DNA of 63,827 nt, the filler included, from Folioceros fuciformis (taxonomy: Eukaryota), in assembly GCA_049999805.1 (NCBI GenBank). It is 22 parts of 22 records of this genome, joined end to end, with 100 filler letters (N's around TTAATTAATTAA, not from the genome) between each part and the next. Parts side by side here need not be neighbours in the genome. Positions count along the whole stretch, not along the records: positions 30,527 to 33,198 come from JBNGIO010000437.1; 21 more parts are not named here. The stretch is one strand, 5' to 3'. Shown here one piece after another: positions 1 to 63,827 of this stretch. A program made the position numbers and the translations under genes. Numbering within the stretch: the stretch's first letter is position 1; each line of letters begins with the position of its first letter. The notes under the pieces were generated by a model. The model was given only the letters and a program-made list of their open reading frames with translations, did not search any database and had not been told where the DNA came from.

Positions 1-792
1 GCATTGCTGAGAAAGAAGACGGAGGATTGGATAAAAAAGAAGCGCGAGGGTGTGCGTGTGTGAGAAAGAGGAGAAGCGAGTAACCAGAGACGAGGAGAAC
101 GTATATCAAAAATTGGTGAGTGGAGAACGAAGCCGGAGAAACCTTGGAAGCGAGGTGAGTAATGTGTAACGAGACGTGGTGTGTATGAGTGACTAGCCGC
201 GATGAGACTGGAGAGACTGTGAGGAAGTTGATTTGAGACTACAGAGGGTGTACCTAGAGTGTGAAATCACATGGGTGGAAGGCGATCGGCAGATTGTTGC
301 TGTTCATATGTGTGTGCGTTTGATCCTGAGGGTGAGAGGCAATTTTGTGGAGAACCAAGGAAGGAAAGCGCAAAAGGGAAAGCGCGAGAAAACAGTCGGG
401 TAGGGACGACTCGGAGAGAGAGAAAATCCTAGAGAGAGAAAGAGAGAGAGAGTGGGGCCCATGAGTGGTAGCCCGAAAGACGACGGTAGTAGTCCATTGG
501 GGAACGGAGGGTAGTCCGGTGGCCCACCAAGAGTAGTCCAGGGGGAGGTAATCCCTGGTGCGACTGGGTGGTAGGAGAGTCGTCTGGTGGGAGAAGTAAG
601 GGGGCTGGGTAAGGACCGAGCACTGGACGTGTGTGCGTGGGTCAGTCGAGTTTAAGTGCTAATTGACTTTAGAAGCTAACCTGTGTAGTTTAACACGAAT
701 CATTCCCTTGGGATCGAATCCCAAAGCTACAACGACATAGAGGGCTTGTGTGGACCTCGCGGTACCCCCGGGTACCATATTTTAACCCCACA
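1..792 (+). mobile_element. 3' part of Ty3/Gypsy LTR, family A
   Basis: The last ~110 bp (tcattcccttgggatcgaatcccaa...gtgtggacctcg...ccccaca) match the LTR end at 26300-26406, which is followed by a PBS and gag. Ends in CA. Confidence 0.75.
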
Positions 793-1633
793 CTTGGTAT
801 AGGATGCTCTTACTTTCAAGTGCAAATGGTATGCCTTAATTGAACTATTGCACTCTTGACCTGCATGCGGAACTGCTCTCGCTGCTTTTGACCACATATG
901 AATAACTTTTCCCTTTGCTGCTTGACGTAGATGATGAATGTAGGGTACATGCTCTCATACTAAGTATACACGGATTCAAGCTTGGCTCTTGCTGTTGCCT
1001 TGGAAATGAATGGACATCCTTCCATGTACATTATCTCTCTCTCCCAATCGATGCATGATGTTTAATCTTGCTATTGCATTTTTTACCTTGTGTAGGAGAT
1101 TTCTCAACCACGCTCTTCGCACATGCTAAAGGCACAAGAAGACTAACATGTCTAGACCAAAATTCTGCTTGATTGCATTTATTTTTGCTTGGTAGTTATC
1201 CACCAAAAATGCATTTGGTTGCCACATGGGAGCAACCTCATATGCCTTATCTCGCAGCAACTATAGTCATCTTGCTATACTTGTTGCATCGACATTTATG
1301 CATATTACCCAAGCAACAGACAAGCCATTTATGTGGTTATCAAACACCAAGAGACTAAATAGCTAAAACTGCCATTTATTAAGACCAAATGTCGCATCCA
1401 TAACCAGAGTTATGACCCCACTTTCTCAACATTTCTAACATAAATGATGTTTGCACACCAAGAACGAAAGTGTATGCAGCATAAAGAAGAGGCTGTACTG
1501 TTTGTACAAGGTAGAAAACTAAGTAGTGTGAAGGTCTATCCATATACGCACACTATCAGCATCTTGCACATGAAATTCATAGGTTCGAGACTTCACTTGT
1601 CTCCATATTCTAAACATCCTTGTGAAGGAACGT

Positions 1634-1902
1634 TCTAGGAACTACATGGTGAAGGAGAAGAGAGAAGGAGGCAAGGAGGAGAGGAGAAAGAGAGGTCACA
1701 CTCTCTCAATAGAGTCTCTATACAAGGGAGCTCAAGGGGGTATTTATACCCCCTAGGAAGCTTCACAAGAAGCGCGCAGGAAGCTGCGCAAGAAGCTTCC
1801 TACATATTAGCTTAAGCTAATATAAACTAATGGTAGTTAATTAGATACTAATCTTAGACTAAACATATTAGTCTAAGCACATTGGGCTTTAATAACCCTA
1901 CA
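1634..1902 (-). mobile_element. Ty1/Copia 3' LTR, with polypurine tract at 1903-1915
   Basis: On the minus strand, PPT ttaagggggaggt is directly followed by TGTAGGGTTATTAAAGCCC. The same LTR occurs at 33985-34356. Confidence 0.8.
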
Positions 1903-1945
1903 ACCTCCCCCTTAAAGGCCAATTTACCTTCATAGGAGAGTGGTC

Positions 1946-2075
1946 TACCTCATGCCCATGAGTGTCCGAGCTTGTGCGAATTGCTCCGTAGAGAGCCCCT
2001 TGGTAAGAACATCTACAGGGTTCTAACTGGTGTGAACTTTGACAAGCTGTACCCTCTTGTCTTCCAACACCTCTC
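1946..2075 (-). mobile_element. Copia RNase H C-terminal fragment
   Basis: EVLEDKRVQLVKVHTS*NPVDVLTKGLSTEQFAQARTLMGMR, near-identical to the end of ORF 29428-29934. Confidence 0.85.
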
Positions 2076-2514
2076 NNNNNNNNNNNNNNNNNNNNNNNNN
2101 NNNNNNNNNNNNNNNNNNNTTAATTAATTAANNNNNNNNNNNNNNNNNNNNNNNNNNNNNNNNNNNNNNNNNNNNCAGCCGTATTCGTATTCCATCTGTA
2201 GGATGTGCACTGCGTGTAGATGTGCACAAGCTTACGAAACTGGTATTGAAAGTTGATTGGAGGCTTCTGTAGTGCGTTCCTGTAGCAGGGAGATCGTCGG
2301 TGATTCCTTCTCGGGTCCTGGAGTAGAGGTCCCGACGAGCATCACATATTGGTGATGTACACACGCACCACCGATGTTGGCATTTCAAAACACTCGAACG
2401 CGATGTCAATAGCCGAATGCATTTTCATGGATTGGACCCCCGCTTGCGCACGTTGACTAGGCAATCCAATTACACCTGACCAAGCAAAGCGAGCGAGAAC
2501 AGCTATGTCCCTAC

Positions 2515-3645
2515 CTATTCACCTACTTCTGCAGTCTGTTGTCTAAATGCCGTATCGGCTTGCTTGAGGAAATCATCCCAAGCACTTCCAGGGCCCGTCT
2601 CTACATAATCGAAAGGCACGCCGCTGCATGACCTCACTCCTGGTCGCACCAGGCCCTCGCTCATTACAATCCTAAAGTCTACCCTACACCCCGCCTTTGC
2701 CATATTCTCCTCATTGTCCAAGTTTTCAATGATTTCCACAGAATTCCTAGGATCAAGCGTGTCAACTCCCACACCTAAAGACTGTCCACCATCACGTGCA
2801 GCAGGTGCACAGTTTTGCTCATATTGCTGATAATTCTCTTCCAGTTCCTCCCAGGAGAAGAGCAGAGACAAGGTTGACCCACCCCACGGGTTAAAGTCTA
2901 TCAGCTTCACTCGCAAATCCTTGAGCACATAGCAGTCGAAGGTGTAATCTTCTGTTACAAATCGGGACCTCACGGCATCCTCAAAGAACTGTGCTACCGC
3001 CATCGCCAGGTCCCGCTGGCTCTCCACCAGGGAAGGGTAAAATCCGGTAACCTCCCTCTGGCAGACCCCGACCAGCAGGCCCCTCCTGACGAAGCACCGG
3101 AACTCCATCTCCGGCCGCAGGTCGTACCACTTCCTGAGGGCCAGATAGAATGTGGCGGGCCTGTCCCTACTCCGATCCTCGCACGAATCGAAGGCGTGCT
3201 TCAAGTCGTACGCTATGCTGTCGGACGCCTTGAGCAGCAGGCTGATCTCCCCGAAGTTGCTGCACCGCAGGCTCCCCGAGGAGCTGATCCAGGCGGCATC
3301 GGTGGGAGCGCTCCAGTTGAGCTTTGGGAAGACCTGCCCTCCCAAAGCCTCGATGCATGCCGCTACCTCCTGCTCCAGGGCTGGGAACGAAGGCGCATCC
3401 GCCTCTTCTTGCTCCCCGTCCTCCTCCTCTTCCCAGTGCTGGTAGTCCTCCGCCTGCAGCTCGGGGCACGTGACCTTCGTCCGAGCCGGCATAGCCCCAC
3501 TGGAACTCGGCAGGAACAGGCCGTCCCGCTGCAGGTAGGCAACGAATTCCTCCGGCAGCTCCACTAGCCTCGTCCTGGTGGATGCCTGCCGAAACCGCGG
3601 GTACCAGTCGTGAATCTGGCATCGGAGCACATCTTCCTCCTTCAT
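2515..3645 (-). CDS. CDC123: Cell division cycle protein 123 (D123 family, eIF2 assembly factor), intronless, 376 aa
   Basis: Family motifs CQIHDWYPRF, VFPKLNWSAPTDA, LLKASD, LALRKWY, MEFRCFVR, YTFDCY and LIDFNPWGG; intact ORF. Confidence 0.95.
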   Translation of the reverse strand: MKEEDVLRCQIHDWYPRFRQASTRTRLVELPEEFVAYLQRDGLFLPSSSGAMPARTKVTCPELQAEDYQHWEEEEDGEQEEADAPSFPALEQEVAACIEALGGQVFPKLNWSAPTDAAWISSSGSLRCSNFGEISLLLKASDSIAYDLKHAFDSCEDRSRDRPATFYLALRKWYDLRPEMEFRCFVRRGLLVGVCQREVTGFYPSLVESQRDLAMAVAQFFEDAVRSRFVTEDYTFDCYVLKDLRVKLIDFNPWGGSTLSLLFSWEELEENYQQYEQNCAPAARDGGQSLGVGVDTLDPRNSVEIIENLDNEENMAKAGCRVDFRIVMSEGLVRPGVRSCSGVPFDYVETGPGSAWDDFLKQADTAFRQQTAEVGE

Positions 3646-4014
3646 CGCTGCCGCGGCCAGCCGAGGTCAGTCAATCGTACTTGCCTCGGCGTCCTTCCCT
3701 TGTTCCAAACCTACTACTCCTCACGGATCTGCTTGTCCGAGGCTCAGCGCTACCAAGACCTGTGAATAGACAAGGGTGAACAAGAGCCATGAACTCCACC
3801 ATAAGTGTACACAAAAATTTATGGCTGTCCTGTACAACCTGCTTGCAACGAGGATAGTTCCAGAAGACGTCTCCTTGTCGAACGAGGTGGAACCAAAGGA
3901 AGAACGTATGACGTGCTTGGGGTTCTCGAGAATTCCTGGCATAGTGATTTTTCATCCTACGGAAGAAGCAAAGTTCTATTAGACTACAACAAGGACGGCC
4001 TTCATCATCCTCCT

Positions 4015-4173
4015 CATCAAGCTGAAGGGCATCCTTCTTTGCAGTCTTCAATGACTTTTGATCAAAGCTAAAGGGCATCCTTCTTTGCAGTCTTCCATGA
4101 CTTTTGATCAAAGCTAAAGGGCATCCTTCTCTGCAGCCTTCCATGACTTTTGATCAAAGCTGAAGGGCATCCT
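4015..4173. repeat. 46-bp tandem repeat, ~3.4 copies, between the divergent CDC123 and PsbTn genes
   Basis: Unit gct(g/a)aagggcatccttctttgcagtcttc(a/c)atgacttttgatcaaa starts at 4021, 4067, 4113 and 4159. Confidence 0.9.
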
Positions 4174-4655
4174 TTCCTTCCAGCTTCCTTTGCTTCCAGG
4201 CTTCCTTGCTGACCAATAATGGCCTTTCTTAGATTCTAGTGTTGAAAATGCTTTTGTTTATATTGAATATCTCTACTCTGGTTCTGCTGTGTATTGTATG
4301 TTTTAGCTTGTATCCTATTGGCTGCATCATGTACTGTTGGCTACTGGCTGATTATCCACGGCCGTATGCTTTCCAGAAAATGGCATGAATTTGGTGGTCA
4401 GGATCAGAAAAAACGGATATTCCCTGCAACAGCAAGTGCGATCCTCCCACGGAGGCAAATCGGCAGGCATGTCACACAGGACCTTCTACGGGCACGACGA
4501 AAATGCGATGGCGCGCCGCGTGGCCAGATAGCATTGTCTCCAGACTCTTCCCTTGCTGGCATTGGATTTGAGGAGCCTCGCAAACTCTATCCTCTCGTGA
4601 GCAATTTAAACCACGGGTTGCCCATTCCTCCTAGTTTGTCAACTTTCCTTCTGCC

Positions 4656-5117
4656 ATGGCTTCACTCACCGCTACCTCCGTATCTGTCGCCGCCTCTGCC
4701 AGCTCTCTGGCCGGAGCAAGCATCGGCAAGTCCACATCCGCCAATGTCGTCTCCGTGAAGGTGAGGGAAAGGCGCTACGCAATTGCCTGTCCATCCTTCT
4801 TTGCTTCTGATGCTCTGAGCTGAGGCGCCAGCAACTGCTATGCCGGCGGATCTGTTTGCCAAAGAATGACCTGCCGATGACTTGTGTGAACGCAGATGGC
4901 ACCTGTCAGGTGCTCGGCTGCCGAGCAAAAGGCTGAAGGTGAGGGGATGCAGAGGAGGAAGATGGTCACGCTCGCTGCTGCAGGCGTGTTGGCAGCCTTG
5001 GTGTCCACCACGGGAGCTGCCAATGCGGAAGAGCCTAAGCCCGGAACCAAGGAAGCCTTGAAGAAGTACGCCAATATCTGCGTTTCTCAGCCTACTGCCT
5101 CGATCTGTCACGGTTAA
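4656..5117 (+). CDS. PSBTN: Photosystem II 5 kDa lumenal protein PsbTn, 2 exons (4656-4760, 4896-5117), 108 aa
   Basis: Ser/Ala-rich transit peptide MASLTATSVSVAAS; GT-AG intron 4761-4895; Tat twin-Arg RRKMV, hydrophobic stretch and ANA cleavage site; mature EEPKPGTKEALKKYANICVSQPTASICHG with two Cys. Confidence 0.93.
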
Positions 5118-5429
5118 ACTTCCATGGTTGCTAGTGCAAGAGAAACTCTTGAAAGTTCCGTTCTGTATGCGTAGTTCCCTTCTGTATTCTAGCTCTGTAT
5201 TGCCAATGGTGATGCTTCACGCACGATTGTTAAACGAGTTCCTCCTTCAGGAAATCAATCCTCTGTAGTCTTCATGCTTTTAGTACGATGGAATTTCTCG
5301 AAAGCCGATGCATGGTCCATTTAAGCGTGACATTCGTGAAAGCGTTCACAAGGACAACAATGATGCGGCAAGCTTGCCACTTCCCTGGCGTCAACATCTT
5401 ATCTTGAACACTTCCCTGACGTTGTTATC

Positions 5430-5540
5430 GCATAACAACCTTCGCTATTGCACAACAACCTTCTCTGCTGCGCAATAACCTCGTCTGTTGTACAACATCC
5501 TTCTCTACTGCAGAACAACCTTTCTATTGCACATCAACTC
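5430..5540. repeat. Degenerate ~20-bp minisatellite, ~5.5 copies
   Basis: Units gcataacaaccttcgctatt / gcacaacaaccttctctgct / gcgcaataacctcgtctgtt / gtacaacatccttctctact / gcagaacaacctttctatt. Confidence 0.75.
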
Positions 5541-5864
5541 TTTCCACCAAATGCGTGGACCGGTCTCTGAAGGAAAGGGCTTGCCAATTGTTCTTCAATC
5601 CAATCGGGATACGAAATTCCTAGACCTATTACGAATCTTTACATCTTCTGTGCAAGGAGAAAAATGAATAGCTCATGTGTTTCCCCATCACCTATAATGG
5701 ATCCCTTAACCAAACGAACTCACGGAAGAAGTTCAGTGTTCTGAATACCGTGCAGGCTCGTCAGAATTCACGTTGTTCCAGCGCACGTTCAAGTTGTCCA
5801 ATATCCAAGAGTCTCACATGTACAGCGAAAGAGGATGAATAATATTACAAACGTTCGTGTACAT

Positions 5865-8396
5865 TCAGGTGGGGAGAGGAATCGGCATTTCGCTCTGAAA
5901 GCTCTGAAGCCATACGTATAGGGCCAGGACGAAAAGGAAAGCCTGAATGGTCAGACGCCATCCAACATTCCACGCCCTATTCTGGAAAGTGATGATCTCT
6001 CCCATATCCTGGGAGACTTGTCGGGATGATTCCAGATGCTCGACTTGCTTTCGAAGCGCAAGAACCTTCGATTCTAAAGCGCATCTTAATTTTTCCCCTT
6101 CCCTTAACTGGTCCCCGAGCAACTGCTTCTGTTCTTCTAAAAGCTTATTTCTAGCCTCTCCCCTGTGCCTCCACTCGGATATGATACCTTCTTGGTTGCA
6201 GTCTTGAGATGAGGTAAGACTGGCTTCGGCTTGGAGTTCTACCTGGTGCTCGACCTCAAGTTTAGAATCCATCAGTGCTTGCAAGTCCTTCCACTTTTTC
6301 TCGAAGGAGTCACTCTGATAACTCAGCTCTCTCAACTTCATGGCCTGCTCGGCACATAAGTCACTCAGTCGCTCTGACTGCTGCTCCGCAGCCAATCTGT
6401 TTTTCTCTTCCTGCTCCAAGTTTTCCTGAAACCAATCCAAAGTTTGCCGCATCTCATTCACTTGATCGGCGTACAAAGCCAGCTGGCGACCAGATTGTTG
6501 GGTTCCGTCCACAGTAATTTCTCGACAACCCTCCTTCCTCCTGTTGGCCGCTGAACACTTCAGGCGGCTTAAGTCAAACGTCATCGCAGTCACGTTGTCG
6601 TCCTCTGGAGTTTGTAGGCTACAGAAGCCCGTTTCCTCCTCTTCATCACCAGTAATTAGGAAACCTGTAGTATCCTCTTCTTCTTCCAGTAGGTCTGCCA
6701 CACACATCAGCCACGTCAGAACGGCTGGTCAATTCACGAGGAGCTTTAGACAATCTCCTCCATGCACTCAAAGCATACCTTCTTGATCTTCAGTCTCAGA
6801 GTGAGAGGCATTCAGCGATGGGCTGTTGTAACTTCCGGTGTCTCTGCCTGGACTTTCCAATTCAGATTCCATGGTGAGGTCTTCTGCCTCACTGCTGTCA
6901 TCCTCATTCTCAGTTGTCAGAGCAAACGATTCTGAAAGGCTCGCAGACTCCACCTCGCCATCGTCCTTGTCAGTGTCCTCAACATCAACAACACTGATGT
7001 CCACAGGATCACACACGAATTCGTCATCTATAAACACGGCGTCTTCCTCATCCTCTACCAATCCCACATTTTCCACGGAAACCTCCTCAAAAGCTACAGT
7101 ATCCGTGTTTTCTGTAATAGAGCTCTTAGAGCAGGAGCTGACGTGCATGTCACTAGACTCAACGTGCTCGAAGTCTATCTTCTTCACCACCGAGCAGACA
7201 TCGTCACTGCCCACCGAATAATTCATGACTCCACCACCTACTGCACCGCCGCTATCCTGCTCCGAGTCGCATGACACTTCTCCCTCACTGGGGGTTGGCT
7301 CGTAGCTCTCTCCTGTTCCTTCAGAAAGCTCCCTTACATTCAAAACGGACGACGGACTGGACTCCGGCGCTGGGGAAGTACGGACAGAACTACTATCGGT
7401 CCCCAGCATCGAATCACCCAACGAAATCTGAGAAGGACTGCACAAACTACTCTCAACATCATCAATTTGAAGGGACGCTAAATCTTCTCTTGACAGCTGA
7501 GGCAAAGACGTGGCCACCTCGACCACCACTTCCCTCTTCCGGGGACCCCGTTCTAGCTTCTTGGTTTCCCCTTGAAATCGCTCCATTTCAGAAAGCACCA
7601 GCATACTTCTCTGCCGCTTGCGAGACTTAGGGTTTGTTTGTGGACTCTGTGCTGGGGTCAGTTGGCCTGCATCTCGAATCTTCCTCCCCACCCTTGGAAA
7701 ACGGAAACATCCAGCGGTCAAGTCCTTGTTCAACACCTCAGTATCACTATTACAGCCAACCCTAGAATGGCCTCCCCCTTCGCTGAAATACGGAATTCCT
7801 TTCTCGGTTACAGAAATTCTACTTCTGGTTATGGACGTTCTATTTCTCTCCAAACTAGCATGCCGGGACAGAAGAGCCGCATTCGAGGCCCGTGCCATGC
7901 CATCAAAGTTTTTGATGAGTTTTCCCAGTCTCTCCATATCTTTCCCCAGCGATTCCAGCTCCTGCTGCACAGCCTCCCGTTGTCTAACAGATTCCAACAC
8001 TTCCTCATTCCCAACAACCACATCACTCCCCACCACTCCATCCCCTCCGCTGTCCAGTATCTGCTTATAAAGCTCCCGCTCTTTCTCCAAATGTTCCTCC
8101 AACCTCTGGTCTTTCTCCACCTGATCCGACATCTCAGTCTTGATAAGCTCCTGTACCTGAGTCAGCTCCGTCTCGAATTTCTGCAGCTCAGAATAGCCGT
8201 CGTGTCGCAGCCCCGACACCACACACAGCAGTTCTGCCTCCCGCCGGTTGAGTAGTACAAGACGCGTAGTCACATTCTTCCACTCCGACTTCAATCTCTC
8301 ACGCTCCTTACGGTGTTTTTTAACTGAATCTAGTGCACTTTGAGTGCGGTGAAACAAGGACGCGGAGTCGCCTTCTCCAAGTCTCCATTCTGACAT
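5865..8396 (-). CDS. Coiled-coil, acidic, tail-anchored protein with C-terminal plant KASH-like motif, 2 coding exons (8396-6779, 6694-5865), ~815 aa
   Basis: ORFs 6768-8549 and 5865-6707 are joined in frame by an 84-bp GT-AG intron (6778-6695). N- and C-terminal coiled coils; TM segment LTIQAFLFVLALYVWL followed by QSFQSEMPIPLPT-stop. Confidence 0.8.
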
Positions 8397-9328
8397 CACC
8401 CGGGCCCCTGCTGCAGCCGGCACTGAGGATGAGCATACTGACACGACACGGTACCATCCACCACAACCCTGCCCCCTCCACGTGCAGGCAACAAGAGCGA
8501 TCTGGCCAGCTCCCAAACCCCGGATCTCCACCACAACAGCACAGGGCAAGCACCAACTCCCTCAAATGAACCTCGGAGACCAAGACCCGAACCGAACGCC
8601 AAGAATGCGCTGACAAGAACTTGTCCAATACCATCACACTAACTCGGAACCTGACACAAACACGACCACAAACTCTCCCTGGCTGGAACGGGCAGACCAC
8701 ATACCTCCTGTTCCTGTCCGTTCCCCTCCACTCTCCGCACTCGTCAGTCCTTTAACGTTCTTCCTACCGATCAAGGCGCATTGTCTGCAGCCCGGCCTGC
8801 GCGAGGATGTTTCTGGACAGTACAATTCGCTTGTGGCCGTGTCGCCGAGACCTGCTACTGCCGCCTTGGAATGGCCTGCAGCAGCCCATCTGGACTGCGC
8901 ACAATCGTCTCGGCGCTGTGCGCATTGCCTCCTCCGCACCAAAATTATCGAGAATATCCAAAAATAAAAAGCGACCAAAAGTGAAAGTGATTTTTGTGAA
9001 GGCACATGAACGGTGAACGAAGCTACTCCATAGCTACATAATACATACCGTGTTAGCTGAATATGGCAAATATGTACGTACATATGAACCTATCTTGGTG
9101 TATTGGTTGTACGCTGAAAGCATCGATGATCGATTGAGCAATCAACGGCGATGAATGCCATCCTGACTACAAAGCACGGGTGCATGGGAGTTGAAGGGAA
9201 CAAAGCTCACTACACACCAACCGACGTGACTTTGTGGGAATAGGAGCCTTACTAAGATCCGGGCTTTCATTTGCGAGAACGGGGAGAACATCTGCGGGGA
9301 GACTGGTCGGGCTTCACATTGCGGCCGA

Positions 9329-11046
9329 ATGGAGGACAGGTACTTGCTGGTGGGATCCTCTGCTGAGCATGGCTAGCTTTAGGCGGCCGGTCTTTCTACT
9401 CTGATTGAATCTGATCCGTGTGGTGGCGTGCTGTGAGTAGGTTCAACACTCCCCACACGGCTGCAGTCGAGGTGGATGTTTTAGGGCACAGTCTTCACAT
9501 TGTTCAGGTTGGGAACACAAGTTTGTCGAAGTTGTTGTTGCTAGGCATGGCAGAATTGGTTGTGATTTTGTGGAGGGAACGCAGGATCCTAATTCTAAGC
9601 ACCTGGGTACGACTGTTTGGGATTCTTCAGTGGTGTTCGTCAAGTTTCTGGTGCGTGGGCCTTCCTAGTCATGGTTGCAGACTTACGTGGTAGAAGGGAT
9701 TGATGGGGCACTTTTTGTTTGCAGGAGAAGAACAGCAGGAAGGGGGAGTTCAGTCGTGCCAATATGGCGGGCAAGAGAGCAATCGAACTTGGTGCCGGGT
9801 GTGGCCTAGCGGGACTTGGTGAGAGGCTCTATCATAAGGAGACTATGCCACATGTGCACAAACGTCCGCCCTGTGCAACTGAGAGATAAGAACCTCGATT
9901 GCTGCCAGGCATGGCTCTGTTAGGATGCGACGTGGTGGTCACGGACCAGGTGGATGTCCTACCTCTTCTTCTCAGAAATAGCGAGCGGAATCTGGCTCGA
10001 GCCAAGTACACGGCTTCTGAAAATTCCTTCGCAGGTGTATCAAGTGCAAATCATCGAGCTCATGGCACTAGTTCCATCAGCGGACGTTTGCATCTAACCA
10101 GGGATTTTTAGTTATCTGTGCAGGGCCCGTGGGATCGGTGGAAGTAGCGGAGCTGGATTGGGGAAATGAGCTTCAGATCGCGGCTGTCGGTCCCCCATTC
10201 GACTTCATCGTTGGCACCGACGTTGTGAGAACACCTGTCTAATAAGCCTCTTCCACTAGCAACAGCCGCAACCATGTATGTCACTAGTCTGCAGGAAGTT
10301 GTTCCTTACCGATGTCGAAGGGCATGTGTTCCCGAAGGTGATGTTGAGCGATCTTTGAATGATACAGGTATACAAAGAACACTTGCTAGAACCTCTTTTC
10401 AAGACAATCAATCTACTATCGGGACCGAAAACCAAAGTCATCGTAAGCTTGGGTCTTTTCGAAGAATGTGATGTGATTGCTAACTGTTCCTAGCTCATCT
10501 CTCACTCTTTTCTAGTTCCTCGCAGCTGGCTTATGAATTTCGTGCGAGTGACGTGAAAGAGAAGCTGGACAGACTTCTGAAGGATAGGTTTTCTGTGAAG
10601 AAGGTTCAACGATCTAAGGTGAAAGTGTGTTTACACTACTGCAAGGCTCGTGATTATTTTGGCCCGTAGGACCAATGCAATGCAATGCATACTGTCTGTG
10701 CAGATGGACAGTAAATATCAACATGCCAATATCGAGCTGTACATCCTCGCTCCGCTGCCTGAGCAGGTAATCCACTATTTTAGAAGCATGAGTGTTCAGG
10801 GTTTGATCACTGCACACTTTTGCAGCAACATGAACCTACCCACCTTTGTAGCAGGAAGGTGTATCCGGGAGGTCAGAATCTGCTTCTCTTCAAGCTGATT
10901 CTTGCAGCCCTATCAGATCGGACTCTGACAACTCTAGTACAGAACGTGGAATTGGGAGCCAATGGGAGTCTCGCAGGATGGGAGCTTCTGCTGCACGGCT
11001 GCTGGCCAGTATTGAGGTTCCGGCTATGGACACAGCTCTGGATTGA
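9329..11046 (+). CDS. METTL21/Methyltransf_16-family protein-lysine methyltransferase, ~10 exons
   Basis: Manually spliced exons give MEDRFNTPHT...DPNSKHLGTTVWDSS...KRAIELGAGCGLAG...VVTDQ...AELDWGN...FDFIVGTDVVY...WESRRMGASAARLL; all introns are GT-AG. Confidence 0.9.
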
Positions 11047-12066
11047 GCACAATTTACGAGGAGAATAGTAATTAAAAATCTTCATAGTGATTAGCATTAC
11101 CCTTCTTTTATAGTCAGTGTTTATCTTCTATATACTTGTTCTGTGTATTAATCTCATGTGCGCCTCTGTTTCAAATGCCGCTTCACACCCTTTACCAAAG
11201 TGAAATTCCAGGTCAAATAGAGTATGGGCTTTTCTTGAGCTGTAAGCTTCGTCCTTGTCAAAGGTTCCCTCCTCTCAGTGTCAAGTGTCAGCCATTTCTT
11301 GCCATCCGCATCAAAGCCTATAGGAAACCCTTGGGTTTGCGAGACCGTCAAAACCCTTCACTACCCTTCCAGAGTTTAAACACTCGGTGGACCTCAAGGC
11401 TCAGGTTCAGTCACGTCGGTGAACATCTACCTGGATTCCAGAGTCGTTAAGCTTAGTCTCTATCCACATGGAGGCTGGCGGGAGAAGGTGCTTAAATAAG
11501 GGAGAAAGAGGCCACTGCACACTCTGAATGGCTTCTTACCTTCCAGACCCTTCATTTGCGTGAAGATGGACACCGGGAGACAGATCTCGAACGGGAGACT
11601 AGGCCAGGGTGTGGCGATGGAACTGGGTCTTTCGACAGAAGTCAACAGTTCAGAACGCTGGTTAGCTTATCACGTAGTTTCAAATCAAACCCTACTGACG
11701 CCAAACAAAGAAACCCAAATGCGCACAGGAGACAGGCGGACAGAGTCAAACGGTCAAAATCGTTTCTAAAAGGACACGTCATCATCACTGAATGTACAGC
11801 ATGTGCACCATACCAAACTTCCTGGGTTAGTGTGCATCCCTACTACGTTAGTAGACTGAAGTGGGAGAGACTATAATAAGAACCATAGGTGCCAGGGCGG
11901 TGTGTATTAGCCTGCCCACAGCAACAAACACCCTGAGGTGACTTCATCAAACAGGATGGTCAAAAAGGAGTACGACCAATGCATTAGGAGCTCCACTCTT
12001 GCTACCTAATAGTTGAACCAGGCTACGTTGTATGTATGCCGGTATCCAACCCGGTCTTTCCGAGAC

Positions 12067-12779
12067 TCAGTTCGGAACCGTCTGAACAATCTGCTGGAAC
12101 AATCTCTGCTTTTTTAACCTGGTAGAGGTCATCAGCAACTTTCTCTTACCCTGTACTGGAGGCACAGCTGCTGAAGGTGGTACCCAAGACGAAGAGGAAG
12201 AGAGTCCCGCGCCGGATTGCTGGGTGTCGAAGGGAACCATGTCTAAAACCTTGCCCAATTCGACGCTGTCGGCCGACAAGTTGCCGGTTCTCATGAGATA
12301 GGAAGCTGCATCCTCATCGTCTTCAAGCCCCGCCGAAGCCAGCTCCTGGGATATAGATGACGAGGACTCCCATGATCCTGCCCTAACGAAAAAAGACATG
12401 GCATCCTCCTCATCCCCAACAGCAAGAGGTTGGTTCTTGTCATCCCGCGCCGCCCCTTCAGCAGTTCCGTCATCTAGACCGGGCCCATCCTCACTCAACG
12501 AGGACCTCAGCCGCTGGACCATTTCCTCATCGTAAATTCCCTGCGTCCGCGCAATGTACGCCACGAAGTCCTCATCCTTGTTGGGCGGCGTCACCCCTGT
12601 AATGCCGGAGACGGCAAACCCTCCAGCCAGCAATGCCTCAAAATCCTCAACATCAAACTGGCTGCTGCTCCCCTCCATATCCCCGCTGCACGCCCGCTGA
12701 GTCTCCTTCCCACTCCTAGAAGACGACGCCGAAGGCTGGCTCACGGCCGCTGACGAATCCGACGACGCCGGCCCCGCAC
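12067..12779 (-). CDS. Unknown acidic ORF, open at the contig end, possibly transposon-derived
   Basis: 225+ aa open frame with an internal repeated motif; no recognised domain. Confidence 0.35.
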
Positions 12780-12879
12780 NNNNNNNNNNNNNNNNNNNNN
12801 NNNNNNNNNNNNNNNNNNNNNNNTTAATTAATTAANNNNNNNNNNNNNNNNNNNNNNNNNNNNNNNNNNNNNNNNNNNN

Positions 12880-12946
12880 GTGGGATAAGTGTGGCCACTA
12901 AAGGTGGAACCCGTCGGCAATCAGTGCCCGGGGTTTTCCCTCCACA
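12880..12946 (+). mobile_element. LTR family B 3' end
   Basis: gtgggataagtgtggccactaaaggtggaaccc...cctccaca, shared with copies ending near 38788, 41002, 48516 and 62433. Confidence 0.8.
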
Positions 12947-13083
12947 ATCGCAGAGAAGCAAGCGTTCTTGAAAATGATAACCACCATGTCACATATTCCA
13001 TCCTAGGATAGGAAAGAATGCAACGCAGCAATTACCACGCATGAAGCATCAGGCTAGAACAGTGATTAGGGGATCAAAGTCCG

Positions 13084-13622
13084 GCTCTGATACCATGGGA
13101 GATCGCAAGAGAGATGCTTGCTTAGGAAAGAAAATGTACGGACCATGTCTTATGAACGCGGTAGCGGTGGACGGTTGGCCGATAGGGGTCCTAACCGCCA
13201 GCTAGGGTTTCTAACCTAATGACCTATAACTAACTAACTACATGTATACTCTCACTCTAAACTCGGATAATCCTACATCCATATTTGCATCTGCGAGTCT
13301 CTGCTTTTCTTCTTCCATGCGCTTCCAGTTTCTAGTAGAGTACACATAATCTTGAAAAGGCTTCGACAACAATTCTAGGTCTGCTATGTCCGCTGGTTTC
13401 TGCCAAAAAACAATACGATAAGAATTTCCACACAAATAATGTAAACACATTCTATGGACTAAGGTAGTCTAGCCTTAGTCAGCAGATTATCACTTTCAAT
13501 GGCTAGAGTGCGCTGGTCAACTGGCGCACCCTAGCTAGGTTAGAAGATAAGTCTATCCATGTGGTGGGAGTGCGCCGATCTACTGGCATACTCCCGCTAG
13601 CATACACAAAACCTTCTGAACA
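13084..13622 (-). mobile_element. tRNA-iMet primer binding site (13084-13095) with an adjacent probable LTR
   Basis: gctctgatacca is the reverse complement of TGGTATCAGAGC. The distal LTR boundary is uncertain. Confidence 0.5.
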
Positions 13623-13669
13623 CTGTGAAACGGAAAAGTACCATTAGTGAAGGCACTCTAGAATTTGAG

Positions 13670-14160
13670 TAGGTGGCAGTCTTTCGTGTGCTTGGGATAC
13701 AACTCTTCTGCTTCTTCAAATGTTGCGCACTTCAAAGCTATTTTGAAAGCATGTTGTATCAAGTGTATCTTTTTCTTTTTCCCTACCTCCGTATCCATGT
13801 CTTTCAAGTGCAACTTGCCCTAGATGACCTTCTGCGTAACGGCTATTAGCAGTTCTTCTCCTTTCACATTGGTTGGGACTCCTTAAAAAGCCCTCTAAGG
13901 CCTGCCTTGCATTGCTGCAGCCTTCTTCAAAGACTCACTTGACATTTGCACACTAGATGAACCGAGCCCAACATCCCAAGGTTTCCTTTTAGCTTTCACT
14001 TGTTTCTTCATTCTAAAACTTCCAATTGCTACCTATTAAGGGAGCTTAATCCTCTCCCACATTCAAAATATTCTATCAATGTTTTGCGACAGAATCCCAC
14101 TACACTTGGCCACCCTATATGGTAATGTCTGCCTATCTACCATCTTCTACACTCAATCTA
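13670..14160 (-). pseudogene. Degraded coding fragment, probably a transposon-associated helical protein
   Basis: Interrupted frame VAKCSGILSQNIDRIF*MWERIKLP...KVI*GKLHLKDMDTEV...LIQHAFKIALKCATFEEAEELYPKHT. Confidence 0.35.
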
Positions 14161-14200
14161 TGGAAAATGCGAATACGTAGTAATTAGCATTTTAAGTAGC

Positions 14201-14440
14201 TGTGAACCTCTGAAGTTTGGGGTATTAGTTTGTTTTGGTTGAAAAAGGGTTAATAGTGGTTGGTTTGGTTTTCTTTTTCTACTTCTTTTTCCTAATTTTT
14301 CTTTATTTTTTTGGTCATTTTCCTATTTCTCTTTGTGCTAATTAGGTTAATTGACTAGGAAATAGTTGGTTTGGTTATTAAAGTGGGTACAGGTCTGGTT
14401 CCAGCCGTGGGAAAGTTTAGGTCCGGTACTGGGCCATAGG
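14201..14440 (+). mobile_element. LTR family C 5' end
   Basis: tgtgaacctc...gtttggggta...ggttgaaaaagggttaatagtgg, also present at 28124 (+), 23677-23765 (-) and 60456-60731 (-). Confidence 0.8.
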
Positions 14441-14684
14441 GTTATTAAAGCCCAATGTGCTTAGACTAATGTGATTAGTCTNNNNNNNNNNNNNNNNNNN
14501 NNNNNNNNNNNNNNNNNNNNNNNNNTTAATTAATTAANNNNNNNNNNNNNNNNNNNNNNNNNNNNNNNNNNNNNNNNNNNNTCGCTTGGCACAGGCGAGG
14601 AAACATTGATGAACCTGGACCGAAGCAAAGACATGTTGTTTTGTCAAATATACTGTACAAATTTATGCACAATTTGAGGATAGA

Positions 14685-17600
14685 CTACAAACCCAGTTTC
14701 CCAGTTGTATACCCTGCATGCTTGGAGGAAAGTACCACTGGTTGGTGACCCCTTGATATTAGTCGATCAGACAAACTCCTGCAAAGAAGGTCCGCATTCT
14801 GTAGATACCCAGACAGAAACAATCCAAATTCCTGGAGGACAAAGGCAAGCACCAGATTTTGTACGTTAGGTGTAAGCTAGTATTACACCTCATAACAGAA
14901 GACGAGGACTCTGTGTTTGTGCTTTGCAACGATGGAATCCGCTTGAGACCAGCCCTGACAGGGACTTCGGGCATGTCCCCACATGCAACCAACCTGAACT
15001 AGCACCCACAACGTGCCAACATTAGGCTCCATGCAGCCAATTAGCATCGAAAAGCAACAACACGAAAAAACCCTAACAAAGCTTCTTCAAATTCTGGAGG
15101 AGCAATAAGAAGATCTAGCTCACTTGTGACAGCCAAACAGACTGAGTGCCATCAGGCTAACTGGTTCTGGGATTTCTGAACATTCATCCATAACACATAT
15201 CTGCAATCGGCAGAGAGCGCAGAGTTTTCAATGAGGGTAGGAGACAGGTAGCAAAAACATAACTTGAGTACCTGAGGTCCTCACCTTGAAACTGCACTTT
15301 GCCATAAGTGCACTGCTCAAGTCATGGCATGTTGCGCCAACCACACGCACCTGATGCAGTTTTTTCTGTCTGTCTTGCATGTTTCCATCCCTGATTGCTC
15401 GCAGCTCTGCTTCAACTAGCTGCAAAGTACTCATGTGAATGGGACAGATCGACAGGCATCAACTGTAACGGTATGGGTGCCTACTCACGAACCAGTTTTT
15501 CTCCATCATTCACTCTATTTAGCAGCCTCTCAAGTTCTTTCTCCACGCTATCCGTCTCAGAGTTGCTGTCAACGAGATACCTGTATTGGGAAGAATAAGT
15601 GCCGTAAGAGTAGGTGACTAACATCTGGAGTAAAACATGAAAAACTTCAAGGTTCAGAACACACAATTACTGCCCCTCTGCACTTACGGAAAGATATTTG
15701 AAGCAGTATTCCTAAAGCTCCCCACACGTAGAAAGTCATGCAACCCGTGGTCCAAAAGCCCATTTAGAACCCTGCCGCAGCCAAATATGAGTTTGAGATA
15801 GAACCTCGCAATTGCCCATCCCACTCTCTTCCAATTCAGGGCTAACGAAGTTGATGCCTTATACCTATCAAGAGCAGCATCTGTGGCTGCTGACACTAGG
15901 ATCCTTGTCTTAGAGTCTCCCTTTCCCTACAGCAAGCATCTATGATTAGCCCTATTCTGATGCAAATTTTCTAAAAAAATCCTTGGTGTGGTGATTCAAA
16001 ACCGACCTTGAGGAGGTCAACAAGCGTGACGACTACAATCGCAAGCAGATTGCCTGCAAAACACACAACTGAAGTTTGTAGCAAGCAAACGACCAATACA
16101 TTGAAAGGACGCCTATGGAATCTGAAACTTTTTCCTCACTTGTTCCTGAGCCAGAAGTTCCACAGATAAAGCATACATCTGTTTTAGCCGAACGGTGATG
16201 AGGTGAAGCCCATCTAGTTGTCTGGTGAAGAATTTTCAACTGCGATCACAATGGCCGCTGTAGGATGAAATGTAACTTACAGACACAAACACTGAGGAGT
16301 GAGATATCTGGCAGTTCTTTGGTCACCTGGTCTTCCGACAGCTTATACTCTGCCAGACAAGGTTGAATCGGTCCTGTTCCTAATGTGTCAGAAGATGAGT
16401 TCACAGGGGATCTAAGAAGCCGACTGACAAGGGGTGTGGACCCATCCTCCAATTGTCTGTTGCAGAAAATACCGAGTACCTAACGTAAGGCCTAGATTTG
16501 ACACCTAATACGTGTGCTTAATCCTGGACGCTCTGTATTAAGCAACTGGAATCATACAAAAACCTCGTAGATGTGATGTTGGAAAACGAAGCACTAAACA
16601 CCCCGCTACTGCTAGGAACGTGGTCAAACCTTATTACTCTCAATAACCCCAATTCCCGAGATGCTCCCTCATAGCGAAGAGCGAAAAGGTTTGACTGGCG
16701 CGCTCTAGGTGGGCTGTCCCCAATAAAGTTCAGCTGAGGCGTGAGATGCACACAATCAGGAACGAGCAAACAATGACAAGATATTCACAATCAAGAAGAA
16801 ATAACAAATATTTGGCCAACCATGCATTTACAAACCTGAATCAAGCCTGCTGTGAACTCCATGACGGTAATAGCTTCAGCCACCACTACAAAGTCTTCCC
16901 TGAAAGAAGAACAGAACATCACGTCACAAAATGCCTGGAGGTACTGCCAAGTACAAATGCATATGCACACCCAACAAGGCTTCAACAAAAACCATACGAC
17001 TGACATACTTTGCTCTTTGCAAAAACTCCGAATTATTGCTAACAATCCAGACGCCCCCCCTGACATGAGAACAGAGAATCACGATCAATAGGCCGCGTGC
17101 ACCAAGGCCTCACAAACAGCCCTAACCAGGATAATAATTGTGCCTTGGACGTTCTGACTGTCTGTTATGTGGTATACTCAGAAGAACTGTGGGCTTGCCA
17201 TGTTTCTCCCTTTGTCCCCCAGGGCTTTTTCTGCGAAGACCACAATCTCATGATATCAGGTCGCACGTTGCTATATGACTAACTTAAGGCTATCTGTGCC
17301 AACAGGTACCGCAACCCATACTTGTCGAACAAGCGACAATTCCGATAGAAATCAATATCCAGTGAGTGTAGAGTCTCTTCCAATATCTCCAGAGACAGGC
17401 CGCCACGGGGTAGAGGTCCTGGAAGACAGAGAGATCACTACATTTAGATACAACCACAATCTAAGAAAGAGCAACGTAGAAGAGGAGGGAAGACTGAGGG
17501 ATCTGAAAAGGACCTTCATCTGCACGGGTAAATAGACATTCGACGTGCTGCTTAGGACATCTATAAACAAGGCACCCCTTCATAGGCCCCTCCTGTCATC

Positions 17601-19515
17601 CACGGTGCATTAGGGGATAGGTGGAACTATACCAATGGGACGCAAACAAGTACCCACCATGCTTACTTCTTTTGCTAGCTCAATATTGGCTTGTCCATGC
17701 TGACAGGACGGTCGCGGTGTGTATACGCTAGAAGCTCTAGTTCTTGCTTCAGAGAAATGAGCAACAAATTCTCGGAGCTGTTGCACTCCAAAGAAATTAT
17801 CAATTCTACCACTCAGGACCTGCACTCACAGACTACTCCCAGAAAAGTTAGAACAGCTAATGTAGACATACTTTTGAATTGATATCCCCAGCCACTCCTT
17901 CACACATGATCTGTTTGTACGACAGGAACCCTGTGAAGGTATCAGGAATAACTACGCTTGCAGATTCCCGTGGTTCGAGTCCAATACGCAGGTAGATGTC
18001 CTGACTCCTGGCTCCCTTCAAGTTCTCGTCATGGCCTCGAGGGACCGAAGGTGGAGGAAAGGGGAGGACAGCATCAGTACGTGATCCAGAACACACTTCA
18101 CCTTTGCACAGAGCAGGGGTTTTAGCTTGGGGCCTTCGAGTCTGGGTACTGGGTGATGTCAGCGCGCTGCCTCCGGAGGTACTCTCTCCACCACCCACTT
18201 CCTTGCAGCCACGCTTAATAACTTCCCTCACAGAGCTTAACATACATTCAATTTGGACATTAGATGGACGTTCTCCAACATCATCCAATACCATGTCTTG
18301 CTGCTGACAAATGGCGTCTTTGGTTGCTTTGGGTGGGCTTTTTGAACCACTTGTCTCAACTGCAGACACATGTCGTGGTCTCTTCAGGCGCTGAAGTATT
18401 TCATCAGCTGCAAGCCACAATCAACAACACCATCAACAATTTGCTCACGTCCAAACACCCAAAGTTCTCCATCACCGCACGACACCAAGGCGCCTCATTC
18501 GACACTGACCAGTCCGGCCAGCTGCTGTGCACCGTTTTCCCTTGTTCGAATCCAAATCACGTTCCTGTGCCACCGGTGTATCCCCTACAGCTAGAGGGAC
18601 AACAACTCGATTCATCACAGCACCTGCTTCGGAACCTGCCTCAACCCTCGAGCTACCCTCCCTGTCACTAGTACTAGCTCCTGTACATGTCGCCGTAGGG
18701 GATCTACCAATCGGGCTGCCGACCTCAACTTCAATCCTTGGAGAAATGGTGAGCTTGCATCCACTAGCCACCACGTCGTCCTTACTCAGGGTTACGGAGC
18801 CCATGACCTTCCCCTCATCGTCATTCAGTATAAGCTGCTCCGAACAAGCGCGTAATTCAGTACCAGCCGACTACCGATCCCAAACCCACGAGAAATTCAA
18901 CAATTCACCAACCGAAAGCACAACTCCCAAACTATACTACCTTCCGCGGATTCGTAGGACACGGAACCAAAACCCCGTCAGCAAATCTCTTCTTCCGCCC
19001 CACACTCTCCGCGTACAGCACGCTCCACCTTGCACTGCAACCGGCTGCCAAAAATTCACAGCCCTCCCTTCAACACTCTCTCTCAAACACAAACACTCCG
19101 AGAGCAAATCGACCTCGACCAAAATCCATCCCTTCCCACCTTTCCCAGCTTGAGCTGTGGCACAAACAGCAACACTCGGCCCCGACCCCTCTCCAACCGG
19201 GTTTCCAACCGAAACCAAGTAGCCGGCAAACTCCAAGGTATCACCAGATTTCACGTCCTCGCAGGAATTCAAATACCTCTCTTCCAGCAGCTTCTCAGAT
19301 TCGTCCAGCAGACACGCCTGAATTGCGCACGACGCAATCTCAATTCGCTGCACTGTAATGTCATCTCAGCAGCAATCCCGACGAAATAACTCAATCCCTC
19401 AAACCTTGCGTTGGGTTGGCGCGAATTGCTTCACGAGGAGGAGACCGTCGTGGTAGACCTTGTTCTTCTGGTGTTTGTGTTTGGTGTATGTGACACTCCA
19501 TCTCAATACCTTCAT
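14685..19515 (-). CDS. ZGRF1: ZGRF1-like protein: two DUF2439 domains, GRF-type Zn finger, degenerate UPF1-like SF1 helicase; multi-exon
   Basis: MKVLRWSVTYTKHKHQKNKVYHDG...LEFAGYLVSV (DUF2439); second copy WSVLYAES...RFADGVL; IPDTFTGFLSYKQ; PSCQHG...GPMKGCLVYRCP...CLF; helicase blocks RILVSAATDAALDRVL, DFLRVGS, VRVVGATC, VMDECSE and SLSDRL. The 3' end is tentative. Confidence 0.85.
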
Positions 19516-19812
19516 GCTCTCGGACGCTCGGCGAGCAAATGTGTGTCAGCCTGCCTGGAAAAAGCTCTAGCGGCTGGAGAGACTAGTCTACGTGCTGGAG
19601 ACTTGGCCGTCATCCATCTCACGGCGAGCAGAATGGCCTTCCAAATCAGGCGATGGCGGGAACATCCCGGAAACGAGCTCAACAAGAACTCCTCGCAGTA
19701 TTTTCACCAAAATTCGGCTGAAATAGGGGAGGCCACACCTCGAGGTTAATTATATTATTGTGTAGATAACACCCAGGTATTCCAGAAAATATTTTCCCCT
19801 TCAATATCATTT

Positions 19813-20759
19813 TCAAAAATTACTTACTGCTCCCAAAATGTCATGATGTGGAATAACAATTGGCCTACCTACCGGTGCCAAAGAAGCCCTTTGACCTTGA
19901 CCTGCACTTGTTGCTGTTCTAAAAACTGCATTGGCCAATGCTCGTTGCAAAGCAATGGATACATGTTGTCGAAAGAAGGTCACCTCAGAGGAAAGAGGGA
20001 GAACACCATTCATATTGCTCTGATAAACCTTGGCACACTCCTTGATAAACCTTGAAAAGTTCTTGTCCATAGCTCCATGAGTCTCAAGAGCAAGGGGGAT
20101 GAAAGTATGCATATCTTGCAAGGGAGAATACTTATGGACTTTGGCACTTGCACAACCTCTACTGCCCAACCAGGGGGGTTGATGATGACGTGCTCACAAA
20201 TCGAATCCCTAGTAGAATCCGTAACAACCACATCAGCAACACAAACCTGTTCTCCCCTAGTGAAGAAAAGGTCGGTCTAAGTGAAACCCCATTGCGCAAA
20301 GTATATGGACGCTCCCTATACGGAAGAAACCCACACTCCCTAGCCATTGAGAACATGACATCTCGAATTGCATCATGAGTGGCAATGCGGTGTCCCCCGA
20401 CAGGACAACGTGCCAAATAGGACCCTGTATCACCAATGGCAACCCCACAATTGCATGTAGAGAGAGAAACAGCAAGAGGTGGGCCAAACCTAAGCGAAAT
20501 CTCATCGCGTTGGCAAAAGTTGCTAGTGCGATTCGAAATGCCTGGATGCAAGGTCGAGCTAAAAGCCAAGAGCGCTCTCCTTTTCCTAAACAAAATCGAA
20601 TACGAGCTCAAGAAGACCTAGGGATGGAAGAGTCTGAAAGAAGGGCTCTTAGTGCTTGGCCATATTGCTTTTCTAGGAGGGAGGCTTGGAGACCCTTCAA
20701 CCCTTCCCTAGAAAAGGAGGTAGAGCCTCATGAGCCTCCAAAGGTAGAGAATCCCTCGC
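19813..20759 (-). mobile_element. CRE-clade-like non-LTR retrotransposon C-terminus (Zn knuckle plus restriction-like endonuclease), frameshifted
   Basis: CNCG...YLARC...THDAIRD, D-V-V-V-T-D, AKVHKY, FIPLALETHG, HVSIALQRA; a second copy lies at 52568-53530. Confidence 0.8.
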
Positions 20760-20859
20760 NNNNNNNNNNNNNNNNNNNNNNNNNNNNNNNNNNNNNNNNN
20801 NNNTTAATTAATTAANNNNNNNNNNNNNNNNNNNNNNNNNNNNNNNNNNNNNNNNNNNN

Positions 20860-21265
20860 AGCTTTGTTGTGGCACATATGGGAGCATTTATTGATTGCAG
20901 CAGAAGCTTTGGAGCAATCCTGTTGGAAACAGTTTAAGAGGAAATTATGGAGGTCGGCGGGCTTCCTAATGACAGGTACGTGTTGGAATCATTCGTGCCC
21001 CTGGGGAAGGTGAGCCGTTAGGGGCCTTGGGAGACTTCGAGGGGTGAGTATTAGTGGCTTTGACAGTCTGCGGGTATCATAGTGGAGGGGAGCGCTCTCT
21101 GAGCTGATTGTCTTGAGTTTTGGACTCAAGGCTAGTCTTCCGCAACTCTCTTGTGGTGCTTGACATATGTACATACGTTTGCAGGGGGTCCCCCCCCCTT
21201 TTTGTATCGTAAGTGAGAGGCATCTTCCACTCTTAATCAGAATTATATTTTTTACGAAAAAAAAT
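20860..21265 (+). mobile_element. Probable L1-type LINE 3' end
   Basis: ALLWHIWEHLL...WKQFKRKLW is typical of LINE ORF2 C-termini; a short A tract follows near 21258. Confidence 0.4.
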
Positions 21266-22948
21266 CTGTCATACTCTGATCTTTTTCCCACGAAAAAGGG
21301 GAGGGGGGAAAGAAGTTACTCCTTTCATCGATCTCGTGTGAAGTGAGTCATTGAAGAGTCGAAAGACCAGTAGCCTTGGTGTGCACGATAGGGAGGATGC
21401 ACCCAAGGGCAAGCATCTGTGTGCACTATTACAAGAATATACATATATATCAATATAGGGGTTGGCCACCCCATATACAAAGTATGCTAAGTCCAAACAA
21501 TCTTGGGGTTGAAGAGATTCAGATGTTGAAAGGCAAGATCTTTAAAAGCACAATACTTTACCGCCAGAAAGTAAATATGAAATAAAATTCTACGGTCCAT
21601 AAGTTTTATTATCAAAATTCAAAATACATCTTAGTAGAATTATTGAATGTACATAAATTATACATGCTATATACCTTTATGCTTTTAACAACACATGATT
21701 TGATGGAATACCATAGACACAAAAGCATAACGTAAGCTAGCATTCAATACACATGTGAAGCCAAGAAATGTGGTTGCGATATTGTTTTTCAACTTGTGTA
21801 TTTTTTTCCTTCGATCTAAAGAAAATATAGTCAAATTTAATTGTAAATATAACCAAAGAATTTTAATACTAAAATATTATTCACATATTAAAAAGTGTAT
21901 ACATTTAGAATAGTATTTATATTTAAATATATATATTTAAAGTAAATTTATATTCACGATTTATGGATCCTAAATGACATCACAGCATTCAATCAATGTT
22001 ACTAAAGAAGGAGACGACTTCACAAAATAGGATATGTAGTCTTCTCCTCCTTGGGTTCTTGTTCTTCAATTTTTACATTTATCTCTGCATAATATTTATT
22101 TATATAGGGCTCCTATTTATTACTTAACTATGCATCAAATCCTAAGCAAATTAGAAGTAACTTTCAACCCTAATACATATGAAAACAAATTCTAAGCTTT
22201 CTAAAGGGTATCTCATTGAAATTTTAAATATTATTATATTAGGCTCCGTCACCTTTGTGTGAATATTTAAGATTATTTATTACAAGGTAGATAATTTCTT
22301 CCATCTTCTTTTTTCAATAAAGTGTCCTCATTCCCTGGAAATTTAATATACATATTATTATAATTATAATATTTTATGAAATGTAAATAAGTTTATAAAA
22401 GATAATCCACTATTTGGGAGTACCTATTAACCCCAAGAGCTCACCCAATGTTTGAACATGATAAAGAAGTACATGCAATTTTCTTCTCATTTCTAGGTAT
22501 TTAATATTCTATTATATATCTTTATTATTATTTTTAAATAATAATACATTTCTAAAGTCTTAAATAAAAAATTAATTTTAAAAAATAATCCATGTATCTA
22601 AGAAGAAATTGAAAGGAAATGGAGCCAACACATGAGGGCGATGATGATTGTATTCTTTGTACAAAATTGTGGGTAAACGAGTTTGTGGTTGTCTTTGCAT
22701 TCTTATGGTCATAGTTTCCATGCATCTTGCATAGCTAAGTGGTTTTTTAGTAAGGTGGAAGTGGATGAAGATGCACTTGAGCCTGAACCAGAATTTGAAA
22801 GTTAATGTTCCATTTTCCGAGCTAATTGGAGCTTAAGATCCACAACAAGTTGAGAATGTAAATAATAAAATGGAAGGTACTAACATAAATGTAGACCATG
22901 CGCGAGCTAAACAAACTTGTTAATGCACATAGAAAGAAAGTAATGAAG

Positions 22949-23576
22949 TTATTTATTTATTTATTTATTTATTTATCATTAGGCGTATGCAGCCGTGAGG
23001 CTATGACGCCGGAACGTGAATCAGAAACATGATTGAAGAATGGACACTTCGGGAAAGCGCAAAAGAAAGAGGATTAGAGCAAACAAAATAGCAAATCTAG
23101 ATAGCTATGTCAGTAAGCCTAAGTTAAGTAATCGCCAACCGCCTTGAAGTAAGAGAGAAGTTTTTCCCTGATTTTGGGAACACTAAGAAGTTGGCGGATA
23201 TGGTAGTAAGAGCCTTGAAACATCTGGATCCAAGTGTTGCGAGTGGCCATACATTGGCCAAGGATGTGGTGACGAGTTTCTTCTGAAGACCTGCATTTCC
23301 GACAAAATGGATCCTCTGCAATGTTGAATCTCCTAAAGTAAGCCCCAATAGCCATATGCCCAGTCCGAAGCTGGGTGAGAAATGATGAGAGCTTACGGTC
23401 ATGGAGACCAAGGTGTTGTAGCACCAAGGCCAAAGGGCCACCAAGCACCACCCTCTTAAGTGCAGAAGCCTTAGTTGAGGAAACCCACCGTAAACGCCAC
23501 TCCTGTAGATTTGCAGTATGAATTTGCTGGCGAGCTCTGGACACTGATAGGATCCGGTCTTCGCGGGAAATGGGAA
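22949..23576 (-). mobile_element. I/R1/Tad1-group LINE 3' end with (TAAA)n tail
   Basis: LTQLRTGH...CRKCRSSEETRHHILGQC Zn knuckle; 3' UTR hairpin at 22982-23010; ATTT repeats at 22949-22976 on the plus strand. Confidence 0.75.
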
Positions 23577-23676
23577 NNNNNNNNNNNNNNNNNNNNNNNN
23601 NNNNNNNNNNNNNNNNNNNNTTAATTAATTAANNNNNNNNNNNNNNNNNNNNNNNNNNNNNNNNNNNNNNNNNNNN

Positions 23677-23765
23677 AAAATAAGTTGAAAAAGAAAACCA
23701 AACCATACCACTATTAACCCTTTTTCAACCAAAACAAACTACTACCCCAAACTTTGGAGGTTCAT
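23677..23765 (-). mobile_element. LTR family C 5' end
   Basis: Reverse complement of the motif at 14201 and 28124. Confidence 0.75.
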
Positions 23766-24750
23766 ACCAGCCAAGGGCAAAGATTCAGGCGCTGAAGGAA
23801 CAGCAGGAGTCGCTCCTAGCTCAGGTGAGGGAAGCCCATGGAAATAACTTGGAGATGCAACAAGAGGTAGCCAGGGCACAGGAGCAGGAAACTGCCTCGG
23901 TGGAGCAGGCCCAAAAGCTGGCTGACAGGTACAAGTGAGAACGGGACGAGGCCAGAGAACGGGTGAAGGGGAAGGGCAAGACCCAGCGAGGTAGCCAAGC
24001 GACAACGGAGGTAGCCAAAGGGGCTACCGGTAGAGGAGAGACAACACCGGTAGCGGAAGCCCCGACCCCGATAGCTGAAGAAGTGGTAGTGGAGGCACCT
24101 GCGACCCAACGTTCTGGAAGGGCGACTCGTGCCGGAAGGACTAAGCAGGGTGGAGCGGCAGCTGGAGGAATGGAGGAACCTCTAGCACCCTAGGAGAACA
24201 AAGGGCAAGCAGCCCGAAGTAGCCCAAGGGAGGAAGGGGTAAGCACTTCCTTTGCAACAGAGGGTCGGATTGTACTGCAGTATGAGGAGGAGGCCTATTA
24301 TGTGCCAGGCCTCTATGTGGAAGAAGCCCGAGTACTGAAAGTGTTTTTATATGTGCGTATGGGCTTAGGAGGGACGCGGGGCTACGGCCTGCAACTAAGG
24401 ACCCGCAGGGGGTCCTACTACTACCACTGGAGGGTGTGGGGACTGCCTCACTACTATTCCGAGGCAATCTTGGTGGAGCTGACTGACAAGGAGGCACAGC
24501 AGTGGGTTGAGCGGGAGCCTGTCCTCATTCTCAGCAATCGGCGACGAAGGGAGGAGAGGAGTCCCCTATGACGGGACCCACCTGCGCTGCCGCCAGCGAG
24601 GTCCAGCAGTAGCAGCAGTGAGGTGGAGGTCCTCTTGGAGGATGTGCCTGACCAACGGCGGGGTAGGAGGGCTAGAGGCGGGCTAGTGAGGGGAGGAGCG
24701 CGACGGCCAGGAGGAAGGCGACTGCGGCGAGGAGAGAGGCGATAAGTAAT
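23766..24750 (+). mobile_element. Degraded coiled-coil accessory ORF region of a retroelement
   Basis: EQQESLLAQVREAH matches EQQESLLAQVRVAH in the minus-strand ORF at ~38800; several stops. Confidence 0.55.
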
Positions 24751-24836
24751 TGCATCCTAGGATAGATCTTAGGTTGCTTCTGCTTGGACCAAAGCCGCTC
24801 AGAAATTAAGAGCATTGACTGACCCCTGACAGACTT

Positions 24837-26406
24837 TATGGTGGAAAGAACCCGCCACTAGCATGTACCAGCCCGACATTCCATCCTTGCGGAAGCTTAG
24901 CGATGGCCGTTGTTGGACAGGGAGGTCCAAGCAAGCGAGCACACGTAGTGTTCTGAGGGTGTGGTATGGTGGCTGCTCCGTGATGAAGGTTTCGGGGACG
25001 AATCAAGAGGAGGAGCCTCACCGAGTGGGAGCTGCGCTCCCTAGCTATCCCCGTTACTGTAGCGTAGGGTGGTGAGAGCGAAGGAGGCCGAATCCACAAG
25101 TTCGGAGCGGGAGTGGCAAACCCTCCCCTTAGCCTCTAGCGATTCCACCATTTCCCCCCAAACACAGAGAAGAGCAAGAGGCCCTAGGTGAGCGAGAGGG
25201 AGACGAAGAGTCGAGTAAGTGAGTAGTGAACTAGAGGAAATTGTGAGTGAGCGGCGAAAGAGAGTCGGTGTGTGTGTGTGTGTGAAATGTGAAGGTGGGC
25301 CTGAGTTGCTGGTGTCACGAGAATTGGGTGTGTGAAAATGAGGTCGCGGATGTAAGCAACGATGGAGTGACCGGAGTGCTAGGGAAGCTGAGAGACTGAA
25401 GGGCTGGCGTGCATTTGAGTTGCGGGTAAGTGCCTGGGATTTGAGAGCAAGTCGGTATGTAGATGTGACTGATGTGAGGAGGTGAGGTGTGAGTGGGATG
25501 TGGGCGTCTGTCTGACCTGAGGATCTTGACTGAAGTGGGTGAGTAAGGAAAGGGTTGCGGAGTCTGGACGGAGGGGACTATGTGACAATGAGGTGAATCT
25601 GGTGGGAGTAGGTCCTGAGTGAGTCTGCGCGTGTGTGGGGTGCCTGGAGTGGATCCCGGCAAGTGTTTTGTGTGTAAGCCGGGCCGTTGGTGGGTCGTGA
25701 GTCGCAGACTGTGAGCGGAAGTGAGTGAGGGTAACGGTGTGCACTGAGGGGGCAAGCGCGGCGACGTGTGAGAGGGACGGAGTGCCTGATCGCGGCCGTG
25801 GGTGAGCGCGCGTCAGTGAATGGAGTCCCTTATGGAAACCAGCCATGGTGCGAGTGGGTGGTGTTGCTTGAGGTGAGGCTGTGTAGTCGTAATCGACGGG
25901 GGTAGTGTAAAGTCTCGGAACACTGAGTAAGTCCTAGGTGAAACCGGAAGGATAGGCCACATCCAGAGTTAGAAAGAGGGGAGAGAGAGAAAAGGAAGTG
26001 TGAGAGAGAGAGAGAGTGGGGCCACCGAGGTAGCGGGGTCCACGACCGTCGTACAGTGACAACTGAGGTAGTTGAGAGCGGAGGTAGTCGAAGGGCCCTG
26101 GAGTAGCCGAGAGTCGGTAGTCGAAGAGACCACCCTGGTAGCTAAGTAGGTCTGACAAGTAACCTAGGGTCAAGGTAGCTCAATCGTAACGGAGGTAGCT
26201 GAGTCTCGACGGGGTAGAGGTAGTTGAACAACAGGTAGATAAGCAGAAGGTAGATAAAAACTGACCTTGGGTAGTAGCTGATTTTGTGAAGAAACCTATG
26301 TTATTTGACACAAATCATTCCCTTGGGATCGAATCCCAATACTATAACGACAAAGAGGGTTTGTGTGGACCTCGTAGCATCCCCGGGTGCAATATTTTCC
26401 CCCACA
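24837..26406 (+). mobile_element. Ty3/Gypsy 5' LTR, family A (~1.6 kb)
   Basis: Ends ccccaca immediately before the PBS; homologous ends at 690-792, 43258 and 44469. The 5' boundary is approximate. Confidence 0.75.
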
Positions 26407-26409
26407 TTT

Positions 26410-26427
26410 TGGTGCCGTTGCCGGGGA
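26410..26427 (+). promoter_or_regulatory. Primer binding site, tRNA-Asp type (Athila/Tat-like)
   Basis: TGGTGCCGTTGCCGGGGA, 3 nt after the LTR terminal CA. Confidence 0.85.
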
Positions 26428-26515
26428 ATGAATCGATGTTAGAAACGTAGGTAGGAGTGACTAATAGCTGAGTAGGAAGACTGGATAGAGGGTCTAGGTA
26501 GTCGTGGGTTGATGG

Positions 26516-28123
26516 ATGCCTCATGAAAGGATCAGCAATTCGGAGTCGGACTTGGGAGAGCCACCGTCGGAGAGGCAACAGGGCCAGGCAGCGGAGAGGC
26601 TACAGAGAGTTGCTCGAAGGATGCAGAAGGAGCATGTGTCTGCTGTGCGGAGGAGAGAGCCGAGGAGTCCAGCCGTCGCAGAAAGGCAACCTTCGCCTGA
26701 ACCAATTGAGGAGGAAGAGGTATTTGAGGTTGGGTATTCCCACCTACGTCCAGTAGCAGTGGTTGCGACTCAGCCTAGCCAACCTGGTCCAGTTGTTATC
26801 CAGACAAATTTCGTGGGATCTGAAGTTGGTACGGTACGGGTTTGGTAGTCGTAGTAATTACCCCGGTAGTTGTAAGCACCACAGCGGTAGCCATGAGCAC
26901 TACCCCAGTCGCCGTGACCACTAAACAGTCCTACCCGCTGTATGGAGAGAAGAAAGGGTATGAGGATCCTGACGATTTTGTGGAGCATTTTGAGCCGCTG
27001 ACAATTTTGAACCAAGAGGCGGACGACGCGCAACGTGTGTAGTTGTTCTATGAAGTTCTCTGAGGAGCCGCAACTAAATGGTACAAACGAGAATACCTCA
27101 AGACGGCCACACCACCAGCTACCTTCGACGCGCTTAAGAGAGCCTTTTGCGAAAGATTTCAAGGAGTGGACGTGGAAGGCTATGTTCTGTCCAAACTAGA
27201 GCGGCTGCGACGGAGACAAAGGGAGACACTGCAAGCTTATGTGGAGAGATTCCACAGTCTGCGAGACCGAGCGGGACCCCATTCGGAGCTGATGGCCATC
27301 CAATGGTTTGCAAGAGGCCTGGGGTCAGCGATGGGAAGACATGTTCGCCTACAAGCGGAGAAGGACCTAGAGAGGGCAATACAAGTGGCACTGAACTACG
27401 AGGAGTCTAACACCGAGGTGAAGAAGGAGTCACGCAAGGAGGAAAAATGGAGTCGCGATGGGAGAAAGAAGAATTCGATGGGAAAGAAGAAGTACTCCTC
27501 TACCTCGGAGAATGACTTGTCAGAAGGAGGAGACTCCTCTAGTGCTTTATCAAACAGCTCGACAGCCGAGGACTCACCTAGCTTAGAGGAAGACTCGTTT
27601 GAAGATGAGAGGAGGTGAAGGAAAAATAACAGAAGTATCAGTCAGAAGTATCAGACCAAGAGCAAGGAGTCGGGGAAGACCAAGCCGGACTCTACAAGCG
27701 CGAGGAGGGGAGCTGAATAGGTAAGAAAGGAGGTGGAGTTGGCAGCCAAAAAGGTCGAGCAGCAAGGAACCAAAATGGAGGAGATGTTGGCCAAATTGGA
27801 GAAGTTGCAGATCAACACTATGAAAGACCATGAGAGGCGGAGGGTCGCGATGGGAGGAAGAGCTAACCTCTTCTGCTTGACTTGTGGGCAGCAAGGCCAC
27901 TCAAGGGTGAGTTGTCCACAGGTAAAGGTGCAGCTGATGGAATACGAGGAGGGGGAGGAGGAAACATACTTGGAGGACACCTACCAAATCCAAGAGGCGA
28001 CGCCTATAGTGGGGTACCTAAAGACATCCTATCCCCCACACCTGCGAAACAGTGCACCTATGGGAATGAGGACCCAAGCAGCCAGGAAGCCAGGACAGCT
28101 AACTATGATCCAATGTTACCATT
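26516..28123 (+). mobile_element. Ty3/Gypsy gag (stops and frameshift), interrupted by LTR C at 28124
   Basis: EDPDDFVEHFE...L*GAATKWY...TFDALKRAFCERF...ETLQAYVERF; Zn knuckle CLTCGQQGHSRVSC. Confidence 0.85.
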
Positions 28124-28291
28124 TGTGAACCTCCAAAGTTTGGGGTAGTAGTTTGTTTTGGTTGAAAAAGGGTTAATAGTGGTATGGTTTGNNNNNNNNN
28201 NNNNNNNNNNNNNNNNNNNNNNNNNNNNNNNNNNNTTAATTAATTAANNNNNNNNNNNNNNNNNNNNNNNNNNNNNNNNNNNNNNNNNNNN

Positions 28292-29323
28292 TTCTAAATA
28301 ACTAAGCTATAAGTATTATAGCGTACGTAGATTAGATTAAGTTAATTACTTAGAGATTACTTCTAACTACTATATAAGCTTTATATTTATTAAAGTATCT
28401 ATTTTAATTAAGCTTATACTTAAATATTTACTTTATAGGTAAGAAATAATTTTCTACTTCTAATAGATTAATTTCCTTCTAGGTATCTATAGTAAGTAGT
28501 ATATTTATTTTCTTCTATACTACTTACTTAAAGAGTAAGCTATATAAATATATATAGAGATCTTTCTACTTATTTAGTTCTAGTAGAAAATTATCTCTAT
28601 AAAGGTAATATTAATATTATTTTAAAGAAGTTTATAGAAGTTTTTTATAAGTAATTACTATAGCTATTATAGTATTTACTATAATTAGCTACTTATTTAG
28701 ATTCTAAGCTTTAAGCTTAAAGAAAATATTATTTAAAAAGCTATTCTACTACTTACTTATTAGTTTATATAGTAGTAAGTATACTTTTAAGCTATTAGTA
28801 CTTTTAAGATTATTATAGTTATTACTACTATTAAAATCTAGGTCTTAATTATAGATTCTCTTACTTAAGTAAGTAAGTAGTCTCTATACTTACTATACGT
28901 AAAATTCTTAAGAAGCTATATATACTACTTTATCTAGAGCTATAGAAGCTTTAGTACTAGATTAAAAGATAGGCTATTAAGTATTCTATACTTCTATAAT
29001 TAAGCCTATTATAAAGCTTATTTCTTTAGCTAAGTATACTTTCTAGAAGCTACTAGCTTACTTAATTATTCTATTTTCTAGTTTAGGTATTTACTTAGAA
29101 GTTTAAAGACTTATTATCTTTTATTATTTTACTTAGATTTCTAATAGCTTACTAGCTAAGCTTACTATCTATATAGAAGCTAATACTTACTTAATAAAAT
29201 TACTTAGTTAGCTAACTTAGTAATTTATCTTACTAGTACTTTTACTCTCTAACTTATACTTAGAGTATAATAATTAATTAATATTACTAGTCTAATTATA
29301 TATAGTAATAGAAAGCTTATTAT
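28292..29323. other. RIP-mutated AT-rich contig (fungal)
   Basis: No CA or TG dinucleotide found by eye, with a very large TA excess; no ORFs. Confidence 0.85.
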
Positions 29324-29427
29324 NNNNNNNNNNNNNNNNNNNNNNNNNNNNNNNNNNNNNNNNNNNNTTAATTAATTAANNNNNNNNNNNNNNNNNNNNN
29401 NNNNNNNNNNNNNNNNNNNNNNNTGGT

Positions 29428-30426
29428 CTACCTCACGCCCATGAGTGTCCGAGCTTGTGCGAATTGCTCCAAAGAGAGCCCGTTGGTAAGAACATCTGCA
29501 GGGTTCTGACTGGTGTGAACTTTGACAAGTTGTACCCTCTTGTCTTCCAACACCTCTCGAATGAAGTGATACTTTACTTCCACATGTTTGGTCTTCGCAT
29601 GAAACACTGGATTCTTCGCCAATTGGATAACACTCTGGCTATCACAATGTAACACTGGCAGCTTAACCTTGATTCCCAAATCTCCCACTAACCGAGCAAG
29701 CCACATGGCTTCCTTGCATGCCTCAGTCGCTGCAACATACTCGACCTCTGTGGTAAATAACGTTATGCACAATTGCAAACGCGATCGCCATGAGACTGCC
29801 CCTCCAGTGCACATGAAGACATAACCTGATGTGGACCTTCTTTTGTCCATATGCCCTGCATAATCAGCATCCGTATATCCCACGACATATGCATCTTCAC
29901 TACCAAAACATATGCACAAAGCTTTGTGTACCATTCAAGTACCTCATAACTCCTTTCACTGCCTCCCAATGCTTCCTGCCAGGGTCTGACATAAACCTGT
30001 TAACCACTCCCACTACAAACGCAATGTTAGGACGCGTAGCAATCATTGCATACATCAAACTCCCCACAACTAATGAGTATGGAACCTTCTCCATTTCAGC
30101 TTTGTCCTCCATAGAACTTGGGCAATCCTTTCTCGACAGTTTCACATATGGAGGCAACGGAGTACTCAATATCTTCCCTTCTCCATATTGAAACGTTGAA
30201 GCACCTTGTTAATGTATTCAATCTGAGACAAGTAAAGCAAACGCTTCTGTCTGTCTCGACGAATACGCATGCCAAGAATATGGCTTGCCTCTCCCAAGTC
30301 TATCATGTCACAGCGAGCATTTAATTTTGACTTCAATGCTGAAATCTCATCATTATTAGTCCCAACAATTAGCATATCATCCACATAGAGGACTAGAATG
30401 AGCAAGCTTCCATCCTTAGCTTGCTT
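29428..30426 (-). mobile_element. Ty1/Copia RT-RNase H, frameshifted
   Basis: LYVDDML, GSLMYAMIATRP, GYTDADYAG, RSTSGY, CDSQS, TKHVEVKYHFIRE. Confidence 0.95.
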
Positions 30427-30784
30427 NNNNNNNNNNNNNNNNNNNNNNNNNNNNNNNNNNNNNNNNNNNNTTAATTAATTAANNNNNNNNNNNNNNNNNN
30501 NNNNNNNNNNNNNNNNNNNNNNNNNNGAGCTGCCAACGGCGAGCTCAAGCTCACCGTGCTGCGCTCCTAGGCTTTACTCTCCCCAAAGTTTCTTTTCCTG
30601 CAGCATTGTCATGAGGGCGCAAAAGAGCTTTCCATACTTGACTTGGCTCAGAATGCCAAAAGATAGCAGGAGCTAACTAGGCTTGGTACTTACACGCCAA
30701 GAACAACGCCAGAACTAAAACTAATAGGAGCTTACAAGAACTAACCACGGCTAACTGGGCTTAGCACGACGGAGCGCCAAGAGC

Positions 30785-32902
30785 TATAGGCGTCACCTCA
30801 TTAAGCGGTCTATAGTCACCACACATCCTCTTTTCAGTCCAATTACCATGCACATCCTTCTTTGGTGGGAGCACCGTAGTTGCTACATACTCTGATTCCG
30901 AAGATCTTATCAATCCAGCTTCAAGCAACTCTTGACATTTCTTGTCCACAATCTCATTCTCCAATTTACTCAAACAGTATGGCCTTCTAAAAACTGCTAC
31001 TTCCCAAAATCTTTACAAAATCCTCCCTATCCTCCAAGGTTATCTCATCAGAAATATCCCATTGAAAATCCATACACTCTTATTTCTCACAGACGTTAAC
31101 CTCACAGCTTGAGCTAGCCACATTCCCAGCTTTTCTTTCCGCGTCTTCCACCTTTGCCCCATATCTCATTTGCTTGCTCTACTTGCAGTCATCACCTAAA
31201 ACCTCATCATGCTCTCTCATTCTCTTAGTCTCCCCCCCAGCGTCTAGGCCTTCATCTCTTCCTACTTCACCTAAACTATGTCCTTCCAACCTTGTGCTTA
31301 AAATAACTTTCCACTTTCTCTTCCACTCCTGATAAACTTTTATAGACATCATAAGCCATCTGACTGTATTCAAATCCATAGCTTGTCCAAGTTTTTTATT
31401 CCTCTGCTCAAATGTTATACCCTCCACTTGAGTAGCATTTGTATCAAAACCCATCGCCCTCTCTCTCTCCATGGGAGATGGCACATCCCACACTTTCCTC
31501 TTCGTATCAAATATCATCCCAAGCCCTTCCCCTTTAAATGCATTGGCGCCCTCAAAACTTACAAATGTTAGTAACGCCCTCCTGAGTTCCCCCTTTTTAT
31601 TTACACAATAAAAGGGTTGTTCATCATCTGAAGTCACCTGCCTACTCACTCGCCCCTCATCTAATATTTGATCAACTATTAAATCATCATCCATTTGCCA
31701 CTGACTCAAAAGCATGTGCAACAAATGCCTAGGCATCATGTTATTCCAAAAACAGCGATGCCTGTGAGCCCTAGATCCAAACTGCACTGCATCCAACTTT
31801 ATAGGTTCACCCAAATAATACTTGATCTCCTCAAAATCTCGCCTCAACGCTACTCTTCTATCCATTTGGGAATCCACATTCTCAATAAAAGAACCACATT
31901 CTTTCTTTTGATGCTTTTGCACCAAATTCAAAATCCTAATCAGCTCATAAAATAACACCGACCTATAATCCAACAAGCCTTTTCCCTTGCCTACCATTGA
32001 ATGCCCTTAACATTCCCAGCCAGCTATTATCAGATCAACTTCTTCTTCCACTTGAAATTGTACCAATCCAATAAGCCTAACATCTTGCGGCCAAACACAA
32101 AACGCTTGCTTCACAGCTTCAACCTTTAATTGCTCAAGATACTTTTTGCATAATTTAAACACCCTTGCCTTCGCAATTGCCTGACAAACTTCATCTGGAT
32201 CACAATAAATGTAACGTCTGATCACATACCTAGCAGCCAACACAACCTCCAGACCAGATGCAATCCCAGCAAATAACTCAACCACAACCAATCCATACCC
32301 AGACGAACTCAATGTCACAAGTTTATTACACACAGGTTCAAGTTTACAAACTGCTTCCTTTGTACAAAACTGAATTTTATCATCTAGCTGAAACTCAGTC
32401 TGTCGTTTTTCAAGCTCTCTAAAAATTTCAGCTAATGCTCTACAAACATTTTCTCTCATTGTGATCTCCTCTACTCTATTATGACTATATTCCTTTAAAC
32501 ATAACTTATCCATATGACGCTCCCCCCACAACTTATCATCTTCATCTTCTTCCCCCTGCTCATTCCAAGAAGTCGTCATGTTTACTACACACGCATCTTG
32601 CATGTCCTCCTGTAATTGCAACTTAAGTGGAATTGTTGCTGCTCTCATTCCTTCACCTTGTCGCCACCCTGGACGATAGAAAAACTCCTATGTCCATAAG
32701 TCTACTCCTCCTCCATGCATGAATAAAGCCTCTATCCCTCAAATAACATCAAAATTTCCAGACTTGACAATCAAACATTTCATATCAATCGCTGTCTCTT
32801 CTTCTGTCCCATGCTTGAAACATAACTGCAATTTCTCTTTAGTTTCCCCTATAACTGCCTCCAGGCCTCCATTGGCCATCCTAATCTTCCATCTTGTCTC
32901 CT
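30785..32902 (-). mobile_element. Ty3/Gypsy pol fragment: protease - C5 DNA methyltransferase - reverse transcriptase N-terminus (decayed)
   Basis: Protease IRMANG...FDVI*GIEAL...GGGVD; DNMT motifs I-X in the same frame; then, after a frameshift, RRPYCLS...ELLEAGLIRSSESEY...KKD...RMCGDYRPLNEVT. Confidence 0.9.
31345..32292 (-). pseudogene. DNMT3-like C5 cytosine DNA methyltransferase domain inside Gypsy pol
   Basis: I VELFAGIASG; II YIYCD; III QDV; IV DLIIAGWEC*GHS; V GLLDYRSVLF; VI FIENV; VII LDA; VIII AHRHRCFWNN; IX PMERERAMGF; X RNKKLGQAM. One in-frame stop at 32007-32009. Confidence 0.9.
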
Positions 32903-33298
32903 TGTGAACGAAAAAAACTTTCGGAACCCCCATTTTGAGCGACGGAATGAGCAGGTTGTGATTTTTTTTGTGAAGGGACATGCAAATCGGCTTAGTAGGT
33001 GAATAAGACCAGGGTGTTTATACCCAAAGTCCCCCTTGGGCTTCGGGGTTTGGGGTGTACTGGAAACCGGGACAAGGAGGGGGAATGAGCGAGTGCCTCC
33101 TTGGCCCTCGGGTCATTGAGAACATTAAGGACCAGGTCTGTAGGTAGGTGAGTGGGGTATGTCCTTGGCCTTTGGTGGTCCGGGACCCCTTAGGTCTCNN
33201 NNNNNNNNNNNNNNNNNNNNNNNNNNNNNNNNNNNNNNNNNNTTAATTAATTAANNNNNNNNNNNNNNNNNNNNNNNNNNNNNNNNNNNNNNNNNNNN

Positions 33299-33984
33299 AG
33301 GATGTCAGGCATGTTCCGAAGTTGACCAAAAGCATGATTAGCGCAGGGCAGTTGGATGACGCTGGCTACCACTGTTGGTTTGGAGATCGTTCTTGGAAGA
33401 TCTCCAAAGGTTCTCTTGTGATAGCTCGTGGATCGAAGTGTGGCACTTTGTACTCACTTCAGGTAACCACTGTCAAGGATCATGTGATTTGTGTAGCGGA
33501 ACAGCCAAGTGTTTCCTTGTGGCATAGTCGGTTAGGACATATGTCTCAGAAAGGAATGAAGATCTTATCTCGTTTTGGTTATGTCCCTGCTCTTGACTTC
33601 TCCGATTTCTCCGTGTGTGAGCACTGTTTATATGGAAAACAGACGAAGTCACCACATGGAGCAAGAGGTAAACACAAAAGTAAACCTCTTGAATTGGTTC
33701 ACAGTGACATTTGTGGACCTATGCCCACTGTGTCGTTAGGCGGTGCATCTTATTTTGTCACTTTCATTGATGACTTCTCACGCAAGGTGTGGGTTTATCC
33801 TTTGAGGAAAAAGGATGATGTTCTGACAGTGTTTCAGAAATTCGTCACCCTTGTGGAGAATTAGTCTGGCCTCCAGCTGAAGTGTCTAAGGACAGACAAC
33901 GGGGGAGAGTATGTCTCGAAGGCTTTCCAGTCATTTTGTGATTCCAAGGGAATCAAGAGAGAATTGACTGCACCGTATACTCCT
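33299..33984 (+). mobile_element. Ty1/Copia GAG-pre-integrase and integrase fragment
   Basis: LWHSRLGHMS...CEHC, LELVHSDICGP, YFVTFIDDFSRKVWVY, LRTDNGGEY, ELTAPYTP. Confidence 0.95.
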
Positions 33985-34356
33985 TGTAGGATCACTAGAG
34001 GAGCATGGTGGAGGAGAGGAGAAGAGGAGGCAGAGAGGAGAGGAGAAAAAGAGGTCACATTGAGAGTAGTTGGCAAGGGAGCTCAAGGGTGTATTTATAC
34101 CCTCTAGAAGAGCTCCCTAGGAAGCTTCACAAGAAGCTCAAAGGAAGCTGCGCAAGAAGCTTCCTACAGATTAGCTTAAGCTAATCTAAACTAATGATAC
34201 TTAACTAGACACTAATCTTAGACTAAACACATTAGTCTAAGCACATTAAGTAGACACTAATCTTAGACTAAACACATTAGCCTAAGGACATTAAGTAGAC
34301 ACTAATCTTGGACTAAACACATTAGCCTAAGCACATTGGGCTTTAATAACCCTACA
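33985..34356 (-). mobile_element. Copia LTR with an internal tandem triplication
   Basis: TGTAGG...CCTACA termini; same family as 1634-1902; tagacactaatcttagactaaacacattag repeated 3 times at ~34207-34335. Confidence 0.85.
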
Positions 34357-35799
34357 GTACATATCAGGTAGATTGTCCATACCCTCCAGGCCTTTCACAT
34401 AAGCATTGTCGCGGGTGACTTGCAATGCCTGCATAAAGCACAGAAGAGAGTGTGGGTTATAATTACTACCACCTGCAATCAGGACAACCCACAACAAGCA
34501 ACTACAATGTGGAGGGTACGGTTGCTTGCAAGGTGCAACAGTAAAAGGAAATTGCAGACAGCATGCCCAAACGCCACTACAATATTCTACTTGGCTAGGG
34601 CCATCGGAAGCAACAACTTGCAACGCACCCTATATGCATGAACGACAACGACAGCTCTACCCACACGGTGCAGCGATAAAATGCACTCCACGTCTGTAGT
34701 TACAATCACTGCACTCAAACTGCACCCACAATGCTGCACCACAATTTGCTAGTGCACCTCTGTTTACGAAGCACTCTCTTCAACTACTCGTTGCTTGGGA
34801 GGATCAGGAGCCGCGACCCTGCTCACCATCCCCGGTTTCCAGCTCTAGCCCATCCTCAACCCCTCGCCGCTAGAATGGCTGCAGGATCATACCCGCTGCT
34901 CCAGATTCTAGCCCGCTGATCCGTCTTCCTACTTTGCTGTCCGGCTTCCTCATCCTCGCTGCCCTTGCCGCCCGGGGCTAAGCNNNNNNNNNNNNNNNNN
35001 NNNNNNNNNNNNNNNNNNNNNNNNNNNTTAATTAATTAANNNNNNNNNNNNNNNNNNNNNNNNNNNNNNNNNNNNNNNNNNNNAGCTTATTGAGTTTGTA
35101 CTAATTAGTGGTAAGAGTGATTAAGGTTATGATTAATATATATAGCTTATTAGACTTTGTTATGTTAGGCAAAAAGGTATTGTAGGGTTTGGAGTCATTT
35201 ATCCCATATTGGGCACGAAATGAGAGTGCCACCCATAGGTCCATAAAAGAAGGGATGAACCCACCTAGTATTTGTAGTCTAACTCCCTCTTTACTTGTAT
35301 TGTGTTGTTTTTGTAATTCTCCTTTTATTTGAGTTTAAGAGCCTTGTTATAGTGCTCTTATTTTTGGGATTCTGCATCTTGTTTCAACTAACTTGTTTTA
35401 ACCTCTTTTAAGCATGGCGGGGGTGACATGGTCTGTTATTTGTTTCTCTCTATTCATCGCTTGGGTCCACACAATGTTCCTAATGCCTGATCTTTTGCAG
35501 GTTCGTATTGAATTGACCCAATGCAGAAAACACGTAGAAATAGATCCCAACAAAAATATATATTCTACCAATGGCAACCAAATATGTATCAACCTTGACC
35601 CTTTTTGTCTTTCTCTTCGTCCACTTCAAAAAAACGCTTGTATACGTTTCGTGCTCCTTTTTGCACATCTTCAAGAATTAGTACCTCAATTCTTTAAAAC
35701 CAGGCTTTCCAAGTGCATGTAAACATTGTTGCCGGAAACATATTTTGCTAAAAATAGGAACCTCCCAGCAATTTGCTTCTAGAACCTTAAACTCTTTTT

Positions 35800-36400
35800 T
35801 AGGCTGCTTTATCCAAGGATCCGGTGTTCCACCAGTGAGTGTGAAGGAGGCTTCAAGTTGAAACCTCTTTTCTGGGTGGGTGTCCTAGAGTTTTTCCCAC
35901 CACACTGGTCATGAACCATACCTAAAGACCATGAAGACAGATGCAGAGAAGTCAAAAGCGCTTGGTCAAAGGCCACCTTGCTCAAATAGAAAGGTTCCTT
36001 AGGGACAGTCTTAAATGTCTTGCAAAATGGAGTTCCCTAAATTGAGATGAAGAGTGTAAAGGGGAGTAATAGTCTGGTTGGGGCTAAAGAGCCCGAGCCC
36101 CATAGGGATATTCTCTAGCGTACCCCAATAAAAAGGCACCTCTTGAGAAGTGCCTCACGATGACCAAAATAGTCTCTCCTAGAACATCGCAAACACCACA
36201 TAGGAAGAAAAAGAAACAATGCCCATGCTGCTTTGTTAGGAAGATCGAAGAGAAGGCGATAAGCAAAGCAAATATCATCTTAGAGGCGCCATGGAAGCCA
36301 TCAAAAAAGCATGGTCTCGAAAAATGCTCCTCATGTAAGGCAATGAGATGATCAACATGCCTGTGCAACCATTGTCAAGAGTCCAAAGGTCAATAGGGTG
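35800..36400 (-). mobile_element. Highly degraded N-terminal part of a CRE-like retrotransposon ORF
   Basis: AAWALFLFLPMWCLRCSRR resembles the AWxLFLxLP block upstream of RT in CRE-type elements; many stops. Confidence 0.45.
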
Positions 36401-36864
36401 TACCCTAAAATTTAAAGGTCAACAGTGGCAAAAGTAGAAGCAAGTCTCAACTAAGCCTCCCAAGTAGTCCAGTTGAAGTCTTTAGATAGTAGTGTCTTCA
36501 TTTAAATTAGAATTAATTTTTTAATGAAAAATAACTTTTTACGTATATTTGTACTTCATTGTGGATTATACGATTGGTACACCATTTTCATGCCTAGCAA
36601 GGATGCACTAGACTTCATGAGTTCTTGGACACAAGGCATAATAAGTAAAAAGCTTGAATATGAAACTTGTATAGGCTAATTATAAAGACAATTATATCTT
36701 TGGCACTAAGCTGGTCACAAATGATATAATCATGTTAAAATACCATCAAAAGCGTGTGTTCAATNNNNNNNNNNNNNNNNNNNNNNNNNNNNNNNNNNNN
36801 NNNNNNNNTTAATTAATTAANNNNNNNNNNNNNNNNNNNNNNNNNNNNNNNNNNNNNNNNNNNN

Positions 36865-37102
36865 ACTTCAGTGCAGATAATGCTGAGCCTCTCATTCAGA
36901 CGTGCATGACGACGCTATTTTCCAAGATAGTGGGTAGGTGCAAACGGATGCTGGCGGAAATTGCAGTGAAAGCTGTGCTTGCTGTGGCGGATTTGGAGAG
37001 ACGTGATGTCAACCTTGACTTGATTAAGGTTGAAGGAAAAGTTGGTGGTAGGCTAGAGGATGCAAAGATTGCCATTCTGACCTGCCCATTCGAACCACCG
37101 AA
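36865..37102 (+). pseudogene. CCT5: TCP-1/CCT epsilon fragment, intronless, with internal deletion
   Basis: [59 protein letters not shown] is joined directly to [14 protein letters not shown], then similarity stops. Confidence 0.85.
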
Positions 37103-37119
37103 GCATCCCCAATAGAGTT

Positions 37120-37860
37120 GGGTAGTTAAGATAGACGTGGTAGGAGGGGTGGTTTAAGCGTTTAAGGACACTGTTTAATGTGCTTAAGCGCTGTAGTAGG
37201 TGAGGAACCATCAATGGCTGCCTACCCGATCAACCACCCCAACCGACAGTAGCCAGGAACTCTATAAGAGTCATAGGGCTCAAGAGATAAAGTGGTTGGT
37301 CTTTGTTTCTTACCAAGCCTGAGCACACTTGTTCGTGTTCCAACAAGTGCGCTCCTGCCGGCTGCGTCGTCTGCAGCGCCTAGTAGCTTGGTGGGGATCG
37401 TGACGGCCCAGACACCTGGGTGTGAGGTGCCGTGCTTCGCACGCACACTCGTGGGTATCCTACTGGAGTGAGTCGCCGACACCAGAGGCGTGTTTGGCAG
37501 GCAGGAGGTGTATTCAGGTTCGCGAGGGTCGTGGTAGAAGAAAGGTACGAATAGAGTCGCACACACACAACTAGGACAGGCCCTCCTTCGAGGGAACGAA
37601 ACCTGCTAGACTACACGACAGCGGGATAGGTGTGGCCGCTAGAGGGAAGCCCCTGGGTGTCCCCGGATTCTTTCCACCACAGCAAGTTATCAGCTCCTTA
37701 CATGAGGGAGAAGCTGGGGGTCATTATGCAGCCCATGTGACCTGCAAGAAAATTCTGGCAGCAGGGTATTGGTGGCCGGCAATGCATGCTGAGGCTGGAG
37801 AATTTATCAAGAGGTGTGATGGGTGCCAAAGGGTGGGGAAGCCTACCAGGACGACACGGC
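37120..37860 (+). mobile_element. LTR segment followed by a Gypsy integrase H2C2 Zn-binding fragment (37679-37860)
   Basis: LHEGEAGGHYAAHVTCKKILAAGYWWPAM...FIKRCDGCQR; U5-type motif gagggaacgaaacc at ~37590. Confidence 0.75.
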
Positions 37861-38540
37861 TGCAGCAGCAAACCAGCCAGATGCAGGCAGGTAGCTGCCG
37901 CAAGCGGCAGCCCCGACCAGCGGTTGCATCCAGCGGGCAGCCAGGTCGAGCAGGTTGGCTGCCTGGTTGGATCTAGAGGCTAGAGGTCGGCTAGTGGGCT
38001 CTGGCCAGTTGGCCAAGCTGTAGGCGAGGAAAGCAGGCTGGATCGCGGTCAGGGGCAGGGCACTTCGGCGGGCTATCGTAGTGCCAGAGCCATGCAGCCA
38101 AGCGGCTGGCGAGTCGACATCCAAGTGGGAGGGTGCCGAACCAGATTGGTAGCGGCAGCCGGATTCGGGATGTGGTCAGGCTTGGCAGGCAGGAGGCCGG
38201 GGTGGATCTAAGCCAGGCCGGTGCCTAGAGGAAGGCCGGGCCAGCAGCGGCCCAGCTACGGAGAGCAGGGGTTGCAGAGGAGCGCTTGCAAGGGCTGGGC
38301 AAGCAGCACGGACACCCGGCTACAGGGAGGCAGCCTCGCCTGGCTGCAGGCAGGCAACCTGGTAGCTGGCGGGTGGGTGACCTAGCAGGCACGGCGTCGG
38401 GATCCAGGCAGCCAGGGCTGGCTGGCCAGGATCGCGAGGGNNNNNNNNNNNNNNNNNNNNNNNNNNNNNNNNNNNNNNNNNNNNTTAATTAATTAANNNN
38501 NNNNNNNNNNNNNNNNNNNNNNNNNNNNNNNNNNNNNNNN

Positions 38541-38788
38541 TTTGTGGGCACCGAGAGAGGTGCAGCTGACTGCCGGACAGCGAGGCCTGTCCTACACCTG
38601 ATCGGAGCTGGAGGGGAGCCCTTGAATCCATCATCGAGTCGATCAAGTCCGACCCTCCATCCACAGCAGCAAGGAACCCCATCGCTCCTTCGTGGGAACG
38701 AAACCCAATGTCTCAATGACAGTGGGATAAGTGTGGCCACTAAAGGTGGAACCCGTTGGCAATCAGTGCCCGGGGTTTTGCCTCCACA
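38541..38788 (+). mobile_element. LTR family B 3' end
   Basis: High identity to 48270-48516 and 62186-62433. Confidence 0.85.
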
Positions 38789-39847
38789 ATTAGTCTCATG
38801 GGCTACCCTCACCTGAGCTAGGAGTGACTCCTGTTGCTCCATCAGCGCCTCGATCTCTGCCTTAGCTTGGCGTGCCTCTTCTTCGGCTTGTGCCTTGCCC
38901 TCGCTCAGGACCCGCCGCTCTTCTTCCAGGAGCCGTCATGCCATTTCAGACTCCGCCAGCTATCTCCAAGCTTCAAACTCCTTTCCTTTGCATCTGCCTC
39001 CCCACTTCGGGCCTCGGCCTCCTTCTCTGCTTGCCTGCTTAGCCAGGTCAATGCCCTAGCCATGTGGTCCAACACGTTCGCTTGTGCCTGTACCATGGCT
39101 GAGGTTAGTCCTGGCAAATCCACCTCCTTCGACCCCATAGGAGCCATTCCCCTCTTGGTTATCTGCCTCCCCAGCAACGCTCGTATCTTCTCCAACTCCC
39201 CTGCCTGCAACCTATCCACCTGAGGAATTTTCCTAAAAACATCCTCCCATTCTGGAAAGGCTTCCTGCTCCGAAGCACGCCCTAATTCACTCCTTCCCCT
39301 CAGGAGGGCCACTTCCATCACTAGCATCTGCTCCTGGGGTGCCTCTAGTTCCTCTTTATTCGGTTCCTGCTTTGCCGACCCTTGGTCTGCTGGTTCTTGA
39401 ACAGCTCCCTACTCCCCTTCAACCCGTTTGAGGTCTACCTCCTGTGATGCCGACTCGCTTCCTTTTCTGACAATCTAACCACCGGCCTGTCTCCTCTTGG
39501 CAGGAGCCTTTTTCCCTGACCCTGCCTTTCTCTTCTACTTGGCGGGGGTCCCCTCCTCCAAACTATCCGCATCGCCTGACTCCCAACTACTGGAGTCAGC
39601 TCCCGCTGGCTCAGCGGGCTTCCACTTTACATCTCTTATTGGTCTCCACATGTGCAGTAAGGCAAGCACTTCCAGCTCAGACACGAGATAAGCATAGCAG
39701 TAGATATGAATTAGAAAGGGAGAAATCATTGAAGGTTGGGGAGAGGACAGGGTTAGATTCTGCCTTTCCTCATCCATCCTGGCATACAAGATTTTCTCCT
39801 AGTCCACCTTGCTCCCCTTGACCACCTCGTGCACAAACAAGAGCATC
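38789..39847 (-). mobile_element. Retroelement accessory ORF remnant (charged, coiled-coil)
   Basis: Partial ORFs 39535-39789 and 38905-39327; overlaps the homologue at 23766+. Confidence 0.5.
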
Positions 39848-39947
39848 NNNNNNNNNNNNNNNNNNNNNNNNNNNNNNNNNNNNNNNNNNNNTTAATTAAT
39901 TAANNNNNNNNNNNNNNNNNNNNNNNNNNNNNNNNNNNNNNNNNNNN

Positions 39948-41002
39948 GTCTCAAGATACTTAAGAGGTGGTAGATCCTTGTGGTGGTAGGGCCAGCTCGT
40001 TGGTGGCAGGATGTGCTAGAAGTCTAAATAAGTGGCTGGTGACAGCCGGCTAGGCTAGTGGTCCTATTCAAATAATATTTGTCAAGTTAGAGAGAGGTGA
40101 AGTCAGAGAGAGAGAGAGGCTCCTATAAGATCAGGTGAGCCTGTAGGAGGAGGTAGTCATTCACTTTGAGAGTCAGTCTATCACTTTGTGAGCTCTTAGA
40201 GGTACTCTCTTCACGAGCTCTTGTGGTCTGTCCCTGCTTGGTTTAGGACCTGCAATGTGCTGCCGGCTGTACAGTGTCTGGTAGGATCGCAAGCAGCGTG
40301 TTGCCGACTGTACAGTGTTTGGTAGGATCGTGGGCAGCGTGTTGCCAGTTGTATAGTGTCTGGTAGGATCACAAGGTGTAATGACCCTCTGGGGTGAAGG
40401 GGCTTGCCCTTAGCTCTTGATTGTAAAGGATGTGTCTTTCTCTCAACCTGTCCCCTCTTGTTCCCTGTTTGGACAAGTGTTGTAGGCCGGCCATGTTTTA
40501 TGGCATCTGGTAAGGTTGTGGGGAGGAGATATCCGAGAGGGGAGTGTGTTCCCTTCTTTCTTTTCTTTGGGGTTAGTCTAGTGACTCTTGCCGGGTAGGA
40601 GGAGTCAGTAGGGAAGCGTAGAAGGTAGTGGTGTCGTTGCTGGTTGTTGGTTGTTGCAGATTGATGCTAGTGCTGGTGCTCGAGTGAGTGAGTGAGTGAA
40701 GTGAGGAAAGTCGCAGATTTGAGAAGTTAGGGTCGTTGTAGTGACTGGAGTGAATTTGTGGGCACCGAGAGAGGTGCAGTTGATTGCTGGACAGCGAGGA
40801 CTGTCCCACACCTAATCAGAGCTGGAGGGGAGCCCTCGAATCCGTCATCGAGTCAGTTGAGTCTGACCCTCCATTCAAAGCAGCTAGGAACCCCATCGCT
40901 CCTTGGTGGGAACGAAACCCAATGTCTCAACGATAGTGGGATAAGTGTGGCCGCTAAAGGTTGAACTCGTTGGCAAACAGTGCCCGGAGTTTTGCCACCA
41001 CA
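39948..41002 (+). mobile_element. LTR family B with internal ~41-bp tandem repeats
   Basis: Colinear with 47547-48516; repeat gccggctgtacagtgtctggtaggatc present 3 times. Confidence 0.85.
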
Positions 41003-41482
41003 CCAATACCGTCTCCGCTGCTTCACTTAGGACCCGGAGTACCTCTCCATGGAAGAAAGCATGGCTGTCATCCAATTGTTGGATGGCATCAACCACCATT
41101 CTTCAAACGGTCTGGTTCTCCAATCGCCATCATGCCTCAAGAAGCTCAGCATGTTTGGCAGTAATGGTGTTGACATGTCAACGGAGCTCTTCTAGGGCAG
41201 CGAAGGTGTGACTGTTGCCAATTCCTGCAGACATAGGGCGGACACAGCTTCTGTCAGAGCTCGGAGCAAGGCAATGTCTCGTTGGTCCTCCTAGGTCTCA
41301 AAGTTGCAATCACACGGTGACGCTCCAGAAGCCACGGGCGGCGATTCGGGACGCCAGCTAGTAGGGTTGCTTGCCTCTGGCGNNNNNNNNNNNNNNNNNN
41401 NNNNNNNNNNNNNNNNNNNNNNNNNNTTAATTAATTAANNNNNNNNNNNNNNNNNNNNNNNNNNNNNNNNNNNNNNNNNNNN

Positions 41483-42130
41483 GCCCACAAACTCACTCCA
41501 GTCATTACAACGACACTAACCTCTCAAATTTGCAACTTTCCTCACTCACTCCAGCACCGACAACCAGCAATCAGCAACGTCACCGCTACCTCCTACATGT
41601 CCTTATTGACTCCCCCTACCCAGCAAGAGTCACTAGACTAACCCCAAAGAAAAGCATGCCACCACCCACGATACTATCAGACACCATGCAAGCATGGTCG
41701 GCACTCACTCTAGCCCTGCGAGGAAACGAGAATGACATATCATGGGAACACGACACGGAGAGCACAATCAAGAATTAAAAGGGACCCCGCCCTTAGCCCT
41801 GGCCACCACTTCTCAAAGCTTTACCAGACGCTGCACACATGCACAACCGGCACACACTGCTGTATCCAAGAAGGGACAGCTTGAGAGAACTCGCAAAGTG
41901 ACAACCTGCCTCCTACAGTCTCACCTGACCTTATAGGAGCCTCTCTCTCTCTGACTTCACCTCTCTCTAGCATGAAAAATATTATTTTAATAGGACCACT
42001 AACCTAGCTGTGACCAGCCACTTATTTAGACTTTCCTAGGACACCCTGCCGCCAATGAGTCGGCCCTACAACCTGCTAACCCTACCACCACAAGTATCTA
42101 CCACCTTGGAAACCACCCTGAGACTTTGAA
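41483..42130 (-). mobile_element. LTR family B, diverged copy
   Basis: Reverse complement of blocks in 39948-40770. Confidence 0.75.
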
Positions 42131-43257
42131 GGATGCCTGATCTTCAAAGTTCTTGCGGACCCTAAACCCTAAACCCTCTTCCTTACTGGATGGCCGCCCG
42201 CAAAGCCTTCCCCTGCAACTGTTCCCCCTTGATAGTTGAGCCTGCCTGCACGGGAGGAGTGTGCGTAGTGGGAGAAGATAGGGAAGAGGTGGGAAGAAGT
42301 GGGATCAGCAGTCGGAATTGGGCCTGAAATCGACAGCTTATTCAGCTGAATCAGCTTCCAGCCGAAATGGTTCTTCGACCATAGAAAGCTAATCCCGGGG
42401 TGCTGGGAGAGGCCCCGGATTGTGAGGAGAAGAAAGTAGGTGAAATAGAGTTGAGTTGGAATTTCTTGAATAAACTCCAGAAAAATAGGGGTGAAAATAG
42501 AAAAAGGAAATTAGGAAAATAAAAAAACAAAATACCGGAATATGTATACTATATATGTATCAATATGTATGAAATACTTATCAAATTGTATAACATATAA
42601 GGGGGTGTGTGTGCATGTATACATACCGTATACGATACCTANNNNNNNNNNNNNNNNNNNNNNNNNNNNNNNNNNNNNNNNNNNNTTAATTAATTAANNN
42701 NNNNNNNNNNNNNNNNNNNNNNNNNNNNNNNNNNNNNNNNNCGGCCGGATCCAGCGCCGCTCCTGCTGACCCCTTAGGACTGTCTGTCGATCTGGCCTCC
42801 TCGCCGGCTAGATCTGCCAACCCACCCTCCTGCCACTTGCCCAGAGGCCGCAACCTGGGGCCGCAACCTGGCTCCTGCCTTCTGAATCCGGCCAGATCTA
42901 GGCCGCCGCCCTATCCCGCCGGTCTGCTAACTTGGCCGCCTGTGCTCTAGTGATCCCTATCCACCCGACGCACCAGGGCAGCGTCCCGACACCTCCATCT
43001 CTGTCCCCAACTTCCACCAGCGACAGCCAGAGGACCCCCAACTCGCTTTCCGCGACGTCCCAGGTTTCCTATTCCTCCGTTACCTTACCCCGAGGAACCA
43101 GAGCCCGTGTCCTATCTACCACACAACCTACCTACCTTATCGACTCACCATCAACCTAACTATTATTCTAACCTAACCTTCCAACCTTTCCTCTACAACA
43201 CTCACCCACAAATCCAAAAAAAAGAAAACCTATCATTTCCTAGGGGTCTGTTCAGCA

Positions 43258-44289
43258 TGTGGAGTCCACACACCGTGAGGCCCACATTCACCCTCTATGT
43301 CATTATAGTCGTATGAATTGCTCCCAAGGGAATGATTTGTGCCAAGGAACGCTAACTTCTATCACTACTAACTGTGACCTAAGTCAAGACTCACCTACTA
43401 CCGCCCCTACTACCCACCAGCTCAACTACTACTACCCCCAGTTAGCCCAACTACTGCGGACCCTACTCTACGACTCCGGTTCCTACTCCACAACCGCGGT
43501 CGCTGTTTCCGCGACCAGACTTATAGATATGGCCTTATTGGATGCTCTCCACACATGCAAATGCCAATCCTTGGGAAACAGGACCCCGCGAATCAACCAC
43601 ACTCCTTCACACACACATGCAAGACTCTCCACACATGCAAAACACAAGAGCTTTGGTTCACACTCGTTTCTCACAGGCCTGATTCCAAATGTCTCCAATC
43701 TTCCAGCAATGTCCACAAATCTCCAACAATCTCCTCCAATCTCTAACAATCTTCCACAAACGCTCAAAAATATCTCAGAAATCTTCCATAAATCATCTCC
43801 AATCTCCCTCAATCTCTCAACAATCCTCTTCAGTTTGTTGCAGTTAGTTCTTCTCCTTCACTCTCAATCTCCTGCCTCACACCTCGCATCGCGTTCAGTG
43901 ATAAGCCACACTTCTTCTCTCTTGCCTTACACCTCGCATCGCGTTCAGAGCTTGGCCACCCTTCTCTTCTTCTCTTCTAAGCTCACTCACTTATCCTCTT
44001 CACACACCTCTTCAATCTTCCTCTTCACACACACTTCCACACTCAAAATTTTGGAACACAACCAGCAGTTTAGGGAATGAGGGAAGGGGAAGTTTACGAA
44101 CATCACAACAGGCGTTACGAGCAAGCTCCAAACTTGCCATGCGCCAATCCTTCAACCCCTCTTCCGTTGTCAGCAAAACTTGCTCATTCGTCCCCCTCAC
44201 CACCAACCGCAGAGCAAAGCTCTCGACCAGCCCTAGGAGCTTCTCGCAAACACTACCCACCTTGACCACACGACTCCAATCCAGCCACA
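43258..44289 (-). mobile_element. Probable solo LTR related to family A; a second LTR-end fragment starts at 44469
   Basis: TGTGG...CCACA termini; contains the reverse complement of the family A U5 motif; no clean TSD. Confidence 0.6.
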
Positions 44290-44934
44290 GGTAGCACGGG
44301 GATCTCAAACGGGAAGTTGTCTAATTTGAGAGGCACCAACATGCCTCTTTATACAAATTTTCAAAACGGTTGCCACAGCCCGCCATAAAGTCTGGTTCTA
44401 AAAGCAGTCAACTTGAAAGGTGCCCTTAATTATGGGCGGCATCATGTCCAAGATAGCATCTTGTCAAATGTGGAGTAGAATGTTGTGTCTGGGGACACCG
44501 CGAGGCCCACACAAACCCTCTATGTCGTTGTAGCCATGGGATTCGCTCCCAAGGGAATGATTTGTGCTAAGTAACATAGGTTTCTTCTACTACTGACTCT
44601 TGCCTAAGATTAAATACTCTAACACAAACAACCCTTAAGAGTGTGAGAGCGGGCGTAAATTAAGATTCTGCCTTATAATTACACCCGCCATGAGCTGTAC
44701 AATCCACACATGTGTGCTTCTCGTCTCCTACTCCCACTATGCGTGCTCACACGTGTCCAAAATCTTTTCTTGATTTTCTTAAGTTTGCGATAAGCCTTTG
44801 TTTTTTTACCTATCTTGCCCTTACTTGCTTCTCTNNNNNNNNNNNNNNNNNNNNNNNNNNNNNNNNNNNNNNNNNNNNTTAATTAATTAANNNNNNNNNN
44901 NNNNNNNNNNNNNNNNNNNNNNNNNNNNNNNNNN

Positions 44935-47446
44935 GCTCAATATATATAGGGTTATACCAGGCATGGCTTTGTCCAGTGTAGTTAGTGCAGTGGGATCCAT
45001 GACTTGGTCAAGAATGAATTTTTGAGAAGAAATAGAGTAGTAATAATGGCTCCGAGCTGGATGGGCCGTAAAAGCTATAAGTTATAAGGTGAAGAGATGG
45101 CGTAGAAAGACGTACATGTACTGTATATGTGTTTGTTGGAGATAAGGAGTGAAAGGACCATGTATCCTATCCCAGAAGGAGAGTCAAGGCCAAGCCAGGC
45201 ATAGAAAACGATGCCATGGCACACCTACCTCACCCAGTATGCATGTATGTATGTGCTGTAATAGGAGCTTGTGCAAAATCAACGGTCAAAATATGAAAAG
45301 TGGGTCAAAATATTGCTTGTTTTTTTCTCGTTGGTCACGGTCCTGCCCGCTCATCTGTTGAGCCTGTGTGTGGGTCCAGGTCCGGCTCCGGTTCCGGCTC
45401 CGTCCCCGGGTCTGGCTCCGAGTCCCGGTCCACATATATATGCATCTATCGTGGGAAGACGCGAAAGGAGAGGATGTGTGTGTTGAGATAAAAACGCATC
45501 GGCTGATGTCACACCGATTCTTATATGACTTCACCGGACTTCGACTCGGACTACTCTCATCACTCACACTCCCGTTCACATTACATTCCAAATGCGACCC
45601 AAGACCCAAGGAGGACGGGCAGAAAGCGAAGCGAAGCGAAGCGAAGCAAAGCCAAGCACAGCGCGGCTAGGGAAGGAAAGGGAAAGGACAGGAAAGGAAA
45701 GGAAAGGAAAGGGCAACAAATGGGAGAGAGGGAGAGAGGGAGAGAGGGAGAGCATCGAAGAACGTGTGAGCAAAGCGAAACGAAACGGAACGGATGCGAT
45801 TCGCTGGGTTGGCCCAATGGAGTGAGTCGGTTTCCAAGCAGGTTCTGAAGCAACAGCGGCTCATTGGCTGCCTCACATCACTCCCCTGCCCTGCCCTACC
45901 TACCTTGACCGCTTTTTTGTGGTGTGTTGTGATGTACAGTACCTGCTTCCTGTCCTGCATGTCATGCGCTGCATAAATGCAGGTGCAATGTTATCCGTCC
46001 ATTTGCCCTCGGGGCCCAGCCTGGAGGCATCACGCACAGGCCCTACACAGAGGAGAGAGATGCCATACCGCAGCTCCCATTGGTGCACTACTCCACATCA
46101 TTTGACCAGGCGCCGACACGACGCACCAGGGCCAGCCCTGCTTCAGGGCTTCCCTGGCGTCTGGAGCCAACCGCGAGGCAGGCAGGGGCCAGGGAGAGGG
46201 CCAGGCCACTGCCACTGCCAGGGCCAGCTTCACAGCCTCTCTTTCTCTCTCTCTCTCTCTCTCATCCCTCAGTCAGTCCCTCAGACCCGGCCACAGGAAC
46301 CCACCACTCTCGCCTCCTCGCTTTCGCGCCGGCGAATAACTCACTCTCTCTCTCTCTCTTGCGCGCGCCCCCACATACACACACACACACACACAAATAT
46401 ACATATATAATATAACATTCGCAACAAACATACAATCCATACAGTCATATTTAAGTAGGGTTAGGTCAAAACAGCGGCCTGTCGCCGCGGCTACCTTCGT
46501 CCACTGCTTCAGTCCAAATCATCCTCGGACGCTAGCACTGGGATATTTGTCTCCAACGAGTGGCTGCCGCTGCTCTGCGATTCCCAACCACCCGGGTGCG
46601 GGTGCGGGTGCGGGTGCACAAACTCTATATTCCTCGATTCCCCGATTCTCCGATTCCTGCCTTCTTGGATATGGCCCGGTCTGCTCCGCCCCCGCCTGTC
46701 TCTGTCATATGTGGTACATACATGATGTACAAGGCTCCTCTCCTCTTTTCTCTTCTCTTCTCCCTTGGCTTGGCTTGGCTTGGCTTGGCTTGGCTTGGCT
46801 TGGCTTCTCTTCTCCTTCTCCTTCTCTTGCCCGCGGCGTACGGCGCGGTTTACCGTGTACGGCACGTTCCCTTACTGCTAGTAGTATAGAGGGCAGGGCA
46901 AAGGGCAAAGGGCAAGGGCAGAGAGACGCAGCCGCATGAGTCGGCAGCGGACACCCAGCACCCGGCACCGCGGCCATCAGGAACGGATAATGTCGGGATA
47001 ATTTCTCCACTTCTGCAAACCTAATCCGCTACAGCCCCACCGACTCCCCCACCCTCCTGCTGTACTGTACAAACCTCATCTCCATAAATCTCCTGCTCTC
47101 ACGTGGGCCCAGCCGCTCAGCCGTCCAGCCATATGTACCTATGTACATATGCCTGCTTGCCCATATATCTAAAACAACTGCCCTCATCACGCACCACGTC
47201 TTCTTGAAGCCGTCCCCGTCCGCCTCCCCCTCCTCCTCCTCCGTCCACTTCCCACTTTTAGCCTTTTACACCTCAACCATGGCTGGCTGCATTTCCCGGG
47301 ACGTGACCCACGCCCCTCACGCCCCGCCGCTTCCTCCTCTCCAACCCGCTCGCTCCGAAGCCACCAAGAGTTGGCGTACCGCCTGCCACGCACCAATGCT
47401 CCACCGCTCCTCGTGTTTTGTCACCTGTCCGTCCACATGCGGAAGG
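44935..47446. other. Microsatellite-rich non-coding contig, possibly fungal intergenic DNA
   Basis: (GCGAA)n 45626, (GGAAA)n 45690, (CT)n 46245, (CA)n 46378, (GGGTGC)n 46594, (TTGGC)n 46765; no match to the plant repeat families in this window. Confidence 0.5.
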
Positions 47447-47546
47447 NNNNNNNNNNNNNNNNNNNNNNNNNNNNNNNNNNNNNNNNNNNNTTAATTAATT
47501 AANNNNNNNNNNNNNNNNNNNNNNNNNNNNNNNNNNNNNNNNNNNN

Positions 47547-48516
47547 CTATTAAAATAATATTTCTCAAGTTAGAGAGAGGTGAAGTCAGAGAGAGAGAGA
47601 GGCTCCTATAAGATCAGGTGAGCCTGAAGGAAGAAGGAGTCATTCACTTTGGGAGTCAGTCTATCTCTTCGTGAGCTCTTGGAGGTCCTCTCTTCATGAG
47701 CTCTTGTGGTTTGTCCCTGCTTGATCTAGGACCTGCAGTGTGTGGCCGGCTGTGCAACGTCTGGTAGGATCGCAAGCCGTGTGTTGCCGGCTGTACAATG
47801 TCTGGTAGGATTGCAGGCAGCGTGTTGCCGGCTGTACAGTGTCTGGTAGGATCACGAGCAGCGTGTTGCCAGTTGTATAGTGTCTGGTAGGATCACAAGG
47901 TGTAATGACCAGGGTGTAGGGGCTTGCCCCCAGCTCTTGATTGTAAAGGGTGTGTCTTTCTCTCAACCTGTCCACTCTTGTTCCTTGCTTGGTCAAGTGC
48001 TGTAGGCCGGCCATGTCTCATGGCGTCTGGTAAGGTTGTGGGGAGGAGATACCCAAGAGGGGAGTGTGTTCCCTTCTTCCTTTTGTTTGGGGTTAGTCTA
48101 GTGACTCTTGCCGTGTAGGAGGAGTTAGTAGGGAACTGTAGAAGGTAGTGGTGTCGTTGCTGGTTCCTGGTAGTTGCTGGTGTTGGTGCTAGAGTGAGAG
48201 AGTGAGTGAGGTGTGTGAGGGAAGACGCAGATCTGGGAGGTTAGAGTCGTTGTAGTGACTGGAGTGAGTTTGTGGGCACCGAGAGAGGTGCAGCTGACCG
48301 CTGGACAGCGAGGCCTGTCCTACGCCCGATCGGAGCTGGAGGGGAGCCCTCGAATCCATCATCGAGTTGACCAAGTCCGACCCTCCATCCACAGCAGCAA
48401 GGAACCCCATCGTTCCTTCATGGGAACGAAACCCAATGTCTCAACGACAGTGGGATAAGTGTGGCCACTAAAGGTGGGACCCATCGGCAATCAGTGCCCG
48501 GGGTTTTGCCTCCACA
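47547..48516 (+). mobile_element. LTR family B with four internal ~41-bp repeats
   Basis: Colinear with 40060-41002; ends gcctccaca. Confidence 0.85.
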
Positions 48517-50184
48517 TTGCCCCATTGAACACCCTTCTCCACCTTTTTGGTACTATCGAACGATCCTCCTCTCCTCACTCTCTTGCCATGACATAACACA
48601 AGGTCATTGTTAAAGGACACATCAGGGTTTAGATTCCCAACTCTCTCGGGAACCCTTGTAAACTTGTTTTTGACTTGAGATCTCTTGTCTTCATCCTGTA
48701 TATGCTCCCGTTCACCACCTCCTTCAAATTCTCTCTAGCCACTATCGTAAATAGTACCCTAGCATTACCAAATCATAATTAGGCCACATGTCAAAGCTCA
48801 CATAGCAACTAGTACACTATAGGTCACATGTCGATGGACCATAGTTAACATGAATACTATAGTGAATTTACATGACAACCATATCTACAACAATCATACT
48901 TTAAATCTTTACTCTGATTGAGCTTACAAAGTCACCAATAAACTTCCAAGGTCGTTTACTACACAAGTGATTTAGTCCCTAGCAGTTCCTACACAAGCGA
49001 ATACCGTAAGGTACTCCTATAAGTAGTTGATCAAATTAATAGATATAATATTTTATTAGATACTAATAGGTATGATTATCCAAACATTTCCATATATATT
49101 GAAGATGAAAATGATGATCATGAGAAGGTTGAGAGGTTGATGTTCCCCATGTTGTGGCCGCTCAAATTCAAGCACCAATATCTTCACGTTTAGTAGAGTC
49201 TATTAACAATCAAAATGTTTAGCACATTGTTGGAGAGAGCATGAAGTTGATACATAATGTTGGGCTCTACAAGGAAATAATACTTTATTAAGAGGCAAGT
49301 GCATAATTACTTGAGGAATAAGATCAAAGTAGACCTCACTCTAAAGATCATGTAAACCTCACTCAAAAGTTTCTACAGGAACACTCTTGTGATGTGATGT
49401 TTGTACTTGACAACTCCTTACTGGACAGATCTAAGCACTTTGAACAATTGGCTAAATGTGGGAACGGGTCTTAGGGTTTACCCAAATCCATTTGGATAAA
49501 TAAGTTTTAAAGCATTTTCCATGTTCCATAACACCATGTACCAAAAAGTGCCAGATTTTAAGGGCACTCACCGGGACGAAACTCTGCTCCACTGGTGCAC
49601 CTCAGAACTAGTTATTAAATAATGTGGCTACTCTACAAAGTGACGGGATGCACTAGTGAAAGGCACTACCCATAGCTCCCGTAAGGGCGCCAAATGTTGG
49701 CGTGAAAAGAGGAAAGGAGGGTTAGGGACAGCCAAAACTAATTGGGGAATCTTTCCTCCCTCCAAAAGCGGAGGACCCTGTTTTTAGTAGTTTCGGTTTT
49801 GTTTCATCCACATGAAAAATGGCTCTTACAAAGTTTCAACAAATAGTCACACTTTCCAACAAAAATAGAGGAGCTCGTACCGAGTCTTTATTTGCACTAA
49901 AGGTTTTCACCCTAATGAAAAGCAATGAAAGGAATGTGTGGAGAGGCAACTACCTCGGTTGATTTGTGAGTTTAATTGTTCATTTTTTTTGAATTTGTTA
50001 TTTTATTTTACACATGGACACGTAACTATCCCGATCCAGTTCACGGTTTCACACTACATGGGCAGTCCTCCGAGCTTCGAATAAGTGCTTGCATATACAT
50101 ACGCATTTAACAGTTCAAGTGGGCCAGGAGACGTAACGCTGGATGGAAATCCCTCATCGACGCGTGTGAAGCGCTGACTCCCAA

Positions 50185-51628
50185 GACAGTTGTTGCTCAC
50201 GGAGTAAGGGGAGGGGCACAGTGCAGTCGACAGGAGGCTCCGAAAGCGGGGAAGAGGCTTAGGTTGGCAGGGCATGGTGGTTATGTTCTGTTGCTGAGTT
50301 GCAGTGACGGAATGCGGCCGCACACGGCGGTGATGAATTGGAATGTGCGGCAAAACAGCAGACGTAAACACAGACACCGGAGGTGCGCTTCATGCTTCCA
50401 GGGCAGGACCTCCGATTTGTCGAAGTGTTTCAATCTCGCGTTGCAGCTGCACAGCTTAATCCCGATGCACTGCAAGACTCGGAAAATAGCTCCGTTCTTT
50501 CAATTGGCCGGACGTTAAGTTCAGCTTTTATCATCCGTCTTGATCCTGCAGCAAGACAGTAGACGCTTTCTGAGTAAGTTACACAAAACACCAGCCGGCA
50601 AGAGCAACATGGCAAGCCTTAAACCCATGCGGACGCGCGTAGCCAAACGTCATGGTAGCTGTCAAGTCCAATGGCTAGACAGTGCGAACTTGGAGAGGCA
50701 AAATTCGCAGACATACGGACAGAATCGGCATCCTTCGTGAACCACGGAGAGTAAAATTCAGCTATAGAGCTTGCAGTATGGCCAAGGAGGGCTCACCGTC
50801 GTAGAACGCATCAAGATACTCGTCACCGGCGGACGAGTGGATGCTAGGGTGTGGTGAGAGCTAGGCCTACCACCACCGAGCTCCAAGTCAGTAAGCGTCA
50901 TGAACGTATATGCTCCAGGCCACGTAACCGCTAAGGCTTGAGCCTTGCAAGCAACCTCAGATTCCCAGCAAGCCTCCGACACCCGGCGGACTGGCCAGAG
51001 CCGTGGAGCAATGTAGCTCTGCGGCCATGTCCGAACCCTAAACAGCCGAAACCCTCGCCAGAGGGCAGCAGACGGGGAGACGCCCGCTGTCAGCCGTGAG
51101 GCGGCACCGCAAGAAAGTGCGGTCCCAGGCGGCACCGCAGCAAAGTGCGGTCCCGGCTTAAGATACAAACAACGTGAAAAGGCGGTTGGCGCACACGCTA
51201 CTTCCTGCCATGCTGGGGAACAGAGGAAAAGGCTATCCCAATTTTCTCTCGGTACAGAACCGTTCTGGTTACATGTGTACATTGTACATATTGCCTTTGC
51301 CCGTACTGTGCTTTTACTTCACAGTGCCTGCCTTAAAATGTGCAGACATCCCTCATGGATGCTTGTGAAGTGCTGAATTTCCAGGCAATTGGTCGTCACG
51401 GAGGTGTCCGAGCCAGGGGAGGGCGTTGGGATCGAACGTTCACTGCAGCAAGAGGCACCGGAAGCGGGACAGAAGCTTAGGCTTGCAGGCTATGGTGGAT
51501 ATGTTCTGTTGCTGCGGTTCCTGTGACGCGGGGCGGCCCCACACGGCGGTGCCGGATTTGAATGAGCGGCAACAGCAAATGTGAGCACATAGACGGGAGG
51601 TGCGCTTCCTGCTTGCCAGGGCAGGACC
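50185..51628. repeat. Diverged direct repeat (~50185-50410 and ~51385-51628)
   Basis: Shared blocks aagcggg..aga.gcttagg.t.gcagg..atggtgg.tatgttctgttgctg, gcggcc.cacacggcggtg and ggaggtgcgcttc.tgctt..cagggcaggacc. Confidence 0.8.
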
Positions 51629-52567
51629 GACCAGCATGCTGCGGAGACTGGTGTCGTCGGTGCGGGGCATGTGGATCAGGGCTGAGCAATCGGAAAGAAT
51701 TCACGACCAGCAGTCGCCGACCGGCACCCACACGGAGCTGGANNNNNNNNNNNNNNNNNNNNNNNNNNNNNNNNNNNNNNNNNNNNTTAATTAATTAANN
51801 NNNNNNNNNNNNNNNNNNNNNNNNNNNNNNNNNNNNNNNNNNCTCGTGAACATGTGAGGGTGCTACTCTCTGCCTTGTGTTCTTCCACCACTGATCATGC
51901 CGATACATGTATAATTATATTAACTTTGTGGTACGTAACCTTGTGAGCACTTTCAGAAACCTTTCCCTTCACCATGTGACATATCACCAACGGTCATGCT
52001 GGTCTTCACCATCATTCCCTCTTAGCGAAGTAGATAGTGTGAAGCGACCATGGGACATTAGAGGCAATCTTAACACGGCTCTAAGCGTGCACTCTTACCC
52101 AAAACCTAGACAGATAGAAAGAAAGTACCGGCTTGCGTGGTCTGCCTCAAGGCTCAAAACAAGGAGACAGATGTGGTTCTCGCAAATCACCGACCATGTG
52201 TGTAGACAGCGGGTTATGAGAATGGTAGGATTGGCCAGCACATTGACCTTGTTTTCCGGTGTTCATTTTCGACAAAGGCTTAAAAAAGCCTCAGTGGACA
52301 TCATCATTGACCTCAATACAAGAATATCGTACCTTTGTCACCTTTCATGCATATTCACCCCCTTGCAAATTTCTCGTGTTAATTGTTCTTCCTTTGATGC
52401 CTATAATATTTTACAAGTAGTAAAGCCTCTTTGGTAAATTTTTACTTAAACCCTATATCCTTTTTGGCTTTTCTCGTGTAAAAAAAAAAGTCTCTTGTTT
52501 CATCCTCCTAATATCTTACTATAGGTGACGTAGTCTCTAATTCCCTTTACAGGTAACTCTTAGGCAA

Positions 52568-53530
52568 GTGAGGGATTCTCTACCTTTGGAGGCTCATGAG
52601 GCTCTACCTCCTTTCACCTCCTTTTTTAGGGAAGGGTTGAGGGATCTCCAAGCCTCCCTCTTAGAAAAGCACTATGGCTAAGCACTAAGAGCCCTTCTTT
52701 CAGACTCATTCATCCCTAGGTCTTCTCAAGCTCGTATTCGATCTTGTTCAGGTAAAGGAGCGGGCTCTTGGCTTTTGGCTCCACCTTGCATCTAGGCGTT
52801 TCAAATCCCACTAATAACTTTCGCTACCACGATGAGATTTCACTTAGGTTTGGCCCACCCGTTGGCTTTTCCTCTGTCTATATAGAGTTGTAGGGTTGCC
52901 ATTGTCGATACAGAGTCCCATCTGGCACGTTGTCCCGTTGGGGGGCACCGCATTGCCACACATGATGTAGTTTGGGATATCATGTTCTCAATGGATGGGG
53001 AGTGTGGGTTTCTCCGTATAGGGAGCATCCATATACTTTGCGCAATGAGGTTTTACTTAAAGCTGACATTTTTTTCACTAGGGAGGAATAAGTTTGTGTT
53101 GCTGATGTGGTTGTTCCAAATCCCACAAGGAATTCGATTTGCGAGCATGTCATTATCAACCCCCTTGGTTGGGTGTCGGAGAATTGTGTAAGGGCCAAAG
53201 TCCATAAGTATTCTCTCTTGCAAGACAAGCATACTTTCATTCCCCTTGGTCTTGAGAGTTATGAGGCCATGGACAAGGGCTTTTCAAGGTTTATCAAGAA
53301 GTGTGCCAAGGCTTATCATAGTAATAGGAATGGCGTTCTCCCTCTTCTTTTGGGGTGGCCTTCTTTCGATAATGCGTATCCATTGCTTTGCAACGAGCAT
53401 TGACCAATGCGGTTTTTAGAAAAGCAACAAGTGCAAGTCAAGCGGCTTCTTTAGCACTGGTGGTAAGTAGGCTTTTGTTATTCCACATCATGACATTTTG
53501 GGAGCAATAGGTAAGTAGTTTTTGAGAATG
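52568..53530 (+). mobile_element. Second CRE-like RLE retrotransposon C-terminal copy, degraded
   Basis: Nucleotide-colinear with the reverse complement of 19800-20759; AKVHKYSLLQDKHTFIPLGLESY. Confidence 0.8.
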
Positions 53531-53965
53531 ATATTCGAAAGATTGTTCCTCCAATCTTTGGAGTAATGTGACTTTCCATCTCTTTTTCAATAATTGAAAA
53601 TACCATATTTTGGTGATAAAAGTTAGTTTTATGATATTACATTAAAAGATGTTAATTACACTATTATTTTTACAAGTACAAAAGAATTGTGAATTAATAT
53701 ATAGTAATTAAAGAAAACCATGTGAACTTCACTAAAAATAAATAAAGTAGTCAAAGTACTAATTTCAGCTCTATAAAAAAATATGAAACCACTAAGCCTT
53801 GGTGGATTAGTGGAGAAAGAATTAAGCTCCTAGCTTAGGAGAAGATGGAAAGTTCTTTCTAACCCTCCAATGTTGCATGTTCTTGTTGGCTCTTGAATAT
53901 GGAATAAAGAATTGTTTGCGAGTCCTCCTAAGAGCAAGCTAGTTGAAAGCAAGAGAAGTGTTGTA

Positions 53966-54142
53966 TGCGCATGCTTTTAGGAGAGGAGGATGGGCTACTT
54001 GGAGGCATGCTTTTAGGAGAGGAGGATGGGCTACTTGGAGGCAAGAAAGGAGGATGGGCTACTTGAAGGCAAGAGAGGAGGATGGGCTACTTGGAGGCAA
54101 GAGTAGTGCTGTGTAAGGAGAGGAGGATGGGCTACTTGGAGG
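53966..54142. repeat. Tandem repeat with core ggaggatgggctacttggaggca, 5 copies
   Basis: The core is visible five times with variable 5-25 nt linkers. Confidence 0.85.
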
Positions 54143-54602
54143 TGTAGTGTCTGATGCTTAATACTTTCTCTTTATTCTAATGTTGCTTCTACGTGCATGA
54201 TTTTCCCCACCCCGTAGAAGTCCCAGTGAAGTTCTCGAATGCAAGGAGTATTGCAGGCAGCTTCTCCTCCAAGAAAGGAGGCCAAACTAACACCTGGTCT
54301 GTGGGGACAAATGGAACTGTTTAATTGTGCTGCACTCACCCTTTGAACTGCTTTTGCTAAGAGAAACGGGCTCGAATCTGATGCGAATTGGGACTCTGAC
54401 AGGGCGAACAGCCACCCAGCCAAGGCTGCCCAACGAATACCCGAACAACGCTAAATACTCATCGATCCCCCGAACGTTGCTAGTACTATAGAAGAGATTG
54501 TGCCCAAAACACACTCACTTGGAAGGACATCTCGCTCAACCACTTTGAGAGACTAGCGAATCTCAGCAATGCCACAGGCTCATCCTCCAAAAACTGCTGC
54601 CA

Positions 54603-56999
54603 TCATCGTTCTTTGCCCACATCCTCCCCACTACCATACCCAAGAACGCCAGTCAACACTCCGCCATCCTCGGTGCCGTTCTTCTTATCCACCTCATCTT
54701 CCTCTTCGGCGACCTCCAGATCATCCTCTCCGTCATCATCACCTTTATCCTGGTCATCTTCTTCCACCGTCTTGGATATCCTGATGCCAAATTTTTTGGG
54801 CCCATTTGCAATTTCCATGCCTATCTCCATTTCCGCATCATCAGTGGTGGCATTATTTCTCCCTTGCGCCCTGGCTTGCCACCTCTCGATTTCTTCTTCG
54901 ACGTGGGCAATGTGGGCTACCGAAATTTCAGCTTGATAGGCCGTTAGCTCTCCTCGCCTGCTGTCTTTCCACTGAATCAGCTCCTGTTCAACATGCAGTG
55001 CATTAGATTACCAATGCCAAGAGAAGGAAGTGCTCTTGAGGACATCAGTGGGCTCGAAGTGTTGAGGTCACGCCAAGGAGGGAACAAAGATGTTTTCTCC
55101 GATTACCTTCTGCCGCTCTTCCAGAAGTTTGTCAGATTCCTCCGATGGCTTAGCTGGCATCCAAAATATGGCTGGCTCTGCTTTTGTCCTGCAACGAAGG
55201 ACAAGTCAATCATTGAAAACCCCCTTTCCACACAAGACAAGGCATGTATCCATGAGGCCCAGAAATCACCTAGCCTCACAAACCTGAGGAAAGCAGCAAG
55301 CTTAGTTTGATGTTCTGTCCAATGTATAAACAATAACTCGAGCTGCTTCTCCTCAGCTTTGGCAGCAATCTGTCCCCGGAGCATCTGTAATGAGAATTTC
55401 CAGACAAAACAAATTAGGTCGAGCTTCTACCTTCACAAAAGCTGGATGCAACAATGAGCTACAAATAACAAACGTTGCTGCAGACGGTTCTAATGAACAG
55501 AACAAAATATCCTCACCAAATCTTTCCGTCGTTTTTCAGCTAACTGTTCTCGTTCTTGTTGCCGCAGCCGCTCACTTTCCTCTTGCGCTTTCTGCTCAGC
55601 CTGAACAGATGCAAAGGATGAGTAAAAAATTGAATTAACTTGGTGTGCCAAACCACTCAGGAGGGACAGATAAAGAATACCCTTTTCAAGGAATCAGATC
55701 GCCGCATGAAGGCATCTGAGCCAGAGAGCTTTTGATCTTCTTGCCTGAATTTCTGGAAGAGAAAGGCCACGTTAGCGGACAACACAACCACATGCATTTG
55801 CACATCGTGGGCTGAGTTCAAGATGCCAGAGGCGGGCCAAACTTACCTCCAAAGTTCCCAAGAGAGCACCAAACATCCTACGATTCCTCTTTGCGACATT
55901 AGGATCATCCACCTTGGGTAGTACCCTGGGCTGAGGCTCCACAATGTGATCCTCGGGTTCCTAAAAGTGCAAGGATGAGTTACCGCAGATATGCGCACTC
56001 AAAGAATAGAAGTGAGAAATAGAGCAAGAACAAAGCACCTTATATCCTCTGTCCCCTCGCCTGCCATCTCGCCTCCCTGGTTGTAAACCAGCTGCAAAAT
56101 TGGGCTTTTGATCACCTTCTTCGTTGGCTTCTACGTCTCTATCCTTGGCAACACCATTTTGCGCATCATCCGCTGTGGCAGGCTCTTCAACTTCGTCCAC
56201 CTACAGAAATGCAAGAGCCAGCCTTGAGAACCAGTGGAAAAGACGAACGACTCTGGCCATCCTCAAAAACTGCACTCGCTGAACAGTACAGTACCTTCAC
56301 AACAGCAGACAGAAGACGTTTCTTGGGTGGTGGCTGGCCCTCCGAGTCACCCAGAGGTCCCTGAAACAAAAAAATCAATGTGAGATACTCAGAGAAACAT
56401 TTGAAAGGAAACTAGCAAAAAGACAAGAGGAGCGTAAGTATGAAGCACACCCTTCGGAGTCCTCGTGGCAGTCCGCCTCTTCCCGCAGGGCGTAAAGGAC
56501 CAGCACCGGCATTCCGAGGACCACCAGCAAGAGCTCCTTTCCTAAGTCCTCGAGGATCTCGAAGCCGTTCTGTAATCTGCAACATCCCCAGAACGCCACT
56601 TTCGGGTGTGAAATCGCCAGCAACATTGCGTATAATTCAAAAAAGACAAGAGCAGGGACAAGCTGCGGTTCAAAAATTCCGACCTAAGCAAAGAACCAAG
56701 TACAGCAGGAGAGGCAAAATACACGCTGACAGCAAGTGACAAAAGGCGCAAATGGTAACCAAGTTTCGTCAAGCAACACATAATAAACAAGGGAGCAGAA
56801 GCTCGATCAGCAGCGCGCTGTCTTCAACAGCCAACAAGCTGCTGTTGAAAGCAAAGAGAGCGGTAGCCACAGTTAGATTTGGCCATACAGAACCCTATGC
56901 GGGAAGGAAACGGGAATTGACCTCACGTTGCTGACGATGCAGCTCGTCGATCTCCCGCCTTAATTCGTCCACAGTGCTTTCCACTACGGCACTTGCCAT
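54603..56999 (-). CDS. PNN: Pinin/SDK/memA family splicing-associated protein, multi-exon
   Basis: MASAVVESTVDELRREIDELHRQQRE|ITERLRDPRG, PPPKKRLLSAVVK, RNRRMFGALLGTLE, AAKAEEKQLELLFIHWTEH, VEEEIERWQ; acidic tail. Confidence 0.92.
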
Positions 57000-57911
57000 G
57001 AGCTCCGATTGCAAGCGCTCCTTGCCAAATCAAGTCCCACAACGAGGTACGCAGATAAATTTTATTCACCACGTAACATCCTTGCAATCCTTCGGCATGC
57101 TGCTATCCCTAACTCCACTCCACGGAAGCTGGGTCTTGACATCACAGCCCTCACTAGGACCTGAGACGTATCAGTTTCGTGCGCATATTAATCTCAGCGA
57201 TAAGAAATGTCTTTGAGGCTGAAGGGGGCCGCTGCTGCTCGGTTCTCTTCCTAACTCCTCCTCGCGCCTCGACGGCGTATCTGTTGTAGCGAGCGACACA
57301 TCCGTGCCCGTTACAACCCGAGTGTGACAACGAATGCTCGGGTCCTCACCCACACACACGGTCCGTTCATCAAGCAGGGAGAGCTAGACCTGCAATCTTA
57401 GGGCTGACAAACCAGGCGCAAGGGCGTTGCAAGATCTGAAACCCATTAGAGTTAATAATTGTGTTCCTTAGATCAAGTTTAACGACACGTCCACAAACAG
57501 CAGAGTATAGCGAATTTCCCGGCTAGGGTCGCTAGGCATACCCGCAGAACGATAAGTGGAACCAGTATAACCTAAATGAGCGTCGACTAACAAAAAAACA
57601 GCAGAGGTTCGTGAGGCCATGAGGCCCTCATTGTAGTGCGAGCATCCCCCTGACCACCGCGACATTGAAGACCTGCGCCGTACTCCAAGTTGGCCACCTC
57701 TGGAGGCTGCTTGCACACTCCAACAAACACGGAAATGTACACTGCGACCTCCTGCTCCGGCCTAGGGAGCAGGTAGATGCGCACTTCATACAAACCGATG
57801 ATTGGCTGGTTACCAATGAGCACATCAAAGCAAAGCTGCCTCACAGGAAAGTGCTCCAAGTACGCTCTTGGTAGGCAAGGTCCAGCCTTTTCATAAGCAG
57901 CCCGCCGCCAC

Positions 57912-59064
57912 TCAGTACTCCATCCTCGGGGCAGGCTTGTCACCGGCCAAGTTCACCCGCAATTGTCTGCCGTCAAAGGTCTGGAGATGGGAGGACAAGG
58001 TTAGGGGCAAGGCTAAAATGCAATGGAAAAACAACCAGAAGAGGAAGGAAATACCTGGGCGCAGTGTTAGAGACAACTTACGTGTCCATCCAGTTGACCA
58101 ATAGCCTCAGCAACCTCGGCTTCAGATGACAAGGTGACAAATCCGAAACCCTTGGACTTGCCTGTGGCCCTGTCAAGGATAACCCTGGCTTCGATCACCT
58201 TCCCGTACTCGCTGAAGAGCTGCTCAAGGCCGACGTCGTCGACACCCCAGGCCAAGTTACCTACGAAGAGCTTGTTAGGAGTGTTGTAGCCGAAGCCACC
58301 GACACGAGGGCCACCACCGAAGTCACTGCGAGGCGGGCGGGGTCCGCCGAATGCTCTGGCACCTCCAGGTTGAGGGAAGTTCACTCTCAGAGGTCTCGAT
58401 TCGATTTCCTGCGAAAGAAAGGATCAGCAATGTCACGTAGTCAGAAACTGTGTCACATATCACGTGTGCATTGGTAGGTGTGAGGTGCAAAAGGGGGAGA
58501 GGAGACTATATCTGCTTACATATCCATCCAACCTCTCAATGGCCTTGACTGCGTCCTCATTGGATGCCATTGTGACGAAGGCAAAACCACGACTCCTCCC
58601 CGTATCTCTGTCATAAATAACCTGCTCACAAGCAACAGAATTAAAAAGTAGGTCAAGCAAGGAGCAGGCAAGAAGCGAATAGTATTCATGAGCCGCCGAC
58701 TCCTACGCGGACGACACATGCACTCGTTCCCAAGGGCTCTAACACACAAGAGCAAGGGCCACAATACATACAACATACCTCAACCAGCTCAACGGTGCCG
58801 ACATCCTGGAAGATCTCCGACAAAGTCCTGCTGTCCACGTTCCAGGGGAGGTTACCGACATAGAGCTTGGATCCCTCCTGCGGGTTAGGGGGAGGGCCGG
58901 GGAGCGGGAGGCCGCCGGAGCCGTAAAGGTCGTCCTGGCTGCCGCCGTAGAGGCTGTCCTGCGGGGCGGTGCTGCCGGCGTAGGGGCTGTCCTGCGGAGC
59001 GGTGCTGCCGCCGTAGAGGCTGTCCTGCGGGAGGCTGCTGCCGCCGTAGAGGCTGTCTTGCGGG
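57912..59064 (-). CDS. Chloroplast ribonucleoprotein (cp29/cp31/cp33 family), two RRMs, 5' end missing
   Basis: KLYVGNLPWNVDS, VIYDRDTGRSRGFAFVTM, LRVNFP, KLFVGNLAWGVDD, KSKGFGFVTL, FDGRQLRVNLA; three GT-AG introns. Confidence 0.92.
58915..59064 (-). repeat. 33-bp coding tandem repeat (PQDSLYGGSxx)n in the cpRNP N-terminal region
   Basis: PQDSLYGGSSL / PQDSLYGGSTA / PQDSPYAGSTA / PQDSLYGGS / QDDLYGSGG; runs into the contig end. Confidence 0.9.
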
Positions 59065-59164
59065 NNNNNNNNNNNNNNNNNNNNNNNNNNNNNNNNNNNN
59101 NNNNNNNNTTAATTAATTAANNNNNNNNNNNNNNNNNNNNNNNNNNNNNNNNNNNNNNNNNNNN

Positions 59165-60355
59165 GTATATAATACTAAGTACTTAGTAATTAGTAGTACT
59201 TAGTACTACTAAGTATACTAAGTAAACTAAGTAGAATATATAAGAAATATATATATAGATTTTATAATTTAATATTATTAGAATATTATAATTAACTTAG
59301 TTATTTAACTTAGATACTATACTTAAGACTACTTAGTTATCTTAACTTAGTCTATTAAACTTACTCTATCTATAAAACTTAACCTAAGTACTACTATACT
59401 TAATACTTATATTTATTATATATCTTAAGTACTTTATATACTCTTAGGTATAGCCTATAATATCTTCTTACTATTACTTCTACCTCTAGCTACTACTACT
59501 ACTACTATATTCTCTTCTTAGTAGAGTCTTTTATAGAAGTACTTATCTAGTACTAGTAGGCTTAAAAGTTCTTTAAGAAGCTTCTAGAGATTCTTATAGT
59601 ATAGAAGTCTAATACTCGATACTTTAGTACCTTAATAATATTCTATTCTATTCTATAGTTATCTTCTAATCTATTATAGTTATAGTTAGTATTTAATCTA
59701 GGCGTATATATTTTATAGATTAAGTTAATTCTTAAAGTATTTAAACTATAGCTTAAGTAGGTTTTTAGTAAGCCTATTAGTAGGTATCTTACTTATTAGT
59801 AAGTACTATACTTAAAATAATTCTTTAGTATATTTCTATTATAGCTATATATTCTATATATTTATATAGTATAGCTTTATAGTAATTCTTTTATTTACTT
59901 CTACTACTAAGTAGATTATTTACTAATTATTATAGAAGATTCTCTAAGTAGTACTTAGATTAAGAGTAATCTTATTAAAGAAGTACTTTATAGTAATTAC
60001 TTCTTTACTTATATACTTTAGTACGAGTAGCTCTACTTCTATTATTAAAGTTATTACTTTTAATTAGTAAGCTACTTTTTATAAGATTACTCTACTAAAG
60101 AGCTATATAATATATCTATAAGATAATCTTCTAGTTTTCTAATTATTAGTAAATAAGATATCTCTATAAATTAGAAGCTCTATTTTTTCGTAGTTACTAT
60201 ATTAAATAGTAAGGTACTAAGTTCTATAGAGGTAGATAATTACTCTATAAATAGTATCGAAGTACTTTTTACTTAAATTTATAAGAAACTATAAGAGCTT
60301 TAATACTATATATACTATATTAGAATAGATTATTATTACTATATAGAAAAGTAAT
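59165..60355. other. Second RIP-mutated AT-rich contig (fungal)
   Basis: No CA or TG dinucleotides found by eye; TA-saturated. Confidence 0.85.
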
Positions 60356-60455
60356 NNNNNNNNNNNNNNNNNNNNNNNNNNNNNNNNNNNNNNNNNNNNT
60401 TAATTAATTAANNNNNNNNNNNNNNNNNNNNNNNNNNNNNNNNNNNNNNNNNNNN

Positions 60456-60731
60456 TATATCTTTAATTAATATTAAACTAATCACCCAACCCTATGGCCT
60501 GGTACCGAACCTAAACCTTCCCAGCTCTGGGACCAAACCTATACCCACTCTTATAACCAAACCAACTATTTCCTGGTCAATTAACCTAATTAACACACAG
60601 AAAAATAGGAAAAATGACCAGAAAATCAAGGAAAATTAGGGAAAATAAGTTGAAAAAGAAAACCAAACCATACCACTATTAACCCTTTTTCAACCAAAAC
60701 AAACTACTACCCCAAACTTTGGAGGTTCACA
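60456..60731 (-). mobile_element. LTR family C 5' end
   Basis: Reverse complement of 14201-14440. Confidence 0.8.
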
Positions 60732-62045
60732 CAAGAGCATGAGGCAGGAGGGCTATCCAGTCCTAGTATCCACACTACGCTTGAAGGCTGCAAGGAGTGA
60801 AGCCGTTGTGTACTAATTTCCAGGGGATAGCTGAAGCAAAGAGAGGAAGAGTTGGAGTGAAGTGCATAGAAGTGAAGAGTGAGTTGCTGAGGTGCATGAG
60901 TGTGTGTTGAAGTGAAGGGTGAAGGGCTGAAGTGAAGGAGGAAGGACTGAAGTGGGAATCATGAAGAGCTGTAGGGCTGAAGATATGGGGTGTGAGTTGG
61001 GTGAGCTGATTTGAAGATAGGCTAGGCTTCTGGCCTCTTTGTTGTGTGTGTGTGATCAGGTCTATAGACCGGCTGATAGGTAGAAGTGTGAGTAGATAGC
61101 TGTAGGTGTTCCTTGACACTAGTTTACTCCTTTGGGAGCGAATCATAGGACTACAACGACAATAAGGGAAAGTGTGGCCCTTTGGTGGTTCTTGGGTGCC
61201 AGATACCACTCCACAATTTACCAATAAATAATTGGTTTGGTTATTAGAATGGGTGTAGGTTTGGTCTCAGCCCTAGGAAAGTTTAGGTCTAGTACCGGAC
61301 CATAGGGTCAGGAAGGTTTGAATTTAGGTTTGGTGATTGCTTTAATATTAATTAAAGATAGATAATATTTAAACAAATTAATTCATCTTATTTAATATTA
61401 AATAATCCCCTTCTAGTCGATCCGTCCTGGTAGCCCCGCTGCTGGATCCCAGACTCACTCCCATCAACATGTCTATCCAGCCCCTCTAATCCCATCAATG
61501 CTCGTTTTTTAGTCTAGCCAGTAGCCGCCAAAGCCTGGTTCGGCCATTAGCATTGCCTCAGCTTGCTACGCGGACATTCCTCCCTCGCAGCGCTGTCGGA
61601 TGTGCCCGCTCCCCTATCCCGATCCAGCCTTCCCATTGATCCTTGATGCTCGATCTACCCCGGCAGGCCCGAATTCCCCACATAGCGCCACCAATTCTAG
61701 GCACCCAGATTGCTGGCATCGTCCCCATCCTCGCCGATTTCTGAACTCGCCACGCTGCAGGAAGCCAAAGCTGCTGCAGGGTGGAGGAGCCAGGATCAAG
61801 CCCGAATTCTCTCCTTATTTCCAGCCCGGGACCTATAGGCCAGCCAGGCGGCACGCCGGCACTGCCATTCCCCCCTGCTGCCTGCTGTTGTCCCCCTTTC
61901 CTGCCGTTGCGGCACTGCAAGAGTGTCTACCCACAGCAATTCTTCNNNNNNNNNNNNNNNNNNNNNNNNNNNNNNNNNNNNNNNNNNNNTTAATTAATTA
62001 ANNNNNNNNNNNNNNNNNNNNNNNNNNNNNNNNNNNNNNNNNNNN

Positions 62046-62433
62046 CCATGTTTCATGGCGTCTGGTAAGGTTGTGGGGAGGGGATATCCGAGGGGGTGTG
62101 GGGGGAGAGTGTGTTCCCTTCTTTCTCTTCTTTGGGGTTAGTCGCAGATCTGAGAGGTTAGGGTCGTTGTAGTGACTGGAGTGAGTTTGTGGGCACCAAG
62201 AGAGGTGCAGCTGACTGCTGGACAACGAGGCTTGTCCTACGCCTGATCGGAGCTAGAGGGGAGCCCTCGAATCCATCATCGAGTCAATTGAGTCCGACCC
62301 TTCATCCACAGCAGCAAGGAACCCCATCGCTCCTTCGTGGGAACAAAACCCAATGTCTCAACGACAGTGGGATAAGTGTGGCCACTAAAGATGGAACCCG
62401 TCGGCAATCAGTGCCCGGGGTTTTGCCTCCACA
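62046..62433 (+). mobile_element. LTR family B 3' end, inserted in or next to a LINE
   Basis: Ends gcctccaca; matches the other family B copies. Confidence 0.85.
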
Positions 62434-63827
62434 CACGTTGAAAGACTATGAAAGGGGGACGCACTTGTGGATCATTTCCTGGAACGCGAGAGGTTTGGGG
62501 GGATGGTTGAAGACGGCTTCGAAGTGTAGAAGATTGAATCATCTGTTTGACGAGGAGGTTACTTGGGATGTTGTGTGCTTGCAGGAACATAAGCTCTCAA
62601 TGGAGCATATCTAGAAAGTGAAGAAAATCTTCCTTCCGGGTAGGACACAATGGGTGGCAACTAGAGCAGAGGATGCAAGAGGGGGAGAACGGTCGACCCA
62701 GCATGTGTCTGCGATCCGGGGAGGGGTGTCCATCACTGTTCACCTAGAACAAGCTCATAACATTCTAGAATCGGGGCAGGATGCGGGTGGAAGGTTTGTG
62801 TGGCTAGTGTTGCAGACACCACAGGGCCCCATCGGAATTTGCAACATTTATGCGCCTAACGCCGCCTCTTATAGGAGCAGTCTCTGCCATAGACTGGGAG
62901 ATCAGTTGGATGATCAGATCCCGTGGATGCTGACTGGTGACTTCAACTTTGTGGAAAGACGAGAAGACATTAGAGAAGATAGCCCAATTGATGTCCGGGC
63001 GGTACCTATGTCTTGGTAGGAGTTGAGGGATACGATCTTGGCGGTGCAGGACCCGTGGTTGGCCCTCCCAGCACACCGCCAACCTCAGTTCTTGATGTTC
63101 AGTTGGTCCAACCAACAACACCAGAGTTTGGGAGCGCGCAGATTGGATAGGTTCTATATTCCTTCATGATGGCTATCCTTTGTGCAGCCGTACAGTATTC
63201 TCGCTGGTACGATCACCACTACCCAATCAGTTTGCATTTGAGTCTTGCTCCTTACTCTCGTCATCAAAGGAGGCATAGGCAAAATTTTCGGATGAACACA
63301 CCCTTACTGAAGGTAAAAAGTGTATTTGATGATGTCAAGAACATCTGGCAGGGAGTCAAACAGGGACCAGAACATGCGGTGCTTAAATTGATGTGTGCTA
63401 ACAATGAAGCGACTAGGTATTTGAGGAGGCGAGGGGTTCAATGGGCAAAAGAGCAACGCCAACAAGAATGTTTCTTGAGGGAAGAGCTTTGCTGGTTACA
63501 AAGAGCTTGTGAAGACCGGGACTTCACAACTGAAGAAGAAGCCAGGAAAACTGAGGTGCAGTGCGATCTAGCCAAGTTGGAAGAGGACAGAGCTAGAGGC
63601 TGGTTTAAACGGGCCAAGGTTAAGTGGGTAAGGGAAGGAGACGGCCCTTTTAAATTCTTCTTCGATAAGGTGGCTTCTAACCGGCATATGACGCGAATTT
63701 CCACTCTTCTCGATGCACAAGGTGTGGTCCAAGACTCGCTAGAAGGTTTAAAAAAACTCATTACCTTGTTCTTTGTGGGGATTTTCACCAGTGTGGGGAA
63801 GATGGCTGGGTGGGAGCAGCTTTGGTC
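62434..63827 (+). mobile_element. L1/Tx1-type LINE ORF2 AP endonuclease and linker, with stops
   Basis: IISWNARGLG, DVVCLQEHK, GRFVWL, CNIYAPN, WMLTGDFN, RRLDRFY, DHYPI, RAKVKWVREGD. Confidence 0.92.

What the first reader, a model, noticed from the sequence alone, without database searches (positions are those of the whole stretch)
30785..32902. Ty3/Gypsy retrotransposon encoding its own C5 DNA methyltransferase inside pol (PR-DNMT-RT)
Seen: one minus-strand frame runs from a retropepsin C-terminus (IRMANG...FDVI*G.EAL) through a linker into an unpermuted C5-MTase with all the main motifs (ELFAGIA, DLIIAGWEC, DYRSVLF, IENV, AHRHRCFWNN, ERERAMGF, LGQAM). After a frameshift or small deletion it reaches the Gypsy RT start (RMCGDYRPLN). 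Established: motifs VIII-X resemble DNMT3-type enzymes, and DNMT-carrying retrotransposons have been described in dinoflagellates and charophyte algae. They are not a recognised part of land-plant retroelement lineages. Inference: if this contig belongs to the plant, the lineage persisted into, or moved into, an embryophyte. The MTase would be released from the polyprotein and packaged, so it could methylate the cDNA in the particle. That would amount to self-marking that evades or pre-empts host silencing.
Basis: partly seen in the sequence, partly recalled or inferred. Interest (0 to 1): 0.88.

Follow-up and report, generated by a model that had tools for sequence, protein, structure and literature searches.

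The report
Dead Gypsy retrotransposon fragment carrying DNMT3
This is a broken piece of a jumping gene that carries its own DNA-methylating enzyme, a type known from green algae related to land plants, and here it sits in what is probably, but not provably, a land-plant genome.

Summary
Window 30787-32902 (minus strand) holds the C-terminal half of a retropepsin, a linker, a complete unpermuted DNMT3-type C5 methyltransferase domain and the first 68 residues of a Ty3/Gypsy RT.

The same Gag-PR-DNMT-RT-RH-INT order occurs in proteins of Klebsormidium nitens, four Closterium strains and unnamed metagenome contigs. The element therefore belongs to the streptophyte "Gypsy-DNMT3" lineage described in 2018. 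It is not a chance nesting of a host gene.

This copy is dead. It has five in-frame stops and one frame change, with about 20 codons missing.

It belongs to a multi-copy family in one organism's DNA run, where up to 15 different contigs cover a single place. Pieces 90-94% alike occur in a run of a second organism from another study.

The host is not established. No genome is held, and the window is a string of unlinked short contigs, two of which look fungal. One plant-like gene on another contig is as far from each land-plant lineage as those lineages are from each other. No land-plant relative of the element was named.

Self-methylation of cDNA remains inference. Verdict: a new member of a known kind, of moderate interest.

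The parts
30527..30786 (.). Left flank. An unrelated very high-copy repeat, not part of the element; the element's RT is cut off here.
   Evidence: Summed depth of 3000-13000 in X1, against 100-330 over the element. Loose ends at 30786 and 30810. Found 99-100% alike in runs of organisms A, B and C. No RT continuation in any frame.
30787..30994 (-). N-terminal 68 residues of a Ty3/Gypsy reverse transcriptase (VFRRPYCLSK...KRMCGDYRPLNEVT), in a different frame from the DNMT.
   Evidence: tblastn identity: P0002 60%, P0018 61%, P0010 55%; L001 62%. These relatives carry Pfam RVT_1, RNase H and rve domains.
30995..31325 (-). DNMT-RT linker, decayed. Stops at 31181-31179 and 31082-31080. Frame change near 31000, with about 20 codons missing relative to L001 and P0002.
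   Evidence: Three-frame translation; comparison with L001 and P0002.
31326..32345 (-). Unpermuted DNMT3-type C5 cytosine methyltransferase domain with motifs I, IV, VI, VIII, IX and X all recognisable. A stop at 32009-32007 replaces the Gln of motif IV (W-E-C-Q).
   Evidence: PF00145 at 28.6 bits, cut-off 22. 41% identity over 340 gap-free residues to P0002. The 29 best PDB sequence matches are all DNMT3A/B/C. AlphaFold pLDDT 90.6, and every Foldseek match listed is a DNMT3 chain. Motif alignment.
32346..32687 (-). PR-DNMT linker, acidic and poorly conserved.
   Evidence: Lies inside the single tblastn segments to P0005, P0010 and L001.
32688..32902 (-). C-terminal half of a retropepsin-type aspartic protease (ETRWKIRMANGG...NFDVI-stop-GIEALF...DLWT-stop), with stops at 32741-32739 and 32690-32688. 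The active-site half is missing.
   Evidence: Alignment with the proteases of 8 type A proteins. The P0028 protease passes Pfam gag-asp_proteas (34 bits, cut-off 28.2) and Asp_protease_2. Pfam finds nothing in the window piece alone.
32903..33198 (.). Right flank. Another high-copy repeat with a periodicity of about 64-65 nt, not part of the element; the protease is cut off here.
   Evidence: Depth 800-2300 in X1. Four contigs each show loose ends at 32902 and 32903. Direct repeats spaced 65 and 64 nt apart.

Best explanation
Window 30787-32902 is a dead, doubly truncated copy of a Ty3/Gypsy LTR retrotransposon of the streptophyte 'Gypsy-DNMT3' lineage. This is the same kind as KnitGypsy-Dnmt3 of Klebsormidium nitens and unreported relatives in Closterium. 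The single Gag-Pol frame of these elements reads zinc knuckle, protease, DNMT3-like C5 methyltransferase, RT, RNase H, integrase.

The copy belongs to a multi-copy, diverged family in the source genome. It has decayed mainly by C-to-T type transitions.

How intact elements probably work is inferred, not shown. The DNMT would be made as part of Gag-Pol between PR and RT. It would therefore travel with the replication machinery and methylate the element's own newly made cDNA or fresh insertion. The new copy would then enter the genome already carrying the host's mark. I put this at about 35%. The main alternative is a DNA-binding or targeting role with little or no catalysis.
For: Architecture:
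- PR C-terminus, DNMT and RT are collinear on one strand.
- The same order occurs in 21 of 158 related proteins examined. These include the 2188-residue P0010, which has zf-CCHC, Asp_protease_2 (below the cut-off), DNA_methylase, RVT_1, RNase H and rve.
- It also occurs in locus L001 (PR-DNMT-RT in one frame) and in L002. In L002, 307-nt direct repeats 94.5% alike lie about 8.7 kb apart, bracketing DNMT-RT-RH-INT.

Relatives:
- Named type A relatives are 12 Closterium proteins and K. nitens GAQ93235.1.
- In the DNMT tree the window falls in a clade of 22 rows with SH-aLRT support of 100. That clade holds all 13 type A rows.

DNMT3 type:
- The 29 best PDB sequence matches are all DNMT3A/B/C, both for the single sequence (E 1e-9) and for the profile (97 bits; DRM 54, HhaI 45).
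- The model has pLDDT 90.6, and all listed Foldseek matches are DNMT3 chains with E about 1e-18.

Family in the genome:
- 595 contig pieces of run X1 lie on the contig: 131 at 99% or more, and 464 at 85-99%.
- Every bin of the element is covered, and up to 15 different contigs overlap one place.
- At the motif IV stop and at the 31181 stop, nearly all other copies do not carry the stop.
- Run X3 (organism B, a different study) holds three pieces 90-94% alike, two of them inside the DNMT domain.

Decay:
- 22 of the 35 best-supported differences inside the element are of the kind in which this copy has T or A and the others have C or G (my count from table 3).
- CpG observed/expected is 0.42.

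Precedent: de Mendoza et al. 2018 (PMC5890265; sections 9-11 read).
Against: - No LTR, primer-binding site, target-site duplication, RNase H or integrase of this copy can be seen. No whole genome is held, so no intact copy could be sought.
- Pfam alone does not detect the window's protease or RT pieces.
- The closest relatives are only 40-43% identical in the DNMT. The window sits on a long branch of 1.01 with unresolved neighbours.
- Motif IV reads E-C, not the canonical P-C.
- KnitGypsy-Dnmt3 gave no methylation in yeast (PMC5890265, section 10). Catalysis is therefore unproven for the whole lineage.
Confidence: 0.85

Rival explanations
1. The contig does not belong to the plant-like genome. 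It comes from an associated streptophyte alga, or another organism, that was co-assembled with it.
For: - The window is 22 unlinked short contigs joined by spacers.
- Two of them (28292-29323 and 59165-60355) are 21% GC and hold no CA or TG dinucleotide, which resembles fungal RIP. More than one organism was therefore probably assembled.
- Every relative that carries an organism name (14 of 29 looked up) is a green alga.
- No copy lies elsewhere in the window.
Against: - The element is joined on both sides, within one contig, to repeats of very high depth in run X1. These repeats also occur 99-100% alike in runs of organisms A, B and C from three studies.
- The element family itself is multi-copy in X1.
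- Pieces of it are assembled in X3, a small run of another organism from another study.
- CpG depletion and GC content resemble those of the other contigs.
- Caveats: X1 may be the run the window was assembled from, the contig could be chimeric at the repeats, and host single-copy depth was not measured.
Confidence: 0.2
2. The DNMT domain of this lineage is not an active methyltransferase. It serves instead as a DNA-binding or chromatin-targeting module, for example steering integration, or it acts on RNA.
For: - Motif IV is W-E-C-Q instead of P-C in 14 of 19 type A proteins and 36 of 87 type B proteins.
- KnitGypsy-Dnmt3 gave no methylation in yeast (PMC5890265, section 10). The authors call this inconclusive, because human DNMT3B also failed.
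Against: - The catalytic Cys, the ENV motif, the R-x-R of motif VIII and the motif IX and X residues are conserved across the family and in the window copy.
- The invariant columns include the motif IV Cys and the motif VI Glu.
- de Mendoza 2018 reports Ka/Ks below 0.2 for the K. nitens DNMT domains (section 9).
Confidence: 0.3
3. A host DNMT3 gene landed by chance in, or was recently captured by, one Gypsy copy.
For: Only one copy is visible in the window.
Against: - The DNMT is in the same frame as the protease.
- The architecture is shared with 21 proteins and with loci from other organisms.
- The DNMT region is covered by many diverged contigs at the same depth as the PR and RT parts.
- The DNMT clusters with retroelement DNMTs.
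Confidence: 0.02
4. The element is in a land plant but arrived by horizontal transfer from an alga, rather than persisting vertically.
For: No land-plant relative was seen among the names looked up. The distribution of the lineage is patchy.
Against: - The window's DNMT is no closer to any algal element (34-43% identity) than those elements are to each other. It sits on its own long branch.
- A related copy 90-94% alike occurs in a second organism.
- Neither point excludes an old transfer.
Confidence: 0.15

Closest known systems
KnitGypsy-Dnmt3 of Klebsormidium nitens (de Mendoza et al. 2018, PMC5890265)
   Same: - An LTR Gypsy element with an unpermuted Dnmt3-type domain inside the Pol frame.
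- K. nitens GAQ93235.1 (P0047) reads zinc knuckle, protease, DNMT, as the window does.
- Its DNMT falls in the same clade.
- It is multi-copy and decayed or silenced in its host.
   Different: - Only 34% identical in the DNMT.
- K. nitens keeps F-P-C-Q in motif IV, while the window has W-E-C and then a stop.
- The host is different and unresolved.
- I could not confirm that P0047 is one of the published copies, because supplements are closed.
Unreported Gag-PR-DNMT-RT-RH-INT elements of Closterium spp. (NIES-53, -54, -65, -68) and of unnamed metagenome contigs (P0002, P0010, P0018, L001, L002)
   Same: - Same domain order.
- Same W-E-C-Q motif IV in most of them.
- 36-43% identity in the DNMT and 55-62% in the RT start.
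   Different: None exceeds 43% identity, and the window is a separate long branch. I found no paper describing the Closterium elements (listing only).
Type B elements, RT-RH-DNMT-INT-PHD (e.g. Chromochloris zofingiensis Cz02g39130, P0009)
   Same: Homologous DNMT3-like domain (30-40% identity) carried in a Gypsy pol.
   Different: The DNMT sits between RNase H and integrase, with a C-terminal PHD finger. These DNMTs form the other side of the tree.
Cellular DNMT3A/3B/3C (solved structures) and plant DRM2
   Same: Same fold, with motif order I-X unpermuted as in DNMT3. Motifs I and VIII look DNMT3-like (the DNMT3A motif wording is recalled). Best PDB matches by sequence and by fold.
   Different: - 21-23% identity.
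- No PWWP or ADD domain.
- E-C rather than P-C in motif IV.
- About 50 extra residues.
- DRM2 is permuted and scores far lower: 43-54 bits against 97.
SymbioDIRS-Dnmt3 and SymbioLINE-Dnmt of Symbiodinium (PMC5890265)
   Same: A retrotransposon-encoded DNMT. The cDNA self-methylation idea comes from these elements.
   Different: Different retrotransposon classes (DIRS, LINE) and independent acquisitions, according to the paper. Not compared here.

Membership tests
C5 cytosine DNA methyltransferase (Pfam PF00145) | Profile match above the curated cut-off. | tested here: met
   28.6 bits against a cut-off of 22 on the read-through with X at the stops. The 275-residue ORF piece alone scores 14 bits, below the cut-off.
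C5 cytosine DNA methyltransferase (Pfam PF00145) | Catalytic motifs: I (F-x-G-x-G type), IV (Pro-Cys), VI (E-N-V), VIII (R-x-R), IX and X. | tested here: inconclusive
   Motifs I, VI, VIII, IX and X and the motif IV Cys are present. Motif IV has Glu in place of Pro, as in most of the retroelement family. In this copy the next codon is a stop.
DNMT3 family (as opposed to DNMT1/CMT, DRM, DNMT2 and bacterial enzymes) | Unpermuted domain that is closest to DNMT3 by sequence and by fold. | tested here: met
   The 29 best PDB sequence matches are all DNMT3A/B/C. All Foldseek rows listed are DNMT3 chains, with target-normalised TM-score up to 0.82.
DNMT3 family (as opposed to DNMT1/CMT, DRM, DNMT2 and bacterial enzymes) | Placement inside the DNMT3 clade in a tree that includes all eukaryotic DNMT families. 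| not tested
   No reference set of cellular DNMTs could be obtained. de Mendoza 2018 (section 9) places the K. nitens copies in a divergent Dnmt3-related clade.
Ty3/Gypsy LTR retrotransposon | Gypsy-type RT and pol order PR-RT-RH-INT. | tested here: inconclusive
   Only 68 RT residues and half a protease survive in the window. Relatives with the same PR-DNMT-RT junction continue into RVT_1, RT_RNaseH and rve.
Ty3/Gypsy LTR retrotransposon | Long terminal repeats, primer-binding site, target-site duplication. | not testable with these tools
   The copy is cut by other repeats at 30786 and 32903, and no genome is held. In relative L002, 307-nt direct repeats bracket DNMT-RT-RH-INT.
Streptophyte Gypsy-DNMT3 lineage (KnitGypsy-Dnmt3 type) | DNMT3-like domain in frame between protease and RT. 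| tested here: met
   Single tblastn segments run from the protease into the DNMT, and RT follows downstream. K. nitens P0047 has the same order.
Streptophyte Gypsy-DNMT3 lineage (KnitGypsy-Dnmt3 type) | DNMT monophyletic with those of the K. nitens and Closterium elements. | tested here: met
   Clade of 22 rows with SH-aLRT support of 100, holding all 13 type A rows and the window. This was a quick search with the LG+G4 model and the tree is unrooted.
Embryophyte (land-plant) host | The contig is physically or statistically tied to a genome that places inside land plants. | tested here: inconclusive
   - A CDC123 ORF on another contig is 53-61% identical to each land-plant lineage, the same range as those lineages show to each other.
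- It forms its own clade with one unnamed protein, and no alga was available to root the tree.
- There is no physical link between the contigs, and two contigs look foreign.

The most novel reading that the evidence does not exclude
A Gypsy-DNMT3 retrotransposon family lives in the genome of a land plant from a poorly sampled deep lineage, and in at least one related species. It would descend from the streptophyte-algal elements, and most copies would still keep the DNMT motifs intact. That would make it the first methyltransferase-encoding retrotransposon recorded in embryophytes. It would also open a test of whether a transposon can write its own 5mC in a genome that uses 5mC against transposons.
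Probability: 0.45. Interest if true: 0.65.

Novelty: new member of a known kind. Interest (0 to 1): 0.45.

Why it matters
Retrotransposons that encode a de novo DNA methyltransferase reverse the usual picture, in which the host methylates the parasite. In the green lineage they have been described in print only from one charophyte. This finding adds a distinct member in a new host, possibly a land plant.

The searches it prompted also show that the family is much larger than published:
- 1067 clusters at 50% identity were found in public protein space.
- There are two fixed architectures.
- Motif IV usually reads E-C rather than the canonical P-C.

If the host is confirmed as an embryophyte, with its RdDM, CMT and MET1 pathways, natural copies would allow a direct test of self-methylation.

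Tried and rejected
- Whole-genome search: none is held. I therefore could not look for intact copies, LTRs or target-site duplications, or run a coverage test against host genes.
- Second copy in the window: none found.
- Pfam on the separate ORF pieces gave nothing above the cut-off.
- The search for homologous proteins at near length found none.
- Rfam found nothing in the whole window at gathering score, nor in the contig at E up to 1.
- Earlier findings by place, relatives or sequence gave nothing. By words there was one diatom note.
- No RNA holder is listed. Run X5, guessed to be RNA, covers only the left-flank repeat and 32 nt of a conserved RT motif. This says nothing about expression.
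- Run X6 (organism C) showed only flank repeats, 39-nt matches and one unclear joint. I draw no conclusion from it.
An intact ORF piece gave a DNA cytosine methyltransferase cluster at 0.95, and 28 of 30 hits shared that family set.
The CDC123 ORF is intronless and may be a retrocopy, which would make its position unreliable.
- Literature: searches found no report of a DNMT-bearing Gypsy element in land plants. They also found none in Closterium, and none of the RT-RH-DNMT-INT-PHD type. Beyond the papers named below I saw listings and abstracts only. Supplements are closed, so the species tables of de Mendoza 2018 and of PMC12344493 could hold cases I cannot see.
- Rejected: permuted DRM-type enzyme (motif order is I-X); bacterial MTase origin (HhaI scores 45 bits against 97 for DNMT3A).
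Full report
**What the window is.** The 63.8-kb window is not one piece of chromosome. It is 22 short contigs (1-10.6 kb) joined by 100-base spacers made of 44 N, TTAATTAATTAA and 44 N. The finding lies in one 2672-base contig, 30527-33198. Nothing outside that contig is physically linked to it. No whole genome is held for the window, and no second copy lies in the window.

**The observation.** On the minus strand, one frame (33017..31179) was read through with X at each stop to give P0001. It contains:
- the C-terminal half of a retropepsin;
- an acidic linker;
- a 340-residue C5-MTase domain (32345-31326).

The first 68 residues of a Gypsy RT follow at 30994-30791, in another frame.

PF00145 scores 28.6 bits on the read-through, above the cut-off of 22. 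On the ORF piece alone it scores 14 bits, below the cut-off. Pfam sees neither the protease piece nor the RT piece. Relatives identify both:
- P0005 and P0010 align in single tblastn segments from inside their protease through the whole DNMT (E 2e-77 and 7e-62).
- P0002, P0018 and P0010 match the RT start at 55-61% identity.
- Locus L001 does both.
- The protease of Closterium P0028 passes two Pfam protease models.

An alignment of eight such proteases shows that the window keeps only the half after the D(T/S)GA site.

**State of this copy.** The PR-DNMT-linker frame has five stops, at 32741, 32690, 32009 (in motif IV), 31181 and 31082. Near 31000 the frame changes, and about 20 codons present in L001 and P0002 are missing. 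Both ends are cut.

Contigs of public runs were laid on the stretch. They show that 30527-30796 and 32867-33136 are other repeats. Their summed depth in run X1 is 3000-13000 and 800-2300, against 100-330 over the element. The right flank has a 64-65 nt periodicity.

**A family, not a one-off.** In run X1 (organism A, DNA), 595 contig pieces lie on the stretch. Of these, 131 are 99% or more alike and 464 are 85-99% alike. Every bin of the element is covered, and up to 15 different contigs overlap a single place. The listed pieces have depths of 8.7-12.5 each. The tool warns that summed depth is not a copy number, so I claim only 'multi-copy and diverged'.

At two of the stops (motif IV and 31181), nearly all other copies do not carry the stop: 140.9 of 150.8 and 61.1 of 61.1 depth units respectively. 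The table does not show the other three stops.

Of the 35 best-supported differences inside the element, 22 are of the kind in which this copy has T or A and the others have C or G. Eight run the other way and five are transversions (my count from table 3; 242 further differences were not shown). CpG observed/expected is 0.42. This is the ordinary decay of a methylated repeat.

Run X3 (organism B, a different study) holds three pieces 90-94% alike, two of them inside the DNMT domain. X1 may be the run the window was assembled from, so only X3 counts as independent.

**What it is related to.** An exhaustive search of 1.84 billion cluster representatives with the linker-plus-DNMT stretch (window 32687-31182) found 1067 proteins at E up to 1e-3 and 154 at E up to 1e-30. 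The best is 40% identical.

I mapped domains on 158 proteins using seeds taken from Pfam-annotated members. The 158 comprise the 150 listed, two and six cluster members. They sort as follows:
- 21 are type A (zinc knuckle-PR-DNMT-RT-RH-INT), the window's order.
- 88 are type B (RT-RH-DNMT-INT-PHD).
- 48 show only the DNMT.
- 1 shows no DNMT.

I looked up 29 relatives by exact sequence, and 14 carry an organism name. Twelve are from Closterium (four strains) and one is K. nitens GAQ93235.1; eleven of the Closterium proteins and the K. nitens one are type A, and the twelfth Closterium protein (P0021) shows only the DNMT but lies in the type A clade. One Chromochloris zofingiensis protein is type B. 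Fifteen are unnamed, and none is a land plant.

The DNMT tree has 76 rows. I capped type B at 30 rows and left out domains under 270 residues and duplicate cluster members. It splits with SH-aLRT support of 100 into two sides. One side has 22 rows: all 13 type A, seven DNMT-only, one type B and the window. The other has 54 rows: 29 type B and 25 DNMT-only. The window sits on a long branch (1.01) with unresolved neighbours.

A metagenome scan gave 37 loci; I mapped domains on the first nine (L001-L009). L001 carries PR-DNMT-RT in one frame. L002 has 307-nt direct repeats 94.5% alike, about 8.7 kb apart, bracketing DNMT-RT-RH-INT. The downstream repeat is cut by the contig end.

**The enzyme.**
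- By sequence, the 29 best of 48 PDB matches are all DNMT3A/B/C (E 1e-9 to 3e-5), followed by M.HhaI at 1e-3.
- A profile of 18 family members gives DNMT3A 97 bits, DRM 54 and 43, HhaI 45 and DNMT2 24. DNMT1 is not listed at E up to 0.01.
- The AlphaFold model of the window's domain has pLDDT 90.6 and pTM 0.90. Every Foldseek row listed is a DNMT3 chain, with E of 3e-18 to 2e-15 and target-normalised TM-score up to 0.82.
- Motif order is unpermuted, so it is not DRM-like.
- One oddity: motif IV reads W-E-C-Q rather than P-C in 14 of 19 type A and 36 of 87 type B proteins. K. nitens keeps F-P-C-Q.

**Known precedent.** de Mendoza et al. 2018 (PMC5890265; abstract and sections 9, 10, 11 and 15 read) described KnitGypsy-Dnmt3. 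It has intronless Dnmt3-related domains in the Pol ORF of an LTR Gypsy element of K. nitens, with Ka/Ks below 0.2, and its copies are methylated at CHH and CHG. The isolated domain gave no methylation in yeast, which the authors call inconclusive. Self-methylation of cDNA is their hypothesis, argued mainly for the DIRS elements.

A 2026 preprint (10.64898/2026.05.21.726589; passages read) lists 'streptophytes (Gypsy-DNMT3)' among known cases. PMC12344493 (passages read) repeats the 2018 report. Eight literature searches found no land-plant case. Supplements are closed.

**The host.** Other contigs carry plant-type genes: an intronless CDC123 ORF (2518-3645, minus strand), a chloroplast-RNP-like RRM exon (my reading) and a CCT fragment (my reading).
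- CDC123 finds 962 homologues. The best is an unnamed Logan protein at 59% identity.
- Named hits at 50-56% over nearly the full length are liverworts, Sphagnum, lycophytes, a fern, gymnosperms and Amborella, and two Adiantum proteins reach 60% over three quarters of it. No charophyte is named among the 120 listed.
- Its identity to each land-plant lineage is 53-61%. Those lineages show 47-68% to each other.
- In the tree it forms its own clade with the unnamed protein (support 99), near the lycophyte-bryophyte/euphyllophyte split. No alga was available to root the tree.
- It may be a retrocopy, which would make its position unreliable.

Two contigs (21% GC, no CA or TG dinucleotide at all) look like fungal RIP products, so the assembly is probably not a single organism.

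I put the chance that the element sits in a land-plant genome at roughly 45-50%, and the chance that it is a co-assembled alga at about 20%.

**Mechanism.** It is shown that the DNMT is translated in the Gag-Pol frame between PR and RT in relatives with open frames. It is also shown that its catalytic-type residues are conserved across the family.

The rest is inferred. The DNMT would be processed or carried with RT in the particle or pre-integration complex. It would then methylate the new cDNA or insertion. I put this at about 35%. A rival role in binding or targeting gets about 30%, given the E-C motif IV and the negative yeast assay. The remainder goes to RNA methylation or copy-number self-restraint. 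None of this applies to the window copy, which is dead.

**Verdict.** This is a new member of a known kind, and the land-plant claim remains open.

Noticed in passing
window 28292-29323 and 59165-60355: Two contigs with 21% GC hold no CA or TG dinucleotide at all and are rich in TA. This is the signature of heavy fungal RIP-type mutation, which suggests DNA of a second organism in the assembly.
   Followed up: partly
whole window (21 spacers, e.g. 30427-30526): The window is 22 short contigs joined by spacers of 44 N, TTAATTAATTAA and 44 N. Neighbouring features are therefore not physically linked.
   Followed up: yes
P0002-P0153 (relatives), motif IV: Most retroelement DNMT3-like domains read W-E-C-Q instead of the canonical Pro-Cys: 14 of 19 type A and 36 of 87 type B proteins. 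Whether such enzymes are active is unknown.
   Followed up: partly
P0003, P0006, P0009, P0015 and others; loci L005-L007, L009: A second, larger architecture, RT-RH-DNMT-INT-PHD, accounts for 88 of the 158 proteins examined. One named member comes from Chromochloris zofingiensis. I found no paper describing it (listing only).
   Followed up: partly
P0025 (1611 aa): This protein has type B domain order, but its DNMT falls in the type A clade. That hints at exchange of the DNMT module between the two architectures.
   Followed up: no
window 2518-3645 (-): An intact, intronless 376-residue CDC123 homologue. Its only close relative (P0160, 59-62% identity) has the same length and lies on a 17-kb Logan contig. 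This may be an old retrogene shared by a poorly sampled lineage.
   Followed up: partly
L002 5910-6216 and 14657-14963: Direct repeats of 307 nt, 94.5% alike, bracket DNMT-RT-RH-INT in a 42-kb metagenome contig. This looks like an LTR pair of a type A element. The downstream copy is cut by the contig end.
   Followed up: partly
window 33033-33175: The right flank of the element is a high-copy repeat with a 64-65 nt period.
   Followed up: partly
run X6 (organism C), table 5: One 5.4-kb contig of depth 65 matches 39 nt around DNMT motif I and 31 nt of the RT motif, with 1403 nt of the window between them unaccounted for. It may be a diverged family member in a third organism.
   Followed up: no
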